DNA of 64,000 nt from Candidatus Latescibacterota bacterium (GTDB lineage Bacteria; Latescibacterota; UBA2968; UBA8231): contig CBDCDC010000002.1 in the NCBI GenBank assembly GCA_965215195.1, positions 416,001-480,000 on the forward strand. Direction: 5' to 3'. The position numbers and the translations under genes are program-made. The notes beneath the pieces were generated by a model. It worked only from the letters and a program-made list of their open reading frames with translations. It had not been told where the DNA came from and ran no database searches. Of this stretch, positions 1 to 64,000 are shown piece after piece (the stretch's first letter is position 1; the number at the start of each line of letters is the position of its first letter).

Positions 1-2
1 TG

Positions 3-542
3 GGCGAGGACGACGCTGAATTGCGGGTGAGTTTTGCAAACGCAGTCCTGCGCTTCGGCACCACGTTTAGCGGTCGAGTTTTTAACACCGCATCTGAGGG
101 CGAGTTGGGGCAGAGCGTGGTGGCCGGCAATGCGGCCGATCTGGGTGCGGACGACCCCGACACCCAAGCGCTGGGTACGCCTTTTGAGGGCAATCTGTCG
201 GTGAAAGTGCCCATCTCGGGCGAACTGCTGATCAACGTGTGCGCCCAGCCGCAGGTCTTCACGCCCAACGGGGACGGCGTCAACGACCGGGCCGAGCTGC
301 AATACGACTTGACCAATGTGGGCCGTCCCACACCGCTGGGAGTTGCAATTTTCGATTTGGCCGGCCGGCCGGTGCGGCACCTGTACGACGCGCTGGACCA
401 AAGTGGGCGCTTTGTCCGGCCTTGGGACGGACGCGACGACGCGGGCCGGCTGGTGCCGCCGGGCAGCTACGTGTTTAGCGTTGCGCTGGACGCCAAGACC
501 GGCCAAACGAGAGCGGTCGCTGCGGTTGGGGTGGTGTATTGA
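3..542 (+). CDS. 5'-truncated secreted protein with FTPNGD (CHU_C/T9SS type-B-like) + FlgD-Ig C-terminal domain
   Basis: Frame open to the window edge. FTPNGDGVND..IFDLAGRPVR..WDGRDDAGRLVPPGSY motif; paralogous to the C-termini of 11010 and 12931. Confidence 0.85.
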   Translation, partial: GEDDAELRVSFANAVLRFGTTFSGRVFNTASEGELGQSVVAGNAADLGADDPDTQALGTPFEGNLSVKVPISGELLINVCAQPQVFTPNGDGVNDRAELQYDLTNVGRPTPLGVAIFDLAGRPVRHLYDALDQSGRFVRPWDGRDDAGRLVPPGSYVFSVALDAKTGQTRAVAAVGVVY

Positions 543-554
543 GTGGGGGTGGGT

Positions 555-1019
555 TCAGAGCTTGATGACGGCGATGAGGATGCCGGTGATGGCGACCAAG
601 GTGGTCATGAGCCACATAAAATGGGCGTTCATGCGCTTATGGGTTTCGTCGATGCGGTGCTGCACCGCTTGGATTTGTTCTCCTAATGATCGGTTGGTCT
701 CGTCGACGCGCTTATTGGTTTCGTCGATGCACTTATTGGTCTCGTCGACGCGCTTATTGGTTTCGTCGATGCGCTTATTGGTTTCGTCGATGTGGTGCTG
801 CACCGCTTGGATTTGTTCTCCTAATGATCGGTTGGTCTCGTCGATGCACTTATCGGTCTCGTCGATGCGGTGCTGCACAACCCCTATCTGGTTGCGCAGG
901 TCTTGGGAATCTTCGCGCATCTGGTTGCGCAGGTCTTGGATGTCTTCGCGCAGATAGCTGATGCCCCAGTGCAGGTCGTCGGGAGCGGGGCGAGATGGAG
1001 AGGTGGGATTTTCGGTCAT
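555..1019 (-). CDS. coiled-coil protein with C-terminal TM anchor (DUF1640-like)
   Basis: Heptad repeats (RIDETNK), hydrophobic C-tail FMWLMTTLVAITGILIAVIKL, RBS AAGGAG upstream. Confidence 0.75.
   Translation of the reverse strand: MTENPTSPSRPAPDDLHWGISYLREDIQDLRNQMREDSQDLRNQIGVVQHRIDETDKCIDETNRSLGEQIQAVQHHIDETNKRIDETNKRVDETNKCIDETNKRVDETNRSLGEQIQAVQHRIDETHKRMNAHFMWLMTTLVAITGILIAVIKL
641..880. repeat. intragenic 21-bp tandem repeats plus a larger internal duplication
   Basis: gcttattggtttcgtcgatgc-type units; the block tgctgcaccgcttggatttgttctcctaatgatcggttggtctcgtcga occurs twice. Confidence 0.9.
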
Positions 1020-1069
1020 GGCAGGCTCCTTAGGAGGCTGTGGGTAATATGGGGGCTCACGGGGTAAGA

Positions 1070-1085
1070 AGCAGCCTACATGCCA
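1070..1085 (-). promoter_or_regulatory. putative sigma54 (-24/-12) promoter
   Basis: Minus strand TGGCATGTAGGCTGCT with GG/GC at canonical spacing, about 50 bp upstream of the 555..1019 gene. Confidence 0.5.
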
Positions 1086-1337
1086 AGGCCGATTCTTGAG
1101 TAGGCGCGGCCGTGTGTTGGCTCAAGGTGTGTGCGCGAGCACCCGCGGATGGATGCTTTGCGCTACAGTGAGGGGAACGATGGAGAACGCGGCCGTGCGG
1201 GTGGGCTTGCGGCTTCACTTGACCAAAATTAGCTGCCTAACGGCGGTGTTCTGGCACCCACGCCGCTGGCGTCGTTGCGTCCATCGTGCGGGCAGCAAGG
1301 GCACTGCCCCTACGAGTGTGGATGGGAAATATCCGTT

Positions 1338-4115
1338 ATGAAAACATATATCGTCGCCTTGGGGCTGGTGCTGATGGTGAGCCTCCCGGCTTGGGGCCAG
1401 ACCTATGTGCAGCGCGGCGGGGTCGTCAGCTTTGAGCCGACCGGCCCGGGTGTGCTGTTCGGGGCACTGGACCCGACCGTCAAAAAGTGGTACGTGCCGC
1501 AGGAGCTGTACGCCGACTATGGCTGGCGTCAGTGGGAGTACTCCAACTACGCCCGCACTCCGTATGAGCGCTACGTCAACACCACCCGCGAAGGCGACTA
1601 CTTCTACGATGTGTACGGCAACTTTACCACGCGCGGTTGGCTGATCTACGACTGGCGTCAGTTCCAGCCGCAGCCCTTGGGCAGTGGCATCTTCCAGAGT
1701 ACGCGCTTCAACCGCTGGTTCAACGCGGTGACCATCAGCGGCGATTCGCAGGGGCAGTACCACTACGCGATCACGGTCGGCGACCGGATCCGCACGACCC
1801 TGACGCCGATGACCTTTTCCAAGCCGGATTTCAATGGGGTGCAGGTGGATTTTGCCTCAGACAAGTACCAGGCGACGATCCTCGCCTCGCGCATCAGCGA
1901 GCCGATTCGCGGCTCCACCCAGCTTTCGGGCGGGATTACCGAGCCGGTGACCCAGACCAACATCACCTCGTTGTTCGGCGGGCGCGCCACCTTTCAGATA
2001 GGTGATTTCGTCGAGATTGGTGCCCAAGTGATGGACGCTAGCAACGGCAATACCCTGCTCGACATGTTCAACGGCGACCTAATCGCCGGCAGTCTCACGG
2101 CTGGGCAGAGCACGGCACCGCTGACGGCTATTGCGGTGATCCTGAGCGACGATTCGCCCGCAGACAACGAAGGGGGCGCAGCCCTGTTTAGCCACGACGT
2201 GCGGATTACCAGCCGCGACTTCGACACCGGCAAGGAGACGGTTTCTACCTTGCAGGAGGTCGTCCGCCCCGGTGCGCAGTGGCCGGTCCTCTTCGGGGGG
2301 TTTCGGCGGCCGGGCTTTCTGGCCGCGGACGGTCCAGAGCGGATCATCGTCAACTACGACTTCAACGACCCGGCCTACGTTGGCCCGGATCCGACGACCA
2401 TTGTCGCGGTGGACTTCAACTACGTGCTGGCCAACGACTTCAAGGTCGAGATGTGGTCCGACCGCCAGACGGGCTTGCGCGGGGTGCCGCCGCCGCCGTT
2501 GACGGCCGAGGTGATTGACGCGGCGCAGCCAGCGCTGATTGCGTTGCGCCGGGCCGCGGGCAATGTCGCGGACATCACCAACTTGCAGCGGGTTGAGTTT
2601 TCCTACGGCCTGCCAACGGCCAACTTGGTTGGTGGCTTCACCATGGAGGGCACCGGAGTCTTCGGCTTTGACTTGTACGGCGAGTGGGATCGCAACAAGC
2701 GCTATTTCCAGTTTCCCAATGCCGCGCTGTTCAACGAGGGCGAAGCGCATGCGATCTCCTCGGAAGGGTCCGACGCTTGGCACGTCACGGTCTCGCGCAA
2801 TGTGTTCCCCTACTTCCTCTACGGCGAGGCCTACGCCATAGACGAAGCCTATTCGACGACCGCCTTCTTGGTCAGCGCCACGGGCGATGTGCAATACGAC
2901 AATACCCAGCGGCACTTGTACGAGTTCGTGGATGACAACGACGACCAAGACCGCTTTCCCGACTGGATTCGCTTTGGGTCAACCAATGACCGGGCGATCT
3001 TTCCCGGCTGGGACCAAAACAACGACTTCATCTCGGACTTCAACCAAAACGACAACGCCACCGCGGCCAATATCGTCCCGGATTACGACGAGCCGTTTCT
3101 GCGCTACAACGTCGATCGGCCGGAATTTCTCTTTGGCATTGATTTGAACAACAACAACTGGATCGACCGCTTTGAGGACGACGATCTGCCCGATTACCCG
3201 TACAAGCCGGACCGGCGGGGGTACAACGTTTTCGGCGGCATCCACCTCGCGCCGGATATGCGGCTAACCGTTGGCCGCACGGACGAGAAATCGCAAGCGA
3301 CCGATGCCTTCAACGAGACCAATTACGCGCTGTTCACGCTGGATCGGGACTACGCGGGCTTGGGGCGCTTGCGGGTCTTTGACATGCTCAAGCAGGCCAA
3401 GGACACCATCCCCGACGCCCGGCGCGAGCCAACGCCCTTTGTGGGCGCGCCGATCCAGCCGGTGGTGCGCGACATCTTGGCGGCGCAGGACACTTGGGTC
3501 AACACCGCGTACGCGCAATTCGACTATCAGGGCATTGAGGGGCTGAACGTGGTCAACAAATTCAAGTGGGAGCGCTTCCAGCAAAACGCCGCGGACCCGC
3601 GCGACAGCATTGGCCGCCGGCTAAAAAAGACCGCGAGTTTCCTAGGGCTTATCAACAAGATCGACTATATCTACGGGCTTGGCCGCTTTGACTTGCAGCC
3701 GCGCTGCAAGAGCGAGTTTTTGCGGCAGACCCCGTTTGCCGCCGATGAGGAGCGGCGCGAGGAATGGGCGTTGACCGTGCAGTTGATCGCCCGCTTGCCG
3801 GTCATGCGGCGCACGGTTATAGAATCCGGCGTGGAGCAATTGTGGTTCAGCGACCGAGTGCAGGACGAGGACGCGCTGCGGGCGGCCGGGCTTTTGCAGG
3901 AGACCGGAGACTGGCGCTCGACCCATATCGCGCTGCAACTCTCTACTACTTCCGACTACCAAGGATACCGGCTGACCACGCAAGCGGGCTTGCGCTTCGG
4001 CCGCACGCTGAGCGAGCGAGTGATTGAAGACAGCGACCGGCCGGGCGTTTTCACAACCGACGACAAGGGCAAGAATGAGACTACGACTTTTATCACAGTA
4101 TTTGCCGGCTTGTAG
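1338..4115 (+). CDS. large exported protein, putative outer-membrane beta-barrel with Asp/Asn-rich Ca-binding loops (paralog A)
   Basis: Signal peptide MKTYIVALGL..AWG; DDNDDQDRFPD/DQNNDFISD/DLNNNNWID motifs; amphipathic beta-strand C-terminus. Barrel call is inferred. Confidence 0.6.
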   Translation: MKTYIVALGLVLMVSLPAWGQTYVQRGGVVSFEPTGPGVLFGALDPTVKKWYVPQELYADYGWRQWEYSNYARTPYERYVNTTREGDYFYDVYGNFTTRGWLIYDWRQFQPQPLGSGIFQSTRFNRWFNAVTISGDSQGQYHYAITVGDRIRTTLTPMTFSKPDFNGVQVDFASDKYQATILASRISEPIRGSTQLSGGITEPVTQTNITSLFGGRATFQIGDFVEIGAQVMDASNGNTLLDMFNGDLIAGSLTAGQSTAPLTAIAVILSDDSPADNEGGAALFSHDVRITSRDFDTGKETVSTLQEVVRPGAQWPVLFGGFRRPGFLAADGPERIIVNYDFNDPAYVGPDPTTIVAVDFNYVLANDFKVEMWSDRQTGLRGVPPPPLTAEVIDAAQPALIALRRAAGNVADITNLQRVEFSYGLPTANLVGGFTMEGTGVFGFDLYGEWDRNKRYFQFPNAALFNEGEAHAISSEGSDAWHVTVSRNVFPYFLYGEAYAIDEAYSTTAFLVSATGDVQYDNTQRHLYEFVDDNDDQDRFPDWIRFGSTNDRAIFPGWDQNNDFISDFNQNDNATAANIVPDYDEPFLRYNVDRPEFLFGIDLNNNNWIDRFEDDDLPDYPYKPDRRGYNVFGGIHLAPDMRLTVGRTDEKSQATDAFNETNYALFTLDRDYAGLGRLRVFDMLKQAKDTIPDARREPTPFVGAPIQPVVRDILAAQDTWVNTAYAQFDYQGIEGLNVVNKFKWERFQQNAADPRDSIGRRLKKTASFLGLINKIDYIYGLGRFDLQPRCKSEFLRQTPFAADEERREEWALTVQLIARLPVMRRTVIESGVEQLWFSDRVQDEDALRAAGLLQETGDWRSTHIALQLSTTSDYQGYRLTTQAGLRFGRTLSERVIEDSDRPGVFTTDDKGKNETTTFITVFAGL

Positions 4116-5721
4116 GGGGCCGCGATCGTGGCCTCCTTTGCTCGTCGGCTGGCTTTTGGGGGCTGGTTGCGCCCAAGAGCCTGAGGAACTCGTGCTGGCC
4201 CGAGTGGATGGCGAGCCGATTACCGCGTCCGAGTTCGGGGATTTTGACGGGCGGATTCCCGCTGGGATGAAGCAGGGGGGCCGGCGCGAAGTGCTCGAAA
4301 GCCTGATCGACAAAAAGCTGCTTTTGCGCGAAGCGGCCGCCACTCATATAGCTGAAGATGCTTGGTTCAAAGGCGAGCTGGCCCGCTTCAAACGCGCTCG
4401 GCTGCTGGCCCTGTACATGGAGCGCGAGGTCGTCGCCAAGATCGAAATTACCCCCGAGGAAATAGAGCATCACTACCGAGAGAGCGGCCGGCACCGCGCC
4501 CTGCGCTTGGGCGGCATCATGGTCGAGACCTTGGCGGAAGCGCACGCACTCGGCGACCAGCTCGCCGCAGGGGCCGATTTCCACGAACTGGCCAGCGCGC
4601 ACTCGGTTCACGAAAAGACGGCCGCGCGGGGCGGCGACACTGGCATATACCAGACGCGGGACCAGATGTCGGCGGCGACGGTCGAGCAGGTGCTCGATCT
4701 GGCGATAGGGGGCGTTTCCGCGCCGGTGCGCGAAGTTTTCGGCCACGAGGACTTTTACGTGATCTACACCGTCCTCGACGAGATTCCAGCGCCCCGGAGC
4801 GCGTCCGAGCGGATCATCGTCGAGGAGCTGACCGTGCAAAAGCGCACGGAGCGGTTGCAGGTGCTGCGCGATTCGCTCGTGCAAGCGTACGCGCCCATGC
4901 CGCGCCCGGCCGCGCTTCAACGGCTCGTCGAGAACGGGGTCATGGCGGACCAAGCCGAAATTCTCTGCGCCTATCGGGGCGGCGCACTCACCGTCAGCGG
5001 TTTTTTGGCGGCGCACGAGCGTCTCGCCGGCAGGAGTTTACCGGCGGCCGACAGCGCGCACGTGGCCGCGTTTCTGCACGGCCGGGTCCTGCCCGACCTG
5101 TTCGTGAGCACCGAGATCGAGGCGGCCGGCTTGGCAGAGGATGCGCGTTTCAAAGAGACCGTGGCGTTTAAGCGCGAGGAGTTGCTGCTCAGCGCCTTGC
5201 GCCGGCGGGAGGTCGATCAGTACGTGCGCGTCAGCGAAGAAGAAGTGCGCGCCTTTTACGACGCGCATCCCGAAAAATTCGCTCGGCCCGAAAACGCGAC
5301 CATCGTCGAGATTTTGGTGGCGTCGGATTCGCTGGCCCAGCGCTTGGCAGACGAGTTGCGCGCCGGGGGCGATGCCGCAGCGTTGGCTAAGCTCCACAGT
5401 CGGCGCGAGGGCAGCTTGCACCACGGCGGCCAGATCCAGATCAATGCCTATACTCAAGGGCTGTTTCCCGTGTTGTCTGCGGCCGTGCGGGAGGTCGCTG
5501 TCGGCGAGGTGGGCGGGCCGTTGAAGACCGAGCGCGGCTATTCGGTCTTCAAGGTGCTGGAGCGCACGCGCGAGCCGATTCCGTACAACGCCGAATCCCA
5601 GCGCCGCGCCCGGGCCTACGTGCGGATCGACAAGTCGAAGCGGGATTACGTGCGCTTCGTGCGCAATTTGCGGAATAAGTATCCGGTGGAAATTGTCGCG
5701 GGCAGTTTGGAAAAGCTGTGA
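4075..5721 (+). CDS. lipoprotein peptidyl-prolyl isomerase, two parvulin domains (SurA/PrsA-like)
   Basis: Lipobox LGAGC; LARVDGEPIT, GADFHELASAHS..ARGGDTG, second domain GEVGGPLKTERGYSVFKV. Start codon is uncertain. Confidence 0.85.
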   Translation: MRLRLLSQYLPACRGPRSWPPLLVGWLLGAGCAQEPEELVLARVDGEPITASEFGDFDGRIPAGMKQGGRREVLESLIDKKLLLREAAATHIAEDAWFKGELARFKRARLLALYMEREVVAKIEITPEEIEHHYRESGRHRALRLGGIMVETLAEAHALGDQLAAGADFHELASAHSVHEKTAARGGDTGIYQTRDQMSAATVEQVLDLAIGGVSAPVREVFGHEDFYVIYTVLDEIPAPRSASERIIVEELTVQKRTERLQVLRDSLVQAYAPMPRPAALQRLVENGVMADQAEILCAYRGGALTVSGFLAAHERLAGRSLPAADSAHVAAFLHGRVLPDLFVSTEIEAAGLAEDARFKETVAFKREELLLSALRRREVDQYVRVSEEEVRAFYDAHPEKFARPENATIVEILVASDSLAQRLADELRAGGDAAALAKLHSRREGSLHHGGQIQINAYTQGLFPVLSAAVREVAVGEVGGPLKTERGYSVFKVLERTREPIPYNAESQRRARAYVRIDKSKRDYVRFVRNLRNKYPVEIVAGSLEKL

Positions 5722-7269
5722 GAGTTTCACGCTAGCAGAAAGGAGATTGCGATGAGATTGCTAATGCTCTTGCTGGTTGTTCTGGCTGGCTATACAGTCG
5801 CTGGGGATGCTCAGGAAACCGATGGTGCCGCCATAGAACTCAACCCACTCGATTTCGTCCCTTTGGAAGTGGGTAATCGCTGGGTATACAGACATAGCTA
5901 TAACAATGGGATGTATTACGCATGGGACGATTTTTGGAGGCGCCATGGGCTGCCGTCTGACGAGGAAGAGGAAATAGCATATTGGGAAGCCTATTTCAAG
6001 CAATTTGAGATTCCCGGGTATCCATTTGGGGAGTCGAGTCCACCTAGGTCCTCAACTGACACTTACCCGGACGATCCTACTTTGGTTGTTGAGGTCACGC
6101 ATACGGAGTGGATCGACGGCTTTGAGTATTTTGTCTTTAGTGAGGCTCCGTATGACTGGCCACCACTGCCGGCGTTTTTTTGGGCTGGCCAGAAGGTGCG
6201 CTTGTCCGAGGACGGTATGCTGCTTTTTCATCGGAATGGCACCGATATTCCCTTGTATGATTTCAGTCCACAGTATGAGGATATAGAGATACCTGCGGAA
6301 TGGTATAGTACTTCAACTGAATATGTCCCAGTCAGGGCTGGTCGGTGGATGAGCGATCGGCTTTTCTATCCGGATCACACGGACGTAATTATAAATCCAG
6401 CGTATCGGGATCAAACTTTGGAGGTCGGTTTTCACTTTAGCAACCCAATGGAATATCTTACTGGTTGGAGCGTTAGATTTGTGAAAGGATATGGGATAGG
6501 ACTTGTTCGGAGGGAAGTATTTGGTACTGGTACTTCCTTGCTCTTTTGGAATAGTCTTAGTCCTATTTCTGCAATTCTTTCTGGGAAAGAAGTGTCCTAT
6601 GAAGAAGCGACAGGTAAATTTGTAGGGGAACCCGATTTCTCGTCGATATTGGGACAACTCGGTAAGATATCCATAAACAACGGCGGCTTCACGGTATCGG
6701 GATTTGACTTCAGCGAAGGAACCAAGTCTGAATACTTTTTTGGCGAAAAGAAGGAGGGCGACCTAGAGGCGTATCAATCTACTTGGGATGGTTTTGCCAG
6801 TACGTCACCTTATTTAATCTCATACATAGGAATGGCCGATCTCGGGCGAGTGGATTTTGGCCGTCTGGTCTCCGAAGGACCCGCCGACTTGCGGCCAGAT
6901 CCTCCATCTTGCTCGTGGCGCACCGCTCCTCCCTTTTGCCCCGAAGGACCCGCCGACTTGCGGCCAGATCCTTCTACGTCCGACGACCTCAGGTGGAGGA
7001 AGGTGCCCCAAGAAGGAGATACCTATGCGATTTGGACCCAAGAGGGGGGCATTGCGCTGATGCATATCCTTGATGTCAAACACACGTGGAGGCGCACAGT
7101 CTTGTATATATTGTTTGACTATGTGTACTATCCCGCTTCCGACAGGTCCCCTGAGAAGACCTCTGTCCAGCCTACATCGTGGGGCCAGTTGAAGCAACTT
7201 TTCCTTCAAGATTCACCTATCAAAACAGAAGAGTAAGGCGAATTCGAGTTCAATCTGGAAAAGCTGTGA
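5708..7269. repeat. 14-bp direct repeat TGGAAAAGCTGTGA (5708-5721, 7256-7269) flanking the inserted gene
   Basis: Exact duplication of the 3' end of the PPIase gene. Confidence 0.8.
5752..7236 (+). CDS. secreted hypothetical protein with C-terminal TSVQPTSWGQLK motif; lower GC than its neighbours
   Basis: RBS AAGGAG, signal peptide, FVPLEVGNRWVY N-terminal motif. Confidence 0.8.
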   Translation: MRLLMLLLVVLAGYTVAGDAQETDGAAIELNPLDFVPLEVGNRWVYRHSYNNGMYYAWDDFWRRHGLPSDEEEEIAYWEAYFKQFEIPGYPFGESSPPRSSTDTYPDDPTLVVEVTHTEWIDGFEYFVFSEAPYDWPPLPAFFWAGQKVRLSEDGMLLFHRNGTDIPLYDFSPQYEDIEIPAEWYSTSTEYVPVRAGRWMSDRLFYPDHTDVIINPAYRDQTLEVGFHFSNPMEYLTGWSVRFVKGYGIGLVRREVFGTGTSLLFWNSLSPISAILSGKEVSYEEATGKFVGEPDFSSILGQLGKISINNGGFTVSGFDFSEGTKSEYFFGEKKEGDLEAYQSTWDGFASTSPYLISYIGMADLGRVDFGRLVSEGPADLRPDPPSCSWRTAPPFCPEGPADLRPDPSTSDDLRWRKVPQEGDTYAIWTQEGGIALMHILDVKHTWRRTVLYILFDYVYYPASDRSPEKTSVQPTSWGQLKQLFLQDSPIKTEE

Positions 7270-7272
7270 ATC

Positions 7273-10116
7273 GTGCGTTGGACAGCGAACATAGCGTTGG
7301 CCTTGGCACTCGTCGTGCCGGCTGGAGCGCAGACCGATTACGGCTACCGCTTGGGGCGGCAGGAAAGGGGCGAAGTCCGCTTCACGGCCCAAGGGCCAAG
7401 CGTGCTGATGGGGGCTTTAGATCCAACGGTTATGCGCTGGTACATGCCGCAGGAGTTGTTCGACGAGTACGGCCGCCGGCAGTGGCGCTACACCAACTAC
7501 GCCACCGAGCCGTATTGGCGCTACATCGACCGCAACCAAGAGGGTTCGCATTTCTACGACACCTACGGCAAGCTGATCTCGCGCGGCTGGCTGGTGTACG
7601 ACTGGCGACAGACCCAAGCGCGCACGGTCGCAAGCAGCGAATTGACCAAAGAGCGGCGCTACGCCACGTGGTTCAACCGGCTGATCATCTCCTCGGATGC
7701 GAGCGGCGACTACAACTATTCGCTGATGATCGGCGACGAGATTTTCGCCACCCTGACGCCGATGACCTTCCGCAAGGTCGGTTTCAATGGGGTCGTGACG
7801 AGCTTTGCCGCACGGCAGGTGCGCTTTACTGGCTTGTTTTCGCGCCCGAGCCTGCCCATCGTGGAGATCGACCCGGATATTCCGACGGCCTCGCAGGACA
7901 ACTTCACCAGTTTGATGGCCGGGCGTTTAGAGGCCGATGTGGGGGCCAACGCAACCTTGGGCCTGACGTTGGTCAATGCCCACAACCAGGCCGGCAACCG
8001 CGAGAGCTTCGCGGGCAATCCCCTCAAAGGCGTGCTGACGACCGGGCAGCTAGGCCGGCGGCTCAACAAGCTGATCGTGCGCCTGTCCGACGATTCGCCG
8101 GCCGATGGCAAAGGCGGGCCGGTGTTGTTCGGCACAGAGGTGGAGATCACCACGGCGCTGAGGCGCGAGGTGCCGGTCGCTGGCGGTGTGCGGCTGGTCT
8201 CTAAGGACACCACGTTCACGGGCAGCAGCATTGGCTTTGCGCCGGTGATCGCCGGCGGGGAGGAGCGCGGCGGGTTCTTGCGGGCCGATGGGACGGAGAG
8301 CATTGTGCTGCACTACGCGTTGGCTGCCGAAGAGGGCGAAAGCGAAGAGGGCACCTTGCGCTTGGCCTTGCAGCGCCGGTTGGAGTTGGGGCTGGACGAG
8401 GCCGACGACGCCATCACCCGCGTCAAAAACGTGCGCTTCCGCTTTGTGCTGGCCAACGACTACCGAGTCGAAGTGGCCTCTGACCGGCAGAACAGCCGCA
8501 TCGGCATCCCGCAGTTTTTGGTGGTGGCGCGGGCGGCTGGCAATGTCAAAAATCAGCTCAATCCGCGCGAAGTAGTTTTTGACTACGGCCTGCCGACCGC
8601 TGCGCAGATCGCCGGTATTACTGCCGAGGTGCGCGACTGGCAGGGCTTCGACTTGTACGGGGAATTCAACGTCAGTACCCAGTACCGCCAATTCCCCTCG
8701 ACGACGCGCAAATCGCACCGCTCGTTTTCCGGCATCCAAGGCGACGAGCACGCTGTCGGCTGGCTGTTCAATCTCGTGCGGTACGCAGAGCCTTGGCGCT
8801 TCTCCCTCGAAGGCTTTGGCATGGACGACACCTACGCCACCCGTTTCAAGCCGGTGGACGGTCGCGGCTTGGTCGACTACTCGCCCGAAGCCACCGCTAG
8901 GCTCTACGACTTTGTCGAGGACAACGACGATCAGGACCGCCACCCGGACCAGAAGCGGTTTTTCCAGGGCGGGTTGGTGCCGCCGCAGTCAACCGCGCTG
9001 GGCGGCTTTCAGGTGCGCTCGGACGGCGTACCCGATCCGGCCGTCTTTCCCGGGTACGACGAAAACGGCGACTTCATCTCGGACTTCAATCAGAATAGGA
9101 ATTTTTTCCCGGACTACGAAGAGCCTTTCCTGCGCTATCACTCGGACCGACCGGAGTTCCTTTTTGGCATTGACTTGAACAACAACGGCCTCGCCGAGCG
9201 CTTTGAAAACGACGACTTGCCCGACTATCCCTACAAGAAGGACCACTGGGGCTACAATGCCTACGCCAGCGTGGAGGTCAATCCGGAAATCCGCCTCTCG
9301 GCCGGCTACCTGCGCCAAGACATGCGCCAAGCCGACCGCAAAAACCACACGGCCTACGGTCTCGTTACCTTTGAACGGGATTGGCCCGGGCGCGGCCGAG
9401 TGCGGGTTTTCGACATGCTGAAGAAGGCCAAAGACACCATCCCCGACCCGCTGTCGCAGTGGATCGTACCGACGCTCGAATTCGGGGCTGCTGGGCAGAC
9501 GAGCGGGCAGCACATTGCCGTGCCCGATTTGCTGGCGGCCGAGGACACTTGGATCAATGCGTTCTACGCCGAGTGGCACTACGCCAGTCCACGGCGCTGG
9601 ACGACTAAGCACCGCTTCAAATGGGACTGGTGGCACCAGCGCGACGCCCCGGGCCGCAATGGCCGCGAGACTTCCGGTTTTGTGGGATTGATCGACAAAA
9701 TCGACGGCGTCTTTGCGTGGGGTGCGGTGGCGGTTTTGCCCCGCTGCAAAAGCGAGTTTCTCAGCCAAGCTCCCTTTTCCTTGGCCGAGCGTGGCCGCCG
9801 TTCTTGGGATGGGATCGGGTCGCTGTTGCTCCGCTTCCCGGTGATGCGGGATTCAGAGCTTGAACTGGGGTTTGAGCAGCGGCTGTTCTTTGAGTTGTTG
9901 CTGGACGAAAAGGCCCTAGCGGAAAACGCGCTGACCGGCGATTTTCGCGGCACGGTGTGGGCGGCGCAATTGAGCAATCAGCGGGAGTACTTAGGCTACG
10001 AATTGACGACCCAGCTCGGGTTGCGCTTTGATAGGCGTTCGTTGGAAGTGATCGGGCGGGTGCGCGAGACGCGGGCGGCGGGACTGGCGTTTTTGTCGAT
10101 ATTGGCGAGTCTGTGA
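7273..10116 (+). CDS. large exported protein, putative outer-membrane beta-barrel (paralog B of 1338..4115)
   Basis: Shared motifs GALDPTV.WY.PQEL, TLTPMTF.K.FNGV, DRPEFLFGIDLNNN, PRCKSEFL; signal peptide. Confidence 0.6.
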   Translation: MRWTANIALALALVVPAGAQTDYGYRLGRQERGEVRFTAQGPSVLMGALDPTVMRWYMPQELFDEYGRRQWRYTNYATEPYWRYIDRNQEGSHFYDTYGKLISRGWLVYDWRQTQARTVASSELTKERRYATWFNRLIISSDASGDYNYSLMIGDEIFATLTPMTFRKVGFNGVVTSFAARQVRFTGLFSRPSLPIVEIDPDIPTASQDNFTSLMAGRLEADVGANATLGLTLVNAHNQAGNRESFAGNPLKGVLTTGQLGRRLNKLIVRLSDDSPADGKGGPVLFGTEVEITTALRREVPVAGGVRLVSKDTTFTGSSIGFAPVIAGGEERGGFLRADGTESIVLHYALAAEEGESEEGTLRLALQRRLELGLDEADDAITRVKNVRFRFVLANDYRVEVASDRQNSRIGIPQFLVVARAAGNVKNQLNPREVVFDYGLPTAAQIAGITAEVRDWQGFDLYGEFNVSTQYRQFPSTTRKSHRSFSGIQGDEHAVGWLFNLVRYAEPWRFSLEGFGMDDTYATRFKPVDGRGLVDYSPEATARLYDFVEDNDDQDRHPDQKRFFQGGLVPPQSTALGGFQVRSDGVPDPAVFPGYDENGDFISDFNQNRNFFPDYEEPFLRYHSDRPEFLFGIDLNNNGLAERFENDDLPDYPYKKDHWGYNAYASVEVNPEIRLSAGYLRQDMRQADRKNHTAYGLVTFERDWPGRGRVRVFDMLKKAKDTIPDPLSQWIVPTLEFGAAGQTSGQHIAVPDLLAAEDTWINAFYAEWHYASPRRWTTKHRFKWDWWHQRDAPGRNGRETSGFVGLIDKIDGVFAWGAVAVLPRCKSEFLSQAPFSLAERGRRSWDGIGSLLLRFPVMRDSELELGFEQRLFFELLLDEKALAENALTGDFRGTVWAAQLSNQREYLGYELTTQLGLRFDRRSLEVIGRVRETRAAGLAFLSILASL

Positions 10117-10193
10117 GGGAGACCTACCCCTAGCTTCCCCTTGCCGGAAGGCTTTGATTTGAAAATCAAAGGATAAAGACCTGTACCCTACTT

Positions 10194-10367
10194 GTGCTGG
10201 CACTCGCTTGGCTGACTAGCGGGGCGGACGCGCTGACGATTTATCGGATCGGCGGTTCTTCGCTGCCGCGGCCAGAGTTGGCCGCGGGCGTGGAATTTGT
10301 GCAGCTCGATTGGGCGGAGGTGGAAGCCGCCCAGCACGGCCGCGTCGAATCGCTGAAGATCGATGCG
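10194..10367 (+). pseudogene. duplicated 5' fragment of gene 11010..12917
   Basis: 10203-10367 matches 11034-11198; I count 9 substitutions. Confidence 0.9.
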
Positions 10368-10380
10368 AATGGCCCACAGC

Positions 10381-10692
10381 TCATCTCATTGTATAAGCCC
10401 GAGTGTGTGGTCCAATAGCTAAGAAAACAACGGTTTGATCTTCTCTATCCGCACAGAAACAATACTGACATTCCTCGATATGCCGACATTCTTCACAGAT
10501 AACGAAAATCATCCGAAAATTTCTTCCTACTCGTGCACTGCGACAACCCCGCAAATCTAATCCGTGCGGAACTCGCCCAAGGCGTTCTGTGCGGTCGTAA
10601 GGCTCTTCGAGAATCTGCTCAACTTTTTGCTGGACTCGAGTAGCGAGTAAGGCTGCGAACGAATCGCTCTTCGTAAAATGCTCGATATTCAT
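10381..10692 (-). CDS. RelE/ParE-superfamily toxin with Cys-rich insert
   Basis: LRGCRSARVGRNFRMIF..FLAIGPH..AY RelE-like motifs; ATGA overlap with the upstream antitoxin. Confidence 0.7.
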   Translation of the reverse strand: MNIEHFTKSDSFAALLATRVQQKVEQILEEPYDRTERLGRVPHGLDLRGCRSARVGRNFRMIFVICEECRHIEECQYCFCADREDQTVVFLAIGPHTRAYTMR

Positions 10693-10913
10693 CCATGCCA
10701 AATTTCTTCGTGAGTACGGAATTTCAACTGACTGGATTTTTTTCGTTCAAGAATGTCCTCCATATCCTTATAAAGAGTCGATTCCTTATCGAGGTAAAAA
10801 AATCCCTGTTCTTGTGTAGCAAACGCCATGAGTTCTTCGCGGACGACCTTGCGAATGATTTCTTCTAGCTGCTGGACATTCAGGGCTTGTGTTGCTGTTG
10901 TATCGTTGCTCAT
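10689..10913 (-). CDS. putative antitoxin
   Basis: Small acidic protein with RBS AGGAGG, ends THEEIW, translationally coupled to the toxin. Confidence 0.65.
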   Translation of the reverse strand: MSNDTTATQALNVQQLEEIIRKVVREELMAFATQEQGFFYLDKESTLYKDMEDILERKKSSQLKFRTHEEIWHG

Positions 10914-11009
10914 TTTCGTATCCTCCTGCAAAAATGGCACACTGTCGCGAATCTAGGTACTAATAAGCATCCTTGTCAACGACTGGGAATTCGACAGGAG
11001 TAGAAGGTT

Positions 11010-12917
11010 ATGCTAACGATCTGTATCCTCGCGCTCGCTTGGCTGACTAGCGGGGCAGATGCGCTGACGATTTATCGGATCGGCGGTTCTTCGCTGCCGC
11101 GGCCGGAGCTGGCCGAGGGCGTGGAATTTGTGCAGCTCGATTGGGCGGAGGTGGAAGCCGCCCAGCACGGCCACGTCGAATCCCTGCAGATCGACGCGGA
11201 CTTCATCGAGCCGGAGCAACTGGACCCGTCGATAAACCTGACGCCGCGCCTCAAGGAGCGCGGTGGCCGGGTGCAGACGCTGGTCTGGCGGGGCTGGGAG
11301 CAAAGCGGCGACACCGAGGCCGTGCTGTGGGACGAAGACGTAGAGACCGTCTTCTTGGGCGACGGGCATTGGACCACCTCGGGCATTGGCGTGCGCAACA
11401 AGAGCCTGATCTTTGAATTCGGGGGCAACTTCACGGTCGAGCGCGTCAAGTTCTATCCGCGCACGCGCTTTGAGGAAGAGCGCTTCCTACAGCGCTTTAT
11501 CATTGGCATTAGCGACGGCAATCCGCTCAAGGAGGGTACGCGCGAGTACGCTGCGGGTACGCGCGGCTCCTTCTTCGACTTCGACATCGCGCATCAGGCC
11601 ACTGAGAATACGACCTCAGTGGTCGAACTGGAGCTGCCGCCGGTGCCGATCCGCCGCATGCTCTTTGAAGCACCCGAAAACACCCAAGGCATCTGGGAAA
11701 TCGCCGAGTTCGAGATTTACGGCAAGGGCTTCACGCCCGCGGCGCGCTACGTGTCCAATGTCCTCGATTTGGGCGGGCGGGCGGCGCTGGGCGAACTAAG
11801 CTGGGGTGCCCAAGTCGATCCGGGCGCACAAGTTGAGCTAAGTATGCGCGCCGGCGACGACAGCGATCCCAATACCTATTGGCGCAGCACGTTCCGCGGC
11901 GATGAGCGCACCCGGCTGGATACTCGGGGTCGGCCTTTGACGCTGCGGTCGTACAATCGGCTGGAGAGGGCCCAGCAGGCCGGAATCACGCCCGACACTG
12001 AAAATTGGGAGGGCTGGAGTGCGGCCTACGACTTGGCGCTGGGCAGCGCACCTATGCAGGGGACGCAACCTCGGCAGTTCGTGCAGCTTAGGGCCAACTT
12101 CCATTCTACAGTAGAAGCGGGTGGGCGGCTGAACTTCGTGCAATTCGCCGCGTCTAGGCCGCCGATGGCCGCCTTGGTTTTGGCCGAGATTGCGCCCGTC
12201 TTGGCGACCACGGGCGCGGCGACCGAGTTCACGTACATGCTGCTGCCGCGACTAGAAGCCGGGGACTTGGGTTTCGATACCATCGAGATCGACACGCCGA
12301 CTCAGGTGGAGGGCATTGACGCGGTGCGCTACAGCGGCGAAGAGGTCGCCTTTGAGGTGCGGCGGCTCGACGGGCGCGGCTTTGAGGTCGGCGTCCCGCG
12401 CGTGGACCAAGGGCGCGATGGCGAGCTGATTGAGGTGGTCTTTCGCTGCGAGGTTTTCAAGTTCGGCACCCTGTTTTCGGGCCGCGTACACGACAGTACT
12501 CGGCCGCAGGAGGTGCGCCAAGTGGTGACGCCGGGCGAAGTGGTTGAGCGGGTTGAGGGCAATACCCTGAGCGTGGGGCTGACCAACATCGCCGGGCAGG
12601 TGGTCGGTGCGCTTAGGCTCGTGCCAGCCGCGTTCACGCCCAACGGGGACCAGATCAACGACGCGGTGCGAGTCGAGTACGACCTGTTGAACGTGATCGG
12701 GAATGCCGAAGTCGCGGTGGTGCTCTACGATTTGCAAGGGGTGCGGCTCGGGGAGGTTTTCCGCGGACCGGCGCAGAGCGGACAGTTTTCCACGGCGTGG
12801 GATGGCCGGGACGCGACGGGTGCCTTACTCAAGCCCGGGCTATACGTCCTGCGCCTCGAAGTAGAGACCGACGGCGGCACCAAGGTCCGCTCGCGCATTG
12901 TCTCGCTGTCGTATTGA
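11010..12917 (+). CDS. secreted protein with discoidin-like region and FTPNGD/FlgD-Ig CTD
   Basis: Signal peptide; EIAEFEIYG; FTPNGDQIND..WDGRDATG..PGLY. Confidence 0.8.
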   Translation: MLTICILALAWLTSGADALTIYRIGGSSLPRPELAEGVEFVQLDWAEVEAAQHGHVESLQIDADFIEPEQLDPSINLTPRLKERGGRVQTLVWRGWEQSGDTEAVLWDEDVETVFLGDGHWTTSGIGVRNKSLIFEFGGNFTVERVKFYPRTRFEEERFLQRFIIGISDGNPLKEGTREYAAGTRGSFFDFDIAHQATENTTSVVELELPPVPIRRMLFEAPENTQGIWEIAEFEIYGKGFTPAARYVSNVLDLGGRAALGELSWGAQVDPGAQVELSMRAGDDSDPNTYWRSTFRGDERTRLDTRGRPLTLRSYNRLERAQQAGITPDTENWEGWSAAYDLALGSAPMQGTQPRQFVQLRANFHSTVEAGGRLNFVQFAASRPPMAALVLAEIAPVLATTGAATEFTYMLLPRLEAGDLGFDTIEIDTPTQVEGIDAVRYSGEEVAFEVRRLDGRGFEVGVPRVDQGRDGELIEVVFRCEVFKFGTLFSGRVHDSTRPQEVRQVVTPGEVVERVEGNTLSVGLTNIAGQVVGALRLVPAAFTPNGDQINDAVRVEYDLLNVIGNAEVAVVLYDLQGVRLGEVFRGPAQSGQFSTAWDGRDATGALLKPGLYVLRLEVETDGGTKVRSRIVSLSY

Positions 12918-12930
12918 GAGGAGAAGGCTC

Positions 12931-15570
12931 ATGCGCTACTTCGCCGTCGTTTTGCTGTGGGCAGCCGCGCTCCATGCCCAAGGGGGCGGCTACCGGCTCA
13001 CTGCCGACCAGCTCGTCATCGACCGCGCCGCGCACTGGCGCGCTTGGGAGTTTCCGGTGGGCACTCTGACGATCGACGCAAGCGGTGTGGTGCGGCCGTT
13101 TGCCCTGCGCCGCAACACCGACGCGACCAAGGACATCGTCCACTTCTTGCGCCTGCATCCGCCCGAAGACCTCGCACGAGAAAAGGCGGCCGAGGAAATC
13201 GCGCTCGCGGATGCCATAGAAGCGGGTTCCAATGCGCCGGATGTGCTTCATGTGCTCGACGGGGACTTGACCACGTACTGGGAGCCTGATCCGGTCGCAG
13301 ATGCTGCCGAATTGGGTTCGCAGTGGTGGTTTGCGCTAGATCTGGGCCGGCTGGTCATTGCCAAGCGCATTGTGCTCAAGTTCGTCGAGGAAGGTCTAGG
13401 CGACCCCTTCCTGCAGTACGACGTGCTGATCTCCGACGGCGAGGTGCCGGAGAAGTTCATTTCTTCGGAGGAGCCGGAGTTCGATGTGGTGTGGCGCACC
13501 TTGAAGCCGAACAAGACCGAGCGGCTGCTCGAAATTGCTCTCGGCGAGCGCGCAGAGGCCGAGGCGCAGGAACTGGCGGACCAGCCGCTCAACGCCCCCC
13601 CGACTTCGGCTGTCTCCGTTCCGCAGCAAGAATTCGCTGGCACCGGAGTGCGCCTAGTGCAGGTGGTGGTGCGCGGGTCGGACTTTGAGCGCGGATTTGA
13701 GGTCAGCGAGGAGGAGTACGAGGCCTTGCCGGCCGCCGAGCGGGGCGCGGTCGTCTATCGCAAGTTGCAGCGCGACGGACGCCTAACCGAGGTCAATGCG
13801 GCGGACTACGCGCAGCTACCGGCCGCCGAGCAGGGCGGGGTCTTGTACTATCGCTGGGAGCGGCCCCGGCTGGCCGAACTCGAAGTCTGGCACGAGGGCG
13901 ACGACGCGATGATTGCGGCCTTGGCTCGGGGCGGCCACGTGTTTGCCTCGCAGGGGCTGCCGGTGGGGCGGACCATCGACGGCAACGTGCAGACCTACGT
14001 GGATCTGATCTTCTCCTTCGACCGCCAAACCATTCCCGGCCCCGAAGGCCATCTGAGCTTTGACTTGGGTTCGGCGTACTGGATCGACACCTTCCGCATT
14101 GCCTACGGCGGTCAAGCGGTGCGCGACCGCTTCAGCTTTCCCTCCTACCGCCTCGACGCCTCCGACGGTGCGCTCAATGCCGATGGCAGCCTCAAGTGGA
14201 CGACCGTGGCCAGCCGCCAGCAGTCGAGTACGCGCAAGGAGTATGAGGGCCACGACTTTGCCCTGAGCAAGACGCGCTTTTTCCGCCTAGTGTGGGAGCA
14301 AATCATCGTGCCGGTCGGCGGGCACCGGGGATTCCCCGCTTCGGTGCAGCTCTACGGCCGGGGATTCCAGCCGGAGGTCTGGCTCGAGTCGGGTTTGGTG
14401 CGGCTGGGCGGGCAGCGGAATCTGCTGTCGATAGAGTGGGACGCCGATGCGCCGCCGGGTACCAGTGTGCTGGTGCAGACGCGCACGGGCAATGAGTTGA
14501 GCGAGGTGCTGCACTATTTCAAAAAGGACGGCAGCGAGATTTCCGAGAAGGAATACAACAATCCAACGCTGTTGGACATCTTCAAGGGCCCGATCGTGGC
14601 CGAGGAGGTGGAAGGGGACGACTGGAGCGGCTGGAGCCAAGCCTACGAGAATCCAACGGGCAGTGCGATTACCTCGCCTAGCCCGCGCGAGTTCCTCAAG
14701 GTGCGGGCGACCCTGCTTTCTGAGGACCCGAATATCAGCGCTGCCCTGCGCTCGATCCGCCTCAATTTTACCAGCCCGGTGGCCGAGGGGCTGACGGGCG
14801 AGATCGCGCCGTTCAGGGTGGATTCACTCGGCGTGGAGCGCCCCTTTTCCCTGTACGTGCGGCCGCAATTCAACCGCCGCGACCCGGGCTTCGACCAGTT
14901 GCTGCTGGTGGCGCCGGCCGATATGGCGCTCGGTTTTGCGGGGCTGTACGCGGGCCAAGCCGGGGACGAGCGCGCGGTGGCGGGCGTTGAGGTCATCCCC
15001 ACGGGCGCGGACAGCTTGCGCCTATCTTTTGCCGAGATCCGGCCCAATGCGGACATCGAGGTCGTGCGCCTCGACTTCCGCACCGCGCTCTTTGGCATGG
15101 GCGCGGTGCTGCGTGCGTCATTGCAGCACAGCGCCAAGGGCGAGGGCACTTGGCAGCGGGTGGATCCGGGCAATGCGCTCGACGCGGTGGCCGGCAATAC
15201 GACGACGCTGGTGGGCGACCCGACGCGCGGGGAACTGCTGCTCGACGTAGAAGTGCGCCCGCCGGCCTTTACGCCCAATGGCGATGGGGTCAACGACCAC
15301 GCGGTCTTCGCCTTCAAGGTCGTGCGTTTGGACGACGATGGCCCGCTAAAAGTCGCCATCTACGATCTGAGCGGCCGGCTGATGCGCCAGCTCGCCGAGC
15401 AGCGACCGACGAGCACCGGCCAGTACGAGATCGCTTGGGATGGGACCGACGAGCAGGGGGTGCGCGTCCCGCCGGGCGTCTATTGCGCTTTGCTGCGGGT
15501 GGCTGTTGACGCCGGGGGATTGAGCGCGGAACGGACCAAGGTGTTGCGCACGGTGGCGGTGGCCTATTGA
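12931..15570 (+). CDS. secreted protein with discoidin-like regions and FTPNGD/FlgD-Ig CTD
   Basis: RBS GAGGAG, signal peptide, LDGDLTTYW, FTPNGDGVND..WDGTDEQG..PGVY. Confidence 0.8.
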   Translation: MRYFAVVLLWAAALHAQGGGYRLTADQLVIDRAAHWRAWEFPVGTLTIDASGVVRPFALRRNTDATKDIVHFLRLHPPEDLAREKAAEEIALADAIEAGSNAPDVLHVLDGDLTTYWEPDPVADAAELGSQWWFALDLGRLVIAKRIVLKFVEEGLGDPFLQYDVLISDGEVPEKFISSEEPEFDVVWRTLKPNKTERLLEIALGERAEAEAQELADQPLNAPPTSAVSVPQQEFAGTGVRLVQVVVRGSDFERGFEVSEEEYEALPAAERGAVVYRKLQRDGRLTEVNAADYAQLPAAEQGGVLYYRWERPRLAELEVWHEGDDAMIAALARGGHVFASQGLPVGRTIDGNVQTYVDLIFSFDRQTIPGPEGHLSFDLGSAYWIDTFRIAYGGQAVRDRFSFPSYRLDASDGALNADGSLKWTTVASRQQSSTRKEYEGHDFALSKTRFFRLVWEQIIVPVGGHRGFPASVQLYGRGFQPEVWLESGLVRLGGQRNLLSIEWDADAPPGTSVLVQTRTGNELSEVLHYFKKDGSEISEKEYNNPTLLDIFKGPIVAEEVEGDDWSGWSQAYENPTGSAITSPSPREFLKVRATLLSEDPNISAALRSIRLNFTSPVAEGLTGEIAPFRVDSLGVERPFSLYVRPQFNRRDPGFDQLLLVAPADMALGFAGLYAGQAGDERAVAGVEVIPTGADSLRLSFAEIRPNADIEVVRLDFRTALFGMGAVLRASLQHSAKGEGTWQRVDPGNALDAVAGNTTTLVGDPTRGELLLDVEVRPPAFTPNGDGVNDHAVFAFKVVRLDDDGPLKVAIYDLSGRLMRQLAEQRPTSTGQYEIAWDGTDEQGVRVPPGVYCALLRVAVDAGGLSAERTKVLRTVAVAY

Positions 15571-15604
15571 AGTGGCCACTGTACATGGCCGGGAGCAAAT
15601 GGCA

Positions 15605-15874
15605 ATGAGCAGACCCAACATGCTCTTTTTGATGGCCGACCAGATGCAGGCCCGCGTGCTCGAACCGGATCACGTCTGTCAAACTCCGCCCTTGGATCGG
15701 CTGCGTTTTACGCGCGCCTATACGCCCAATAACATTTGCTCGCCGACCCGGGCGGGGCTGTTGCGCGAACCGGCCCATGTCGCCGACGAATGGACCCGAG
15801 GGTATGCCGGACGCAGCGGCTGGTGTGGGACGGGGCGTGGAAGCTGGCCGCGGATCAAAACGAAATCTCCTTAG
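15605..15874 (+). pseudogene. sulfatase N-terminal fragment
   Basis: RPNMLFLMADQ..TPxLDRL..CSPTRA formylglycine motif, then the sequence degenerates and stops. Confidence 0.8.
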
Positions 15875-16001
15875 TACACGACCCCTAAAGTAGGCGACCC
15901 TTACTTTGAGTACGCATTTTCTGCTGTTTCCGATATGTCCGGGATCGCGGGCAAGATGCCCGCGATCCTTGGCCGGCTGAGGGCTGGTGTCGTGTACTAA
16001 G
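15870..16001. mobile_element. MITE copy 1 (132 bp)
   Basis: Perfect 13-bp TIR CTTAGTACACGAC/GTCGTGTACTAAG; 9-bp TSD CGAAATCTC on both sides. Confidence 0.9.
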
Positions 16002-16031
16002 CGAAATCTCACAAAAATAGAGGAGCTAACG

Positions 16032-17192
16032 ATGGCACGAGATATCGAGATCACCTGTATCACTACGACGCATTTCGACTACGAGATCGCCGATCTGGAG
16101 TTGGAGGAGCAATTGGGCTTTGACACGGTTTATAGAAAAGGAGGCCGCCTGTCGCAGAGTGGCGGCTTCCTGACCATCGAGACCAGCGCCGGGGTCAGCG
16201 GCATTGCGCCCGGCGGCATCGACGGCCGCACGGCGCAGTACTTGCTCGGCCGCAACCCACTGGACCGCGAGATCATCTGGCACGATCTCAAGCGCTCGCG
16301 GCGCGGCCAAGACGGCACGCCACCGGGAGCGGCAGACACCGCGCTGTGGGATTTCGCCGGCAAACTCTACGACGCGCCGATTTACGAGCTTTTGGGCGGG
16401 GGATGGCGCAAGAAGTTGCCGGCCTACGCTTCGACCTACCACGGCGACGAAAACGGCGGTTTGACGACGCCGGACGACTTCGCGCAATTCGCGCTGCGCT
16501 GCAAGGAGCAATACGGCTACCCGGCCTTTAAGATCCACGGCTGGGTCAACGGGCCGATCGACCGCGAGGTAGCGGCGGTGTTAGCCATTCGCGCAGCCGT
16601 GGGCGACGATATGGACCTGTTGCTCGATCCGGCCGGGTGTTTTCCCACGTTCGAGGACGTGCTCAAGGTGGGTCGTGCCTGCGACGAGGCGCACTATATG
16701 TGGTATGAAGACCCGTTCAGGGGCGGCGGGTTTTCGCGCTTTGCCCATGCCAAGCTGCGCGAGCTGATCAAGACGCCGATGCTGATGGGCGAACATGTGC
16801 GCGGGCTGGAGGCCAAGGCCGACACGATTACCGCCGGTGCCACCGACTTCGTGCGCGCCAATAGCAGTGCCGATGGCGGCATTACCGGGGTGATGAAGAT
16901 CGCCGCTATGGCCGAGTCGCACGGGCTGGACGTGGAGTTGCACGGCGGCAGTCTGGCGCACCGCCACATCATGGCGACCTTGCGCAATGCCAACTATTAC
17001 GAGTTGGGCTTAGTGCATCCTTTGGTCAACGATACCAAGCCGGCGGTTTACAGCGAGAGGCGCTGGCTCGACGAGTTGGATTCGGTGGATGAGAATGGCT
17101 GCGTGGAAGTACCGGAGGGGCCGGGGCTGGGCGTGGAGTTGGACTGGGACTGGATCGCGGATCACAAGACCGGGGAAACGGTTTACGAGTAG
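16032..17192 (+). CDS. mandelate racemase/muconate lactonizing (enolase superfamily) protein
   Basis: DTALWDFAGK, AFKIH, LLLD, WYEDP, MGE, VPEGPGLGVELD. Confidence 0.9.
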   Translation: MARDIEITCITTTHFDYEIADLELEEQLGFDTVYRKGGRLSQSGGFLTIETSAGVSGIAPGGIDGRTAQYLLGRNPLDREIIWHDLKRSRRGQDGTPPGAADTALWDFAGKLYDAPIYELLGGGWRKKLPAYASTYHGDENGGLTTPDDFAQFALRCKEQYGYPAFKIHGWVNGPIDREVAAVLAIRAAVGDDMDLLLDPAGCFPTFEDVLKVGRACDEAHYMWYEDPFRGGGFSRFAHAKLRELIKTPMLMGEHVRGLEAKADTITAGATDFVRANSSADGGITGVMKIAAMAESHGLDVELHGGSLAHRHIMATLRNANYYELGLVHPLVNDTKPAVYSERRWLDELDSVDENGCVEVPEGPGLGVELDWDWIADHKTGETVYE

Positions 17193-17216
17193 CGCACGGT
17201 GGCGGTGGCCTATTGA

Positions 17217-17384
17217 TAGCACCGCTTCTTCAGGCTCTAAGCGAACAGGGATTACGATTTGCCGTTCAAAAACAGGTTCCTCCACTTCCTCGAGTTCGTT
17301 CTCGAAATCCGTTAAGTCATGAGTGTCCCAGAAGTGAGCAAGCTCTTGAATCGAATCGGTTTGTGGAATGTTTGTACGCTTCAT
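17217..17384 (-). pseudogene. truncated CopG/BrnA-type antitoxin
   Basis: IPQTDSIQELAHFWDTHDLTDF motif; homology appears cut at the 25-bp repeat and the ORF runs on into the neighbouring gene. Confidence 0.7.
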
Positions 17385-17476
17385 GGGTTCCTCCTTTGTC
17401 TATATCTTCGTCTTTCCCTATCGGTCATTGCTCTAGCTGTGACGGGGTAGCCTCTGCCATCGGGAAATTGGACGAG
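17381..17476 (-). pseudogene. 3' remnant of a BrnT-like toxin
   Basis: Translates LVQFPDGRGYPVTARAMTDRERRRY; ATGA overlap with the antitoxin; no start codon for the fragment. Confidence 0.7.
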
Positions 17477-18145
17477 CTAGACCCCCCTCCGCTGCTGGCT
17501 TTCCACTTGCACCAGCCGCGCTTCTTCGAGCACATAACCGCTGAGCTGGCCGCCGTAGATGCAGCCCGAGTCGAGGCCGAGGAGATAGGGGCGGCGGCCG
17601 CGCTTTTTGACCACCAAGCCGCCGGGCGCGTCGTGGCCAAAGACGAGCAGGGGATGCGTCGGTTCGTAAAAGTCGTGCCAGCGCGGGCTGGCCAGATCGT
17701 CGGTGGGCGGCCAAGTGCGGATCGTCAGGAATTGGTTGCGGCGGGTGCCTTGTAAGCCCTTTTCCGGGTGGATGCCGGCGTGGACTAGGAGGAAGGCGTC
17801 TTCCGCGATGTAGAGCGGGCACTGCCGGAGCCAAGCGAGTATTTCTTCGTGGACGGGCTGAAGCTGGGCGAGGGTGTAGTCTTGGTCGGGGAACCTCACT
17901 TCGGGCTTGCGGCCCACCTCTAAGGCGGTTAGCTGCTTCAAGAGGCCGGCGTCGTGGTTGCCCAAGACCATGGCGGCCCCGGTTCCCCGGATCAACTGCC
18001 ACACTGCCAGCGGGTCCGGGCCGCGAGAAAAGGCATCGCCGGTCAGCAACAGGCGATCTTTGGCTCGGTCGCAATTTATCTTGGCAAGGAGGGCTGCAAA
18101 CTCGGCGGCGCAGCCGTGGACATCGCCGACGAAAATGGTGCGCAT
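17477..18145 (-). CDS. metallophosphoesterase (ApaH/PPP-like)
   Basis: GDVHG, GDAFSRG, GNHD, HAG, FGH, LDSGC motifs. Confidence 0.9.
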   Translation of the reverse strand: MRTIFVGDVHGCAAEFAALLAKINCDRAKDRLLLTGDAFSRGPDPLAVWQLIRGTGAAMVLGNHDAGLLKQLTALEVGRKPEVRFPDQDYTLAQLQPVHEEILAWLRQCPLYIAEDAFLLVHAGIHPEKGLQGTRRNQFLTIRTWPPTDDLASPRWHDFYEPTHPLLVFGHDAPGGLVVKKRGRRPYLLGLDSGCIYGGQLSGYVLEEARLVQVESQQRRGV

Positions 18146-18286
18146 TAGATTTTCCTATATAGCAAGTCGAGCCGTGGATCGTCTGGCGTCCATCTGCGGA
18201 GCTTCTTGTGTAATGATGTAGGATTGCTGTATTTGCGTTGCCGCAGAGCAAACCCTATCATACTCACCACTTCAAGATAGCCTCTG

Positions 18287-19627
18287 ATGGAAACTGCGAC
18301 CACACTCAGCCCTGCTCCAGCGTCCTGCCACGTGATGGCCAAGCCTTCGGGCTCGGTCTGCAACATTGACTGCAAGTACTGCTTCTATCTGGAAAAGGAG
18401 AAGCTCTACCCAGACGCGCACAAAAATTGGCGCATGTCCGATGAGACGCTCGCACGCTACGTCAAGCAGTACATTGAGGCCCAAGACGTGCCGCAGGTGG
18501 ACTTTGCTTGGCAGGGCGGCGAGCCGACCCTGATGGGCGTGGACTTCTTCCGCCGCGCAGTCCAGCTACAGCAGCAATACGCCGACGGCAAGCTGGTCAC
18601 CAACGCCTTCCAGACCAACGGCATCCTCCTCAACGACGAGTGGGGCGAGTTCCTCGCCGAAAACAAATTCCTAGTCGGGCTGTCGATTGACGGGCCGCGC
18701 CAATACCACGACCGCTACCGAGTTGACAAGGGCCAGAAGCCGACCTACGACCGCGTGTACGCCGGCCTGCAGATGCTCAAGAAACACGCGGTTGAATTCA
18801 ATACCCTGACCGTGCTGCAAAACCACAATGCCGCTCATCCCCTCGAGATCTACCGCTTCCTGCGCGAAGAGGGCTCGGGGTTTATGCAGTTTATTCCCAT
18901 CGTCGAGCGCATCGCGCACGAGCCGGACGAGGACGGGCTGGCCTTGGTCGATCCCGAATACGAGGGACGAGCGCCGGTTTCCAAGTGGTCGGTGGGGCCG
19001 GGGCAGTACGGCAAGTTCCTCTGCGCGATCTTCGACGAATGGGTGCGCAACGACGTCGGCCAAGTCTTCGTGCAGCTCTTTGACGTGACCCTCGGCTCGT
19101 GGCTGGGCCAGGATGCGAGCCTGTGCATCTTCGCCGAGACCTGCGGCAAGGCCCTGATCATTGAGCACAATGGCGACCTCTATTCCTGCGATCACTTCGT
19201 CTATTCAGACTATCGCTTGGGCAACGTCCACGACGAGAGCATCCGCGACATGGTAGCCAGCCCGCAACAGACCAAGTTCGGGCAGGACAAAAAGGACGCA
19301 CTGCCCCAGTACTGCATTGAATGCGAGTACCGCTTTGCCTGCAACGGCGGCTGCCCCAAGCACCGCTTTACCAAAACCCCGCGCGGCGAGGACGGCCTCA
19401 ACTACCTGTGCAAAGGGTACAAGATGTACTTCGAGCACGTCGATCCCTACATGCGCTTTATGGCCAATGAGTTGCGGCAAGGCCGACCGGCCACCGGTGC
19501 GATGGAATGGTGTAGAAAAAGGGACGCGGTCAAGGCGGCCCTGCACCAAAAGGCCCCCGGCCGCAACGACCCGTGCCCCTGCGGCAGCGGCAAGAAGTAC
19601 AAGCGCTGCTGTGGCCGGGCCGCATAA
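18287..19627 (+). CDS. anaerobic sulfatase maturase (radical SAM/SPASM) with C-terminal SEC-C
   Basis: CNIDCKYC, WQGGEPTL, YSCDHFV, CxxCxxxxxCNGGCPK, GRNDPCPCGSGKKYKRCC. Confidence 0.95.
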   Translation: METATTLSPAPASCHVMAKPSGSVCNIDCKYCFYLEKEKLYPDAHKNWRMSDETLARYVKQYIEAQDVPQVDFAWQGGEPTLMGVDFFRRAVQLQQQYADGKLVTNAFQTNGILLNDEWGEFLAENKFLVGLSIDGPRQYHDRYRVDKGQKPTYDRVYAGLQMLKKHAVEFNTLTVLQNHNAAHPLEIYRFLREEGSGFMQFIPIVERIAHEPDEDGLALVDPEYEGRAPVSKWSVGPGQYGKFLCAIFDEWVRNDVGQVFVQLFDVTLGSWLGQDASLCIFAETCGKALIIEHNGDLYSCDHFVYSDYRLGNVHDESIRDMVASPQQTKFGQDKKDALPQYCIECEYRFACNGGCPKHRFTKTPRGEDGLNYLCKGYKMYFEHVDPYMRFMANELRQGRPATGAMEWCRKRDAVKAALHQKAPGRNDPCPCGSGKKYKRCCGRAA

Positions 19628-19640
19628 CAGAAAGGAAACA

Positions 19641-20543
19641 ATGGTCGATATCGAGCTAATTCCCGCAGACTGCAAGGCCGTCGTCGCCATTGACGGCCAG
19701 CTTTTTACCGAGTACCGCTACGGCCACTACGTGTGCCGCCCGTACTTCTATCCAGTGCTGACGCCCAGCGGTGCCGGCCTCACCCGCGCCTACCCGCTGG
19801 AAGATGTCGCTGGCGAGACGCAGGACCACTACCACCATCGCGGCATGTACACGGCCCACGGCCTCGTCAACGGCCACAACCTGTGGGACGAGGGCACCGG
19901 CCACGGAGCCATGCTGCAACGAGGCGAGCCAGTAGTAGGCACAGTCGACGGTGCAGCCCAGATCGATGGGATCGTCGATTGGTTCGGGCCGGAGGGCGAG
20001 AAGCTGTTAGAGGAGCGGCGCACCATCGCCATCCGCGCCGAAGGTGCGCTGCGGATCGTGGACCAGCGCAGCGAGTTGCGCGCCCGCTACGGCGACGCGA
20101 CCTTCGGCGACACCAAAGAAGGCGGGCTGTTTGCGATCCGGGTGCCGACCTCTATGGATGCCAAGGACGCAGGACGAATTGAAAACTCGGCCGGCCAAGT
20201 CTTTGAAAACGGCCAAGGCGAGGAGGTTACTTGGGGTCAGCAGGCGGCTTGGGTGGATTATTCCGGGCCGATAGCCGCTGGCGAGGAGTGGGGGCACACG
20301 GTCGTCGATCACCGCGACAACCCCCGCCACCCGACCTACTGGCACGTGCGCGGCTACGGGCTGTTTACCGCCAACCCCTTTGGAGTCCACGATTTCAAGG
20401 GCGACGCAAGCCTAGACGCGAGCCTGACCATCTCCGGCGGCGACAAGGCCGTCTTCTGCTACCGGCTGATCATCCACCCCGGCCGCGGCGTTGACGGGCA
20501 CCCAGACGTGCGCCGGCTCATCGAACAGTTCCAAGCGGGATAG
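19641..20543 (+). CDS. PmoA-family (DUF6807-like) protein
   Basis: PYFYPV..LTRAYP, DHYHHRG, FGDTKEG, WVDYSG, WHVRGYGLFTANPFG. Confidence 0.75.
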   Translation: MVDIELIPADCKAVVAIDGQLFTEYRYGHYVCRPYFYPVLTPSGAGLTRAYPLEDVAGETQDHYHHRGMYTAHGLVNGHNLWDEGTGHGAMLQRGEPVVGTVDGAAQIDGIVDWFGPEGEKLLEERRTIAIRAEGALRIVDQRSELRARYGDATFGDTKEGGLFAIRVPTSMDAKDAGRIENSAGQVFENGQGEEVTWGQQAAWVDYSGPIAAGEEWGHTVVDHRDNPRHPTYWHVRGYGLFTANPFGVHDFKGDASLDASLTISGGDKAVFCYRLIIHPGRGVDGHPDVRRLIEQFQAG

Positions 20544-20561
20544 AATGGTATCTATGGGAGG

Positions 20562-20589
20562 AAAAACCGGTCTGCGGGCCGGTTTTTTT
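20562..20589. terminator. intrinsic terminator
   Basis: AAAAACCGGTC TGCG GGCCGGTTTTTTT hairpin with T-tract. Confidence 0.75.
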
Positions 20590-20623
20590 GTGCCTCGCCA
20601 CCATCTCAAACAGACGGAGAGCA

Positions 20624-21688
20624 ATGACTAAGAGTACGCAAGACAAGCTGCGCGTCGCCCTAATCGGTGCCGGAGGGATTGCTGGGTTGCACCTGCGCCA
20701 TTACCAAAACATGGACGACGTGGAGATAGTGGCCGTGGCAGACGTGGACTTAGAAAGAGCGCTAAAATACTGCGAGGAATGCGAAATCCCCGCAGCCTAC
20801 GCCGACTACGAGCAGATGCTCCGGCAGGTCGAACCCGACGCGGTGAGCGTCTGCACGCCCAATAACCTGCACGCGGCCTGCTCCATCGCCGCGCTCAATG
20901 CGGGTACCCACGTCCTCGTGGAGAAGCCTTTAGCCATGAACGCGCGCGAGGGGCAAAAGATGCTCGACGCCGCCGAGAAAAACGGCAAAAAGCTGGTCAT
21001 CGGCTTCCAGAACCGCTATGAGCCGAAGACGCAGTTTATCAAGAGGGCCATTGACAACGGCGAATTGGGCGCGGTCCTGTACGCCCGGGTGCAAGCTCTG
21101 CGCCGGCGGGGAATTCCCAACTGGGGCGTTTTTGGCCGCAAGGACCTACAAGGCGGCGGCCCCCTGATCGACATTGGCGTCCACATGCTGGAGACCACGC
21201 ACTATGCGATGGGCGCACCCAAACCAGTGGCAGCGAGTGGCTCCACCTATACCTACCTCGGCGACAAGCCGTCAAACGTGGCCTCGCACTGGCCCAACTG
21301 GGATTACGAGACCTATACGGTAGAGGACTTAGCGGTGGGCCATATCCGCTTTGCCAATGGCGCGATGCTCAGTATTGAGACCAGCTTTGCCGCCCATATC
21401 GAGAAGAACGAGTGGAACTTCACGCTGATGGGCGAAAAAGGCGGTGCCAACTGGGAGCCGGCGGGGTTTTTCCACGACGCCAACGATTACATGGTCAACA
21501 CCCGGCCCGACTGGATGCCCAGCGGCCCGGCGGCCGACGCCTTCGGCCAGAAGATGCGCAACTTCGTCGATTGCGTACTCTACGGCGCGGAAACCCTGTC
21601 GCCGGCAGAGCACGGGCTGATGGTGCAGAAGATGATCGACGGGCTGTACGAATCGGCCGCGCAGGGGCGAGAAGTGCGGATCGAATAG
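20624..21688 (+). CDS. Gfo/Idh/MocA oxidoreductase
   Basis: IGAGGIA, CTPNNLH, VLVEKP, GGGPLIDIGVH. Confidence 0.92.
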   Translation: MTKSTQDKLRVALIGAGGIAGLHLRHYQNMDDVEIVAVADVDLERALKYCEECEIPAAYADYEQMLRQVEPDAVSVCTPNNLHAACSIAALNAGTHVLVEKPLAMNAREGQKMLDAAEKNGKKLVIGFQNRYEPKTQFIKRAIDNGELGAVLYARVQALRRRGIPNWGVFGRKDLQGGGPLIDIGVHMLETTHYAMGAPKPVAASGSTYTYLGDKPSNVASHWPNWDYETYTVEDLAVGHIRFANGAMLSIETSFAAHIEKNEWNFTLMGEKGGANWEPAGFFHDANDYMVNTRPDWMPSGPAADAFGQKMRNFVDCVLYGAETLSPAEHGLMVQKMIDGLYESAAQGREVRIE

Positions 21689-21727
21689 GCGTTGGTTTTT
21701 TTCTAAAGTGGCGTACATTTTGCACTG

Positions 21728-22987
21728 ATGCTAAAAATTATACGCCCAATCCAACAAGACATACAGGACGTTCACCAGCGCGAACGCGGACGCCTCCTCG
21801 TGCTTACGGGTGCCCGCCAAGTGGGGAAATCCACCCTTGCCAGCATGGCGTTCCCCGACTATCCGGCGATTAATCTAGATTCGCCTGTAGAACGAGCGGC
21901 CTACGAACAGCTAGCGCCGGAGGAATGGCTTGCCCGCTACCCCCGCGCCATCGTTGATGAGGCGCAGAAGCTGCCAGCGGTCATCGAGACCTTAAAAGCG
22001 TGTTACGACCGCGATGCGCGGGTGCGTTATATCCTGCTGGGGTCAAGCCAAATTCTGCTGCTCGAAAAAGTGCGCGAATCACTGGCTGGGCGCGCTGCGC
22101 TCCGAGCGCTTTTTCCGTTTACCCTGCCGGAATTGCTGGCCTCGACCGGGGCAAGCCGCTTGGTCGAGGTACTCGCTGCCGACGATCCGGTCCGCGCCCT
22201 CGACCAGCTATGTCCGGCGACCTACCGCATTACCCCAGCCTACGCGCTGGCCAAAACGCGCTGGGAGTATTTCCTCCACTGGGGCGGTATGCCGCGGCTT
22301 AGGGAGTGGGACGACGAGGACCGCTTCGCGTGGTTGCAGGACTACCAAGCGATGTATCTCCAGCGCGACTTGGGCGATCTGGCGCAGTTGCGGCGGCTGG
22401 AGCCTTTTGTTCGCGCTCAGCAAGCGGCGGCCCTGCGTTCGGGGAAAGTGATCAATTTTTCGGATCTGGCGCGGCTGAGCGATGTGTCTCCGGCGACAGC
22501 GCGGCAGTTTATGCGCTATTTGGAACTGAGCTACCAGATTATTCTGCTGCCGGCTTGGTATCGCAACGCAGAAAAACGCCTGAGCAAGCAAAGCAAGCTG
22601 CACTTTGTCGATCCGGGGATCCGGCGGAGCATTTTGCGGAAGCGCGGGGAAATTGACGGCGCGGAACTAGAAAGTGCGGTGGTGGCTGAAATCTACAAGC
22701 AGTGCCGCAACGCCCAACTACCGGTTGATCTATACCATCTGCGCACGGCGGATCGGCGCGAGGTGGACTTGTTGATTGAGCGCGAGGATGGGTTTATCGC
22801 AGTGGAAGTCAAACAGACCGCGAGGGTCAGCGTCGCCGATTTTCGCCACCTGCGCGGTTTAGAGGACTTGCTGGACAAGCCGTTGCTGTTGGGCTTAGTC
22901 GTTTCAAACGATGCGTTGAGCATTCCCAGCGCGGACGGGCGGCTGCGCCACGTGGCCATTCCGCATTTGCTGTCGGGAGGGGGATAG
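21728..22987 (+). CDS. AAA_14 ATPase with DUF4143 domain
   Basis: TGARQVGKST, VDEAQ, LGSS, GGMP, EVDL..AVEVK. Confidence 0.88.
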   Translation: MLKIIRPIQQDIQDVHQRERGRLLVLTGARQVGKSTLASMAFPDYPAINLDSPVERAAYEQLAPEEWLARYPRAIVDEAQKLPAVIETLKACYDRDARVRYILLGSSQILLLEKVRESLAGRAALRALFPFTLPELLASTGASRLVEVLAADDPVRALDQLCPATYRITPAYALAKTRWEYFLHWGGMPRLREWDDEDRFAWLQDYQAMYLQRDLGDLAQLRRLEPFVRAQQAAALRSGKVINFSDLARLSDVSPATARQFMRYLELSYQIILLPAWYRNAEKRLSKQSKLHFVDPGIRRSILRKRGEIDGAELESAVVAEIYKQCRNAQLPVDLYHLRTADRREVDLLIEREDGFIAVEVKQTARVSVADFRHLRGLEDLLDKPLLLGLVVSNDALSIPSADGRLRHVAIPHLLSGGG

Positions 22988-23029
22988 GTTGCCAATGGGC
23001 CCTATCCGCGTTGATTGAAGTTCCCTAGA

Positions 23030-26000
23030 CTAGCTTCCTCTTAAAAAAAGAAAAACCCTTGATGGAGTGTCGCCGCCAAACAGTTTCTTATTGCGGAGAT
23101 TCTCCCATTTTTTGAATCGCTCCCGCAACCTACTTCTGATACTGGGCCAAAACAACCTCATCGGTTCATTGCGGTCTTCGTATTCTGATCGCCAAAACTC
23201 ATACCTTCCGTCAACAATCTTTGCGAACAAAATGGAAAAGCGCCAGAATTCATCGGCCTCATTCGCATCGCACATCTGAGCGAACCAATATCTCGCCCAA
23301 GTATTCCGGTCATAGGCATAACGTGCAGCTTTGTGTGCATCCCCAATGAAACCGTCGGCGTCCTGATAGCGGTCAAGCACATCGTCATTGAATTCACTGT
23401 TATCTGAAAAACCAGCGACCATGATCGCACGAGCTATTTCAGCGGGTTCTTTTCTCTCTAGTTTGGCATCGATATACTGGCGTAGCAGGTTTTGTTTGTC
23501 CTTCAGATGCGCGACAAGAATCTCTTTCGAGAGTTCGTAGTCGTTCGCCGCCCTGTCCAAGCGTTCAAAACGCAAATCATTTAGAATCTCTGTGTCCGAG
23601 CCGCCCCAGACCGCCATAGCATCCAGAGATACAGCCGCACGGCCAAAAGTAAGGCGAATCAAGGGATGACCATCTTGGACTATGCGGAATAGTTTGGCCG
23701 CCTTTTCTGGGCATCGCTTGCCCAACGCATGGGCGAGAAGAAGAACAAGATTGTGAACTACAGGTAACCGGCCCTTGTCCAAGCCGATAAACATATCGTA
23801 CCACTGATTGGCTAAGTCCTCGTTGGACTCGACAATTGAACAGAAATTACCAAGCCCATCACGCCCAAGGTGGTCAAGAATGATGTGAGCCTTTTGGGCA
23901 GTCAGCCTATCTCTAAATGCTCGGTAGGTCTCTTGGTTGCGATTCTGTCTCTCTATAAATTCCTCATTGCTTTCCGCAAATCGGTCCCATTGATCAGCTA
24001 GATCGGTCGGCCTATCTGAGATGCTGAGAAGCGAACCGGATCTTTCCTCGTAGCCGATACGCATCTCAATATCGGGTGCGGTGATACCCACTTCCAGATT
24101 GGTGACACAACAAATCGAGGCATGTACGTGCAGGGCAGCACCACGCACAGCGTCACGCCTGCCCCGCTGGCTCCATGCGGCTGCCGCTCGGCCATAGAAA
24201 TCGGGAGACATACGGTCAAGCGCGTCGCTATATTCGATGATGCCATACGCGGCTGCCTGAACCAATATAGCAGAACCATAGAAAACCTCATAATCTTTGC
24301 TCTCCGAAACCTGCAAGTCGCCACAGGACACTTCGGCAAGAAGGGTTTCGTCGTCAAGCTGGGCAATGATGCCCAAAGCCTGAACACGAACCCGTTCAGA
24401 CTGAGCTTTTGAAAGGTAAGCGATATGCTTACGAGAGTTGATAGAAATAGGTGTTAATGTCTCTTTCGCAAATCCCAGAAGTACGAACTGTGTATGTTCG
24501 TCCCCATTCTGGCAAGCCGATTTCAAAAGATTGTCGAATACCCTTTCCTCCAAAGGTTTTGCGATATCCATAAGGACTGCGAGTATACTACACTCAGGGG
24601 AGACGGATAACAGGGCGTCTATCTGCTCTCGGCCGCTCAGAAATGGGAAGGCGAGGAGAAGGCTATATTGGGAGATACTCCATCGGCCCTGCTCAGGAAG
24701 ATCATTTTCGTTCGTTTCTTCGCTTTCCTGCGACCCTAAAAGTTCAAGTCCGTTCTCTTTTGTCAGCAGCGCATTGTGGTCAAGAAGTTCGAATAATCCT
24801 AAGTACAGTAGCTGACCCTGCCGGCGTACAACATCTTGAGCAAATTCCCTGTGCTTGGCTATAGCCACTCGGGCTTCAAAACGAGCCATCCCCGGCCGGG
24901 CCATAGCAAAAAAATGATCTTCGGAGGTAGTGCTCCTGCTTAATCGAAGCTTCTTAACGTCAATGTCTCTATAGTTTTGTGCCGTTTGCTTCACGTTATC
25001 GGGCTTTTCCGATGTAGGATCGCAAGGGTCGGTTGAGCAATAATTCTCCACGCGTCGCCAACTAGGAAAATAGGTGTGATCCTCGGTCAGCTTCTCTACT
25101 AGTATCCTTGCCTGCTTGGCGTCTTCGGTGTTGCCTGTTGACTGTAAGATATTGACAAGTGTCCACTTACCCGTATCCGAAATTTCTTCTTGCCTCAATA
25201 CATCGACTTCTTTCAACAGTGCGACACGAGCATCGGACCAGTCGACACGGTTGAACTGAACAAGGTGCCTGAATTCTCGATCTGGAGGCATAAGTTCGGT
25301 ATTGAGCGCATTGGCAAAGCTCCATTGTACGAGGGCTTGTGCAGCCGGCGCAATCGGTTTGCCGGCGAGCAGGATGAATGCGAAATGCGAGAGCGAATTC
25401 AGCGCACCATCTGCTTCCGTTAGTTCAGAGAGAATTTTCCTTTCGGCTTTCGATAATACCTCCAGTCTCTCACGAATTTCCCTCTTTTTCTTTTTGTACT
25501 TCTTTTTCTTCTCATTGGACGAGAAAAAAAAGGAAGCCGGGAACAAACCACGCTCTGGAGCCAGTGAGTAACAGGAGAGCCAAGTCTGAATCTCTTTGAA
25601 TATTATTTTCCAAGCATTTTCATCCTCACGAGCAAGTATCAGTGCTTTTTGAACCCAGTCGAAATTGCTCTGATGGCCACCGGATAGGCAGAGACGGTGT
25701 GCAGCTTCAGTAAACAGGGCGGGGCAGATTCTCGCCAGACTAGCAAACGAGGCGAATTCGTCTTCATCCGGGTTCTGTAGATCCGCAAACACCCGGATGA
25801 GGGGGGTAGCAATTTTAGGGTCGCCGCTGTAAAGGCAGGTCACGGTAAGTGCCGCGAGGACGGCATTTGCTGTCTTGTCTAGTGCCGAGATAGGTTCAAT
25901 GATTTCTTCCACCGCTTCATCAAGATCGCGATCAGTACGTGAGGCACTGTAGAGACGATCAATTACGGCGAAACCGAGGGCCAATATCAGGCCGTCTTCA

Positions 26001-27610
26001 TCCAGCTTATAACGACTTGGATATCCCTCAACGGTACGGTAGAAACGTCCCTCTGCAACTGCCTGTAGATCGTAGTCGAAGACAGTTAGATCATCCCCAT
26101 GAGAACTACGAACTCGTGAAATGACCTTATCGGCATGCCTCCGAAGCTCCGCTACGAATTCCTCAAATGGCTGCGGAACAGGTGCATTCTGCTCGCTCAA
26201 TCGTATGTGTTCAAAGAGAAGGAGATTGACGCTGAGCTCTTCCAGTCCAGCGATATCGGCACCTGCCAGAAGTTCGAGTGCGATTCCCAAAAGACGTGGA
26301 TTGCGAAGGGAAGCAGCGACCTTCGGCTGAAGGTTTGTAGCTATGATCCCTCGGTCCGCGAGAACCTCGTCGCGTTCCTGTTCGGTCCATTTTGGAACTT
26401 CCACCTCTTTATCAGCGTGGGAAAGGCGCGGCCGAACTCGGTCTTGGTAGTATTGTGTCCGCACAGTCATGATCAGTTGGCCGCCTATCGGGTCCAACTC
26501 CGCGCTAAATTTTTCGGCAATTCGTGCCCAGTCCTTTTCCGGGCGCTGGTTCACGCCATCAATGAGGACTGCGAGACGAAGCCGTTCCGCCGGATGCTTC
26601 CGCCATCGTCTGAGTATTCTGTCCCATTTGTTCTTTATGACGCCGCTTGCGTAATCCCCAGCCTGTTCGATCAATGCCGAAATCAGCAATTCCTGCACGT
26701 CATTTTGTTCCGCCGTGTCAGCAAATGCATTCGGGTTCAGGACGACCATCAGTGGTTTCTCTTCGACAGAGAGCCACCCTTGGGCGACAAACCACGATTT
26801 GCCGCTTCCTTCGTCTCCAATGACATAGAGAACTTCTCGGCTCGGTTCGCCAGTCAGGAATGGGTGAATCGAGTCGAGAAGGTTATCGCGGGGGAGTACC
26901 GCCCCATTTGCCGCGTCCGAAGGTGCCAGCGGTTGGCCAAACCGCTCTTGCGCCAACTGTCTGCTAGAAAAGGCATCGGTTAGCCATTTGGCATTGGTCT
27001 GCCGCGCTGTAGCCATTCCGAGTGTCGGCTCGCGCAGGATCGCACGTATTCTCTCAGCGTGACCATTGAAGGATGGGTCGTTCTCCACATCCGAGAGTGC
27101 ATCTTCCATCTTTGTGAGCGGTTCCGGTGCTTCGATGTGATTGCGGAGAAAATCTTGGACTTTTGCAGATGCCATCGCTAGTGCGACAGCTAGAGGCGGC
27201 AAAGCGCTTTCGGACCAGTCAAGAATTAGGGTGGATATTGCCGAACCCTTGCCAAAATTAGACACTGCGTCAGCACTTTGACTAGGAATCTGCGATGTCG
27301 CACATAGTACCCAAAGGTCGGTATTGCTGCCTCCAATCAAGAGTTCACCGATTTTTGACATGATTTCCACCCTAGGCACTGGACCTTTGTAACGTTTACA
27401 CTCGAAACATATGCCGTCGTCTGCATAGGTAGATTTACCGTCAATTCCGAATTGTAAACTGCTGCCGGCTAGTCTAAACGGGACGCCGGCGATTTCGCTG
27501 AGCACGATCCTAATCAGACCCTCAAATCCATCATCACCTGTGGCACGAAGGTCGGTCAGGATTTTCTTTAGATCGTCGATGCAGGCCGAAATGTCTGTTC
27601 TCGTTTCCAT
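23030..27610 (-). CDS. N-terminal PD-(D/E)xK (Mrr-like) nuclease fused to STAND NTPase and long helical C-terminus; Avs-like candidate
   Basis: GFEGL..GIDG..FECKRY; Walker A GDEGSGKS; Walker B LAVLIDGVNQ; lower GC. Confidence 0.7.
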   Translation of the reverse strand: METRTDISACIDDLKKILTDLRATGDDGFEGLIRIVLSEIAGVPFRLAGSSLQFGIDGKSTYADDGICFECKRYKGPVPRVEIMSKIGELLIGGSNTDLWVLCATSQIPSQSADAVSNFGKGSAISTLILDWSESALPPLAVALAMASAKVQDFLRNHIEAPEPLTKMEDALSDVENDPSFNGHAERIRAILREPTLGMATARQTNAKWLTDAFSSRQLAQERFGQPLAPSDAANGAVLPRDNLLDSIHPFLTGEPSREVLYVIGDEGSGKSWFVAQGWLSVEEKPLMVVLNPNAFADTAEQNDVQELLISALIEQAGDYASGVIKNKWDRILRRWRKHPAERLRLAVLIDGVNQRPEKDWARIAEKFSAELDPIGGQLIMTVRTQYYQDRVRPRLSHADKEVEVPKWTEQERDEVLADRGIIATNLQPKVAASLRNPRLLGIALELLAGADIAGLEELSVNLLLFEHIRLSEQNAPVPQPFEEFVAELRRHADKVISRVRSSHGDDLTVFDYDLQAVAEGRFYRTVEGYPSRYKLDEDGLILALGFAVIDRLYSASRTDRDLDEAVEEIIEPISALDKTANAVLAALTVTCLYSGDPKIATPLIRVFADLQNPDEDEFASFASLARICPALFTEAAHRLCLSGGHQSNFDWVQKALILAREDENAWKIIFKEIQTWLSCYSLAPERGLFPASFFFSSNEKKKKYKKKKREIRERLEVLSKAERKILSELTEADGALNSLSHFAFILLAGKPIAPAAQALVQWSFANALNTELMPPDREFRHLVQFNRVDWSDARVALLKEVDVLRQEEISDTGKWTLVNILQSTGNTEDAKQARILVEKLTEDHTYFPSWRRVENYCSTDPCDPTSEKPDNVKQTAQNYRDIDVKKLRLSRSTTSEDHFFAMARPGMARFEARVAIAKHREFAQDVVRRQGQLLYLGLFELLDHNALLTKENGLELLGSQESEETNENDLPEQGRWSISQYSLLLAFPFLSGREQIDALLSVSPECSILAVLMDIAKPLEERVFDNLLKSACQNGDEHTQFVLLGFAKETLTPISINSRKHIAYLSKAQSERVRVQALGIIAQLDDETLLAEVSCGDLQVSESKDYEVFYGSAILVQAAAYGIIEYSDALDRMSPDFYGRAAAAWSQRGRRDAVRGAALHVHASICCVTNLEVGITAPDIEMRIGYEERSGSLLSISDRPTDLADQWDRFAESNEEFIERQNRNQETYRAFRDRLTAQKAHIILDHLGRDGLGNFCSIVESNEDLANQWYDMFIGLDKGRLPVVHNLVLLLAHALGKRCPEKAAKLFRIVQDGHPLIRLTFGRAAVSLDAMAVWGGSDTEILNDLRFERLDRAANDYELSKEILVAHLKDKQNLLRQYIDAKLERKEPAEIARAIMVAGFSDNSEFNDDVLDRYQDADGFIGDAHKAARYAYDRNTWARYWFAQMCDANEADEFWRFSILFAKIVDGRYEFWRSEYEDRNEPMRLFWPSIRSRLRERFKKWENLRNKKLFGGDTPSRVFLFLRGS

Positions 27611-27633
27611 CTCTGGCGTCGCTCAGCGCGGAT

Positions 27634-28641
27634 TTAATCCCACCCCGTCTCAACCCCCAACTCGCGCCCACACGCCGCCAGCCTTTCCAAGTCGTCCAAG
27701 GCCATCGGCACCCCTTCGCGGGCGTATTCCTCGCTCTTGCGGTGCTCAACGGTGCCCGGCAGGGTTGCCTCGTCATAGCCGCGCACAGGTTCCATGGTCT
27801 CGCGGACGCCGCGCACGAGATTGTCAACGCCAGCGCGGAAGGCGTCGGGCGGGGCGAACGCGCCGATGTCCATGACGATGATCAGGCCGCCATTGCCCGC
27901 GCGGGGCCATCGCTGGGCAACGGCCCGGGCGCGGTCGCTGTTTTGGCCGACGAAGGCGCCGCCCAGCGTCAAGGCCGAGCCGGTGTAGCCCATTGACTTG
28001 AAGAACGCGGGCGGAATCAATTCCTGTAAGGCGTCGTATTCCGGGCCGCGGTGGTAGTCGGCGAGGATGCAGGTGGCTGCGTCGAGGACCAGCGGCGGCT
28101 CTTCTGCTGACGGGAAGCCAAAGCAGAGCGGCGGGTTGCCCCAGTAGGCGGACTGCTGGCCGCGGTTGCCGCCGCCCTCGCCGAAGTAATTGGGATGGTG
28201 CCCCTGAACCGAAAAGGCGCAGCATCCTTCCTGCATGGCGCGGCGCACGTAGTGCCCGGCCGAGCCGTAGTGCCCGAGGTGACAGGCCGCGCCGAGGGCA
28301 ACCTTGTATTGCTTGGCCTTCTCCACGGCCTTTTCAGTGGCCAGCATCATCGGCGCGTAGCCCAAGCCACCGTCGCCGTCAATGAGGACCGTGGTCTCGG
28401 TATCTTGGAGTACGCGCAGGTCTGGGTTGGGGTTGACGGTGCCGTCGCGCAGGTTGCCGCAATAGCCAACCATGGCGCGGGTGCCGTGCGAGCGCACGCC
28501 GCGCAGGTCGGAGTTGGACAACAGCTCGGCTAGCTGATCGGCGTGGTCGGCGCGCAGCCCGGCGGCCTTGAGGCAGTCGGCGGTAAAGGAGCGCAGCGCG
28601 GCAACGGGTACGCGCTTGAATTCTGCGGGGGGGCGGTTCAT
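27634..28641 (-). CDS. Ldh_2 family (malate/L-lactate/ureidoglycolate) oxidoreductase
   Basis: DLRGVRSHG, IDGDGGLG, HYGSAGHY, GNPPLCF. Confidence 0.85.
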   Translation of the reverse strand: MNRPPAEFKRVPVAALRSFTADCLKAAGLRADHADQLAELLSNSDLRGVRSHGTRAMVGYCGNLRDGTVNPNPDLRVLQDTETTVLIDGDGGLGYAPMMLATEKAVEKAKQYKVALGAACHLGHYGSAGHYVRRAMQEGCCAFSVQGHHPNYFGEGGGNRGQQSAYWGNPPLCFGFPSAEEPPLVLDAATCILADYHRGPEYDALQELIPPAFFKSMGYTGSALTLGGAFVGQNSDRARAVAQRWPRAGNGGLIIVMDIGAFAPPDAFRAGVDNLVRGVRETMEPVRGYDEATLPGTVEHRKSEEYAREGVPMALDDLERLAACGRELGVETGWD

Positions 28642-28695
28642 GGGGGTTCCTTGGGGTTAGGGTGCGTCCAGAAAGGCGTATAGTAACCACGTCCC

Positions 28696-29766
28696 TCAGG
28701 CGAGGGCCTCGCGGAGAAAGTCGTAGGCGCGGGCACCGCTGATCTGGTGCCGGCCCGAAAAAATGTCGGCTTCCACTTGGTGGCGGGCTGAGAAAAACTC
28801 GTACACTTGGTGCGCTTTGGTCAGGCTGGAGCGCACGGCGGCAAGGGGGAAGATGGGGTCGTGGGTGCCGGCTTCCACCAGCAATGGGCGCGGGGCGATG
28901 AGGCCGACTAGATCGTACATTTCGCCGAATTCGGCCAAGCCCGGCACGTAGTTGCACGGGCAGTGCGACATGGCGAGAATGCTGTGCTGGAAGGTCGAGT
29001 AGTACCCGCTGACCACGCAGGCGCGGATGCGCTCGTCAATGCAGGTGGAGAAGAACGTGTGCATGCCGCCGCCCGAAATGCCCATGGCACCGAGGCGATT
29101 GGTGTCGAACTCGGGGCGGGTTTCCAAGTAGTCAACCAAGCGCAGGCCGTCGCGCACGCGGATGCCGACCACCGAGGTGCCTAAGTGGAAGGCGAGCATG
29201 GCTGTATGAGTACAGGTCGAAGGCGCTCCCTGGCCGCGTTCCAGATAGGAGAAATCGGTCTGGCGCTCGCCAAAGCCCGAAATTTCTGGGGCGGCCACGG
29301 CAAAGCCAGCGCGGCACAGGGCCACGCCGAAGTCCTTGTGGTACCCGTCGGGTTCGTCGCGCTCGCCGCCGTCTTCCCACAAACCGACGATGTCCTTGAC
29401 GCCGTAGCCGTGACCGTGGAAAGCCACGACCGTGGGCAGGGGGCCGTTGGGGCCTTTGGGCAGCAGGATGTACACCGGCATCTGTGCGTGCGGGCCGGTG
29501 CGCAGGATTATTTTTTGCCGCGTGTAATCGCCTTTGTCGATTTCTTCTACTTTGCGCGGTGCCAAGTCCGTCGCGTCGCCTGCGGCTAGGCCCAGATGCT
29601 GGGCGAGGGCGCGTCGCGTCGTCGTTTGCCAGCGTCGCGCTTGGGCCGGACTTTCGGCCTTAAAGGCGCGGGGCGCGGCGGCCGGGTCGTACTGTTTCCA
29701 CAGCGCGGTCGCCGGTTGCAGTGGTTTTAAGGTGCGATTGTCGAGTATTTTGGAAGTCATGCTCAC
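28696..29766 (-). CDS. alpha/beta hydrolase (dienelactone hydrolase/acetylesterase-like)
   Basis: HGHG, GISGGG nucleophile elbow, LIAPRPL, D and H catalytic candidates. Confidence 0.85.
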   Translation of the reverse strand: MSMTSKILDNRTLKPLQPATALWKQYDPAAAPRAFKAESPAQARRWQTTTRRALAQHLGLAAGDATDLAPRKVEEIDKGDYTRQKIILRTGPHAQMPVYILLPKGPNGPLPTVVAFHGHGYGVKDIVGLWEDGGERDEPDGYHKDFGVALCRAGFAVAAPEISGFGERQTDFSYLERGQGAPSTCTHTAMLAFHLGTSVVGIRVRDGLRLVDYLETRPEFDTNRLGAMGISGGGMHTFFSTCIDERIRACVVSGYYSTFQHSILAMSHCPCNYVPGLAEFGEMYDLVGLIAPRPLLVEAGTHDPIFPLAAVRSSLTKAHQVYEFFSARHQVEADIFSGRHQISGARAYDFLREALA

Positions 29767-30992
29767 TCACCACTCATCGCTAGTTCCCCAACGACCTGTA
29801 CCATCACTTGGTCGCCGGCCTCGACGCGCTGGTGGGGTTCGAGGACGACGAAGCTGTTGGCGTTGAGCATGGAGCTGATTATGTGCGAGCCTTGGCTGCG
29901 GGCCGGGCGCACCCAAAGCTGGCCATCTTGGTAGCGCAAGGTGGCGCGCATGTACTGGCGGCGGTCGCCGTCGTTGTCGCAGGGGCTTTCCACTCGGGCG
30001 TCCGCCTCGGGCAAAAACCACGCCGCTGGCGGATAGCCTGCGGCCTTGCGGATGGCTGGGCGCACGAACTGGAGAAAGGACATCATGCTCGATACTGGGT
30101 TGCCGGGCAGGCCGAAGTACGGTACGCCGCCGACCGTGCAAAAAACCAGCGGCTTGCCCGGTTTCATGGCTACGCGCCAGAAGATCGTCTCGGCCCCCAA
30201 GTCGTCGAGGACCTTTTTGACGAAGTCGTATTCGCCGACCGAGACGCCGCCCGAGGAGACGGCGAAATCAGCGCGGAGCGCGGCCTCAATGGTGGCGCGG
30301 ATTGCGGCTTCGTCGTCCGCTACTGTGGGCAGCATTGCGGGTTCGGCCCCGTGGGCGCGGCAGAAGGCGGCGAGGGCGCACGTATTGCTGTTGACAATCT
30401 GGCCTTCTGCGGGCGTCTCCTCGATCTCGACCAGCTCGTCGCCGGTGGAGAGGATGGCCACGCGCGGCCGGCGATACACCGAGACGAAGCTCTGCTGCAC
30501 GGCCGCGAGCACGGCCAACTCGCCGGGACCGCACTCGGTGCCAGCCTTGATGATCGGTGCGCCGCAGCGCATGTCCTCGCCGCGTCGGCGAATGTGTGCG
30601 CCGCGCTCTTCAACGGCGAGGATTTCGACCCCCTGCCCGGCCGGGCGGGTGTCCTCTACCGGGGCAATGGTGTCGGCTCCGGCCGGCACGGCCGCGCCCG
30701 TCATAATGCGGCTGGCTTGACCGGGACCGACCGCTTTTTGCGGCACCTTGCCGGCCGGTATGTCTTCAATGACCTCCAAGGCTACGGCCGCGCCGTCCCT
30801 CGCGGCCGCTACGTCCGCATGGCGCAGGGCATAGCCGTCCATGGCCGAGTTGTCGCAGGGCGGATTATCGCGGCGCACCAACACATCTTGGGCGAGCACG
30901 CGGCCGGCCGCGTCGAGCAGGGAGACGCGCTCGGGGCCGAGGACTTTCACGTGCTCGAGGACGATGTCACGCGCTTCTTCCGGGGTGAGCAT
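29763..30992 (-). CDS. moeA: molybdopterin molybdotransferase
   Basis: SAMDGYA, RIMTGA, STGDEL, SGGVSVG, MKPGKP, LPGNPVS. Confidence 0.95.
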   Translation of the reverse strand: MLTPEEARDIVLEHVKVLGPERVSLLDAAGRVLAQDVLVRRDNPPCDNSAMDGYALRHADVAAARDGAAVALEVIEDIPAGKVPQKAVGPGQASRIMTGAAVPAGADTIAPVEDTRPAGQGVEILAVEERGAHIRRRGEDMRCGAPIIKAGTECGPGELAVLAAVQQSFVSVYRRPRVAILSTGDELVEIEETPAEGQIVNSNTCALAAFCRAHGAEPAMLPTVADDEAAIRATIEAALRADFAVSSGGVSVGEYDFVKKVLDDLGAETIFWRVAMKPGKPLVFCTVGGVPYFGLPGNPVSSMMSFLQFVRPAIRKAAGYPPAAWFLPEADARVESPCDNDGDRRQYMRATLRYQDGQLWVRPARSQGSHIISSMLNANSFVVLEPHQRVEAGDQVMVQVVGELAMSGE

Positions 30993-31026
30993 CTGGTATC
31001 TATGGCTCCTTATTTATGTAGGCGAC

Positions 31027-31121
31027 CTTAGTACACAACGCTAAGGTTTCCGCCGGGTGCGCGGACAGCTTGCCCGCCAACAGGGGCTATGGTTTATCAA
31101 TTTATCAAGTCGGGTACTTAG
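31027..31121. mobile_element. MITE copy 2 (95 bp, different interior)
   Basis: TIR CTTAGTACACAAC/GTCGGGTACTTAG; 9-bp TSD GTAGGCGAC (31018-31026, 31122-31130). Confidence 0.8.
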
Positions 31122-31258
31122 GTAGGCGACAGAAGATACGGCAAGACGACGGCTATACAAATCCCGCGGCTGGGCGGCAGCGAGCACCGTTAGAAAGGCC
31201 GCGTCGGGCGGGGTCATTCTACGTGCATTTGCGAACCGCCCCTGCGGACGAGGTGCGA

Positions 31259-32269
31259 TTAACGGGAACCTGTTGAAAGCAGCGATTTGATCCGTCCCCA
31301 CGACTGGGCTTCGACGCTCGTAGCAGCAGCGGAAGGGGCGACAGGTTGCCAAGCGGGAGAATATCCGCCCAAGCCGTTGGTCAATTCGACCAAGTTGCCC
31401 CCGTCTATATCAACGGCCCAAATGAGATCGGTGACAGAAGCGAAGGCGATTCTCATGCTGTTGGGTGCCCAAGTAGCGGAGCTTATCCAGGTGTCGTCGG
31501 ACACGCACACACCATCTTGGTCAGACCAAACGGTAGCAAACGGGGGTGTGGACTCGCGTACGCACAGATCACTCTGGTCTAGGTCCGGTAGAGGGATAAC
31601 CTTGATTCCACTGAGACGGCGGAGAAAAACCGCGGGATCGGCTCCACCGATAGGCCAACGAAAAACCGAGGACTCATCTTCCCTAGCATCGCTGATGTAG
31701 AGGCGGGCGCGATTCTCTTCGTCCCCTTTTTCCCGTAGCACGACGACTGCTTCTTTGGTCCCATCTGGAGAACGGTAGGGGTAGTAGGACACCTCTCTCC
31801 AGTCCACGGGCGAAGAGTCACTGCCGTCCAACGCCATAACAAACCTATCAGGGCCGTCCCTCAGATCGTCTGCCGTCAGCTCCTCAATAGCCCTATAAGC
31901 CCTAGAATAATAAATGCCACGCCCGTCTTCAGACCACAAAACGGATATTTTATCGACTGAATCGTCTGTTAGCTGCTGTGGATTGCCACCGTCGGCATCC
32001 ATCAACCAAATCTCCCCCCCGTACTGATCGTCGTCAAAAACTACGCCGATATAGGCGATCTTCGTGCCATCCGGGGACCAAGCCGGACTAGCGCAATCCC
32101 GTCCTTGGGTCAGGTTTACGGGGTTGCTCCCGTCCGCATTCATAATCCAAACGTCAGAGTGCCCCTCGCGGTGGGAGATAAACGCTATTTTGCCAGCGGC
32201 TTGTCCCCAGCCAGCGGCGGCCAGCCCCAGCGTTGCCAAGCAGACGATAAACATGGATCGAGAGTTCAT
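31259..32269 (-). CDS. secreted TolB-like (PD40 repeat) protein with SWGRIK C-tail
   Basis: KIAFIS, MNADGS, PAWSPDGTKIA repeats; ATSVEAQSWGRIK. Confidence 0.85.
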   Translation of the reverse strand: MNSRSMFIVCLATLGLAAAGWGQAAGKIAFISHREGHSDVWIMNADGSNPVNLTQGRDCASPAWSPDGTKIAYIGVVFDDDQYGGEIWLMDADGGNPQQLTDDSVDKISVLWSEDGRGIYYSRAYRAIEELTADDLRDGPDRFVMALDGSDSSPVDWREVSYYPYRSPDGTKEAVVVLREKGDEENRARLYISDAREDESSVFRWPIGGADPAVFLRRLSGIKVIPLPDLDQSDLCVRESTPPFATVWSDQDGVCVSDDTWISSATWAPNSMRIAFASVTDLIWAVDIDGGNLVELTNGLGGYSPAWQPVAPSAAATSVEAQSWGRIKSLLSTGSR

Positions 32270-32317
32270 AACGCGGCTCCTTTAATAAGGTGAATAGGGC
32301 AGGTTGTAATCTAAACC

Positions 32318-32468
32318 CTTAGTACACGCCACCTAAAGTAGGCGACCCTTACTTTGATACGCCTTTTCTGCTGTTACCGATGGGTCCGAGATCGAGGGCG
32401 TCCCGCCCGCGGCGAGGGCAAGATGCCCTCGATCCTTGGCAGGCTGAGGGCTGGTGTCGTGTAGTAAC
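32318..32468. mobile_element. MITE copy 3 (homologous to copy 1)
   Basis: CTTAGTACACG...GTCGTGTAGTAA; interior aligns with 15870-16001; flanked by CTAAACC repeats. Confidence 0.85.
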
Positions 32469-32515
32469 CCTAAACCAATATAGAGCGTATCGGTTCCTGC
32501 TGTTTCGGCGGCGCA

Positions 32516-33328
32516 CTAGACGAAATTGACGAAATCGTGGCGCACCCACAGCAGGTTGATCAGCCCCAGCACAAACCCCGCAATGACCAGCCACTTGAGA
32601 CGGCTACCGTGCCGACGGCCAATGCCGCGCAAATAGAGATAGATACCAAAGGCGAACCACGTCGGCAGGGCCAGCCAGATTTTGGCATCCGCGCCCGCGA
32701 GATATTCGCCCGGCGCACCAAAGAGCCAAATCGCGCCCATGCCCAAGCCCAAGGTAAAGAGCGAAAAGCCCCCGCCGGCAAAGCGAAAGGTCGCCGCGGC
32801 AGCCGTGTCGAGCGCGGGTAGATAGCTGTTGAGCCGCCCCTTTTTTAGAGCTTGGTGTTGAACGAGGTAGCCGACTGCCGCGCAGAACGCCAGCGCAAAG
32901 CCCACGTGCCCGAGCAGCGTTAGGACCACGTGGATGCCGAGGAAGGGATATTCCACTAAGATCGACTCGGCCTCCTCAAAGCGGACGGGCAACAGCAGCG
33001 GGTAGAGCAGGCCGAGAAAGGCGAGGGGCGCGGTCAGCAGCCCGAGGTGGCGAATGCGCGCATAGCGCTCGCCGAGCAGGCCCGCAACCACCAAGGCCAA
33101 GACCAGCGAGGCGATGATTACCAACATGTTGGCGAAGAGGGCTTGGCCGGAAAGCGCGAAGTGCAGCCCTATGCTGATCGCGTGTACAGCCAACCCCAAC
33201 TTCAGGCTCTTGCGCCCCAGCGCGTCCCAGCCGCTCTTGTGCCAGAGGAAGTGCCCTTGAAACAGCAGCGCGGCAGCCAAGTAAAACGCCAAGGCCGCGA
33301 CGAGGGAAGCAAGGCAAAACGTCGTCAC
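32516..33328 (-). CDS. cytochrome c assembly protein family (CcsA/HemX-like)
   Basis: Multi-TM protein; GIHV, QxxxLK..LP.LD, GAIW..DAK; coupled to hemA. Confidence 0.8.
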   Translation of the reverse strand: MTTFCLASLVAALAFYLAAALLFQGHFLWHKSGWDALGRKSLKLGLAVHAISIGLHFALSGQALFANMLVIIASLVLALVVAGLLGERYARIRHLGLLTAPLAFLGLLYPLLLPVRFEEAESILVEYPFLGIHVVLTLLGHVGFALAFCAAVGYLVQHQALKKGRLNSYLPALDTAAAATFRFAGGGFSLFTLGLGMGAIWLFGAPGEYLAGADAKIWLALPTWFAFGIYLYLRGIGRRHGSRLKWLVIAGFVLGLINLLWVRHDFVNFV

Positions 33329-34608
33329 GCCTCTTCCTCCTCGGCCTCAGTGTCGAGCCGAAAGAGGCGGCGCACCGTATCGAGGCGGACGTAGCCCTCG
33401 TCGTCGTTGGCGAACTCGCGGATCTGCACGAGCGGGTCGTGCAGGAGCTTGTTGGTGTACCCGCGCAAGATGCCCTCGACGAGCTGGCGCTCGGCCTCGG
33501 CGAGCGAGCCGAGTTGGGCGGCCCAGCGCGCGAGTTCCTGCTCTTGTAGGTGAGCGGCGCGCTGGCGCAAAGCGCGGATTAGTGGGCCGGTGCCCAAGGC
33601 GTTGAACCAGTGCAAAAACTCCTTTAGCTCGTGGTCGATAATGGCTTGCACGCAGCGTATCTCCCCCTCGCGCTCTTGGCGATTGGCAGCGACGACTTGC
33701 TCTAGATTATCTACATCGAACAGGAAAACGTTGTCCATGTCGCGCACGGCTGGGTCGATGTCGCGCGGCACGGCAATGTCGATGAGGAACAGCGGGCGTC
33801 CTCGGCGTTGCTCCATGGCCCGGCGCAAGTCAGTGGGCCGGATGACGTAGCCCGTAGCCGCAGTCGCCGAGATGACAATGTCGACGACTGCGAGTTGAGC
33901 GGCCCGTTCCTCAAAGGGCACGGCCTCGCCGCCCAAGCGGCTGGCCAAGGACTGGGCGCGGGCAAAAGTGCGGCTGCCGACCAAGAGCCGCTCGACGCCA
34001 GCGTCGCTCAAGTACTGGGCCGTGAGCGCACCCATCTCGCCGGCGCCGATTAAGAGCGCGCAGCAGCCGGTCAGGTTTTCAAAGACTTGACCGGCCAGCT
34101 CAACCGCGGCCGTACTAATCGACAGCCGGCCGCGGCCAATATCGGTTTCGGCGCGTGCGCGCTTGCCCACGCGCAGCGAGCGCTGAAAAAGCTCGTTGAG
34201 CAACAGGCGCGCCGAGCCGTTTTGCTGGGCCACTTCCAGTGCGCGGCGCACTTGCCCGAGTATCTGGGACTCGCCGACCACGAGGGAGTCAATGCCGCTG
34301 GCGACGCGAAAAAGGTGAATGGCCGCGGCTGAGTCGTTGAGCTGGTAGAAGTGGGGTTCGAGGGCCTCGATGTCTAAGCCTTGGCATTCGGCGAGGAAGC
34401 GGCGCACTTGGACTAGCCCGCTGTCGCCAGCGGCAGCCAAGTACAGCTCGGAGCGGTTGCAGGTGGAGAGAATGGCCGCCTCGTGCAGCCCGTAGTCGCC
34501 GACGAGCCGGGCGAGAGCCGAGGGCTGGTCGCTTTCGGGGAAGGCCAGCCGCTCGCGGATTTCCACCGGCGCGGTGCGGTGATTGATTCCCAAAGTTAGT
34601 ATATGCAC
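33325..34608 (-). CDS. hemA: glutamyl-tRNA reductase
   Basis: GINHRTAPVEIRE, LSTCNRSE, GIDSLVVGESQILGQ, IGAGEM, IDIAVPRD. Confidence 0.97.
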   Translation of the reverse strand: MHILTLGINHRTAPVEIRERLAFPESDQPSALARLVGDYGLHEAAILSTCNRSELYLAAAGDSGLVQVRRFLAECQGLDIEALEPHFYQLNDSAAAIHLFRVASGIDSLVVGESQILGQVRRALEVAQQNGSARLLLNELFQRSLRVGKRARAETDIGRGRLSISTAAVELAGQVFENLTGCCALLIGAGEMGALTAQYLSDAGVERLLVGSRTFARAQSLASRLGGEAVPFEERAAQLAVVDIVISATAATGYVIRPTDLRRAMEQRRGRPLFLIDIAVPRDIDPAVRDMDNVFLFDVDNLEQVVAANRQEREGEIRCVQAIIDHELKEFLHWFNALGTGPLIRALRQRAAHLQEQELARWAAQLGSLAEAERQLVEGILRGYTNKLLHDPLVQIREFANDDEGYVRLDTVRRLFRLDTEAEEEEA

Positions 34609-34676
34609 ATCCGTAAAAGTACTTATTTACAACCTGTGGGGAAACCGCGAACCCAACACGCGAAAGGAATGCAGCC

Positions 34677-35528
34677 ATGGTCAAATACTTGCTGGTCGGC
34701 TTGGTGCTCCTAGGCGCGGCAGCCGATGCCGGGGCCGGGGCTTGGACCTTGCAGCGAGGCCAGCTCTGGGGCAAGCTCACGTATTTTCAGCAGCGCACAC
34801 AGGAGTGGTACGTCGGCAAGGGCCGCTTTGGCGCGCCCGGCACCCGCGCCCGCTACGACTTTGACGGGCAATACGAATCGCGGGCCGTCTTTGCCGAGGG
34901 CCTGTACGGCGTCACCGACCGCCTAGATCTCGGCTTGCAAGTGCCCTATTTCGATCAATCCTTCACCGCGTTTGCCGAACCCCGCACAGATACCGGCCTG
35001 AGCGACATCCGCGCCTTGGCCAAGTTTCGCCTCTTGGCCAAGCCCTTGGTCCTCGCGCTCAAGGCCAGCGTCAAGGTGCCGACCGGAGCGTTCAAAAACG
35101 AAGACGGGCTAATTCCGGTGGGCGAAGGGCAGTGGGACTTCGACTTCATCGGGCAGGTGGGGCGCTCCTTGTGGCCGCTACCCCTGTACGGCAACATCGA
35201 CCTCGGCTATCGCGTCCGCACCCGCAACGAGCAGATCGACCGCGACCCGGGCGACGAGTGGTTCCTCAACGCCGAGGTGGGCTATCAGCTCGTACGTCAG
35301 CTCACGCTGATGGGCAAATACGAGGCGATCCGCAGCGATCCGGCGGTCGTCTTCGGCGGCATTGAGGCCGAGATCAAGCGCATCACGTACCTGACGCCGG
35401 CCCTGCTCTACGCCGTTGGTCGGCGCACAATGGTCGAGGCGGCCGTGCGCTTCTCGCTCAACGGGCGCAATTTTCCGGCCGGGCGACAGCTCGTCTTGGG
35501 ACTAGCGACGACGTTGGGAAGCGGCTAG
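34677..35528 (+). CDS. exported beta-barrel-like protein (SphA/MetA-pathway transporter-like)
   Basis: Signal peptide, YGVTDRL, GLSDI, KVPTG, GEGQWD, amphipathic strands. Confidence 0.6.
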   Translation: MVKYLLVGLVLLGAAADAGAGAWTLQRGQLWGKLTYFQQRTQEWYVGKGRFGAPGTRARYDFDGQYESRAVFAEGLYGVTDRLDLGLQVPYFDQSFTAFAEPRTDTGLSDIRALAKFRLLAKPLVLALKASVKVPTGAFKNEDGLIPVGEGQWDFDFIGQVGRSLWPLPLYGNIDLGYRVRTRNEQIDRDPGDEWFLNAEVGYQLVRQLTLMGKYEAIRSDPAVVFGGIEAEIKRITYLTPALLYAVGRRTMVEAAVRFSLNGRNFPAGRQLVLGLATTLGSG

Positions 35529-37189
35529 CGGCGCAGCTTGGCCAAGCGCTGTTGGATGGCCGCAGCCATGTCTGGCCGCTGGCGAAGGACGGCGTCGAAG
35601 TGGGGCTTGGCCGCGGCCGAGCGGCCCAGCATCTCCAACACCAAGCCCAAGTTGAAATGGGCCTCGGCAAAATCCGGGTTGCGCTGCAAAGCCCGTTCAA
35701 AGTGGGCGATGGCCCGCTCCCACTGGCGGCCTTGAGCCAGCGCGATGCCAAAGTTCACGTGCGCTTCCGGGTAGTCCGGGTTGTATTTTAGCGCCAGCTC
35801 AAAGTGCTCCAGCGCCAAAGGACGCTGGCCCGAGCGCATGTAGAACATGGCCAAGGTGTGGCGGGTGTCCCAGTCTCGGGGGTCGGCTTCGAGCAGCTTC
35901 TTGTAGCCGTCGATTTCCTGCCCCAGCCACTTGCGGTAGAAGTCGCGGCGGAGCCGCTCCAAGTCCTCGGGACGGCGTGGCAAAAGCTGCAGCGTCAGGT
36001 CGCCCATCTCATCGGTTGAGTGCAGCCCGTAGCGCACTCGCACGGGTGGGTCGTGCGGGTTGCGGGGATTTTGCGCGGAGTTGTCGTACGCGTATTCCAT
36101 GACCAGCGTCGAGCCAGCCGGCAGGAAAACGGGCGAGGAAAATCGGTAGTCGTCCTGCCAGCTAAAGTCCCAGTCCTCAATATAGATGAGCCACTCCCGC
36201 TCTTGGTTGGGCAACTCGGCGTACGCCCGGATTTCCCGGCCGAGGTAATGGGCGTGCGGGTAGATGGTCAGGACCTCGACGTCCACGGGCAGCAGGTACG
36301 CATCGCGGATCCAATAGTCGCTCGCGCCAGCCGGTATATCTAGGTCCTTGCGGCCCAAGCGCAGCATGGCCGGGCGTCTCTTCGGCGGAGCATCGGCAAA
36401 GAACAGGCCGACGCGGGCCTCAATGGATTCCTCCTTGCCGGTCGGCAACATGTGCAACTGTAGCAGCAAGTCTGTGCCCGGATCGAGCCGCCAGGCCAAG
36501 GTGTCGCTGCCGGGGTACGGGGTCTTGCCTTGGGTCCAGCCGAGAAAGTGCCCGTCGGCGTCCTCGGCCTCGCCAAAGCTCATGCCGTCAAAGCCCGGGG
36601 CACCGTCGCGCCCGTCCCGCCGCCGTGCCGCGCCGCTGCGGTCGATCATCATGGTGGCGTGGTGGACGATGCGGGCGTTGCCCGGCTTGAACTCTAGGGC
36701 CTTGACGTAGCGAGTTGAGTCAACGGGCAGCGGGATGGCGAAGTTGCGGAAGACATCTGGGCCATCGGCCCGCAAGGTGTAGGCCGATGTCATGGAGGCG
36801 ATCAAGTCGGGCTCGCCCAGCTCCCACTCGCCCTCCCACTGGGGCAGCGGCGGCCGGTCGGCGGGCTGGCCCTCCTGCTTGCCGCGGTCGACCCAGCGGC
36901 GGATCGCGGCGATCTGCGCCGCGCTCAAGCCGCGCTCGCCGGCAAAGCGACCGTAGCCGCGCTTGGGCTTCCACGGCGGCATGTAGCGGCTCTCGGTGAC
37001 AAAGGCGATTTGCGCGGCGCGCGCGCTCACATCCGCATAGCTGAGCAAGTCAAAGGGGGCCGGGCCAGCCGGGCGGTGGCAGGGGGCGCAGTGCTGAAAG
37101 ACGATCGGGGCAATGTCGCGGTTGAAGGTCGGGATTTCTCCGCCTCCACTGCATCCAACGCAGGCCAAGAGTAGCCAATAGCGCGTCAT
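35525..37189 (-). CDS. lipoprotein: cytochrome c motif + copper type II monooxygenase-like domains + TPR
   Basis: CAPCH, IVHH, LQLH, PHAH, DEM; C-terminal TPRs. Confidence 0.8.
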   Translation of the reverse strand: MTRYWLLLACVGCSGGGEIPTFNRDIAPIVFQHCAPCHRPAGPAPFDLLSYADVSARAAQIAFVTESRYMPPWKPKRGYGRFAGERGLSAAQIAAIRRWVDRGKQEGQPADRPPLPQWEGEWELGEPDLIASMTSAYTLRADGPDVFRNFAIPLPVDSTRYVKALEFKPGNARIVHHATMMIDRSGAARRRDGRDGAPGFDGMSFGEAEDADGHFLGWTQGKTPYPGSDTLAWRLDPGTDLLLQLHMLPTGKEESIEARVGLFFADAPPKRRPAMLRLGRKDLDIPAGASDYWIRDAYLLPVDVEVLTIYPHAHYLGREIRAYAELPNQEREWLIYIEDWDFSWQDDYRFSSPVFLPAGSTLVMEYAYDNSAQNPRNPHDPPVRVRYGLHSTDEMGDLTLQLLPRRPEDLERLRRDFYRKWLGQEIDGYKKLLEADPRDWDTRHTLAMFYMRSGQRPLALEHFELALKYNPDYPEAHVNFGIALAQGRQWERAIAHFERALQRNPDFAEAHFNLGLVLEMLGRSAAAKPHFDAVLRQRPDMAAAIQQRLAKLRR

Positions 37190-37731
37190 CGCAGGTCGGC
37201 GATAAAGCAGCCAATCGCCTCGGTGGCGCTCGGATCCGCGGGGCGGCCGGCGAGGGCGGCTTCTAGGGCGTTTGCGAGGTCGCTGCGGGTCGGCTGCGGC
37301 CGCACTTGGTCCAAGGCCGTGTAGCGGTCGTCGATGCGGCCCCGATAGACTACGTTGCCGCGCGCACCTAAAACTACGGCTTCTGGGGTCGCGGTCGCGC
37401 CGACTCTTTTGACGAGGGCGTGCTGCACGTCCCGCAGGGCTTGGCCCGGCAAGCCGTATTCTCGGGCGTGGCGGCGGATGGCGGCCACATCCTCGCGGCG
37501 GTCGGGGTACACCAAGTAGAACGCCACGCCTTGCGGCTGAAAGCGGGCGTGGAGACGCGCTATGGTCGGGGCGTAGCGGTTGGAGATGGGGCAATCGGTC
37601 TGGACGAAGAGCAAGACTGCAACTGGAGCGCGGGTGGCAAAGGGATCGACCGGGTTGCCGGCTAAGTCGAGGGCTTGGGGGGGGTCGGCGCGGCAGCCCA
37701 GCAGCAGGGGCGCGAGAATAGCTAAGAACAT
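37186..37731 (-). CDS. redoxin/AhpC-like lipoprotein
   Basis: LLLGC lipobox, DCPISNRY, TPEAVV..YRGRIDD, IGC. Confidence 0.85.
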   Translation of the reverse strand: MFLAILAPLLLGCRADPPQALDLAGNPVDPFATRAPVAVLLFVQTDCPISNRYAPTIARLHARFQPQGVAFYLVYPDRREDVAAIRRHAREYGLPGQALRDVQHALVKRVGATATPEAVVLGARGNVVYRGRIDDRYTALDQVRPQPTRSDLANALEAALAGRPADPSATEAIGCFIADLR

Positions 37732-37838
37732 AGGTACACGACCGTAGGGCCTACCCTCAGATCGAGGGCGTCCCACAGGCCCGCGCTCCCCAAGCGACAG
37801 CAAAAAACGCCGACTAAGATCAGGGATCGTGTAGTAAG
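37731..37838. mobile_element. MITE copy 4 inserted at the redoxin start codon
   Basis: TAGGTACACGACC...ATCGTGTAGTAAG ends; 9-bp TSD CTAAGAACA (37722-37730, 37839-37847). Confidence 0.75.
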
Positions 37839-37912
37839 CTAAGAACATGTAAAAAAGAAAACAGATATTGGACGCGGACGGCAAGGCTGCCGATTTTCGC
37901 TTTTATTGGCTA

Positions 37913-37942
37913 GGGAATGCTTTTGGCCCCTACATTGTCTAA
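37913..37942 (+). promoter_or_regulatory. ECF sigma promoter GGGAATG-N17-GTCTAA
   Basis: The same motif and spacing recur at 39314-39343. Confidence 0.75.
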
Positions 37943-37955
37943 CATGTCGGAGCAA

Positions 37956-38510
37956 ATGGGCACAGACCGCGCCCTGATCGACCAAGCGCGTGCCGGCGAC
38001 GAAGCGGCCTTGCGCACCCTAATTGAGCGCTATGAGCCTCAAGTGGCTGCCACAGTCGTGGGCATGTTGGGGCCGGGCGACGAGGCCGACGACGTGGGGC
38101 AGGAGACCTTTGTCCGCTTCTACCAATCGCTGGACAAGTTTCGCGGCGACGCAGCGCTGGGCACCTATTTGACGCGCATCGCCATCAACCTCTCGCTCAA
38201 CGCGCTAGAGCGCCGCAAGCGGCAGCGCTGGCGCTTCTGGAGCCGCGACGACGAGCAGGCCCCGCCCGAGCCGAGCGTCGATGGCCGCGACGACCAGGCC
38301 ACACGCGAGCGCGAGCAAGCAGTGCAGGCGGCCCTCGCCCAGCTCAAACCAGCTTTTCGGGCGGTGGTGGTGCTGCGGATGATCGAGGGCTATTCTACGA
38401 AGGAGACGGCCGCGCTGTTGGAGATCGCCGAGGGCACGGTGCTCTCGCGGCTTTCGCGCGGCCTGAAACAACTAGAGACCTTCCTCAAAGCCGAGGACCT
38501 GTATGACTGA
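37956..38510 (+). CDS. ECF sigma-70 factor
   Basis: GDEAAL..ADDVGQETF..YLTRIAIN; region 4 GYSTKETA..GTVLSRLSRG. The start could be 37944. Confidence 0.92.
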   Translation: MGTDRALIDQARAGDEAALRTLIERYEPQVAATVVGMLGPGDEADDVGQETFVRFYQSLDKFRGDAALGTYLTRIAINLSLNALERRKRQRWRFWSRDDEQAPPEPSVDGRDDQATREREQAVQAALAQLKPAFRAVVVLRMIEGYSTKETAALLEIAEGTVLSRLSRGLKQLETFLKAEDLYD

Positions 38511-38913
38511 CAGCTATCGCAGCGAAATGCTCCGGGCGCTGACCGGCGAATTGACCGCACGCGAGCGCGAGGCATTCGAGCGCGTCCTAGCCACTGACGA
38601 CGCGCTCCGCGCCGAATGGGAGCGCCTGCAAAAAGTCAGCGGCCTTTTGCGGGAAAGCCGCGCCGAATCGTTCCAGCCGTTCTTTGCCGCTCGCGTGGCG
38701 CAGCGCGTCAAAAGCCAGCGCGAGGAAAGCCTAACCGACGCCCTCGTGTGGCTCTTTCGCCCCCTCGCTCCGGTCGCCTTAGCACTGGTTGCCTTTTTGG
38801 CGCTGAGCAATTGGAACGAGCGCGAGCTCATCGGCGACGACGCCTCGTTCCTCGCCGCGATTTTCGCGGCCGTGCCGGCCACGGCCGAAGCGGCTTACGT
38901 AATGGAAATGTGA
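38503..38913 (+). CDS. putative anti-sigma factor (1 TM)
   Basis: GELT.EREAFE N-terminus, one TM segment, overlaps the sigma gene. Confidence 0.75.
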   Translation: MTDSYRSEMLRALTGELTAREREAFERVLATDDALRAEWERLQKVSGLLRESRAESFQPFFAARVAQRVKSQREESLTDALVWLFRPLAPVALALVAFLALSNWNERELIGDDASFLAAIFAAVPATAEAAYVMEM

Positions 38914-38914
38914 C

Positions 38915-39325
38915 ATGCAAAAGAGAACCAAAGGCGCGCTCATTCTCTTTAGCACCCTGCTCATCGGCGTTCTGATCGGCGCGCTGCTCTCCGGTTGGTT
39001 TGTCCGCGACCGGCTGCGGCCCATCCCGCATCCCCGCCACTTCGCCCGCAGCACCGAGCGGTTGATCGCGCCGCAGGACGAAGAGCAGCGCCGAGCCGTG
39101 CGGGCCGTGCTGCGGCGATACGCTGCAACGCTCCGCGCCCTCGACGCCAAGCACCGGGAGGCACTAAAGGAGCAGCTGGATGCGTCGCGGGCCGAGCTGG
39201 CCCCCCTGTTGTCTGCGGAGCAACTGCGGCGGCTGGATCGGCGGCAGCGGCGCTTCGGGGAGCTGATGGGGCCTTGGCGCGAGCGGCAGCGGCACAAAAA
39301 AGTGAAACCGAGCGGGAATGAATAG
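38915..39325 (+). CDS. periplasmic heavy-metal sensor/Spy-like membrane protein
   Basis: N-terminal TM, helical body, LSAEQ motif. Confidence 0.65.
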   Translation: MQKRTKGALILFSTLLIGVLIGALLSGWFVRDRLRPIPHPRHFARSTERLIAPQDEEQRRAVRAVLRRYAATLRALDAKHREALKEQLDASRAELAPLLSAEQLRRLDRRQRRFGELMGPWRERQRHKKVKPSGNE

Positions 39326-39343
39326 CATCAAGCGGTGGTCTAA
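39314..39343 (+). promoter_or_regulatory. second ECF promoter GGGAATG-N17-GTCTAA
   Basis: Identical -35/-10 and spacer length to 37913-37942; upstream of the Spy-like gene. Confidence 0.75.
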
Positions 39344-39433
39344 TGGGGCGTAGAGAAGAGAAATGGCCGTTTCTCACGCGCCGCCGACTCGGGGCGGCGA
39401 ACCCAAACAACCACCCAACGCGGAGAAAGAAAC

Positions 39434-39994
39434 GTGAAAAAGAAATGGATCATCTCAGCCGGCGTCGTCCTGACACTCGGTGCGCTCGTCACCGTAGCAA
39501 CGGCCGAGCGCGGGGAAAAGATGCGGGCGCAGATGCTGGAGCATCTCGACCTGACCGACGAGCAGCAGGAGCAACTGAAAGAGTTGCGCGAGCAGCAGGC
39601 GGAAACCATGCGTGAGCAGCGCGCCCTGCGCGAAGCCATGATGAACATTTTGACCGACGAGCAGCAGGCCACCTTAAAAGAAATGCGCAGCAAGCGCGGC
39701 AAATTTTTCGGCCGGCGCGGCTGGGAGGGCAAGAGTCGGCACGACATGCGGCGCGGCGGTAAAAATTGGCACGACGCGCGGCGCAGTGCCCAAGGCGCGT
39801 TCTCAAGGCTGGACCTGACCGACGAGCAGAAGGAACAGCTTAGGGAATTGCGCAAGGAGCAGAGCACAGAGATGCGCGCAACGCGCCAAAAGCACCGCAC
39901 GGCCTTGGAAAGCGTCTTGACCGATGAGCAACGCGAAAAGCTCGAAGAGATGAAGGACGAGGCGTTTTACGGCGGCAGGTACGGGTTCAGGTAG
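39434..39994 (+). CDS. Spy/CpxP family periplasmic chaperone
   Basis: Signal peptide; four LTDEQ (LTxxQ) motifs. Confidence 0.85.
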   Translation: MKKKWIISAGVVLTLGALVTVATAERGEKMRAQMLEHLDLTDEQQEQLKELREQQAETMREQRALREAMMNILTDEQQATLKEMRSKRGKFFGRRGWEGKSRHDMRRGGKNWHDARRSAQGAFSRLDLTDEQKEQLRELRKEQSTEMRATRQKHRTALESVLTDEQREKLEEMKDEAFYGGRYGFR

Positions 39995-40000
39995 TAAGCG

Positions 40001-40035
40001 GCAGGCTGGGGCGATGCAACATTCGCCCCAGCTGC
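40001..40035 (+). terminator. hairpin/likely terminator
   Basis: GCTGGGGCGA...TCGCCCCAGC stem after the Spy stop; weak T-tract. Confidence 0.5.
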
Positions 40036-40136
40036 GTCCTTGTACAACGTCCATTACCCGATTTGGTAGAGCCCCCTTTTTTCGGTATATTTTGCCATAC
40101 TCCTAACCCCTAAAACGACGCGCTCTCGAGCTTCTT

Positions 40137-40979
40137 ATGATAATTGACTCGCACACCCACGCTTGGGAATACTGGCCCTACGAGCCGCCCGTGCCCGATC
40201 ACAACAGCCGCGGCCGGGCCGAGCAACTGCTGTGGGAAATGGACCGCCACGGCGTCGATAAGGCCGTGCTGGTCTGCGCCCGCATTGAGCACAATCCCCA
40301 CAACAACGACTACGTCGCCGAACAAGTCCGCGCCCATCCAAATCGCTTGGTGCAATTCGCCGACGTGGATTGCTCGTGGTCGGAAGAATACCACACCCGA
40401 GGCGCGGCCGAGCGGCTCAAAGCGGCCGCGGCAAAATACCACCTCAAGGGCTATACTCACTACGTAAAGAGCGACACCGAGTGGTTCGCATCCGCGGACG
40501 GGCTCGCGTTTTTCAGGGCCACAGCCGATCTGAATCTGATCGCCAGCTTGGCCTTGGGGCCGCAGTGGCAGCCGGCCCTGCGCGAGCTGGCGCGGCGCTT
40601 TCCGTCGGTGCCTTTTCTCTGTCACCACATGGCCGGGGCCAACGCGCGCGAGGAAGCGCCGCACCACAATCTGCAGGAGATTCTGCGCTCGGCCGAGGTG
40701 CCCAACATCTACATCAAGCTCTCGGGTTTTCACTACGCTTCGCACGTCTCGTGGGATTACCCCTACTCGGACACGCACCACATCGTGCGCCAGCTCTACG
40801 AGCACTTCGGCCCCCAACGGCTGTGCTGGGGCTCGGATTACCCAGTGGTGCGATTCAACATGACCTATCAGCACGCGCTCGAAGCATTCCGCACGCACTG
40901 CGCGTTCGTACCAGACGCGCACAAGCGCCTAATTTTGGGCCAGAACTTGGCCGGCCTGCTCGACCGAGCCGGCACTTGA
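40137..40979 (+). CDS. amidohydrolase_2 family protein
   Basis: IDSHTH, CHH, YIKLSG, WGSDYP. Confidence 0.9.
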   Translation: MIIDSHTHAWEYWPYEPPVPDHNSRGRAEQLLWEMDRHGVDKAVLVCARIEHNPHNNDYVAEQVRAHPNRLVQFADVDCSWSEEYHTRGAAERLKAAAAKYHLKGYTHYVKSDTEWFASADGLAFFRATADLNLIASLALGPQWQPALRELARRFPSVPFLCHHMAGANAREEAPHHNLQEILRSAEVPNIYIKLSGFHYASHVSWDYPYSDTHHIVRQLYEHFGPQRLCWGSDYPVVRFNMTYQHALEAFRTHCAFVPDAHKRLILGQNLAGLLDRAGT

Positions 40980-40997
40980 CCCGTCCCGCAGGTGATT

Positions 40998-42398
40998 ATG
41001 CTACCGTCCACATATCCCGCGCACGCCAGCCGCGCAATTCGCCGCTTCTTGCTCATAGGCTCAATTTTCGTCGGCTGTAGTGCCGACGGCCCGGGTCCGG
41101 TCGAGACGGCCAAGCCTAATGCGCATTCGACTTGGGACATCATCCAAACGGAAATTTTCGCCGGCCAATGCGTTAGCTGCCACGCGGCCGGGACCTCGTT
41201 TGGGCGTCAGTCGGGCCTCGTGCTCACCCCGGACGTGGCCTACGAACAGCTCGTGGGTGCTGCTCCGACCAACGCGGCCGCCGCGGCCGACGGGCTGCTG
41301 CGGGTCAGCGACCTCGGGCCGGGCCTGCCCGGCCTGCTCAAGAGCTATTTGTGGGAGAAGATCAACGCGCCCGACCAGCAGCACTTCTACGGCGACCATC
41401 CCTACTACGGGGAGCTAATGCCCTTCGGGGGCGAGTCCCTGACCAACGGCGAGTTGGCTTTTATCCGCGCTTGGATCGAGGCCGGCGCACCAGAGACGGG
41501 CCACGTGGCCGACCCGGCCCTCTTGGAGGACGAGTCGCGCTACGAGGTGCCGGAGTTCAAGCCGCTAGCCGAGCCGGAAAACGGCGTCCAATTGCACTTG
41601 CCGCCTTTTGAGATACAGCCCAACTCCGAGCGCGAAATTTTTGTCGTGCATCCACTGAACAACGAAGACGATGTATTCCTAGAGCGCGTCCAGATCGCCA
41701 TGAAGTCCGGCTCGCACCACTTCCTGCTCTATACATTCCAAGACGACATACCTCCCGAGCGCATGCCGCAACCCTACGAATATCGCGAGTTGCACAATGG
41801 CGCGGGCCAGTACGTCATTGCAACCGTGCTCACGCAGTTTTACCACCTGCCCATCGCCGGCAGCCAATGGCCTTTCTTCGATTTTGCCCTGCCGCCCGGC
41901 GTGGCGATGCGGCTGCCCAAGAACGCACTGCTCGACCTCAACTCGCACTATGTCAATCGCACCAGTCAGCCCACTACCGGCGAGGTCTATACCAACTTGC
42001 ACTTTGCCGACCCGTCTGAGGTTGAGCACGAGGCGCGTCTTTTTTCTTTGAACAACCTCGAGATCTCCCTGCCGGCCGGGGCGGTGACGACCCTAGAAAA
42101 GGATTTTACCTTTTCCGAGCGGACCCACGTTGTGCAGCTCGTTTCGCACGCCCACCAGCTCATGGTAGAATTCCGGGTCGAGATGATCGGAGGAGCGCAC
42201 GACGGCGAGCTCATCTACGTCGCTTACGACTGGGAGCACCCGCCGATCCTGAGATTCGATCCCCCGCTCGTCCTAGAGCGCGGGGAGGGCTTTAGGTTAG
42301 AAGCGACCTATGACAACTGGACCGATCAAGAGGTCAATTTCGGTTTGATGTCAACGGACGAGATGATGATTCTCTTTGGGATTTCCTACGCGGATTAG
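40998..42398 (+). CDS. lipoprotein: cytochrome c motif + copper type II monooxygenase-like domains
   Basis: FVGC lipobox, CVSCH, SHHF, NSHY, HAH, DEM. Confidence 0.75.
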   Translation: MLPSTYPAHASRAIRRFLLIGSIFVGCSADGPGPVETAKPNAHSTWDIIQTEIFAGQCVSCHAAGTSFGRQSGLVLTPDVAYEQLVGAAPTNAAAAADGLLRVSDLGPGLPGLLKSYLWEKINAPDQQHFYGDHPYYGELMPFGGESLTNGELAFIRAWIEAGAPETGHVADPALLEDESRYEVPEFKPLAEPENGVQLHLPPFEIQPNSEREIFVVHPLNNEDDVFLERVQIAMKSGSHHFLLYTFQDDIPPERMPQPYEYRELHNGAGQYVIATVLTQFYHLPIAGSQWPFFDFALPPGVAMRLPKNALLDLNSHYVNRTSQPTTGEVYTNLHFADPSEVEHEARLFSLNNLEISLPAGAVTTLEKDFTFSERTHVVQLVSHAHQLMVEFRVEMIGGAHDGELIYVAYDWEHPPILRFDPPLVLERGEGFRLEATYDNWTDQEVNFGLMSTDEMMILFGISYAD

Positions 42399-42420
42399 CC
42401 GATGGGGGCTGCGACAGGGC

Positions 42421-43074
42421 TTAATACATGTGCGGCTGCACGGCGAGGGCGAGCGACGCTTCAATGTCCCAGATGGCCTTGGTCACCTCTTGGCCAATCA
42501 AGTCCAGCTTGCGCACCTGTTCGATGCGCCCGGTCGCGCGGGCCAGCTCGCGGCTGGCCAAGAGCTTCTCGAAAATTCCGCAGGCGTCCGCCAAGCAGAT
42601 AATGACCACGTCGCGGGGGTCGGGGATCTGATCGCTGAACAGCACCTCCATGATGCGCAGCTTGACCTCTAGCTCGGCCTTGCCATCAATGGCCGGATAG
42701 CGCCGCGAGCGAAACACCCACAGGAAGCGCCCTTCCTCGCGCGCGAGAATGCCCTTCTGCACCAGCCGGCGGAGCGCGCCCTCGCGGATGTCGTTGGCGC
42801 GTGTGGCAGCGCGTTCCAGCCAGTAACGGGTATCGTGCGTCTCGGTCGCCGCGGCAATGTCGCTCAGCATTGGGTCCAGCAGGCTATCTTGCACGGGCGT
42901 ACTATCGACGAGGATCAGCTTGTCGAGGTCGGTGTCGATGCGGTCTTCGAGTGCGAGGTCCATCAGCACCCCGCCGCCCAAGGCGTACCGCACCAGCCGG
43001 TCGGGTACTCGGGCGAAGCTCCCATCTTCATCGTCGAGTAAAAGAAGCATGATCTCTTCGGCGAATCTCAGCAT
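42421..43074 (-). CDS. GPP34/GOLPH3 family protein
   Basis: FAEEIMLLLLDD.G, LMDLALEDRID, LVQKGIL..FLWVF.SRRYP. Confidence 0.85.
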   Translation of the reverse strand: MLRFAEEIMLLLLDDEDGSFARVPDRLVRYALGGGVLMDLALEDRIDTDLDKLILVDSTPVQDSLLDPMLSDIAAATETHDTRYWLERAATRANDIREGALRRLVQKGILAREEGRFLWVFRSRRYPAIDGKAELEVKLRIMEVLFSDQIPDPRDVVIICLADACGIFEKLLASRELARATGRIEQVRKLDLIGQEVTKAIWDIEASLALAVQPHMY

Positions 43075-43140
43075 GGATTACCTCGTTTAATTTTGCGGTA
43101 TCTGACGAAGAATATAGACCGCGAGTGTCGCTGGGCAAGT

Positions 43141-43216
43141 TCCTACGGTTGGTTCCTTCTGGCTGTCTTGGACCAATGAGCACAACCGCACGGCTCCAGG
43201 TCAGGATCCAGCCGAT
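43141..43216 (+). pseudogene. 76-bp relic of a subtype-B FG-GAP paralog
   Basis: Near-identical to 46138ff and 48966-49041 (PTVGSFWLSWTNEHNRTAPG). Confidence 0.85.
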
Positions 43217-43242
43217 CACGTCACGTATAGTAAGGTGTTGTC

Positions 43243-45432
43243 ATGTTGCCCATTCTCATTTGTGCATGGACGGTGCTGTTGAGTAGCCCTGCGGCGGCGA
43301 TCCGGTGGGACTTTGACGACGGGACGACGCAGGGATGGGGTGCCAAGAAACCTATTAGTTCTGGGGGGGATCATCAATTTTACCCGTTGTCTGGGGCAGT
43401 CGAAGCGGGCGTGTGGCGGATTAATGCCTTTCGTACCGACGGTCTCAGTGGCTCTGGGGCCACCTTGATTTCGCCGACGATAGGCTCTGATTCGCACCTT
43501 TTTGACCGGGTGCGGGTGCGGTTCCGCACGATCCATCCCAGTCCTACGACCGGAGCTTTACTCCTCAAATGGACCAATGAGCACAACCTCATGCACCCGG
43601 GTAGTGACCCCCTACCGGGCAGGGGTCGGTTCGCGATTCTCGCAAACGGTGCCTACGGCGAGTTCGTATATACGACCGAATGGCAAGAGTTCGAGTTTTC
43701 GTTGGTTGACATGGAGAAGAATTCCTCCGGGTATTATCCCTTATGGGAGGGGCTATTAGATGACATTCGACTGCTATTTCACTTGGAGGATATGACCGCG
43801 TCTATGATTGACCGGCTGGCTTCGACGAAGGTGGCGGCCTTGGAAGTGGATTGGATTGAGTTGACCGGGGTGGAAGAGGTGTTAGCGGGGGAATTAGCTC
43901 GGCCGCCGGTCTTCGATTTAGGCTTTGCCGGGTCGGGGGTTTTTGCACCGCCGGTATTCTATCCGATTACGCCGGACTTAGGGTTCTTTCGTCTCTTAGG
44001 TGCCGCCCAAGCAGGTGCTTTGACCGACTTAGATGAGGATGGAGACCTCGATCTGTTCTCTTTCTTTTGGGGGCTCGAAGAGAGACGAGGCGGCTGGGTT
44101 ATGGCGCACAACAACGGAGCGGGGGCTTTTGAAACCATACGCATCAAGCCAGTGGAGGGTCTAACGTATGATCCTAGGGTGTGCGTGGGCGATGTGACCG
44201 GCGATGGCCGCGACGAACTGATAATGAGTATCGAAATGTTAGACCTCGGGGTTTGGTCTATCGGAGCAGAGTTCCAGCTAGAAGAACTCGTGCAGCGACC
44301 CAATCGCCGGTTGGTGGATGTGGCCGATTGGGATGGCGACGGGCAGGTGGAGGTGTTTGCTCAACCTGTTGAGGGGGACGACTCTTTTTTGGAGGTCTGG
44401 GACCTCGCCAACGGGGAGTGGATGTTCGCCGAGTGGGCGGTTCCCGATCCGGCTTCCGGGTTGTCGTGGGCACATCAAATCGGCGATTTTACGGGCGATG
44501 GGGTGCTGAACGTGCTGTGGGGACCGCCGGCTTGGTGGGAGCCGGCGCTGTTTGAACAAGTCATCTCGCTTAGAGTGGCGGTCTTAGGGGCTGATCCTGA
44601 ACAGGGGGTGCTCTTTGAAAAGGTCATCCCGTTTTCGCTCCTCGCGGGTCGAGCGGGCGATTTTGACGGCGATGGGCACGTCGATTTACTCGCGGGCTTC
44701 CGAGAGGACTTCCAAGAGCAGCGCAAGGGCTTGGCCGTGTGGAGCAGCCTCCCCGGTGGGTTGAAACAAGAGGTGATCTATAATGAGTATCTGTTCCTGC
44801 GCTCGTCAGTGGTGGTGTGCGATCTGAATGCCGATGGGGTGGATGATTGGGTGTTTGTCGGCGGGGACTATGCGTTGGGTTTTGGCGTGTTCGTCGCATG
44901 GGGCGGCGGCTTGCATCCCACTAAAGCGGTGGAATGGTATCGCTTGTCTGGCGAGGGGGTGGATGTGGGAGCAGGGGGTGTGGCGACGGGCTTGGAGGGG
45001 AATGGCACGGCGGTGCTGCCGGGGGATGTGGATGGCGATGGCGATGTGGACTTGGTGGTGTTGGATCGGGCATTAGGGGGTGTGCATGTACTCAAGAGTC
45101 TGGTGAGTGAGCAGCCGACCGCCGTACAGACGTCGGCGGCAGCGCGGCCGGCGCAACATCGGCTGGGCGACAGCTATCCCAATCCGTTCAATCCGGCGGT
45201 GGTGATCCCCCTTGCGTTGGCGACAGACGCGGCGGAGGTGTCGCTGACGGTGTACGATGTGTTGGGTCGTCGGGTGCGGCAGGTGTGGGCTGGGCCGCTG
45301 GGGGCGGGGAGCCATCGGTTTGTGTGGGATGGCCGCGATGAGGCGGGCAAGGCGGTGGCCGCCGGGGTGTATGTCTATCAGGTCGAAGTGGACGGACAGG
45401 TGGAAGCTAAAAAGACGACCAAGCTGCCGTGA
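43243..45432 (+). CDS. secreted FG-GAP/VCBS repeat protein with YPNPFN/FlgD CTD (copy 1, subtype A)
   Basis: Signal peptide; WDFDDGTTQGW N-domain; repeated DxDGDGxxD; YPNPFNP..WDGRD. Confidence 0.85.
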   Translation: MLPILICAWTVLLSSPAAAIRWDFDDGTTQGWGAKKPISSGGDHQFYPLSGAVEAGVWRINAFRTDGLSGSGATLISPTIGSDSHLFDRVRVRFRTIHPSPTTGALLLKWTNEHNLMHPGSDPLPGRGRFAILANGAYGEFVYTTEWQEFEFSLVDMEKNSSGYYPLWEGLLDDIRLLFHLEDMTASMIDRLASTKVAALEVDWIELTGVEEVLAGELARPPVFDLGFAGSGVFAPPVFYPITPDLGFFRLLGAAQAGALTDLDEDGDLDLFSFFWGLEERRGGWVMAHNNGAGAFETIRIKPVEGLTYDPRVCVGDVTGDGRDELIMSIEMLDLGVWSIGAEFQLEELVQRPNRRLVDVADWDGDGQVEVFAQPVEGDDSFLEVWDLANGEWMFAEWAVPDPASGLSWAHQIGDFTGDGVLNVLWGPPAWWEPALFEQVISLRVAVLGADPEQGVLFEKVIPFSLLAGRAGDFDGDGHVDLLAGFREDFQEQRKGLAVWSSLPGGLKQEVIYNEYLFLRSSVVVCDLNADGVDDWVFVGGDYALGFGVFVAWGGGLHPTKAVEWYRLSGEGVDVGAGGVATGLEGNGTAVLPGDVDGDGDVDLVVLDRALGGVHVLKSLVSEQPTAVQTSAAARPAQHRLGDSYPNPFNPAVVIPLALATDAAEVSLTVYDVLGRRVRQVWAGPLGAGSHRFVWDGRDEAGKAVAAGVYVYQVEVDGQVEAKKTTKLP

Positions 45433-45498
45433 GGAGATGCGCTCTTGATACGAAAAGTCGTATGCCCCCTTGCAACACTTTGTGCGAGCTCTAGGCCG

Positions 45499-45514
45499 TG
45501 GCACGAAATAGGCG
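45499..45514 (+). promoter_or_regulatory. degenerate sigma54 promoter
   Basis: TGGCACGAAATAGGCG; homologous position to 48109. Confidence 0.6.
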
Positions 45515-45523
45515 TACATTCGA

Positions 45524-45653
45524 TTGAAGACGAGGCCGATGCAGAAGAAAGGAGGTGAGGTGATACGAACTCGTACCGGTTGTTTTCCAACACTCACTCC
45601 AGTACCGTAGCGGCAGAAGCCGCGGACGTACTGGGCAACGAAGGAGACGAATT
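45524..45653 (+). other. conserved structured leader (copy 1)
   Basis: Aligns with 48136-48266; contains AAAGGAGGTGA and a CCAGTAC..GTACTGG hairpin. Confidence 0.6.
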
Positions 45654-45698
45654 ATGGACAGTATTCGGGAATTCTTCGCGTCCTCCAGCGGCTTCTGA
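45654..45698 (+). pseudogene. internally deleted copy of the Cys-rich peptide gene (MDSIREFFASSSGF*)
   Basis: Same RBS, first 13 codons and stop context as 48267..48542, with 231 bp missing. Confidence 0.85.
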
Positions 45699-45757
45699 GG
45701 CCTCTATCCGCTATTGAAAAATAGCTATAGGGCAGGAGATGCTCACCTCTTCTCGGC

Positions 45758-45802
45758 GTCAGGGGTTCGGCGTGCATATGGCACCGAGCCCCTGACTTTT
45801 TT
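45758..45802 (+). terminator. intrinsic terminator between the peptide gene and the FG-GAP gene
   Basis: GTCAGGGG..CCCCTGAC stem + TTTTTT; homologs at 48603-48641 and about 50947-50990. Confidence 0.75.
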
Positions 45803-45817
45803 GAAAAGGAATCGGTC

Positions 45818-47941
45818 ATGTTATATCTCGTGTTACATCTCGTGCTTGTTCTAGGCATTGCGCTATGGAGCCGTTCCGCCGAGGCGCTCACGTGGGATTT
45901 CGACGACGGAACGACCCAAGGATGGGCCGCTAAAGAAACGGGTGCCGCGGGTGGTTCGGCTGAAGTCAACCTATTTCTAGGGCAGGTCCAAGACGGCGTG
46001 TGGACGATTGATGTGTCGCCCTCGGTGGCCGGGGAGAAGTATCCCACGCCGAGTGTCCAAGTGATTTCGCCTACCATCGGCTACGAGTCTCGCTTGTTCG
46101 ACCGGATCCGGGTCCGATTTCGCACCGTCCATCATCGTCCTACGGTCGGTTCCTTCTGGCTGTCTTGGACCAATGAGCACAACCGCATGGCTCCAGGTCT
46201 TGACCCAGAGAAACGAAGCAGCAGCCGGTTTTCGCTGCATGGACAAGCTGGCTTTGTCTATACCACCGAGTGGCAGGAAGTGGCGTTGACACTGCCCGTA
46301 TCAGACGGGGAGGTCGCCCCGGGCGACCGGGAGGTCTGGGAGGGGCTTTTACGGGATATTCGGCTGCATTTTAGCTTGGATTGGGGCGAGCGCGATGTGC
46401 CCCGGTCAGCGGCGGAGGTGGTCGGGGGGTTGGAGATTGACTGGATTGAGTTGACCGGCGTGGAAGAGGTATTAGCGGGGGAATTAGCCCCGCCATCGGT
46501 AGAGTATTTCCGCTTTGAGGGAGCCGGACTTTTCGCCCCGCCGATCTTCTCGCCGATTGCGCCGGGGTTAGGGGGCTTTATAGCCGAAGGGGCTGGCGTC
46601 TTGACGGACTTAGATAGAGACGGCGATCTCGACCTATTCTCTACTTGGCGTGATAGAGGATCCGGCTCAAATCCTTTCATAAGCGGCTGGGTCATGGCGC
46701 TCAGTGATGGACGAGGGGTCTTTGAAACGGTGCATACCGAGGCGACCGGATGGGTGACTTACTGGGATGTGCGGAGCGGCGATGTGACCGGCGATGGCCA
46801 AGACGAGATCGTGCTAGCCCACTCAGACATAGCGGTTTGGTCTATCGATCCAGATTTTCAGATTGAGGTACTCACTCAGCTACTTGACCACCAACTCGTA
46901 GGCTTGATAGATTGGGATGGGGACGGTGCGATCGAGTTATTTTCAGACCATATAGTGGCTGGAGGAAGAGCTTTAGAGGTCTGGGAGGTTGAGCAGGGGG
47001 AGTGGACGGGCACCCGGTTAGCGGTGGCCGAAAACCACGCGCCCTCTCGGATGGGCGACTTTACGGGCGATGGGCAATTGGATGTGCTGTGGGTTCCGTT
47101 ATTCGGCCAAGCAAATACGTGGATCGTGGCGGGCTTAGAAGCCGCGCCTAGGGAGGGCAACATCGTCTTTGAATCTGATGCGGGGACCCCTCTTCCGCTT
47201 TTAAGTGCGGGCGATTTTGATGGCGATGGGCAGGCGGACTTACTCACGGCGCTTGAATACAACTCCTATGAACGGCGCAAGGGCTTGCTTCTATGGAGAG
47301 GCCAATCAACGGGTGGCGTGGAGAAGAAGGTGATCTATGATGATCGGCTATTTCTGCGCTCGCCGGTAGTGGTGCGCGACCTCAACGGGGACGGGGTAGA
47401 TGATTGGGCGTTTGTCGGAGGGGATCGCGCCTCGGGGATCGGGGTGTTTGTCGAATGGGGTGGGGGCGCACATCCGGCCAAGGAGGTGGAACGGCATCGT
47501 TTAGTCGGCGATGGGGTACAGGTGCTGCCGGGAGATGTGGATGGCGACGGCGATGTGGACTTGGTCGTGTTAAATCCCCTCTTAGGCGGTGTGCAAGTGT
47601 TGAAGAGTTCGGCGAGGGAACAGATGACCGCGGTGCTGACAGCGGCGGCAGCGCGGCCAGCGCAACATCGGCTCGGCGACAGCTATCCCAATCCGTTCAA
47701 TCCGACGGTGGTGATCCCCCTTGAGTTGGCGACGGATGCGGTGGGGGTGTCGCTGACGGTGTACGACGTGTTGGGTCGTCGGGTGCGGCAGGTGTGGCAG
47801 GGGCCGCTGGGGGCGGGGAGCCATCGGTTTGTGTGGGATGGCCGCGACGCGGCGGGCAAGGCGGTGGCCGCCGGGGTGTATGTCTATCAGGTCGAAGTGG
47901 ACGGACAGGTGGAAGCTAAAAAGACGACCAAGCTGCCGTGA
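45818..47941 (+). CDS. FG-GAP/VCBS + YPNPFN/FlgD CTD protein (copy 2, subtype B)
   Basis: Same architecture as copy 1. Confidence 0.85.
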   Translation: MLYLVLHLVLVLGIALWSRSAEALTWDFDDGTTQGWAAKETGAAGGSAEVNLFLGQVQDGVWTIDVSPSVAGEKYPTPSVQVISPTIGYESRLFDRIRVRFRTVHHRPTVGSFWLSWTNEHNRMAPGLDPEKRSSSRFSLHGQAGFVYTTEWQEVALTLPVSDGEVAPGDREVWEGLLRDIRLHFSLDWGERDVPRSAAEVVGGLEIDWIELTGVEEVLAGELAPPSVEYFRFEGAGLFAPPIFSPIAPGLGGFIAEGAGVLTDLDRDGDLDLFSTWRDRGSGSNPFISGWVMALSDGRGVFETVHTEATGWVTYWDVRSGDVTGDGQDEIVLAHSDIAVWSIDPDFQIEVLTQLLDHQLVGLIDWDGDGAIELFSDHIVAGGRALEVWEVEQGEWTGTRLAVAENHAPSRMGDFTGDGQLDVLWVPLFGQANTWIVAGLEAAPREGNIVFESDAGTPLPLLSAGDFDGDGQADLLTALEYNSYERRKGLLLWRGQSTGGVEKKVIYDDRLFLRSPVVVRDLNGDGVDDWAFVGGDRASGIGVFVEWGGGAHPAKEVERHRLVGDGVQVLPGDVDGDGDVDLVVLNPLLGGVQVLKSSAREQMTAVLTAAAARPAQHRLGDSYPNPFNPTVVIPLELATDAVGVSLTVYDVLGRRVRQVWQGPLGAGSHRFVWDGRDAAGKAVAAGVYVYQVEVDGQVEAKKTTKLP

Positions 47942-47984
47942 GGAATAGTAGGGATAGGTTTGAAACTTTAGGTCATGGAAAAAT

Positions 47985-48020
47985 GGCCCCACGGCGATGC
48001 TTTTTGCCGTGGGGCCTTTT
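47985..48020 (+). terminator. intrinsic terminator
   Basis: GGCCCCACGGC-loop-GCCGTGGGGCC-TTTT. Confidence 0.75.
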
Positions 48021-48057
48021 GTGCGTGGTGATTAGACGCTTTAATCTTTGCGGTAAG

Positions 48058-48085
48058 AATACCCCGCTGCTTGCGGCGGGGTATT
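48058..48085. repeat. palindromic hairpin, REP/IS200-IS605-end-like
   Basis: AATACCCCGCTGC TT GCGGCGGGGTATT. Confidence 0.55.
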
Positions 48086-48108
48086 TTATTTGTATAGGGC
48101 TTAATTTT

Positions 48109-48124
48109 TGGCACGAAACTTGCA
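48109..48124 (+). promoter_or_regulatory. sigma54 promoter (perfect consensus)
   Basis: TGGCACG-AAAC-TTGCA, preceded by an AT-rich tract. Confidence 0.85.
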
Positions 48125-48135
48125 TTATACCGTCA

Positions 48136-48266
48136 TTGAAGGCGAGGCCGATACAGACGAAAGGAGGTGAGGAGGTACGAACTCGTATCGGTTGTTTTCC
48201 AACACTCATTCCAGTACCGTAGCGGCACCGAGCCGTGGACGTACTAGACAACTAAGGAGATGAATT
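48136..48266 (+). other. conserved structured leader (copy 2)
   Basis: GGCCGATAC..GTATCGGTT stem enclosing AAAGGAGGTGA, second hairpin, then the true RBS AAGGAG. Confidence 0.6.
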
Positions 48267-48542
48267 ATGGACAGTATTCGGGAATTCTTCACGTCCTCGA
48301 GCGGCTTGGCTCCGGCTCGGCGGGGGCTGGGGCTCGGGTGGGTCATCAGTGCCCTCGCGGGGATCGCCGTCCTGCTCGGGGCCAGAGGGGCCGAAGCCAA
48401 TCCTTGTCCGACCTCTCGTGATTGCAGTTTCGACGAAGATTGCCCTTCGGCCACACCGATCGAGTGCTGCACAACATGGAAATCGCCAGCTAAGAATGGT
48501 GGATGCACGATCACTGGCTATTCCTGCGTCTGCACCCTCTGA
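48267..48542 (+). CDS. exported 8-Cys peptide precursor (91 aa; predicted 47-aa mature)
   Basis: RBS AAGGAG; RR + hydrophobic h-region + AEA cleavage; mature part C-x5-C-x5-C-x7-CC-x11-C-x6-C-x-C. Confidence 0.8.
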   Translation: MDSIREFFTSSSGLAPARRGLGLGWVISALAGIAVLLGARGAEANPCPTSRDCSFDEDCPSATPIECCTTWKSPAKNGGCTITGYSCVCTL

Positions 48543-48543
48543 G

Positions 48544-48641
48544 GCCCTATCAGCTATTAAGAAATAGCTGTAGGGCAGGAGGTGTTCACCGCTTCTCTGC
48601 GTCAGGGGCTCGGCGTAGGGTGCCGATCCCCTGCCTTTCTT
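48544..48641 (+). terminator. two hairpins after the peptide gene
   Basis: GCCCTA-T-CAGCTATT AAGA AATAGCTG-TAGGGC, and CAGGGG..CCCCTG + pyrimidine tract. Confidence 0.7.
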
Positions 48642-48657
48642 GTAAAGGACATCGGCC

Positions 48658-50826
48658 ATGTTACATCTCGTGCTTCTTCTAGGCATTGCGCTATGGAACC
48701 GTTCCGTCGAGGCGCTCACGTGGCATTTCGACGACGGGACGACGCAAGGATGGGCCGCCAAAGAAGCTGCTGCATGGGGTGGTTCGGCTGAAGTCAACCT
48801 GTTTCCGGGGCAGGTCCAAGACGGCGTGTGGACGATTGATGTGTCACCGTCCGTGGCCGGCAAGAAGTATCCCCAGCCGATTGTCCAAGTGATTTCGCCT
48901 ACCATCGGCTACGATTCGAGCTTGTTCGACCGGGTCCGAGTCCGGCTTCGCACCATCCATCATCGTCCTACGGTCGGTTCCTTTGGGCTATCTTGGACCA
49001 ATGAGCACAACCGCACGGCTCCAGGTCGAGATCCAGCCGATTTGTTTAGCAACCGGTTTTCGCTGATCGGACAAGCCGGCTTCGTCTATACCACCGAATG
49101 GCAGGAAGTGGAGGTAACGCTGCCCGTATCGGACGGAGAGGTCGCCCCGGGCGACCGGGAGGTCTGGGAGGGGCTTTTGAGGGATATTCGGCTGAGTTTT
49201 AGCTTGGATTGGGGCGAGCGCGATATGCCCCGGTCGGCGGCAGAGGTGGTCGGATGGTTGGAGATCGACTGGATCGAGTTGACCGGCGTGGAAGAGGTGT
49301 TAGCGGGGGAATTAGCCCCGCCGTCGGTTGAGTATTTCCGCTTTGAGGGGATCGGGCTTTTTGCCCCGCCGGTCTTCTCTCCTATTATGCCGGAGTTAGG
49401 GCACTTCTTGGTCTCAGGAGGGGATCGGGTTGGCGGCTTGACGGACTTGGATGAGGACGGCGATCTCGACCTGTTCTTCACGTGGAATGGTGTCCGCCAT
49501 GAATCGGCGAATCCCTTCGTAAGCGGCTGGGTCATGGCGCTCAATGATGGGCGAGGGGCCTTTGAAACGGTGCACACCGAGGAAAAGAGCGGAGAGGGGA
49601 TCCAGAATCTGCGCGTCGGCGATTTGACCGGCGATGGCCAAGACGAGATTGCGACTGAAGATAGAAAGAGTTGGGAGATAACGGTCTGGTCTATTGGGCC
49701 GGACCTCCAAATGGAGGTCCTCACGCAGATAAAGGGTCGCTGGCTGGTGGACATGGTGGATTGGGATGGCGACGGCATGGTCGAACTGTTTACAATAGAC
49801 TTTACGTTTACGGTGGAAGAAGGAGCGTTAGAGGTCTGGGAGGCAGGAGCGTTAGAGGTCTGGGAGGTCGAACAGGGGGTGTGGGCGGTCGCACAGGTGG
49901 CGGTGGCCGAAAACCATTGGCCCGCTCGGATAGGCGACTTTACCGGCGATGAGAAGTTGGACGTGCTGTGGGAACCGAGAGACCAGACGGGCACATGGAT
50001 GGTTGCACACTTGGGCGACGAGCCGGAGGCGGGCGACATCGTCTTTGAAGCCGAAGCCGATACGGCGGATATTCTTTTTTACCTTTTACAAGTGGGCGAT
50101 TTTGATGGCGATGGGCAGGTGGACCTGCTTACGCCGCTCGAACACACCCCTTGGGAACTGCTCAAGGGCCTTGCCGTACGAAGCAGCCGATTAGGGGGCG
50201 GTGTAGATGAGACAGTGCTTTATGATGAACGTTTGTTTCTGCGCTCGCCGGTAGTGGTGCGCGACCTGAACGGGGACGGGGTGGACGATTGGGCGTTTGT
50301 CGGCGGAGATCGCGCCTCGGGGATCGGGGTGTTTATCGAATGGGGTGGCGGCGCGCATCCGGCCAAGGCGGTGGAGCGGCATCGCTTGGACGGCGATGGA
50401 GTACAGGTGCTGCCGGGAGATATCGATGGCGACGGCGACCTCGACTTAGTCGTGTTAAATCCCCTCTTAGGCGGTGTGCAAGTGTTGAAGAGTTCGGTGG
50501 GCGAGCAGAGGACCGCGGTGCTGACAGCGGCGGTAGCGCGGCTGGTGCAGCATCGGCTCGGCGACAGCTATCCCAATCCGTTCAATCCGACGGTCGTGCT
50601 GCCCCTTGAGTTGGCGACGGACGCGACGGGGGTGTCGCTGGCCGTGTACGATGTGTTGGGTCGTCGGGTGCGGCAAGTGTGGCAAGGGCCGCTGCGGGCG
50701 GGGAGCCATCGGTTTGTGTGGGATGGCCGCGACGAAGAGGACAAGAGCGTGGCTGCCGGAGTGTACGTCTATCAGGTCGAAGTGGACGGACAGGTGGAAG
50801 CTAAAAAGACGACGAAGCTGCCGTGA
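48658..50826 (+). CDS. FG-GAP/VCBS + YPNPFN/FlgD CTD protein (copy 3, subtype B)
   Basis: Same architecture; internal 24-bp tandem duplication at 49821-49867. Confidence 0.85.
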   Translation: MLHLVLLLGIALWNRSVEALTWHFDDGTTQGWAAKEAAAWGGSAEVNLFPGQVQDGVWTIDVSPSVAGKKYPQPIVQVISPTIGYDSSLFDRVRVRLRTIHHRPTVGSFGLSWTNEHNRTAPGRDPADLFSNRFSLIGQAGFVYTTEWQEVEVTLPVSDGEVAPGDREVWEGLLRDIRLSFSLDWGERDMPRSAAEVVGWLEIDWIELTGVEEVLAGELAPPSVEYFRFEGIGLFAPPVFSPIMPELGHFLVSGGDRVGGLTDLDEDGDLDLFFTWNGVRHESANPFVSGWVMALNDGRGAFETVHTEEKSGEGIQNLRVGDLTGDGQDEIATEDRKSWEITVWSIGPDLQMEVLTQIKGRWLVDMVDWDGDGMVELFTIDFTFTVEEGALEVWEAGALEVWEVEQGVWAVAQVAVAENHWPARIGDFTGDEKLDVLWEPRDQTGTWMVAHLGDEPEAGDIVFEAEADTADILFYLLQVGDFDGDGQVDLLTPLEHTPWELLKGLAVRSSRLGGGVDETVLYDERLFLRSPVVVRDLNGDGVDDWAFVGGDRASGIGVFIEWGGGAHPAKAVERHRLDGDGVQVLPGDIDGDGDLDLVVLNPLLGGVQVLKSSVGEQRTAVLTAAVARLVQHRLGDSYPNPFNPTVVLPLELATDATGVSLAVYDVLGRRVRQVWQGPLRAGSHRFVWDGRDEEDKSVAAGVYVYQVEVDGQVEAKKTTKLP

Positions 50827-51006
50827 GGGATAAGTCCATTCCGTGGGATTCCACGGAAAATCATATGTTCCCTTGCAACGACGGATGAAGCAACGAAGAA
50901 TTGTTTCTGTACCATTTGAGCCAAGGGACCGATTGAAAACCGCTAGGCAGGGTCTCGGCGTGTGCAGCGTGCCGATCCCCTGCCTTTCTTGTAAAGGACA
51001 TCGGCC

Positions 51007-53199
51007 ATGTTATATCTCGCGCTTCTTCTAAGCACTGCGCTATGGAGCCGTTCCGCCGAGGCGATCAAGTGGGATTTTGACGACGGGACGACGCAGGGAT
51101 GGGGAGCCAAAAAATCTTTTAGGTCCGGGGGTGAGCATCAATTTTTCCCGTTGTCTGGGGTAGTCGAAGCGGGCGTGTGGCGGATCAATCTATTTCGCAT
51201 CGACGGTCTCAGTGAAGCAGGGGCCGACTTGATTTCTCCGACGATAGGCTCTGATTCGCACCTGTTCGACCGGGTGCGGGTGCGGTTCCGCTCGGTCCAT
51301 CATAGTCCTACGACCGGAGCCTTGTTCCTCCGATGGACCAATGAGCACAACCTCATGTTCCCGGGTAAGGACCCCCTACTGCAAAGGGGTCGGTTTTCTC
51401 TTCCCGCAAAGGGCTTCTATGGCGAGTGGGTATATACGACCGAATGGCAGGAATTCGAGTTTTCGTTGGTTGACATGGAGAAGAATTACTTTGGGTATTA
51501 TCCCTTATGGGAGGGTCTATTAGATGATATTCGACTGACGTTTGGCTTGGAGGATATGACCGCGTCTATGACCGACCGGCTAGCCTCGACGAAGGTGGCG
51601 GGCTTGGAAGTGGATTGGATTGAGTTGACCGGTGTGGAGGAGGTGTTACAGGGCGAATTACCTCGGCCGCCGGTGTTTGATGTTGGCTTTGCAGGGTCTA
51701 GGATTTTTGCGCCGCCAATATTCTATCCGATCGTGCCGGGATTAGGGTCATTTCGCCTCTTCGGCGACTCCCAAGAAGGTATTTTGACTGACTTAGATGA
51801 GGATGGAGACCTTGATCTGTTCTCATTCTGGTTAGGGGGGGGGGCGGAGGGCTGGGTCATGGCGTGCAACAACGGTGCGGGGGCTTTTGAAACGGTACGC
51901 GTCGAGCCGGAGGAGGATCTAACGCGACCGGAAGATCGTAGGGTGTGCGTCGGCGATGTGACGGGCGATGGCCGCGACGAAATGGTGATGAGTATCAAAA
52001 TGTGGGATCTCGGGGTTTGGTCTATGGGAGCAGAGTTCCAGATGGAGGCCCTCGTGCAGCGGTCCAATCGCCGGTTGGTGGATGTAGCCGATTGGGACGG
52101 CGATGGGCAGATGGAGGTATTTGCCCAACCGGTGGACGAGGACGACTCTTTTTTGGAGGTGTGGGACCTTGTCAACGGGGTATGGACGTTCGCCGAGTGG
52201 GCGGTGCCCGATCCGGCTTCCGGGTTGTCGTGGGCACATCAAATCGGCGATTTTACGGGCGATGGGGGGCTGGACGTGCTGTGGGGGCCGGAGGTTTTTG
52301 TGGGGGGGAGGGAATTTTTTGAACAAGCGATCTCATTTAGAGTGGGGGTCTTAGGGGCTGATCCTGCGCAGGGGGTGCTGTTTGAAGAGGTCATCCCGTT
52401 TTCTCTCCTCGCGGGTCGAGCCGGCGATTTTGATGGCGATGGGCAGGTGGACTTACTCGCGGGCTTCCGGGAGGACCGCTCTGAGCAGCGCAAGGGCCTA
52501 GCCGTGTGGAGCAGCCTCTCTGATGGATTAAAACAAGAGGCGATCTATGATGCGTCTCTGTTTCTACGCTCGTCAGTGGTGGTGTGCGACCTGAATGGCG
52601 ATGGGGTGGATGATTGGGTGTTTGTCGGCGGGGACTATGCGTTGGGTTTTGGCGTGTTCGTCGAATGGGGTGGCGGCTTGCATCCGTCCAAATCGGTGGA
52701 ATGGCATCGCTTGTCTGGTGAGGGAGTGGACGTGGGAGCAGGGGAGGTGGCGACGGGCTTAGAGGGGAATGGCGTCAGGGTGCTTCCTGGGGATGTGGAT
52801 GGCGACGGGGATGTCGATTTGGTGGTGTTGGATCGGGCATTAGGGGGCGTACATGTGCTCAAGAGTTCGGTGAGTGAGCAGCCGACCGCCGTGATGACAG
52901 CGGCGGCAGCGCGGCCAGCGCAACATCGGCTCGGCGACAGCTATCCCAATCCGTTCAATCCGGCTGTAGTGATCCCCCTCGACTTGGCGACGGACGCGGT
53001 GGAGGTGTCGCTGACGGTGTACGATGTGTTGGGTCGTCGGGTGCGGCAGGTGTGGCAAGGGCCGCTGGGGGCGGGGAGTCATCGGTTTGGGTGGGATGGC
53101 CGCGGTGAGGCGGGCAAGGCGGTGGCCGCTGGCGTGTACGTCTATCAGGTCGAAATCGACGGGCGAGTGGAAGCGAAAAAGACGACCAAGCTGCCGTGA
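51007..53199 (+). CDS. FG-GAP/VCBS + YPNPFN/FlgD CTD protein (copy 4, subtype A)
   Basis: Body closest to copy 1; leader hairpin, RBS and signal peptide closest to copy 3. Confidence 0.85.
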   Translation: MLYLALLLSTALWSRSAEAIKWDFDDGTTQGWGAKKSFRSGGEHQFFPLSGVVEAGVWRINLFRIDGLSEAGADLISPTIGSDSHLFDRVRVRFRSVHHSPTTGALFLRWTNEHNLMFPGKDPLLQRGRFSLPAKGFYGEWVYTTEWQEFEFSLVDMEKNYFGYYPLWEGLLDDIRLTFGLEDMTASMTDRLASTKVAGLEVDWIELTGVEEVLQGELPRPPVFDVGFAGSRIFAPPIFYPIVPGLGSFRLFGDSQEGILTDLDEDGDLDLFSFWLGGGAEGWVMACNNGAGAFETVRVEPEEDLTRPEDRRVCVGDVTGDGRDEMVMSIKMWDLGVWSMGAEFQMEALVQRSNRRLVDVADWDGDGQMEVFAQPVDEDDSFLEVWDLVNGVWTFAEWAVPDPASGLSWAHQIGDFTGDGGLDVLWGPEVFVGGREFFEQAISFRVGVLGADPAQGVLFEEVIPFSLLAGRAGDFDGDGQVDLLAGFREDRSEQRKGLAVWSSLSDGLKQEAIYDASLFLRSSVVVCDLNGDGVDDWVFVGGDYALGFGVFVEWGGGLHPSKSVEWHRLSGEGVDVGAGEVATGLEGNGVRVLPGDVDGDGDVDLVVLDRALGGVHVLKSSVSEQPTAVMTAAAARPAQHRLGDSYPNPFNPAVVIPLDLATDAVEVSLTVYDVLGRRVRQVWQGPLGAGSHRFGWDGRGEAGKAVAAGVYVYQVEIDGRVEAKKTTKLP

Positions 53200-53254
53200 G
53201 GCATGGGGCTATCGAGCGGCCTTGGGACGGGTGTCGGCATGGGGCCGAGCGCAT

Positions 53255-54070
53255 TCATCCTACGGGAGAGCCGGTTCCACTGCTGCGGTGACGCAGCCAT
53301 TCCACTGTAAACAGAACCAAGACGGCAAACGCGATGAGAAAGGTCGCCACCGCTAGGATGGTGGGGCTGATTTGCTCGCGGATGCCCGCCCACATCTGTC
53401 GCGGAATAGTCCGCTGCTCCAAGCCGCCCATGAACAGCACCACCACGACCTCGTCGAAGGACGCGGCAAAGGCGAATAACCCGCCAGACGCCACCCCAGG
53501 TGCGATGAGCGGCAACTGCACGCGCCAGAAGCTGTGCAGCGGACCCGCGCCGAGGCTGGCGGCAGCCCGCATCAAGTTCCGGTCGAAGCCCGACAACGTG
53601 GCGGTTACGGTAATCACCACAAACGGGACCCCGAGCACGGCGTGGGCGAGGATTATGCCGAGGTGGGTCTGCGCCAAGCCGAGGCTGGAGTAAAAGAAGA
53701 ACATCCCCACCGCGGCGATGACGACCGGCGTGATCAGCGGCGAGATCAACAGCCCCATCACAGCCCTCCGAGCGGGCATGGCCGAATTCGCCAGTCCGAG
53801 GGCCGCGAGGGTGCCAAGCGAGGTCGCGAGCAGGGTCGCCGAGACGCCGATGACCAAGCTGTTGACCAAGGCGCGAGTCCATGCGCCGTCTGCGATGATG
53901 CTGCGATACCAACGCAGTGAATACGCCTCCGGGTCGAGGCGCAGCATGCCCTCGGTAAACGTGAAATACGGCTCGGCGTTGAAGCTGAGTGGCACGATCA
54001 CCAAAATCGGCGCGACCAAGAAGACAAACGCCGCCGTGCAGAACGCGAGATAGACCCACCGCCCAAACAT
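53255..54070 (-). CDS. polyamine-type ABC permease (PotC-like)
   Basis: SLRWY, SPLITPVVI, RAAASLGA, SFDEVVV. Confidence 0.9.
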   Translation of the reverse strand: MFGRWVYLAFCTAAFVFLVAPILVIVPLSFNAEPYFTFTEGMLRLDPEAYSLRWYRSIIADGAWTRALVNSLVIGVSATLLATSLGTLAALGLANSAMPARRAVMGLLISPLITPVVIAAVGMFFFYSSLGLAQTHLGIILAHAVLGVPFVVITVTATLSGFDRNLMRAAASLGAGPLHSFWRVQLPLIAPGVASGGLFAFAASFDEVVVVLFMGGLEQRTIPRQMWAGIREQISPTILAVATFLIAFAVLVLFTVEWLRHRSSGTGSPVG

Positions 54071-55275
54071 CAGCCCAACCTCATGCGGTCGATGCCCACC
54101 ACGCGGTCGTAGAGCACGTACAGGGCGATGACGCCTACTAGCAGGATGACGGCGAGCGCGGCCGCGAGTCCCCAGTTGAGCGAGGTCTGCATGTGATAGG
54201 CGATCATGTTGGAGATGAGCTGACCCTTGCTCCCGCCGACCAGCGCCGGCGTGATGTAGTAGCCAATGGCGAGGATGAACACCATCAGCAATCCAGCACC
54301 GACCCCGGGCAAGGTCTGCGGCCAATAGACGCGCCAGAACGCCTGAAAGGGAGTCGCGCCGAGGGAGGCCGCGGCCCGGACGTGCGAAGGCGGAATCGAG
54401 CGCATCACCGAGTACAGCGGCAGCACCATGAAGGGCAGTAGGACGTGGGTCATGGCCACAAATGTGCCGGTCATGTTGTATATCATGGCGATGCGACCGT
54501 CGTCTGCGACCAGTCCGAGTGCCACCAGCAAGTTGTTGACGACGCCTTGGGTCTGGAGCAGCACGATCCAAGCTGTCGTCCGCACCAGCAGGGACGTCCA
54601 GAACGGCACCAACACCAGCAACAACAGCAGGTTGGCGCGGCGCGGCGGCGCGTGGGCGATCAGGTGGGCAATCGGGTAGCCAATGGCCAAGCACAGCGCG
54701 GAAATGCCAGCGCCAACGGCCAGCGTGCGCCACAAAAGCGGCAGGTAGATGCGGCGCTCCTGCGGCTGCCGGGCGATGCGGCCATCGGGTTGATGCACCA
54801 AATCGAGAGCATTGATATAGTGGCGAGACGTGAACCGCTCCCCAGCGCTGCGAAGCGCCAGCCACACCTCCGGCTCGCCCCAAGCGGCGTCGATGCCGAC
54901 CATGGTCTCGCGCCAAGAGTCGCCGCTGGCGTTGCGCAGCTTGCGCACACTGCGCGTGACAACGCTGCGCAAGCCGCTCTTGATGCGGTTGACGCGCGTG
55001 GCAATTTGGCCGAGGGTGCGCTCTTCCCGCGCCCGCAACAACTCGCGTCCGGCCGCGGCATACACAGGCTCCTGCGGGGCGCTGGTCCCGTCCCATGCTC
55101 GCAATAGAGCGAGCGTTTCCGGCAACGCATCCGCGACTAGGGGGTCGTACGCGCTGCGCACGAGCAACGCGCCGAGCGGCGCGACAAAGGTCGCTAAGAC
55201 AAAGGCAATCAGGGGCAGGGCCAGCCCGGCCGCCCACCACCGCTGCCGCGCCTGTGCTCGTACTTGGTCAACCAC
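54070..55275 (-). CDS. polyamine-type ABC permease (PotB-like)
   Basis: VPFWTSLLVRT, HVLLPFMVLPLY, GYYITPALVGG. Confidence 0.9.
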   Translation of the reverse strand: MVDQVRAQARQRWWAAGLALPLIAFVLATFVAPLGALLVRSAYDPLVADALPETLALLRAWDGTSAPQEPVYAAAGRELLRAREERTLGQIATRVNRIKSGLRSVVTRSVRKLRNASGDSWRETMVGIDAAWGEPEVWLALRSAGERFTSRHYINALDLVHQPDGRIARQPQERRIYLPLLWRTLAVGAGISALCLAIGYPIAHLIAHAPPRRANLLLLLVLVPFWTSLLVRTTAWIVLLQTQGVVNNLLVALGLVADDGRIAMIYNMTGTFVAMTHVLLPFMVLPLYSVMRSIPPSHVRAAASLGATPFQAFWRVYWPQTLPGVGAGLLMVFILAIGYYITPALVGGSKGQLISNMIAYHMQTSLNWGLAAALAVILLVGVIALYVLYDRVVGIDRMRLG

Positions 55276-55282
55276 CTGCTGG

Positions 55283-56416
55283 TCAGTCCTCCCCGTCGTC
55301 CGCCGCGTCGGGTTGCAGGGCGCGGCAGTCCAGCACGGTCCAGCCGACGCGGACGTGATCTCCCTCCAATACGCCCCCTTGGCCCACGATGTTGGGAATC
55401 TTGACGCTGAAGCCCGAGTGCCCGCACAGCTTTAGGCGCAGGCGCAAGTGGTCGCCGAGAAACACTATGTCCTCGATAGCGGCGTCAAACTCGTTGGCGT
55501 ACGAGTGCCCGTCCTCGCTCGGCGAGAGCTTCACCCGCTCCGGGCGAATGACGACGGTCGCCGCCGCCCCTTGCGGGCATTGCCCCAAGCTCACGGCCTT
55601 GATGCGCGCATCGCCGACCTCCACTTCGCACACGCCGTCGCCGACTGTGCGCACCACCCCGTTTAGGCGGTTGTTCTCGCCGATGAAATGGGCCACGAAA
55701 GCGCGCTCCGGCTCTTCGTAGAGCACCTCCGGGGACGCGACCTGCTCGATCGCGCCGCCGCGAAACACGGCGACCCGATCCGACATGACCATGGCCTCCT
55801 GCTGATCGTGCGTGACATAGACGACGGTTAGGCCCAAGGTGCGCTGAATGCGGCGGATTTCGTATTGCATTTCCTCGCGCAGGCGTCGGTCGAGCGCACC
55901 GAGGGGCTCGTCCATCAACACGAGCTCCGGGTCAAAGACCAAAGCGCGGGCGATCGCAACGCGCTGCTGCTGGCCACCAGATAGCTGCCCTGGGCGGCGA
56001 TCCTCCAAGCCTTCGAGGCGCACGAGGCGCAGGGTGCGGGCCACCCGCTCCCGCCGCTCGCTTGGGTCGAGGCCGCGCACTTCGAGTGGAAACGCCAAAT
56101 TGCCGCCGACCGTCATGTGCGGAAAGAGCGCGTAGTTTTGAAACACGACGCCGATGTCGCGCTTGTGGGGGGGCAAATCGCCGACCGATACGCCGTGGAT
56201 GTGGATGGTACCAGAAGCTGGAGTCTCAAACCCAGCGAGCATCATCAAGCAGGTCGTCTTGCCCGAGCCAGACGGCCCGAGCATGGTTAGAAATTCGCCC
56301 TTGCGCACGGCGAGGTCGAGGTCGCGCACGACCCAGTTGCGGCCGTCGTAGCTTTTGCTGACGCCGGAGAATTCGACGTGGGGGGTGCTCGTGCGGTTGG
56401 CGTCTGGGCTCACCAC
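55283..56416 (-). CDS. polyamine-type ABC ATPase (PotA-like)
   Basis: GPSGSGKT, LSGGQQQR, MDEPLGALD, TOBE-like C-terminus. Confidence 0.93.
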   Translation of the reverse strand: MVSPDANRTSTPHVEFSGVSKSYDGRNWVVRDLDLAVRKGEFLTMLGPSGSGKTTCLMMLAGFETPASGTIHIHGVSVGDLPPHKRDIGVVFQNYALFPHMTVGGNLAFPLEVRGLDPSERRERVARTLRLVRLEGLEDRRPGQLSGGQQQRVAIARALVFDPELVLMDEPLGALDRRLREEMQYEIRRIQRTLGLTVVYVTHDQQEAMVMSDRVAVFRGGAIEQVASPEVLYEEPERAFVAHFIGENNRLNGVVRTVGDGVCEVEVGDARIKAVSLGQCPQGAAATVVIRPERVKLSPSEDGHSYANEFDAAIEDIVFLGDHLRLRLKLCGHSGFSVKIPNIVGQGGVLEGDHVRVGWTVLDCRALQPDAADDGED

Positions 56417-58051
56417 TCACCAACCGAGGGCATAGCCATCGCGGCGCGGGTCGGCGCCGCCCATAAAGGAACCGGTGTCGGCATCGACCATGATGCCTTG
56501 GCCGCCGCCCACCCCGGGCGACCAGTCGCCGAGAAAATTGAACTGGTGGCCGCGGCGCTCCAGCTCGGCAAATACCTCGCGGTCAATGCGGTTTTCAGCA
56601 TTGACGACAAAGCCGGGGGTCCCGGTCTTGACGCGAGGGGCCTCAATGGCGGCTTGGATATTCATCTGGTGATCGAGGATGTTCATAATCATCTGCGGGG
56701 TCGTCTGGAGGATGCCATAGCTCCCCGGGGTGCCGATGAGTAGGCGCAGGCCATCGGCGTCCCAAACTTGGGCCGGCGAGACGCACATCTCGTTTTTCTT
56801 GGCCGGGCCAATGGCATTGGGGCTGGTAGGCTCGCGGTCGAACCAGCGCATGAAGTTGTTGAGGGCAATGCCGGTCTCCGGCACCACCATGGACGAACCA
56901 AAGGCGCCGCCCAAGCTCTGGGTGCAGGCGACGGCGTTGCCCTCGGCGTCGATGGTGTCGAAGTGGGTCGTGCATTCGCTCATCCACGCCTGCGGGTCGC
57001 CCGCTTTGACCTCCCCGACCGGGCCGCCGGGCACGAGGTGCTCGCCCGCTGTAAACTGGGCCTTGTCGCCGATGAGCGTGCGCCGCTCGGCTGCGTATCC
57101 CTTCGCGAGCAGGCCCGCTGTCGGTGGGTTGTCGATGGCCGCGTAGGCAATGCGGTCGGCCATGGCCAGCTTGGCAGCCTCGATAAAGCGATGCAAGGTC
57201 GGGGCGGTGTTGTGACCGAGGCCGGCCACGTCAAAGCCCTCCATGATGGCCAGCGTCTCCAAGTACTGGACAGCTTGGCAGGGCGGCGGCGGCGCAAAGA
57301 CCTCGTAGCCGCGATAGTTGATGGAGATCGGGTCGGCGAAGGCCGGGGCAAAGTCGGCGAGGTCTTCTTGGGTAATTAGGCCGCCGGTCGCCTCCATATA
57401 GCGAACGATGCGGTCGGCAATCGCGCCCTTGTAAAAGGCATCCGCGCCCTCGGCAGCGACTTGGCGGAAGGTCTCGGCGAGGGCCTTTTGCACCACCACT
57501 TCGCCAGGCTCGGGGGCCGCGCCATCAAGTAGGTAGATGTCGGCACCAGTCTTGAAGCGGCGCAGGCTCGCGGCCGCCCCTGCGTAGAAATAGGCGTTCT
57601 TGACCGTGAGGGCGTAGCCTTGCTCGGCGTACTCAATGGCCGGAGCGAAGACGCGGGCGGCGTCCATCGAGCCGTAGCGCTCCAGCGCGGCCAGCCAGCC
57701 GCCGCAAGCCCCAGGCACTAGCGGCGAGATAGGGCCGTGCCCCTGTTTGTCGCTGCTGTCGTACAAGCCTAGGGTGGCCGCCCGCGGGGTGAGGCCGACG
57801 TAGTCGACGATCTTGTGCTCTTGGGCGCGGGCGCTGTAGATGTGCAGATAGCCGACGCCGCCAATGCCCGACATATACGGCTCGACCACGTTGAGCGCCG
57901 CGGCCGTGGCAATGGCCGCGTCAATGGCATTGCCGCCCTCCATCAGGATGCGCATGCCGGCGAGAGAAGCGAGGGGATGGGCTGAGGCGATCATGCCGCG
58001 GCGGCCCGTGGCAGTGCTGCGGTGGGTGGTGCCTTTGGCAGAAAAGGCCAT
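56417..58051 (-). CDS. ggt: gamma-glutamyltransferase family protein
   Basis: GGNAIDAAIA, VVEPYMSGIGG, TTH nucleophile, GTPG, ADPRRDG. Confidence 0.9.
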   Translation of the reverse strand: MAFSAKGTTHRSTATGRRGMIASAHPLASLAGMRILMEGGNAIDAAIATAAALNVVEPYMSGIGGVGYLHIYSARAQEHKIVDYVGLTPRAATLGLYDSSDKQGHGPISPLVPGACGGWLAALERYGSMDAARVFAPAIEYAEQGYALTVKNAYFYAGAAASLRRFKTGADIYLLDGAAPEPGEVVVQKALAETFRQVAAEGADAFYKGAIADRIVRYMEATGGLITQEDLADFAPAFADPISINYRGYEVFAPPPPCQAVQYLETLAIMEGFDVAGLGHNTAPTLHRFIEAAKLAMADRIAYAAIDNPPTAGLLAKGYAAERRTLIGDKAQFTAGEHLVPGGPVGEVKAGDPQAWMSECTTHFDTIDAEGNAVACTQSLGGAFGSSMVVPETGIALNNFMRWFDREPTSPNAIGPAKKNEMCVSPAQVWDADGLRLLIGTPGSYGILQTTPQMIMNILDHQMNIQAAIEAPRVKTGTPGFVVNAENRIDREVFAELERRGHQFNFLGDWSPGVGGGQGIMVDADTGSFMGGADPRRDGYALGW

Positions 58052-58138
58052 TGGACGCAACTCCTTGCTATTTGTAAATTTGGCGACCGCCTAAAATAGG
58101 GCGAGTAACGTACAGCGTCAATCGAGGAGGCTACCTAT

Positions 58139-59176
58139 ATGAGCGACAAGACAATAGACCTGCGCAGCGACACGATTACCCTGCCGACCGAGGCCATGCA
58201 GGAGGCCATGGCCTGCGCGCCGTTGGGCGACGATGTGTACGGCGAAGACCCAACGGTCAATCGCCTGCAAGAATTGGCGGCCGAAAAAGTGGGCATGGAA
58301 GCCGCGCTCTACGTGCCTTCGGGCACGATGGGCAATGCCTGCGCCTTGATGACCCACACCCACTGGGGAGACGAAGTGCTCTTTGAGGAGCAGGCGCACA
58401 TGTATTACTGGGAGGCCGGAACCTACGCCTCGCTCGCCGGACTGGCCGTGCGCACCGCGGCTGGCGAGCACGGCGTCATCACGGCCGACCAAGTACGCCA
58501 GACAGTCCGCGCCGACAACCCGCACTTTGCCCCGCTCAAGGTCGTCTGCATCGAAAACACCCACAACAACCACGCCGGCCACGCTTGGTCGGTCGCCGAG
58601 GTAGCTGCGGTGAGCGCTGCGTGCCGCGAACATGGGCTGAAACTGCACGTAGATGGCGCGCGCATTTTTAACGCCGCCCTTGCCGCGGGGACGACGGTCC
58701 CAGCATACACTCAGCACGTTGACTCGGTGATGTTCTGCGTCTCCAAGGGGCTGAGTGCGCCGGTCGGCTCGCTGCTGTGCGGGAGCAGGGACTTTGTCGA
58801 GCGGGCCTATCGGATGCGCAAGCGGCTCGGCGGTGCCATGCGCCAAGCCGGCGTCGTGGCCGCGGCCGGAATCGTGGCCTTGGAGCAGATGACCGAGCGG
58901 CTGGCCGAAGATCACGCGGTGGCGCGGGAACTGGCCGCCGGGTTGGGTGCCATTGAGGGCGTTGAGGTGATTTTCCCGCCGCGACCGACCAACATCCTCA
59001 AGGTGGATTTTGCGGCCTTGGGGTGGTCGGCGGCCGAGCTGGTGGCCAAGTGGAAGGCGCGGGGGGTGTTGTGCAATCCGCGGCCGCCGCACGGGGCGCG
59101 GCTGGTGGCGAATCGGCACGTGGGGCTAGAGGACGTGAGTTACGTGGTGGAGACGACCCGGGAAATGATCGGGTAG
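58139..59176 (+). CDS. ltaE: low-specificity L-threonine aldolase
   Basis: [43 protein letters not shown]. Confidence 0.92.
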
Positions 59177-59184
59177 GGGGCCAC

Positions 59185-61494
59185 TTGGCGCGTCTTTCGT
59201 CCATATCTCGATGCCTTTGGCTCGGCGTTTTTGGCGCGGGAGTTGCCGGAGGGGACGCCCTGAAAAACGCCGATGGCTCGTGGAAGTACAGCAATCACCT
59301 AATGGGAGAGACAAGTCCATACTTGTTGCTGCACGCGCACAATCCGGTCGAGTGGTACCCTTGGGGGGAAGAGGCCCTAGCGCGGGCCAAGGCCGAGGAC
59401 AAGCCGATCTTTCTGTCGGTCGGCTACTCAACCTGCTATTGGTGCCACGTAATGGAGCGGCTGGTCTTTTCCGATCTCGAGATCGCAGCCCAGATGAATG
59501 CCAGCTTTGTCAACATCAAGGTCGATCGCGAGGAGCGGCCCGACATCGACCGCATTTACATGCTGGCGACCCAGCTAACCACCCGGCACGGCGGCTGGCC
59601 CAATTCGGTGTTTTTGACGCCCAGCCAAGAGCCGTTTTTCGCTGGCACGTATTTCCCGCCCAAGCCCTTGCCCGGGCGGCCTTCCTTTCCCCAAGTCTTG
59701 GACTTTATGCGCCAGCGCTGGCAGGACCAGCGCGAGCAGGTGCTCCAAGTCGCGGCCCGCTTGACCGCGGCCATCCGCGACTTGGAATCCGGGCAACAGA
59801 TGGCGGCCGTGCCGCCTGATTCTCTGCTAGTAGCGCGAGTGCTAGCCGCTGTTCAGGGCCGGTACGACGCGATTAACGGCGGCTTCGGGGGCGCCCCCAA
59901 ATTTCCCCCCAGCCTGCGCTTGGAGATGCTGATGGCCACGGCCGAGCGCTTTGCCGATCCCCAAGTACAGCGCATTGTTTTGCACTCGCTGGAGCGGATG
60001 GCGGCCGGCGGCATGTACGACCAAATCGGCGGCGGCTTCCACCGCTACGCCACAGACGCCGAGTGGCGAGTGCCGCACTTTGAGAAGATGCTCTACAACC
60101 AAGCTCACTTGTCGCGGCTGTACTTGCGTGCCTACGAACTGACCGGGGACGACCGCTGGCGGTGGGTGGCCGAGGACATTTTTCGCTTTGTCGCCCGGGA
60201 GATGACCGGGCCGGACGGGGCTTTTTACTCGGCCCTAGACGCTGAGACCGAGGCCGAAGAGGGCAAGTACTATCTGTGGAATGAGGGGGACCTAAAGGAC
60301 GTATTGGGGCGCGAGGCGGAATTGTTTTGGGCCGTCTATGGGTTGGCCCCCATGCCCGAGGGCGAGGAGGGCGTCCTCTACGCGAAAACGCCGCTTGCCG
60401 CGGCCGAGCGGCGGGCGCAAATGGCCCTCGTGCGGCAGCGCGTCCTCGCGGCGCGGGCCGAGCGGCCCTATCCCCTCCTCGACGACAAGGTGCTAGCCGC
60501 TTGGAACGGCATGATGATCGAGGCGTACGCGCGGGGCTTCGCGGTCTTGGGCGATCCCGCATATCGCCGCGCGGCCGAGCGCGCGGCCGATTTTGCTCTC
60601 GAGCACCTGCGGCGCGAGGACGGGGGATTGTGGCGGGTCCATCGGCTGGGGGTTTCGCGGCAGGCGGCGTACCTAGACGACTATGCGTTTTTGGCGCGCG
60701 GGCTGACGGCATTGTACCGGGCGACTGGCGCGGCGCGGTGGTTGCAGGCCGCACGCGAGTTGAGCGCCGAGATGGTGGCGCGGTTTTGGGACGCAGAGGT
60801 CGGGGGGTTTTTCTTTACTGAAGCTAGCAACGCGCTCATCGTGCGCAGCAAATTCGCCCAAGACTCGGCCCTGCCTGCGGGCAATGCGGTGGCCGCCCAC
60901 GCGCTGCTAGACTTGGCCGAACTGACGGGCCAAGCGCACTATCGCCGCCGGGCCGCGCAAATCCTGTCCGCTTTTGGCGGGGCCATGTGGGCGCAGCCCG
61001 CGGCCGCGGTGCATTTGGCGGCTGCGGCCGAGCGCCATCTGCAAGCGTCGCTGGTCGCAGCCGCATCAGCGGACGCCCAAGCGGATTCGCTGGTCTCCAT
61101 GCGAGTTGAACTGCCCGCGCAACAGCCGGTGGCGGGCGAGGTTTTTGCCGTGGCCGTGCATCTGGACATTCGCCCGGGCTGGCACATCAACGCCAACCCG
61201 CCTTCGGGCGACTTGCTCATTCCCACCTCCCTGACGCTCAATGCCGACTGGCCGCTAAACTTTGCCCGCGTGCGCTATCCCACAGGCCGCTCGCAGGTCT
61301 TCCCGGCCCTAGCGGAGACGCTCTCGGTGTACGAGGATCAGGTCGCCCTGTGGGCGGATTTGTCGCTGCCCAAAAGTGCGGCCGGGACCGCGGGCGATGT
61401 GCGCTTCTTGGTCCAGTATCAGGCCTGTGACGAGACCCGTTGCCTTCCTCCGGCCGAATTGAGCCGTAGTGTGCGGGTGGTCGCAGCGCCGTGA
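59185..61494 (+). CDS. YyaL/DUF255 thioredoxin-domain protein with C-terminal DsbD-N domain
   Basis: [47 protein letters not shown]...C. Start is approximate. Confidence 0.9.
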
Positions 61495-63509
61495 TCCAAC
61501 GCACAGACATCCTCGGCTGTGGGGTGGGCGAGTTAGAGGCCGCCAAGATCCTCGCCCAAGTCGAAGCCCTCTCTGGCCCGCCGGAAGCGCGCTGGCGGGA
61601 GGCGGCCCGCTGCATTCTGCGGCCGGATCATCCCTTTGCCCTGCACCAGTTGCTCTATCGGGCAATCTACGGCAGCGCGGGTGGCCCGGTGTTTTTCCCC
61701 GAGCGCGCAGACATTGAGCACGCGCACATAACGGCACTGCGGCGCGAGCTCGGTCTAAATTCGTACGCCGCGCTCTTTGCGTGGTCAATTGCAGAACGGG
61801 AGGCGTTTTGGGAGCGGACGGTCGCCCGCTTGGGCATCCGCTTTCGCAAGCCATACGCGCAGCTTCTCGATCTGTCCCAAGGCATCGAAGCGCCCAAGTG
61901 GTTTGTCGGGGCCGAGATGAACATCGCCGAGAGTTGCTTTCAGGCCCCGGCCGATCAGACGGCCATTGTCTTTCAGCGCGAAGGCGGCCCACTTGAGCGG
62001 ATGAGTTTCGCCATCCTAGAAGCCCTGTGCGACCGGGTCGCTGGCGGGTTGTGCGCGTTGGGATTTGGCCCCGGCGACCGGATTGCCGTGGCCATGCCGA
62101 TGACAGCCGAGTCAGTGGCCATCTATCTAGGGATCATCAAGGCCGGTTGCGCGGTGGTGGCCATCGCCGACAGTTTCGCCCCCCCCCAGATCGCCGCCCG
62201 GCTGCGGATCGGGGAGGCCAAGGCCGTTTTTACGCAAGACGTGATTTTGCGCGGCGGGCGCGAGTTGCCCCTGTACCCGCGCTTAGTCGCCGCAGAAGCC
62301 CCGTTGGCAATTGCGTTGCCGGGGCGTATAGAAGGGTTGACGGAAACGCTGCGCCCCGGGGATCTGCGCTGGGACGAATTCTTGCAAGCCGACGCTGTGC
62401 CCGCGGCCGTGGCCTGCGATCCGGACGAGACGACCAATGTCCTGTTTTCATCGGGCACTACCGGCGACCCCAAGGCCCTGCCCTGGACCCATGTCAATCC
62501 GATCAAGTGCGGCGCAGACGCGCATTATCACCAAGATGTCCACCCGGGCGATGTGGTGGCTTGGCCGACCAATTTGGGCTGGATGATGGGGCCGTGGCTG
62601 ATTTACGCCGCCTTTTTGAACCGGGCGACCATGGCGCTCTACTATGGCACCCCTACCGAGCGGGGCTTTGGGGAGTTCGTGCAGGCGGCTGGCATTACCA
62701 TGCTCGGCGTCATCCCGAGCATGGTGCGGACTTGGCGCAGCACTGGCTGCATGGAGGGCATCGACTTTTCGGCGATTCGGGCTTTTAGTGCCACCGGGGA
62801 GTGCTCCAACGCCGAGGACATGCACTATCTGATGGCACTGGCCGGGTATCGGCCCATACTCGAATACTGCGGCGGCACCGAGCTGGCGGGCGGGTACTTG
62901 CTCAGTACGCAAGTTGAGCCGGTCGCACCCGCAACTTTTAATTCGGCGACGCTGGGGACGGACTTGGCGATTTTGGACGAGCACGGGCAGGTGTGCCAAA
63001 GCGGCGAGGTTTTCTTAGTGCCGCCCGCCATTGGGATGTCAACTCGGGTGCTCAACCGCGACCACCGCGAAGTGTACTACGCGGGCGTACCCAAGCCGGG
63101 CGGGGTGCCACTGCGCCGCCACGGCGACCAAGTCGAGCGGCTGGCCCCGGGCATGTACCGGGTCCACGGCCGCGCCGACGACGCCATGAACTTGGGCGGG
63201 ATCAAGGTGAGTTCCGCCGAGATCGAGCGCGTCTTGAACGCGATGCCGGGCGTGGTCGAGACCGCGGCGATTGCCGTGCCGCCGCCGGGGGGCGGGCCGA
63301 GCCTGTTGGTGATCTTCGCGGTGCTGGAGGACGCCGGCAACTGCTTGCAACAGGCGATGCAGCAGGCGATCCGCCGGGAACTCAATCCACTCTTCAAGAT
63401 TCACGAAGTAATAGTAGTGGAATCGCTGCCGCGGACCGCGTCGAACAAGGTGATGCGCCGGGTCTTGCGGGAGTGCTACGGAAGGAAACCACGTAGCCCC
63501 AGAGGCTAA
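61491..63509 (+). CDS. AMP-binding acyl-CoA synthetase (acetyl-CoA synthetase-like)
   Basis: [32 protein letters not shown]. Confidence 0.9.
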
Positions 63510-63525
63510 ACGAAAGGAGCATCCC

Positions 63526-64000
63526 ATGCGACATGCCTATCTATCTGCTTTGCTGCTGCTGGCGGCGATCTATCCGGCTGAGGCTGGCCGCTACGACGAT
63601 CCGCGCTTTCTCACCAGCCACCTCGTCTCCGGTGGGGTGGCCAAAGACGGCATTCCGGCCCTAACCAATCCCACCTTTGTGGCACCGGACGAAGTTGGCT
63701 ACCTAGCCGAAGACGACGTGGTCATGGGAATCGTCATCAACGGCCAACCGCGTGCGTACCCACACAACATTGGCTGGTGGAACGAGATCATCAACGATCG
63801 CATCGGCGATCAGTCGGTCGTAGTGTCTTTGTGTCCGCTTACAGGGACCGGCCAAGTCTTCAACGCCACCGCTGGCGATGGCTCGCAGATCGAGTTTGGG
63901 GTCTCCGGTCTGCTGATCAACAGCAACTTGGTCATGTACGACCGGCGCGACGGCGAAACGCTCTACCCGCAGATGATTTACACGGCCATTAACGGCACTC
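63526..64000 (+). CDS. DUF3179 domain protein, 3'-truncated by the window
   Basis: RBS AAGGAG, signal peptide, SGG..KDGIPAL, CPLTGTG, FGVSGLL.NSNLVMYDR. Confidence 0.85.
   Translation, partial: MRHAYLSALLLLAAIYPAEAGRYDDPRFLTSHLVSGGVAKDGIPALTNPTFVAPDEVGYLAEDDVVMGIVINGQPRAYPHNIGWWNEIINDRIGDQSVVVSLCPLTGTGQVFNATAGDGSQIEFGVSGLLINSNLVMYDRRDGETLYPQMIYTAINGT

Follow-up and report, generated by a model that had tools for sequence, protein, structure and literature searches.

A conserved leader on small Cys-rich proteins linked to FG-GAP propeller genes and an A24-like protease in Candidatus Latescibacterota

The window analysed here, i.e. the whole stretch of 64,000 nucleotides of Candidatus Latescibacterota DNA, carries on its forward strand a compact cassette in which all the parts described by an initial annotation are present: a sigma-54 site, a 91-aa ORF with 8 Cys, a structured spacer and a gene encoding a 722-aa FG-GAP protein with a T9SS CTD. 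The -24/-12 promoter element, TGGCACGAAACTTGCA (48109..48124), recurs in paralogs and relatives and is followed by a conserved 5' leader of about 130 nt (48136..48266), in which a Shine-Dalgarno sequence, AAGGAG (48254-48259), precedes the ATG of the small ORF at 48267. This ORF (48267-48542) encodes a leader (residues 1-44, 48267..48398), delimited from four alignments (A1 to A4), an AF2 model and a leader-only HMM, and then a Cys-rich core with 8 Cys (residues 45-91 plus the stop codon, 48399..48542), delimited from its conserved Cys columns and AF2; the 8-Cys sequence initially quoted as the mature part corresponds to the last 47 residues. The spacer (48543..48657), predicted by folding to form hairpins at about 48546-48575 and 48603-48633, separates it from the FG-GAP gene (48658..50826), recognized by Pfam, NCBIfam, AF2 and Foldseek. 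In the window, a sigma-54 transcription unit begins with the small gene and continues into the FG-GAP/CTD gene. Two strong intrinsic-terminator-like hairpins (47985..48087, forward strand), with 13- and 14-pair stems at 47985-48016 and 48056-48087 and T-rich tails, close the preceding FG-GAP gene, and therefore the cassette is a separate transcription unit.

Three paralogous FG-GAP/CTD genes lie nearby on the same strand. The one encoding 707 aa (45818..47941) belongs to the same clade as the genes located 3' of window-type peptides, and follows the sequence that had been reported as a repeat of the cassette scaffold (45499..45817, forward strand). This repeat is real, but it is a degraded copy: the -24 half of the promoter and the leader RNA are kept, the -12 half is lost, and a clean 230-nt deletion has taken out the membrane segment together with the Cys-rich core, so that a stub of 14 codons is all that remains of the ORF. 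The gene encoding 729 aa (43243..45432) has no peptide gene upstream, and the one encoding 730 aa (51007..53199) is preceded by the 3' hairpin of the spacer alone, a hairpin that is also found before the gene at 45818. The window contains no gene encoding a bacterial enhancer-binding protein (bEBP), an A24 protease or a thioredoxin.

The small ORF is a real and conserved gene. The genome harbours 12 paralogs and one remnant, and the leader-only HMM, run against 87,985 ORF pieces of this genome, retrieved exactly the 12 paralogs (E<=5.5e-6) and one marginal 41-aa piece (E 0.0045). Searches beyond the genome gave 156 relatives (E<=1) in a protein collection and, in a set of 1.84 billion proteins, 160 clusters at 50% identity (E<=0.001); the family occurs almost only in Candidatus Latescibacterota. 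The suggestion that standard annotation could miss such a small ORF found no support: gene callers do predict it, as the 156 relatives attest, all of them unnamed among the 120 matches listed.

The combination that had been proposed as a check, a conserved leader followed by variable Cys-rich cores upstream of FG-GAP genes, is found across these relatives. Mean pairwise identity reaches 0.80 for the leader, 0.38 for the core and 0.26 for the non-Cys columns of the core; the Cys columns are conserved across alignments, and 59 of 67 family sequences display 8 Cys. The n-region of the leader carries an invariant motif (E6 F7, S10-S12, G13, L14, P16, R18, G20, W25). Gly13 is invariant in all four alignments, diverse members included, and Gly20 in A2 and A4, being absent from some long forms. 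A hydrophobic helix follows at about residues 21-41 (23-41 in the AF2 model) and ends in a conserved A42-x-A44 that looks like a signal-peptidase-I site, A44 being invariant in the diverse alignment. This conservation of the leader, which the initial annotation had missed, is the most unusual feature of the family. Several unrelated Cys scaffolds stand behind one leader type, and long forms associate the same leader with two Cys modules and a CTD of their own; the leader must therefore permit release into the periplasm. The core is predicted by AF2 as a small three-stranded beta-sheet (pLDDT about 80) for which neither Foldseek (best E 0.66) nor a wide structural search (best Z 3.4) gave a clear match.

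Elsewhere in the genome, and in relatives, lies a wider maturation and regulation cluster, which had also escaped the initial annotation. It encodes an FMN-binding protein, an A24-like protease, two thioredoxins, a TPR protein, a transglutaminase-like protein, a GT2 and a DUF4159 protein, and its surroundings include a Reg_prop sigma-54 activator. The genome possesses only two A24 genes, both of them paralogs of the cluster type, which score 35.0 and 30.7 bits against Pfam PF01478 (cut-off 26.5). Their catalytic residues D33 and D93, the latter in the GxGD motif (GAGDAK), are shared by all 17 homologs compared, which places them in peptidase family A24; phmmer found no solved relative. The thioredoxins (AhpC-TSA/Redoxin, 34.2 and 62.4 bits, cut-off 26) carry CSAC and CPYC motifs and one N-terminal hydrophobic segment each, and are TlpA/ResA-like proteins that score far below the cut-off of the ResA subfamily model itself. 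In distant genera, the thioredoxin/A24 core is kept, the A24 gene being located directly beside the peptide gene(s) in 5 of 7 A24-centred loci (FMNb-Trx-Trx-A24 in four, Trx-A24 in the fifth), and there these peptides have no FG-GAP gene downstream. Furthermore, the two leader subfamilies adjoin, by coordinates, the two A24 paralog types in several genomes. Among 151 sampled genomes of the phylum, 17 carry the peptide, 24 an A24-like gene and 14 both, ten having an A24-like gene and no peptide detected by the profile used; within the genus, 11 carry both, eight neither, three the peptide only and none the A24-like gene only, a co-occurrence that shared ancestry inflates.

A24 genes would ordinarily be expected to serve a type IV filament. 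The T2SSE ATPase (PF00437) and the T2SSF platform (PF00482) gave no match at E<=0.001 in this genome, which is 95.2% complete, in a search whose control profiles were positive in 13 of 14 genomes. Likewise, the prepilin profile N_methyl (PF07963) has no match in the genome, and Flp_Fap (PF04964) none on the peptides nor in the 151 genomes of the phylum. As ATPase, platform and pilins are all absent, the A24 enzymes look as if they served these peptides alone.

The leader could nonetheless be a simple Sec signal peptide whose n-region happens to be unusually well conserved, cut by signal peptidase I alone, the A24 enzymes serving elsewhere. Indeed, A42 and A44 are conserved and an ordinary signal peptidase I site could by itself explain export; moreover, the leader lacks Glu5 and any N_methyl or Flp_Fap match, and the CTD-bearing long forms require release from the membrane. 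However, a leader 80% identical in front of a mature part 38% identical is atypical of ordinary signal peptides, Gly13 is invariant in A1 to A4, the A24 gene adjoins peptide genes across genera, and the genome offers neither another candidate A24 substrate nor the filament machinery. We therefore consider this explanation unlikely; under it, the peptide would still be exported and might still bind the FG-GAP protein.

The 722-aa protein includes a short Sec signal peptide, an N-terminal beta-sandwich (about residues 20-215), a propeller (about 240-615) and a T9SS CTD (about 632-722). Pfam detects FG-GAP_3 (65.6 bits), FG-GAP (33.8 bits) and FlgD_ig, and the NCBIfam T9SS type A sorting domain TIGR04183 scores 29.8 bits (cut-off 23), Pfam Por_Secre_tail by itself remaining below its cut-off. 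In Foldseek searches, the AF2 model (pLDDT 78.4, pTM 0.70) matches galactose oxidase, CRTAC1 and integrin alpha headpieces, with a probability of 1.00 for the last two. Both repeats and fold match thus identify an FG-GAP, integrin-alpha-like beta-propeller. The genome also encodes T9SS machinery, namely SprA and PorU (628.6 bits, cut-off 420), and the CTDs of the FG-GAP protein and of the long forms pass the TIGR04183 cut-off, as is the case for T9SS type A cargo.

Linkage of the two genes is a conserved trait: for 42 of the 52 unique short peptides, an FG-GAP homolog begins at most 600 nt downstream. Core type also tracks FG-GAP clade, with eight changes on the tree, whereas 500 shuffles averaged 18.9 and never fell below 14, a contrast that shared ancestry inflates. 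The complex prediction that had been called for supports an interaction between the Cys-rich core and the FG-GAP protein, with a median ipSAE of 0.83, a value that expresses model confidence rather than measurement and comes from three runs of which one gave 0.00 (0.00, 0.85 and 0.83, vs 0.01 for the best of 3 controls). Run-to-run contact agreement was at least 4% and partner pLDDT at least 53. When the tool was calibrated, 58 of 80 solved complexes passed the mark, as did 2 of 110 mismatched pairs; these counts apply only roughly here because self-made alignments were used. In the predicted interface, most of the core lies buried between two domains of the FG-GAP protein. Peptide genes adjoin only a minority of FG-GAP paralogs (28 N-domain matches vs 12 peptides in this genome). 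Four genomes of the genus with neither detectable peptide nor A24 gene keep FG-GAP genes (10 in G122, five in G132, two in G146 and one in G142); therefore, the peptide is not an obligate subunit.

This last observation would also suit a free secreted effector, whether antimicrobial, signal or host-directed ligand, for which the FG-GAP protein would be a receptor, a carrier or an immunity partner. A conserved leader preceding hypervariable Cys-rich scaffolds is the pattern of toxin and bacteriocin precursors, and the gene exists in many copies per genome. However, apart from the partner, no outer-membrane export route is evident for a peptide devoid of CTD, most of the core is buried in the predicted interface, and the peptide type is stably inherited with the FG-GAP clade, so that a free effector appears distinctly doubtful.

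The promoter of the cassette recurs well beyond the window. Among 52 unique homologous peptide genes from other genomes, 25 are preceded by a -24/-12 element at -136 to -178, whereas about 0.2 such elements would be expected by chance (arithmetic from the information content of the motif); its recurrence thus exceeds chance. In an alignment of 28 promoter-leader sequences, neither the GG nor the GC dinucleotide varies, and the element precedes 3 of the 13 copies of the genome itself. The genome encodes rpoN and 17 bEBPs, only three of which have a Reg_prop sensor, and each of these three adjoins one peptide/FG-GAP island (A, B and C) outside the window. In relatives, a full-length bEBP gene lies directly upstream of the peptide gene in 13 of 33 loci (manual count). 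Taken with the canonical spacing of GG and GC, rpoN and the Reg_prop bEBPs near the islands identify a sigma-54-dependent promoter. The RNA of the 5' leader (48136..48266) displays weak covariation (1 compensatory pair of 18) and no Rfam match.

Downstream of the small ORF, the segment 48540-48660 folds into several hairpins (MFE -55.5 kcal/mol, z = -3.99, none of 200 shuffles being as stable). The last of them (about 48603-48633) is followed by a T-rich tract, CCTTTCTTGT, and the spacer might possibly act as a terminator or attenuator. A strict terminator-like hairpin is present in only 5 of 32 homologous spacers and is therefore not conserved in relatives. The initial proposal that read-through of a terminator makes the FG-GAP protein the rarer partner of an abundant peptide gains no support from these spacers and is at most a possibility.

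The two-part, sigma-54-driven, exported system initially proposed for this locus gains support from gene conservation, linkage, promoter and predicted binding. The 91-aa ORF belongs to a conserved and apparently undescribed Latescibacterota system with its own protease and putative disulfide-forming enzymes. The computed family pattern, promoter, linkage, A24 co-occurrence, absence of pilus machinery and predicted binding would fit, with a probability that we put at about 0.55, small proteins that are leader-tagged, disulfide-bonded accessory subunits of T9SS-exported propeller proteins. Each cleavage, the oxidative folding, the co-export and the biological role are steps that we infer, and they could proceed as follows. 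Activation of the sigma-54 promoter would come from a Reg_prop-type enhancer-binding protein whose gene lies next to the main islands, and the precursor would enter the inner membrane through its leader. The A24-family GxGD aspartyl protease of the cluster would cut the cytoplasmic part of the leader after Gly13 or Gly20, and signal peptidase I would cut after Ala44. The two TlpA/ResA-like thioredoxins would form the four disulfides of the core, possibly being re-oxidised by the FMN-binding membrane protein. The folded core would then dock between the N-terminal domain and the propeller of the FG-GAP partner and leave with it through the T9SS, as the accessory subunit of an adhesin- or receptor-like surface complex.

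More speculative, and in our opinion improbable, is the idea of a hitherto undescribed protein-sorting system in which the leader is a prepilin-derived tag on hypervariable Cys-rich proteins, read by an orphan GxGD protease in bacteria that would have lost, or never possessed, a type IV filament machine. Signal peptidase I would free the Cys-rich domain, which would dock in the propeller and exit on the CTD of the partner, while the A24 enzyme, acting like a signal-peptide peptidase, would release the invariant N-terminal fragment of 13-20 residues into the cytoplasm, where it would feed back on the soluble Reg_prop activator driving the very same operons.

Much the same features, i.e. the small size, the hydrophobic helix preceded by a hydrophilic stretch that ends in an invariant Gly, the A24 protease and the propeller protein encoded next to it all, could suggest a novel type IV-like filament, with the small proteins as genuine pilin-like subunits, the FG-GAP protein as a tip adhesin like PilY1 and an assembly machine that has diverged beyond recognition. 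According to two reviews, PilC/PilY1 is indeed a non-pilin partner of pilins located at the tip (PMC10191384, PMC4471445). However, homologs of T2SSE and T2SSF, core to all such machines, are absent, as is Glu5, cleavage at Ala-x-Ala would remove the filament-building helix, and some members are fused to a T9SS CTD, all of which makes pilin-like subunits very improbable. Equally hard to credit is a mainly regulatory uORF, a secretion-monitor leader peptide whose translation or export would set the spacer hairpins and hence FG-GAP expression. The ORF is indeed short, carries an export signal and lies just before the FG-GAP gene, and the last hairpin of the strongly structured spacer abuts the FG-GAP ribosome-binding site. 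However, the Cys pattern is conserved and the core fold confident, several core scaffolds and CTD-fused forms exist, partner binding is predicted, the hairpins are conserved in so few spacers and the peptides of distant genera lie beside A24 with no FG-GAP gene downstream.

The presence of an A24 prepilin peptidase is taken as a sign of a type IV filament machine. The A24 genes described here occur in genomes devoid of such a machine and are tied, across genera, to Cys-rich exported proteins, as well as to private, putatively disulfide-forming enzymes and sigma-54 control. If this association is functional, the known bacterial uses of GxGD proteases would widen, a new N-terminal sorting tag would be defined, and the use of the T9SS by CTD-less proteins riding on a partner would become testable. 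The FG-GAP/peptide pairs have a size that suits direct biochemical and structural tests. The lineage is uncultured and other studies report marine sponges among its habitats; these multi-copy and fast-diversifying pairs may therefore function in surface recognition or in interaction with a host.

As the initial annotation had supposed, the architecture seems to be new: a literature search likewise found no description of a leader-tagged peptide/FG-GAP system. Its parts nevertheless recall several known systems. Class III signal peptides, those of type IV and Flp prepilins, are defined in one review by 6-26 hydrophilic residues that lead up to a conserved Gly (PMC4471445). Like them, the small proteins start with 13-20 hydrophilic residues, among which a Gly is invariant, and continue with a hydrophobic helix of about 20 residues, and an A24-family protease with both catalytic Asp is co-encoded. 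The motif preceding the leader Gly is similar to the end of Flp-type leaders. However, Gly13 is followed by a polar stretch (LAPARRG) instead of the approximately 21 mostly hydrophobic residues, with Glu5 among them, that are expected of class III leaders; after Gly20 the stretch is hydrophobic, yet position +5 is a near-invariant Trp and not Glu. Unlike class III prepilins, the small proteins also carry Ala-x-Ala after the helix and a Cys-rich C-terminal domain, and match neither N_methyl nor Flp_Fap. As the leader departs from class III sequences, it is the gene association that argues for A24 cleavage. Furthermore, no traffic ATPase and platform near pilins and peptidase were found across the genome, whereas assembly ATPase and platform are core parts of all type IV filament machines according to PMC10191384 and PMC4471445. 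The Sulfolobus bindosome, in which sugar-binding proteins carry class III signal peptides (PMC4471445), similarly puts a prepilin-type leader on proteins other than classical pilins, but it is archaeal and, in the same account, its surface placement needs a canonical type IV filament machine (Bas), none being found here.

The FG-GAP proteins and the long peptide forms resemble T9SS type A cargo in carrying the TIGR04183 domain. In contrast, the short peptides have no CTD and would ride on their CTD-bearing partner, an export route for which we know of no described precedent. The FG-GAP protein shares the domain order of galactose oxidase (beta-sandwich, seven-blade propeller, Ig-like domain), and its propeller is like those of integrin alpha and CRTAC1 by Pfam (FG-GAP_3, FG-GAP) and Foldseek, at low TM-scores (0.26-0.34) and 10-15% identity with these three proteins. 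Unlike galactose oxidase and integrins, its predicted partner is a 47-residue disulfide-rich domain, neither oxidase chemistry nor a beta-integrin-like partner being seen.

What the window peptide shares with the WAP four-disulfide-core, knottin and NCR peptides to which it had been compared is its small size and its 8 Cys. Against Pfam it scores no hit at E<=10, a distant member of the family reaches E 0.85 for WAP, and the fold searches gave no clear match, which does not exclude membership of the WAP or knottin families. A conserved leader followed by a hypervariable Cys-rich core is, on the other hand, typical of conopeptide superfamilies and some bacteriocins. Unlike these, the small proteins are bacterial, membrane-inserted, and paired gene by gene with a large partner and an A24-type protease; like these, they combine a leader 80% identical with a core 38% identical, fixed Cys and several scaffolds per leader.

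Each of the features that the initial annotation had named was found in the window sequence: a sigma-54 site (48109-48124), a 91-aa ORF encoding a peptide with eight cysteines (48267-48542), a spacer, and a gene (48658-50826) for a 722-aa FG-GAP protein ending in a T9SS type A C-terminal domain (CTD). Two strong terminator-like hairpins (47985-48016 and 48056-48087) part this cassette from the preceding FG-GAP gene, so that it forms its own transcription unit. The window carries four FG-GAP/CTD paralogs in tandem, starting at 43243, 45818, 48658 and 51007. The second scaffold that had been reported at 45499-45817 is present but is a decayed copy, in which the -12 half of the promoter is gone and the peptide ORF is cut short by a clean 230-nt deletion that took the membrane segment and the Cys-rich core, leaving a 14-codon stub.

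Other traits of this region deserve mention. A 34-base intergenic stretch located before the first FG-GAP gene (43169-43202) is identical to 48994-49027, inside an FG-GAP gene, and shows one mismatch with 46166-46199, 0 matches being expected by chance; it resembles a scar left by recombination or gene conversion within the paralog array. Directly upstream of the array, a gene on the reverse strand (42421-43074) has a strong Pfam match to GPP34 (Golgi phosphoprotein 3; E 1.7e-43), a family best known from eukaryotes. An Rfam scan of 42000-54000 (E<=1) gave a single sub-threshold Pyrobac-1 match within an FG-GAP gene, which was judged to be due to chance. Among sequencing sets, no RNA data turned up that match, the ones listed being four DNA-type contig sets from a single study.

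The small ORF belongs to a real gene family, with intact paralogs in the genome, relatives in databases, a conserved leader and retained core cysteines. The source genome (6.13 Mb, 2 contigs, 95.2% complete) carries 12 intact peptide paralogs and one remnant; an HMM of the leader alone, run against 87,985 ORF pieces of the genome, retrieved exactly the 12 paralogs plus one marginal piece at E 0.0045. A search of a public protein collection gave 156 relatives at E<=1; the 120 listed are all unnamed and free of Pfam domains. A profile run against 1.84 billion cluster representatives matched 160 clusters at E<=0.001, 38 of which also pass E<=1e-10. Near-full-length relatives hand-picked among the 120 matches listed were aligned, first 36 sequences and then 67. 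In both alignments the leader is almost invariant and it is mainly the cysteines that are kept in the core. The contrast between leader and core shows in a pairwise identity of 0.80 for residues 1-44 (leader) versus 0.38 for residues 45-91 (core) and 0.26 for the non-Cys core columns; eight cysteines are present in 59 of the 67 aligned peptides. Among 20 diverse members, Gly13, Ala44 and one cysteine are invariant, and Phe7, Ser10, Ser12, Trp25 and Ala42 are conserved at 90% or more.

One common leader precedes several unrelated Cys scaffolds. The family also includes long forms, often encoded as tandem pairs, in which the same leader as in the short peptides is followed by two tandem Cys-rich modules, a linker and their own T9SS CTD; on contig 2 of this genome, they are found at 2150745-2152334, 2181930-2182748 and 2778140-2779988 (loci L009, L010 and L013). 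Translation revealed an ORF with WD40-like repeats (2152347-2153609, reverse strand) directly upstream of a long-form gene inside island A, one of three peptide/FG-GAP gene clusters (islands A, B and C) located outside the window. Selenocysteine, considered for two peptide matches flagged as containing one TGA, was ruled out, the codon being a natural stop directly after a CxC motif. The ESM Atlas clusters closest to 48267-48539 reach a score of 0.84, which falls short of the level that counts; they consist of unnamed proteins some 90 aa long, mostly labelled Candidatus Poribacteria, a lead hinting that another sponge-associated phylum may have similar small proteins.

A collection of species-representative genomes yielded 33 related loci, all from MAGs, of which 31 are titled Latescibacteria/Latescibacterota and two Gemmatimonadetes/Gemmatimonadota. 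The peptide profile matched 17 of 151 evenly sampled genomes of the phylum, namely 14 of the 22 genomes of the window's genus, the window's own genome, the only genome of a second genus and one of the 20 genomes of a third. Fourteen of the 151 genomes carry both the peptide and a homolog of Peptidase_A24, a prepilin-peptidase-type aspartyl protease. Three have the peptide only (one fragmentary assembly and two with only long or fragment forms), 10 have only A24-like genes, which are distant homologs (27-33% identity), and 124 have neither. Within the window's genus, these four classes comprise 11, three, zero and eight genomes, respectively.

The expected linkage to FG-GAP genes in other genomes was recovered, since a BLAST-based count places an FG-GAP homolog within 600 nt downstream of 42 of the 52 unique short peptides (median distance 152 nt). 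Among the 10 unlinked peptides, four lie at the edge of the fetched DNA, two stand before a second peptide gene that in turn precedes an FG-GAP gene, one is upstream of an FG-GAP gene that an insertion has broken, and three are unexplained. Candidate terminators, as the proposed terminator read-through would require, were found by a strict hairpin-plus-T scan in just 5 of 32 homologous spacers between the two genes, and the read-through reading was set aside. On a FastTree phylogeny of 64 FG-GAP proteins, the peptide core type (33 rows, 9 types) changes eight times, versus a mean of 18.9 and a minimum of 14 over 500 label shuffles; only the peptide-type result was used, because the peptide detector missed some upstream ORFs and the 'None' labels are therefore noisy. 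As shared ancestry contributes to this result, it shows stable co-inheritance of the pairs and not co-evolution. Some arrangements depart from the simple pair. At L013 (contig 2, 2768139-2771788), a reverse-strand 282-aa ORF separates a B-type peptide gene from the N-terminally truncated FG-GAP gene behind it, as if an insertion had split a pair. In two relatives (L036, 7574-8282, and L038, 8001-8822), two tandem short peptide genes of different core types precede a single FG-GAP gene.

Direct contact between the two products was modelled with ESMFold2, with controls, using the core (residues 45-91) and residues 20-632 of the FG-GAP protein. Three runs gave ipSAE values of 0.00, 0.85 and 0.83 (median 0.83), and the highest value among three controls was 0.01; contact agreement between runs was at least 4% and the pLDDT of the partner at least 53. 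In the calibration of the tool, the mark was reached by 58 of 80 solved complexes and 2 of 110 mismatched pairs, counts that apply only roughly here because our own alignments served as input. The predicted interface involves nearly the whole core and, on the partner, both the N-terminal domain (38-44, 71-75, 110, 129-140, 180-186) and the propeller (249-501). Pairing is predicted between the core's last strand and partner residues 38-44 and 496-501; when the partner is modelled by itself, its residues 41-44 show poor order. The modelling thus supports, but does not show, binding of the core to its FG-GAP partner.

The genome encodes rpoN and 17 sigma-54 enhancer-binding proteins. A -24/-12 element lies at -136 to -178 before 25 of the 52 unique peptide genes of the 33 loci (22 in strict form) and before 3 of the 13 peptide copies of this genome; copies devoid of it are mostly second or later in tandem arrays. 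All of the 28 promoter-leader sequences that were aligned keep the GG and the GC. For the same 28 sequences, RNAalifold proposed 18 pairs, just one of them compensatory, in the 5' leader RNA, which makes no case for a structure beyond sequence conservation. Only 3 of the 17 activator genes encode a Reg_prop/Y_Y_Y sensor, and each of the three lies beside one of the three islands on contig 2; no membrane segment is predicted in these Reg_prop activators. By our own tally, a full-length activator gene ends a few hundred bases upstream of the peptide gene in 13 of the 33 loci of relatives. The window itself contains no activator gene; given the close similarity of its promoter and leader RNA to those of two copies in the islands, its cassette is probably served in trans. 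A different conserved 5' leader (L012, 9200-9311; contig 2, about 2365200, 2368040 and 2370890) precedes the B-type peptide genes. It opens with GAAAGGAGGTG, after which comes a short upstream ORF with a GTG start; by eye, this ORF seems to end by overlapping the peptide start codon as ATGA.

In the islands and in most loci of relatives, a set of further genes is clustered in a fixed order. They encode a membrane-anchored FMN_bind/RnfG-like protein, an A24 homolog (372-385 aa), two membrane-anchored TlpA/ResA-like thioredoxins (CSAC and CPYC), a TPR protein, a transglutaminase-like protein, a GT2 glycosyltransferase and a DUF4159 protein. More distant genera keep the thioredoxin-A24-peptide core, often with no adjacent FG-GAP gene; four of their loci have all four maturation genes (for the FMN-binding protein, both thioredoxins and A24) and L051 shows only the second thioredoxin and A24. 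Leaders from these genera follow an unchanged plan (EF..S.SG, then ..P..G...W, a hydrophobic helix and A.A). The A24 gene is 100-250 nt from the peptide gene in five of seven loci centred on it, and both catalytic aspartates are invariant in all 17 homologs. Furthermore, the coordinates show that two leader subfamilies adjoin the two A24 paralog types, with a B-type A24 gene about 2 kb upstream of a B-type peptide gene in this genome and in G127, G145 and G147, and an A-type A24 gene within a few kb of A-type peptide genes in G083, G135, G143, G145 and G149. This association suggests that the A24-type enzyme may cleave the peptide leader.

The genome has no A24 genes other than the two in the clusters. 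No T2SSE-type ATPase, T2SSF platform, N_methyl prepilin or Flp was detected in it with models that matched in control genomes. This 6.1-Mb, 95% complete, diderm-type genome with a T9SS was thus found to contain no type IV filament or T2SS core genes. The end of the hydrophilic part of the leader may resemble Flp-type leaders, a likeness that no sequence model supports; membership of the peptides in the Flp or pilin families was rejected, the PF04964 and PF07963 searches being negative. As SprA and PorU are present (PorU at 628.6 bits for a cut-off of 420) and about 50 further ORFs (50 other matches) carry a T9SS CTD, the CTD is plausibly functional. The long CTD forms must leave the inner membrane, which fits cleavage at the conserved Ala-x-Ala.

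Globally, these data are best accommodated, with a probability only slightly above one half (about 0.55), by a system under sigma-54 control in which an FG-GAP propeller protein and a small disulfide-rich accessory subunit are assembled into surface complexes. Sigma-54 control would lead to production of both proteins; the subunit, tagged by its family-specific leader, would be matured by the dedicated A24-type protease and dedicated oxidoreductases, and would then join the propeller protein in a surface complex. Several data count against a strict version. This genome has 28 FG-GAP N-domain matches versus 12 peptides, so that not all FG-GAP paralogs need a peptide, and four genomes devoid of detectable peptide or A24 genes carry 1-10 FG-GAP genes each; A24 cleavage is proposed from association, and one complex run scored 0.00.

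Full-text searches of the literature on Latescibacteria (prepilin peptidase, FG-GAP, sponge symbiosis) and on the combination of cysteine-rich peptides, prepilin peptidase and oxidoreductases turned up no description of the system; supplements might list such genes. A term search of a paper on sponge-associated Latescibacterota genomes (PMC12993501) found no mention of secretion systems, FG-GAP, integrin, pilin or sigma. Structural comparisons place the components as follows. The AF2 model of the precursor (mean pLDDT 66.6, about 80 across the core) has a helix (23-41) and three strands (50-55, 65-74 and 80-90), with no clear fold match for the core in Foldseek against PDB (best E 0.66) or in a wide structural search (best Z 3.4). 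Neither the family profile nor the A24-like enzyme found a sequence match in the PDB. According to two reviews (PMC4471445 and PMC10191384), all type IV filament machines share a core composed of a class III signal-peptide protein, a prepilin peptidase, a traffic ATPase and a platform protein. The peptide leader is only partly like class III signal peptides as PMC4471445 defines them. The model of the FG-GAP protein (pLDDT 78.4, pTM 0.70) is like galactose oxidase in overall layout (E 1e-12, TM about 0.3) and like CRTAC1 and integrin alpha headpieces in its propeller. The parts are of known kinds; their combination is new.
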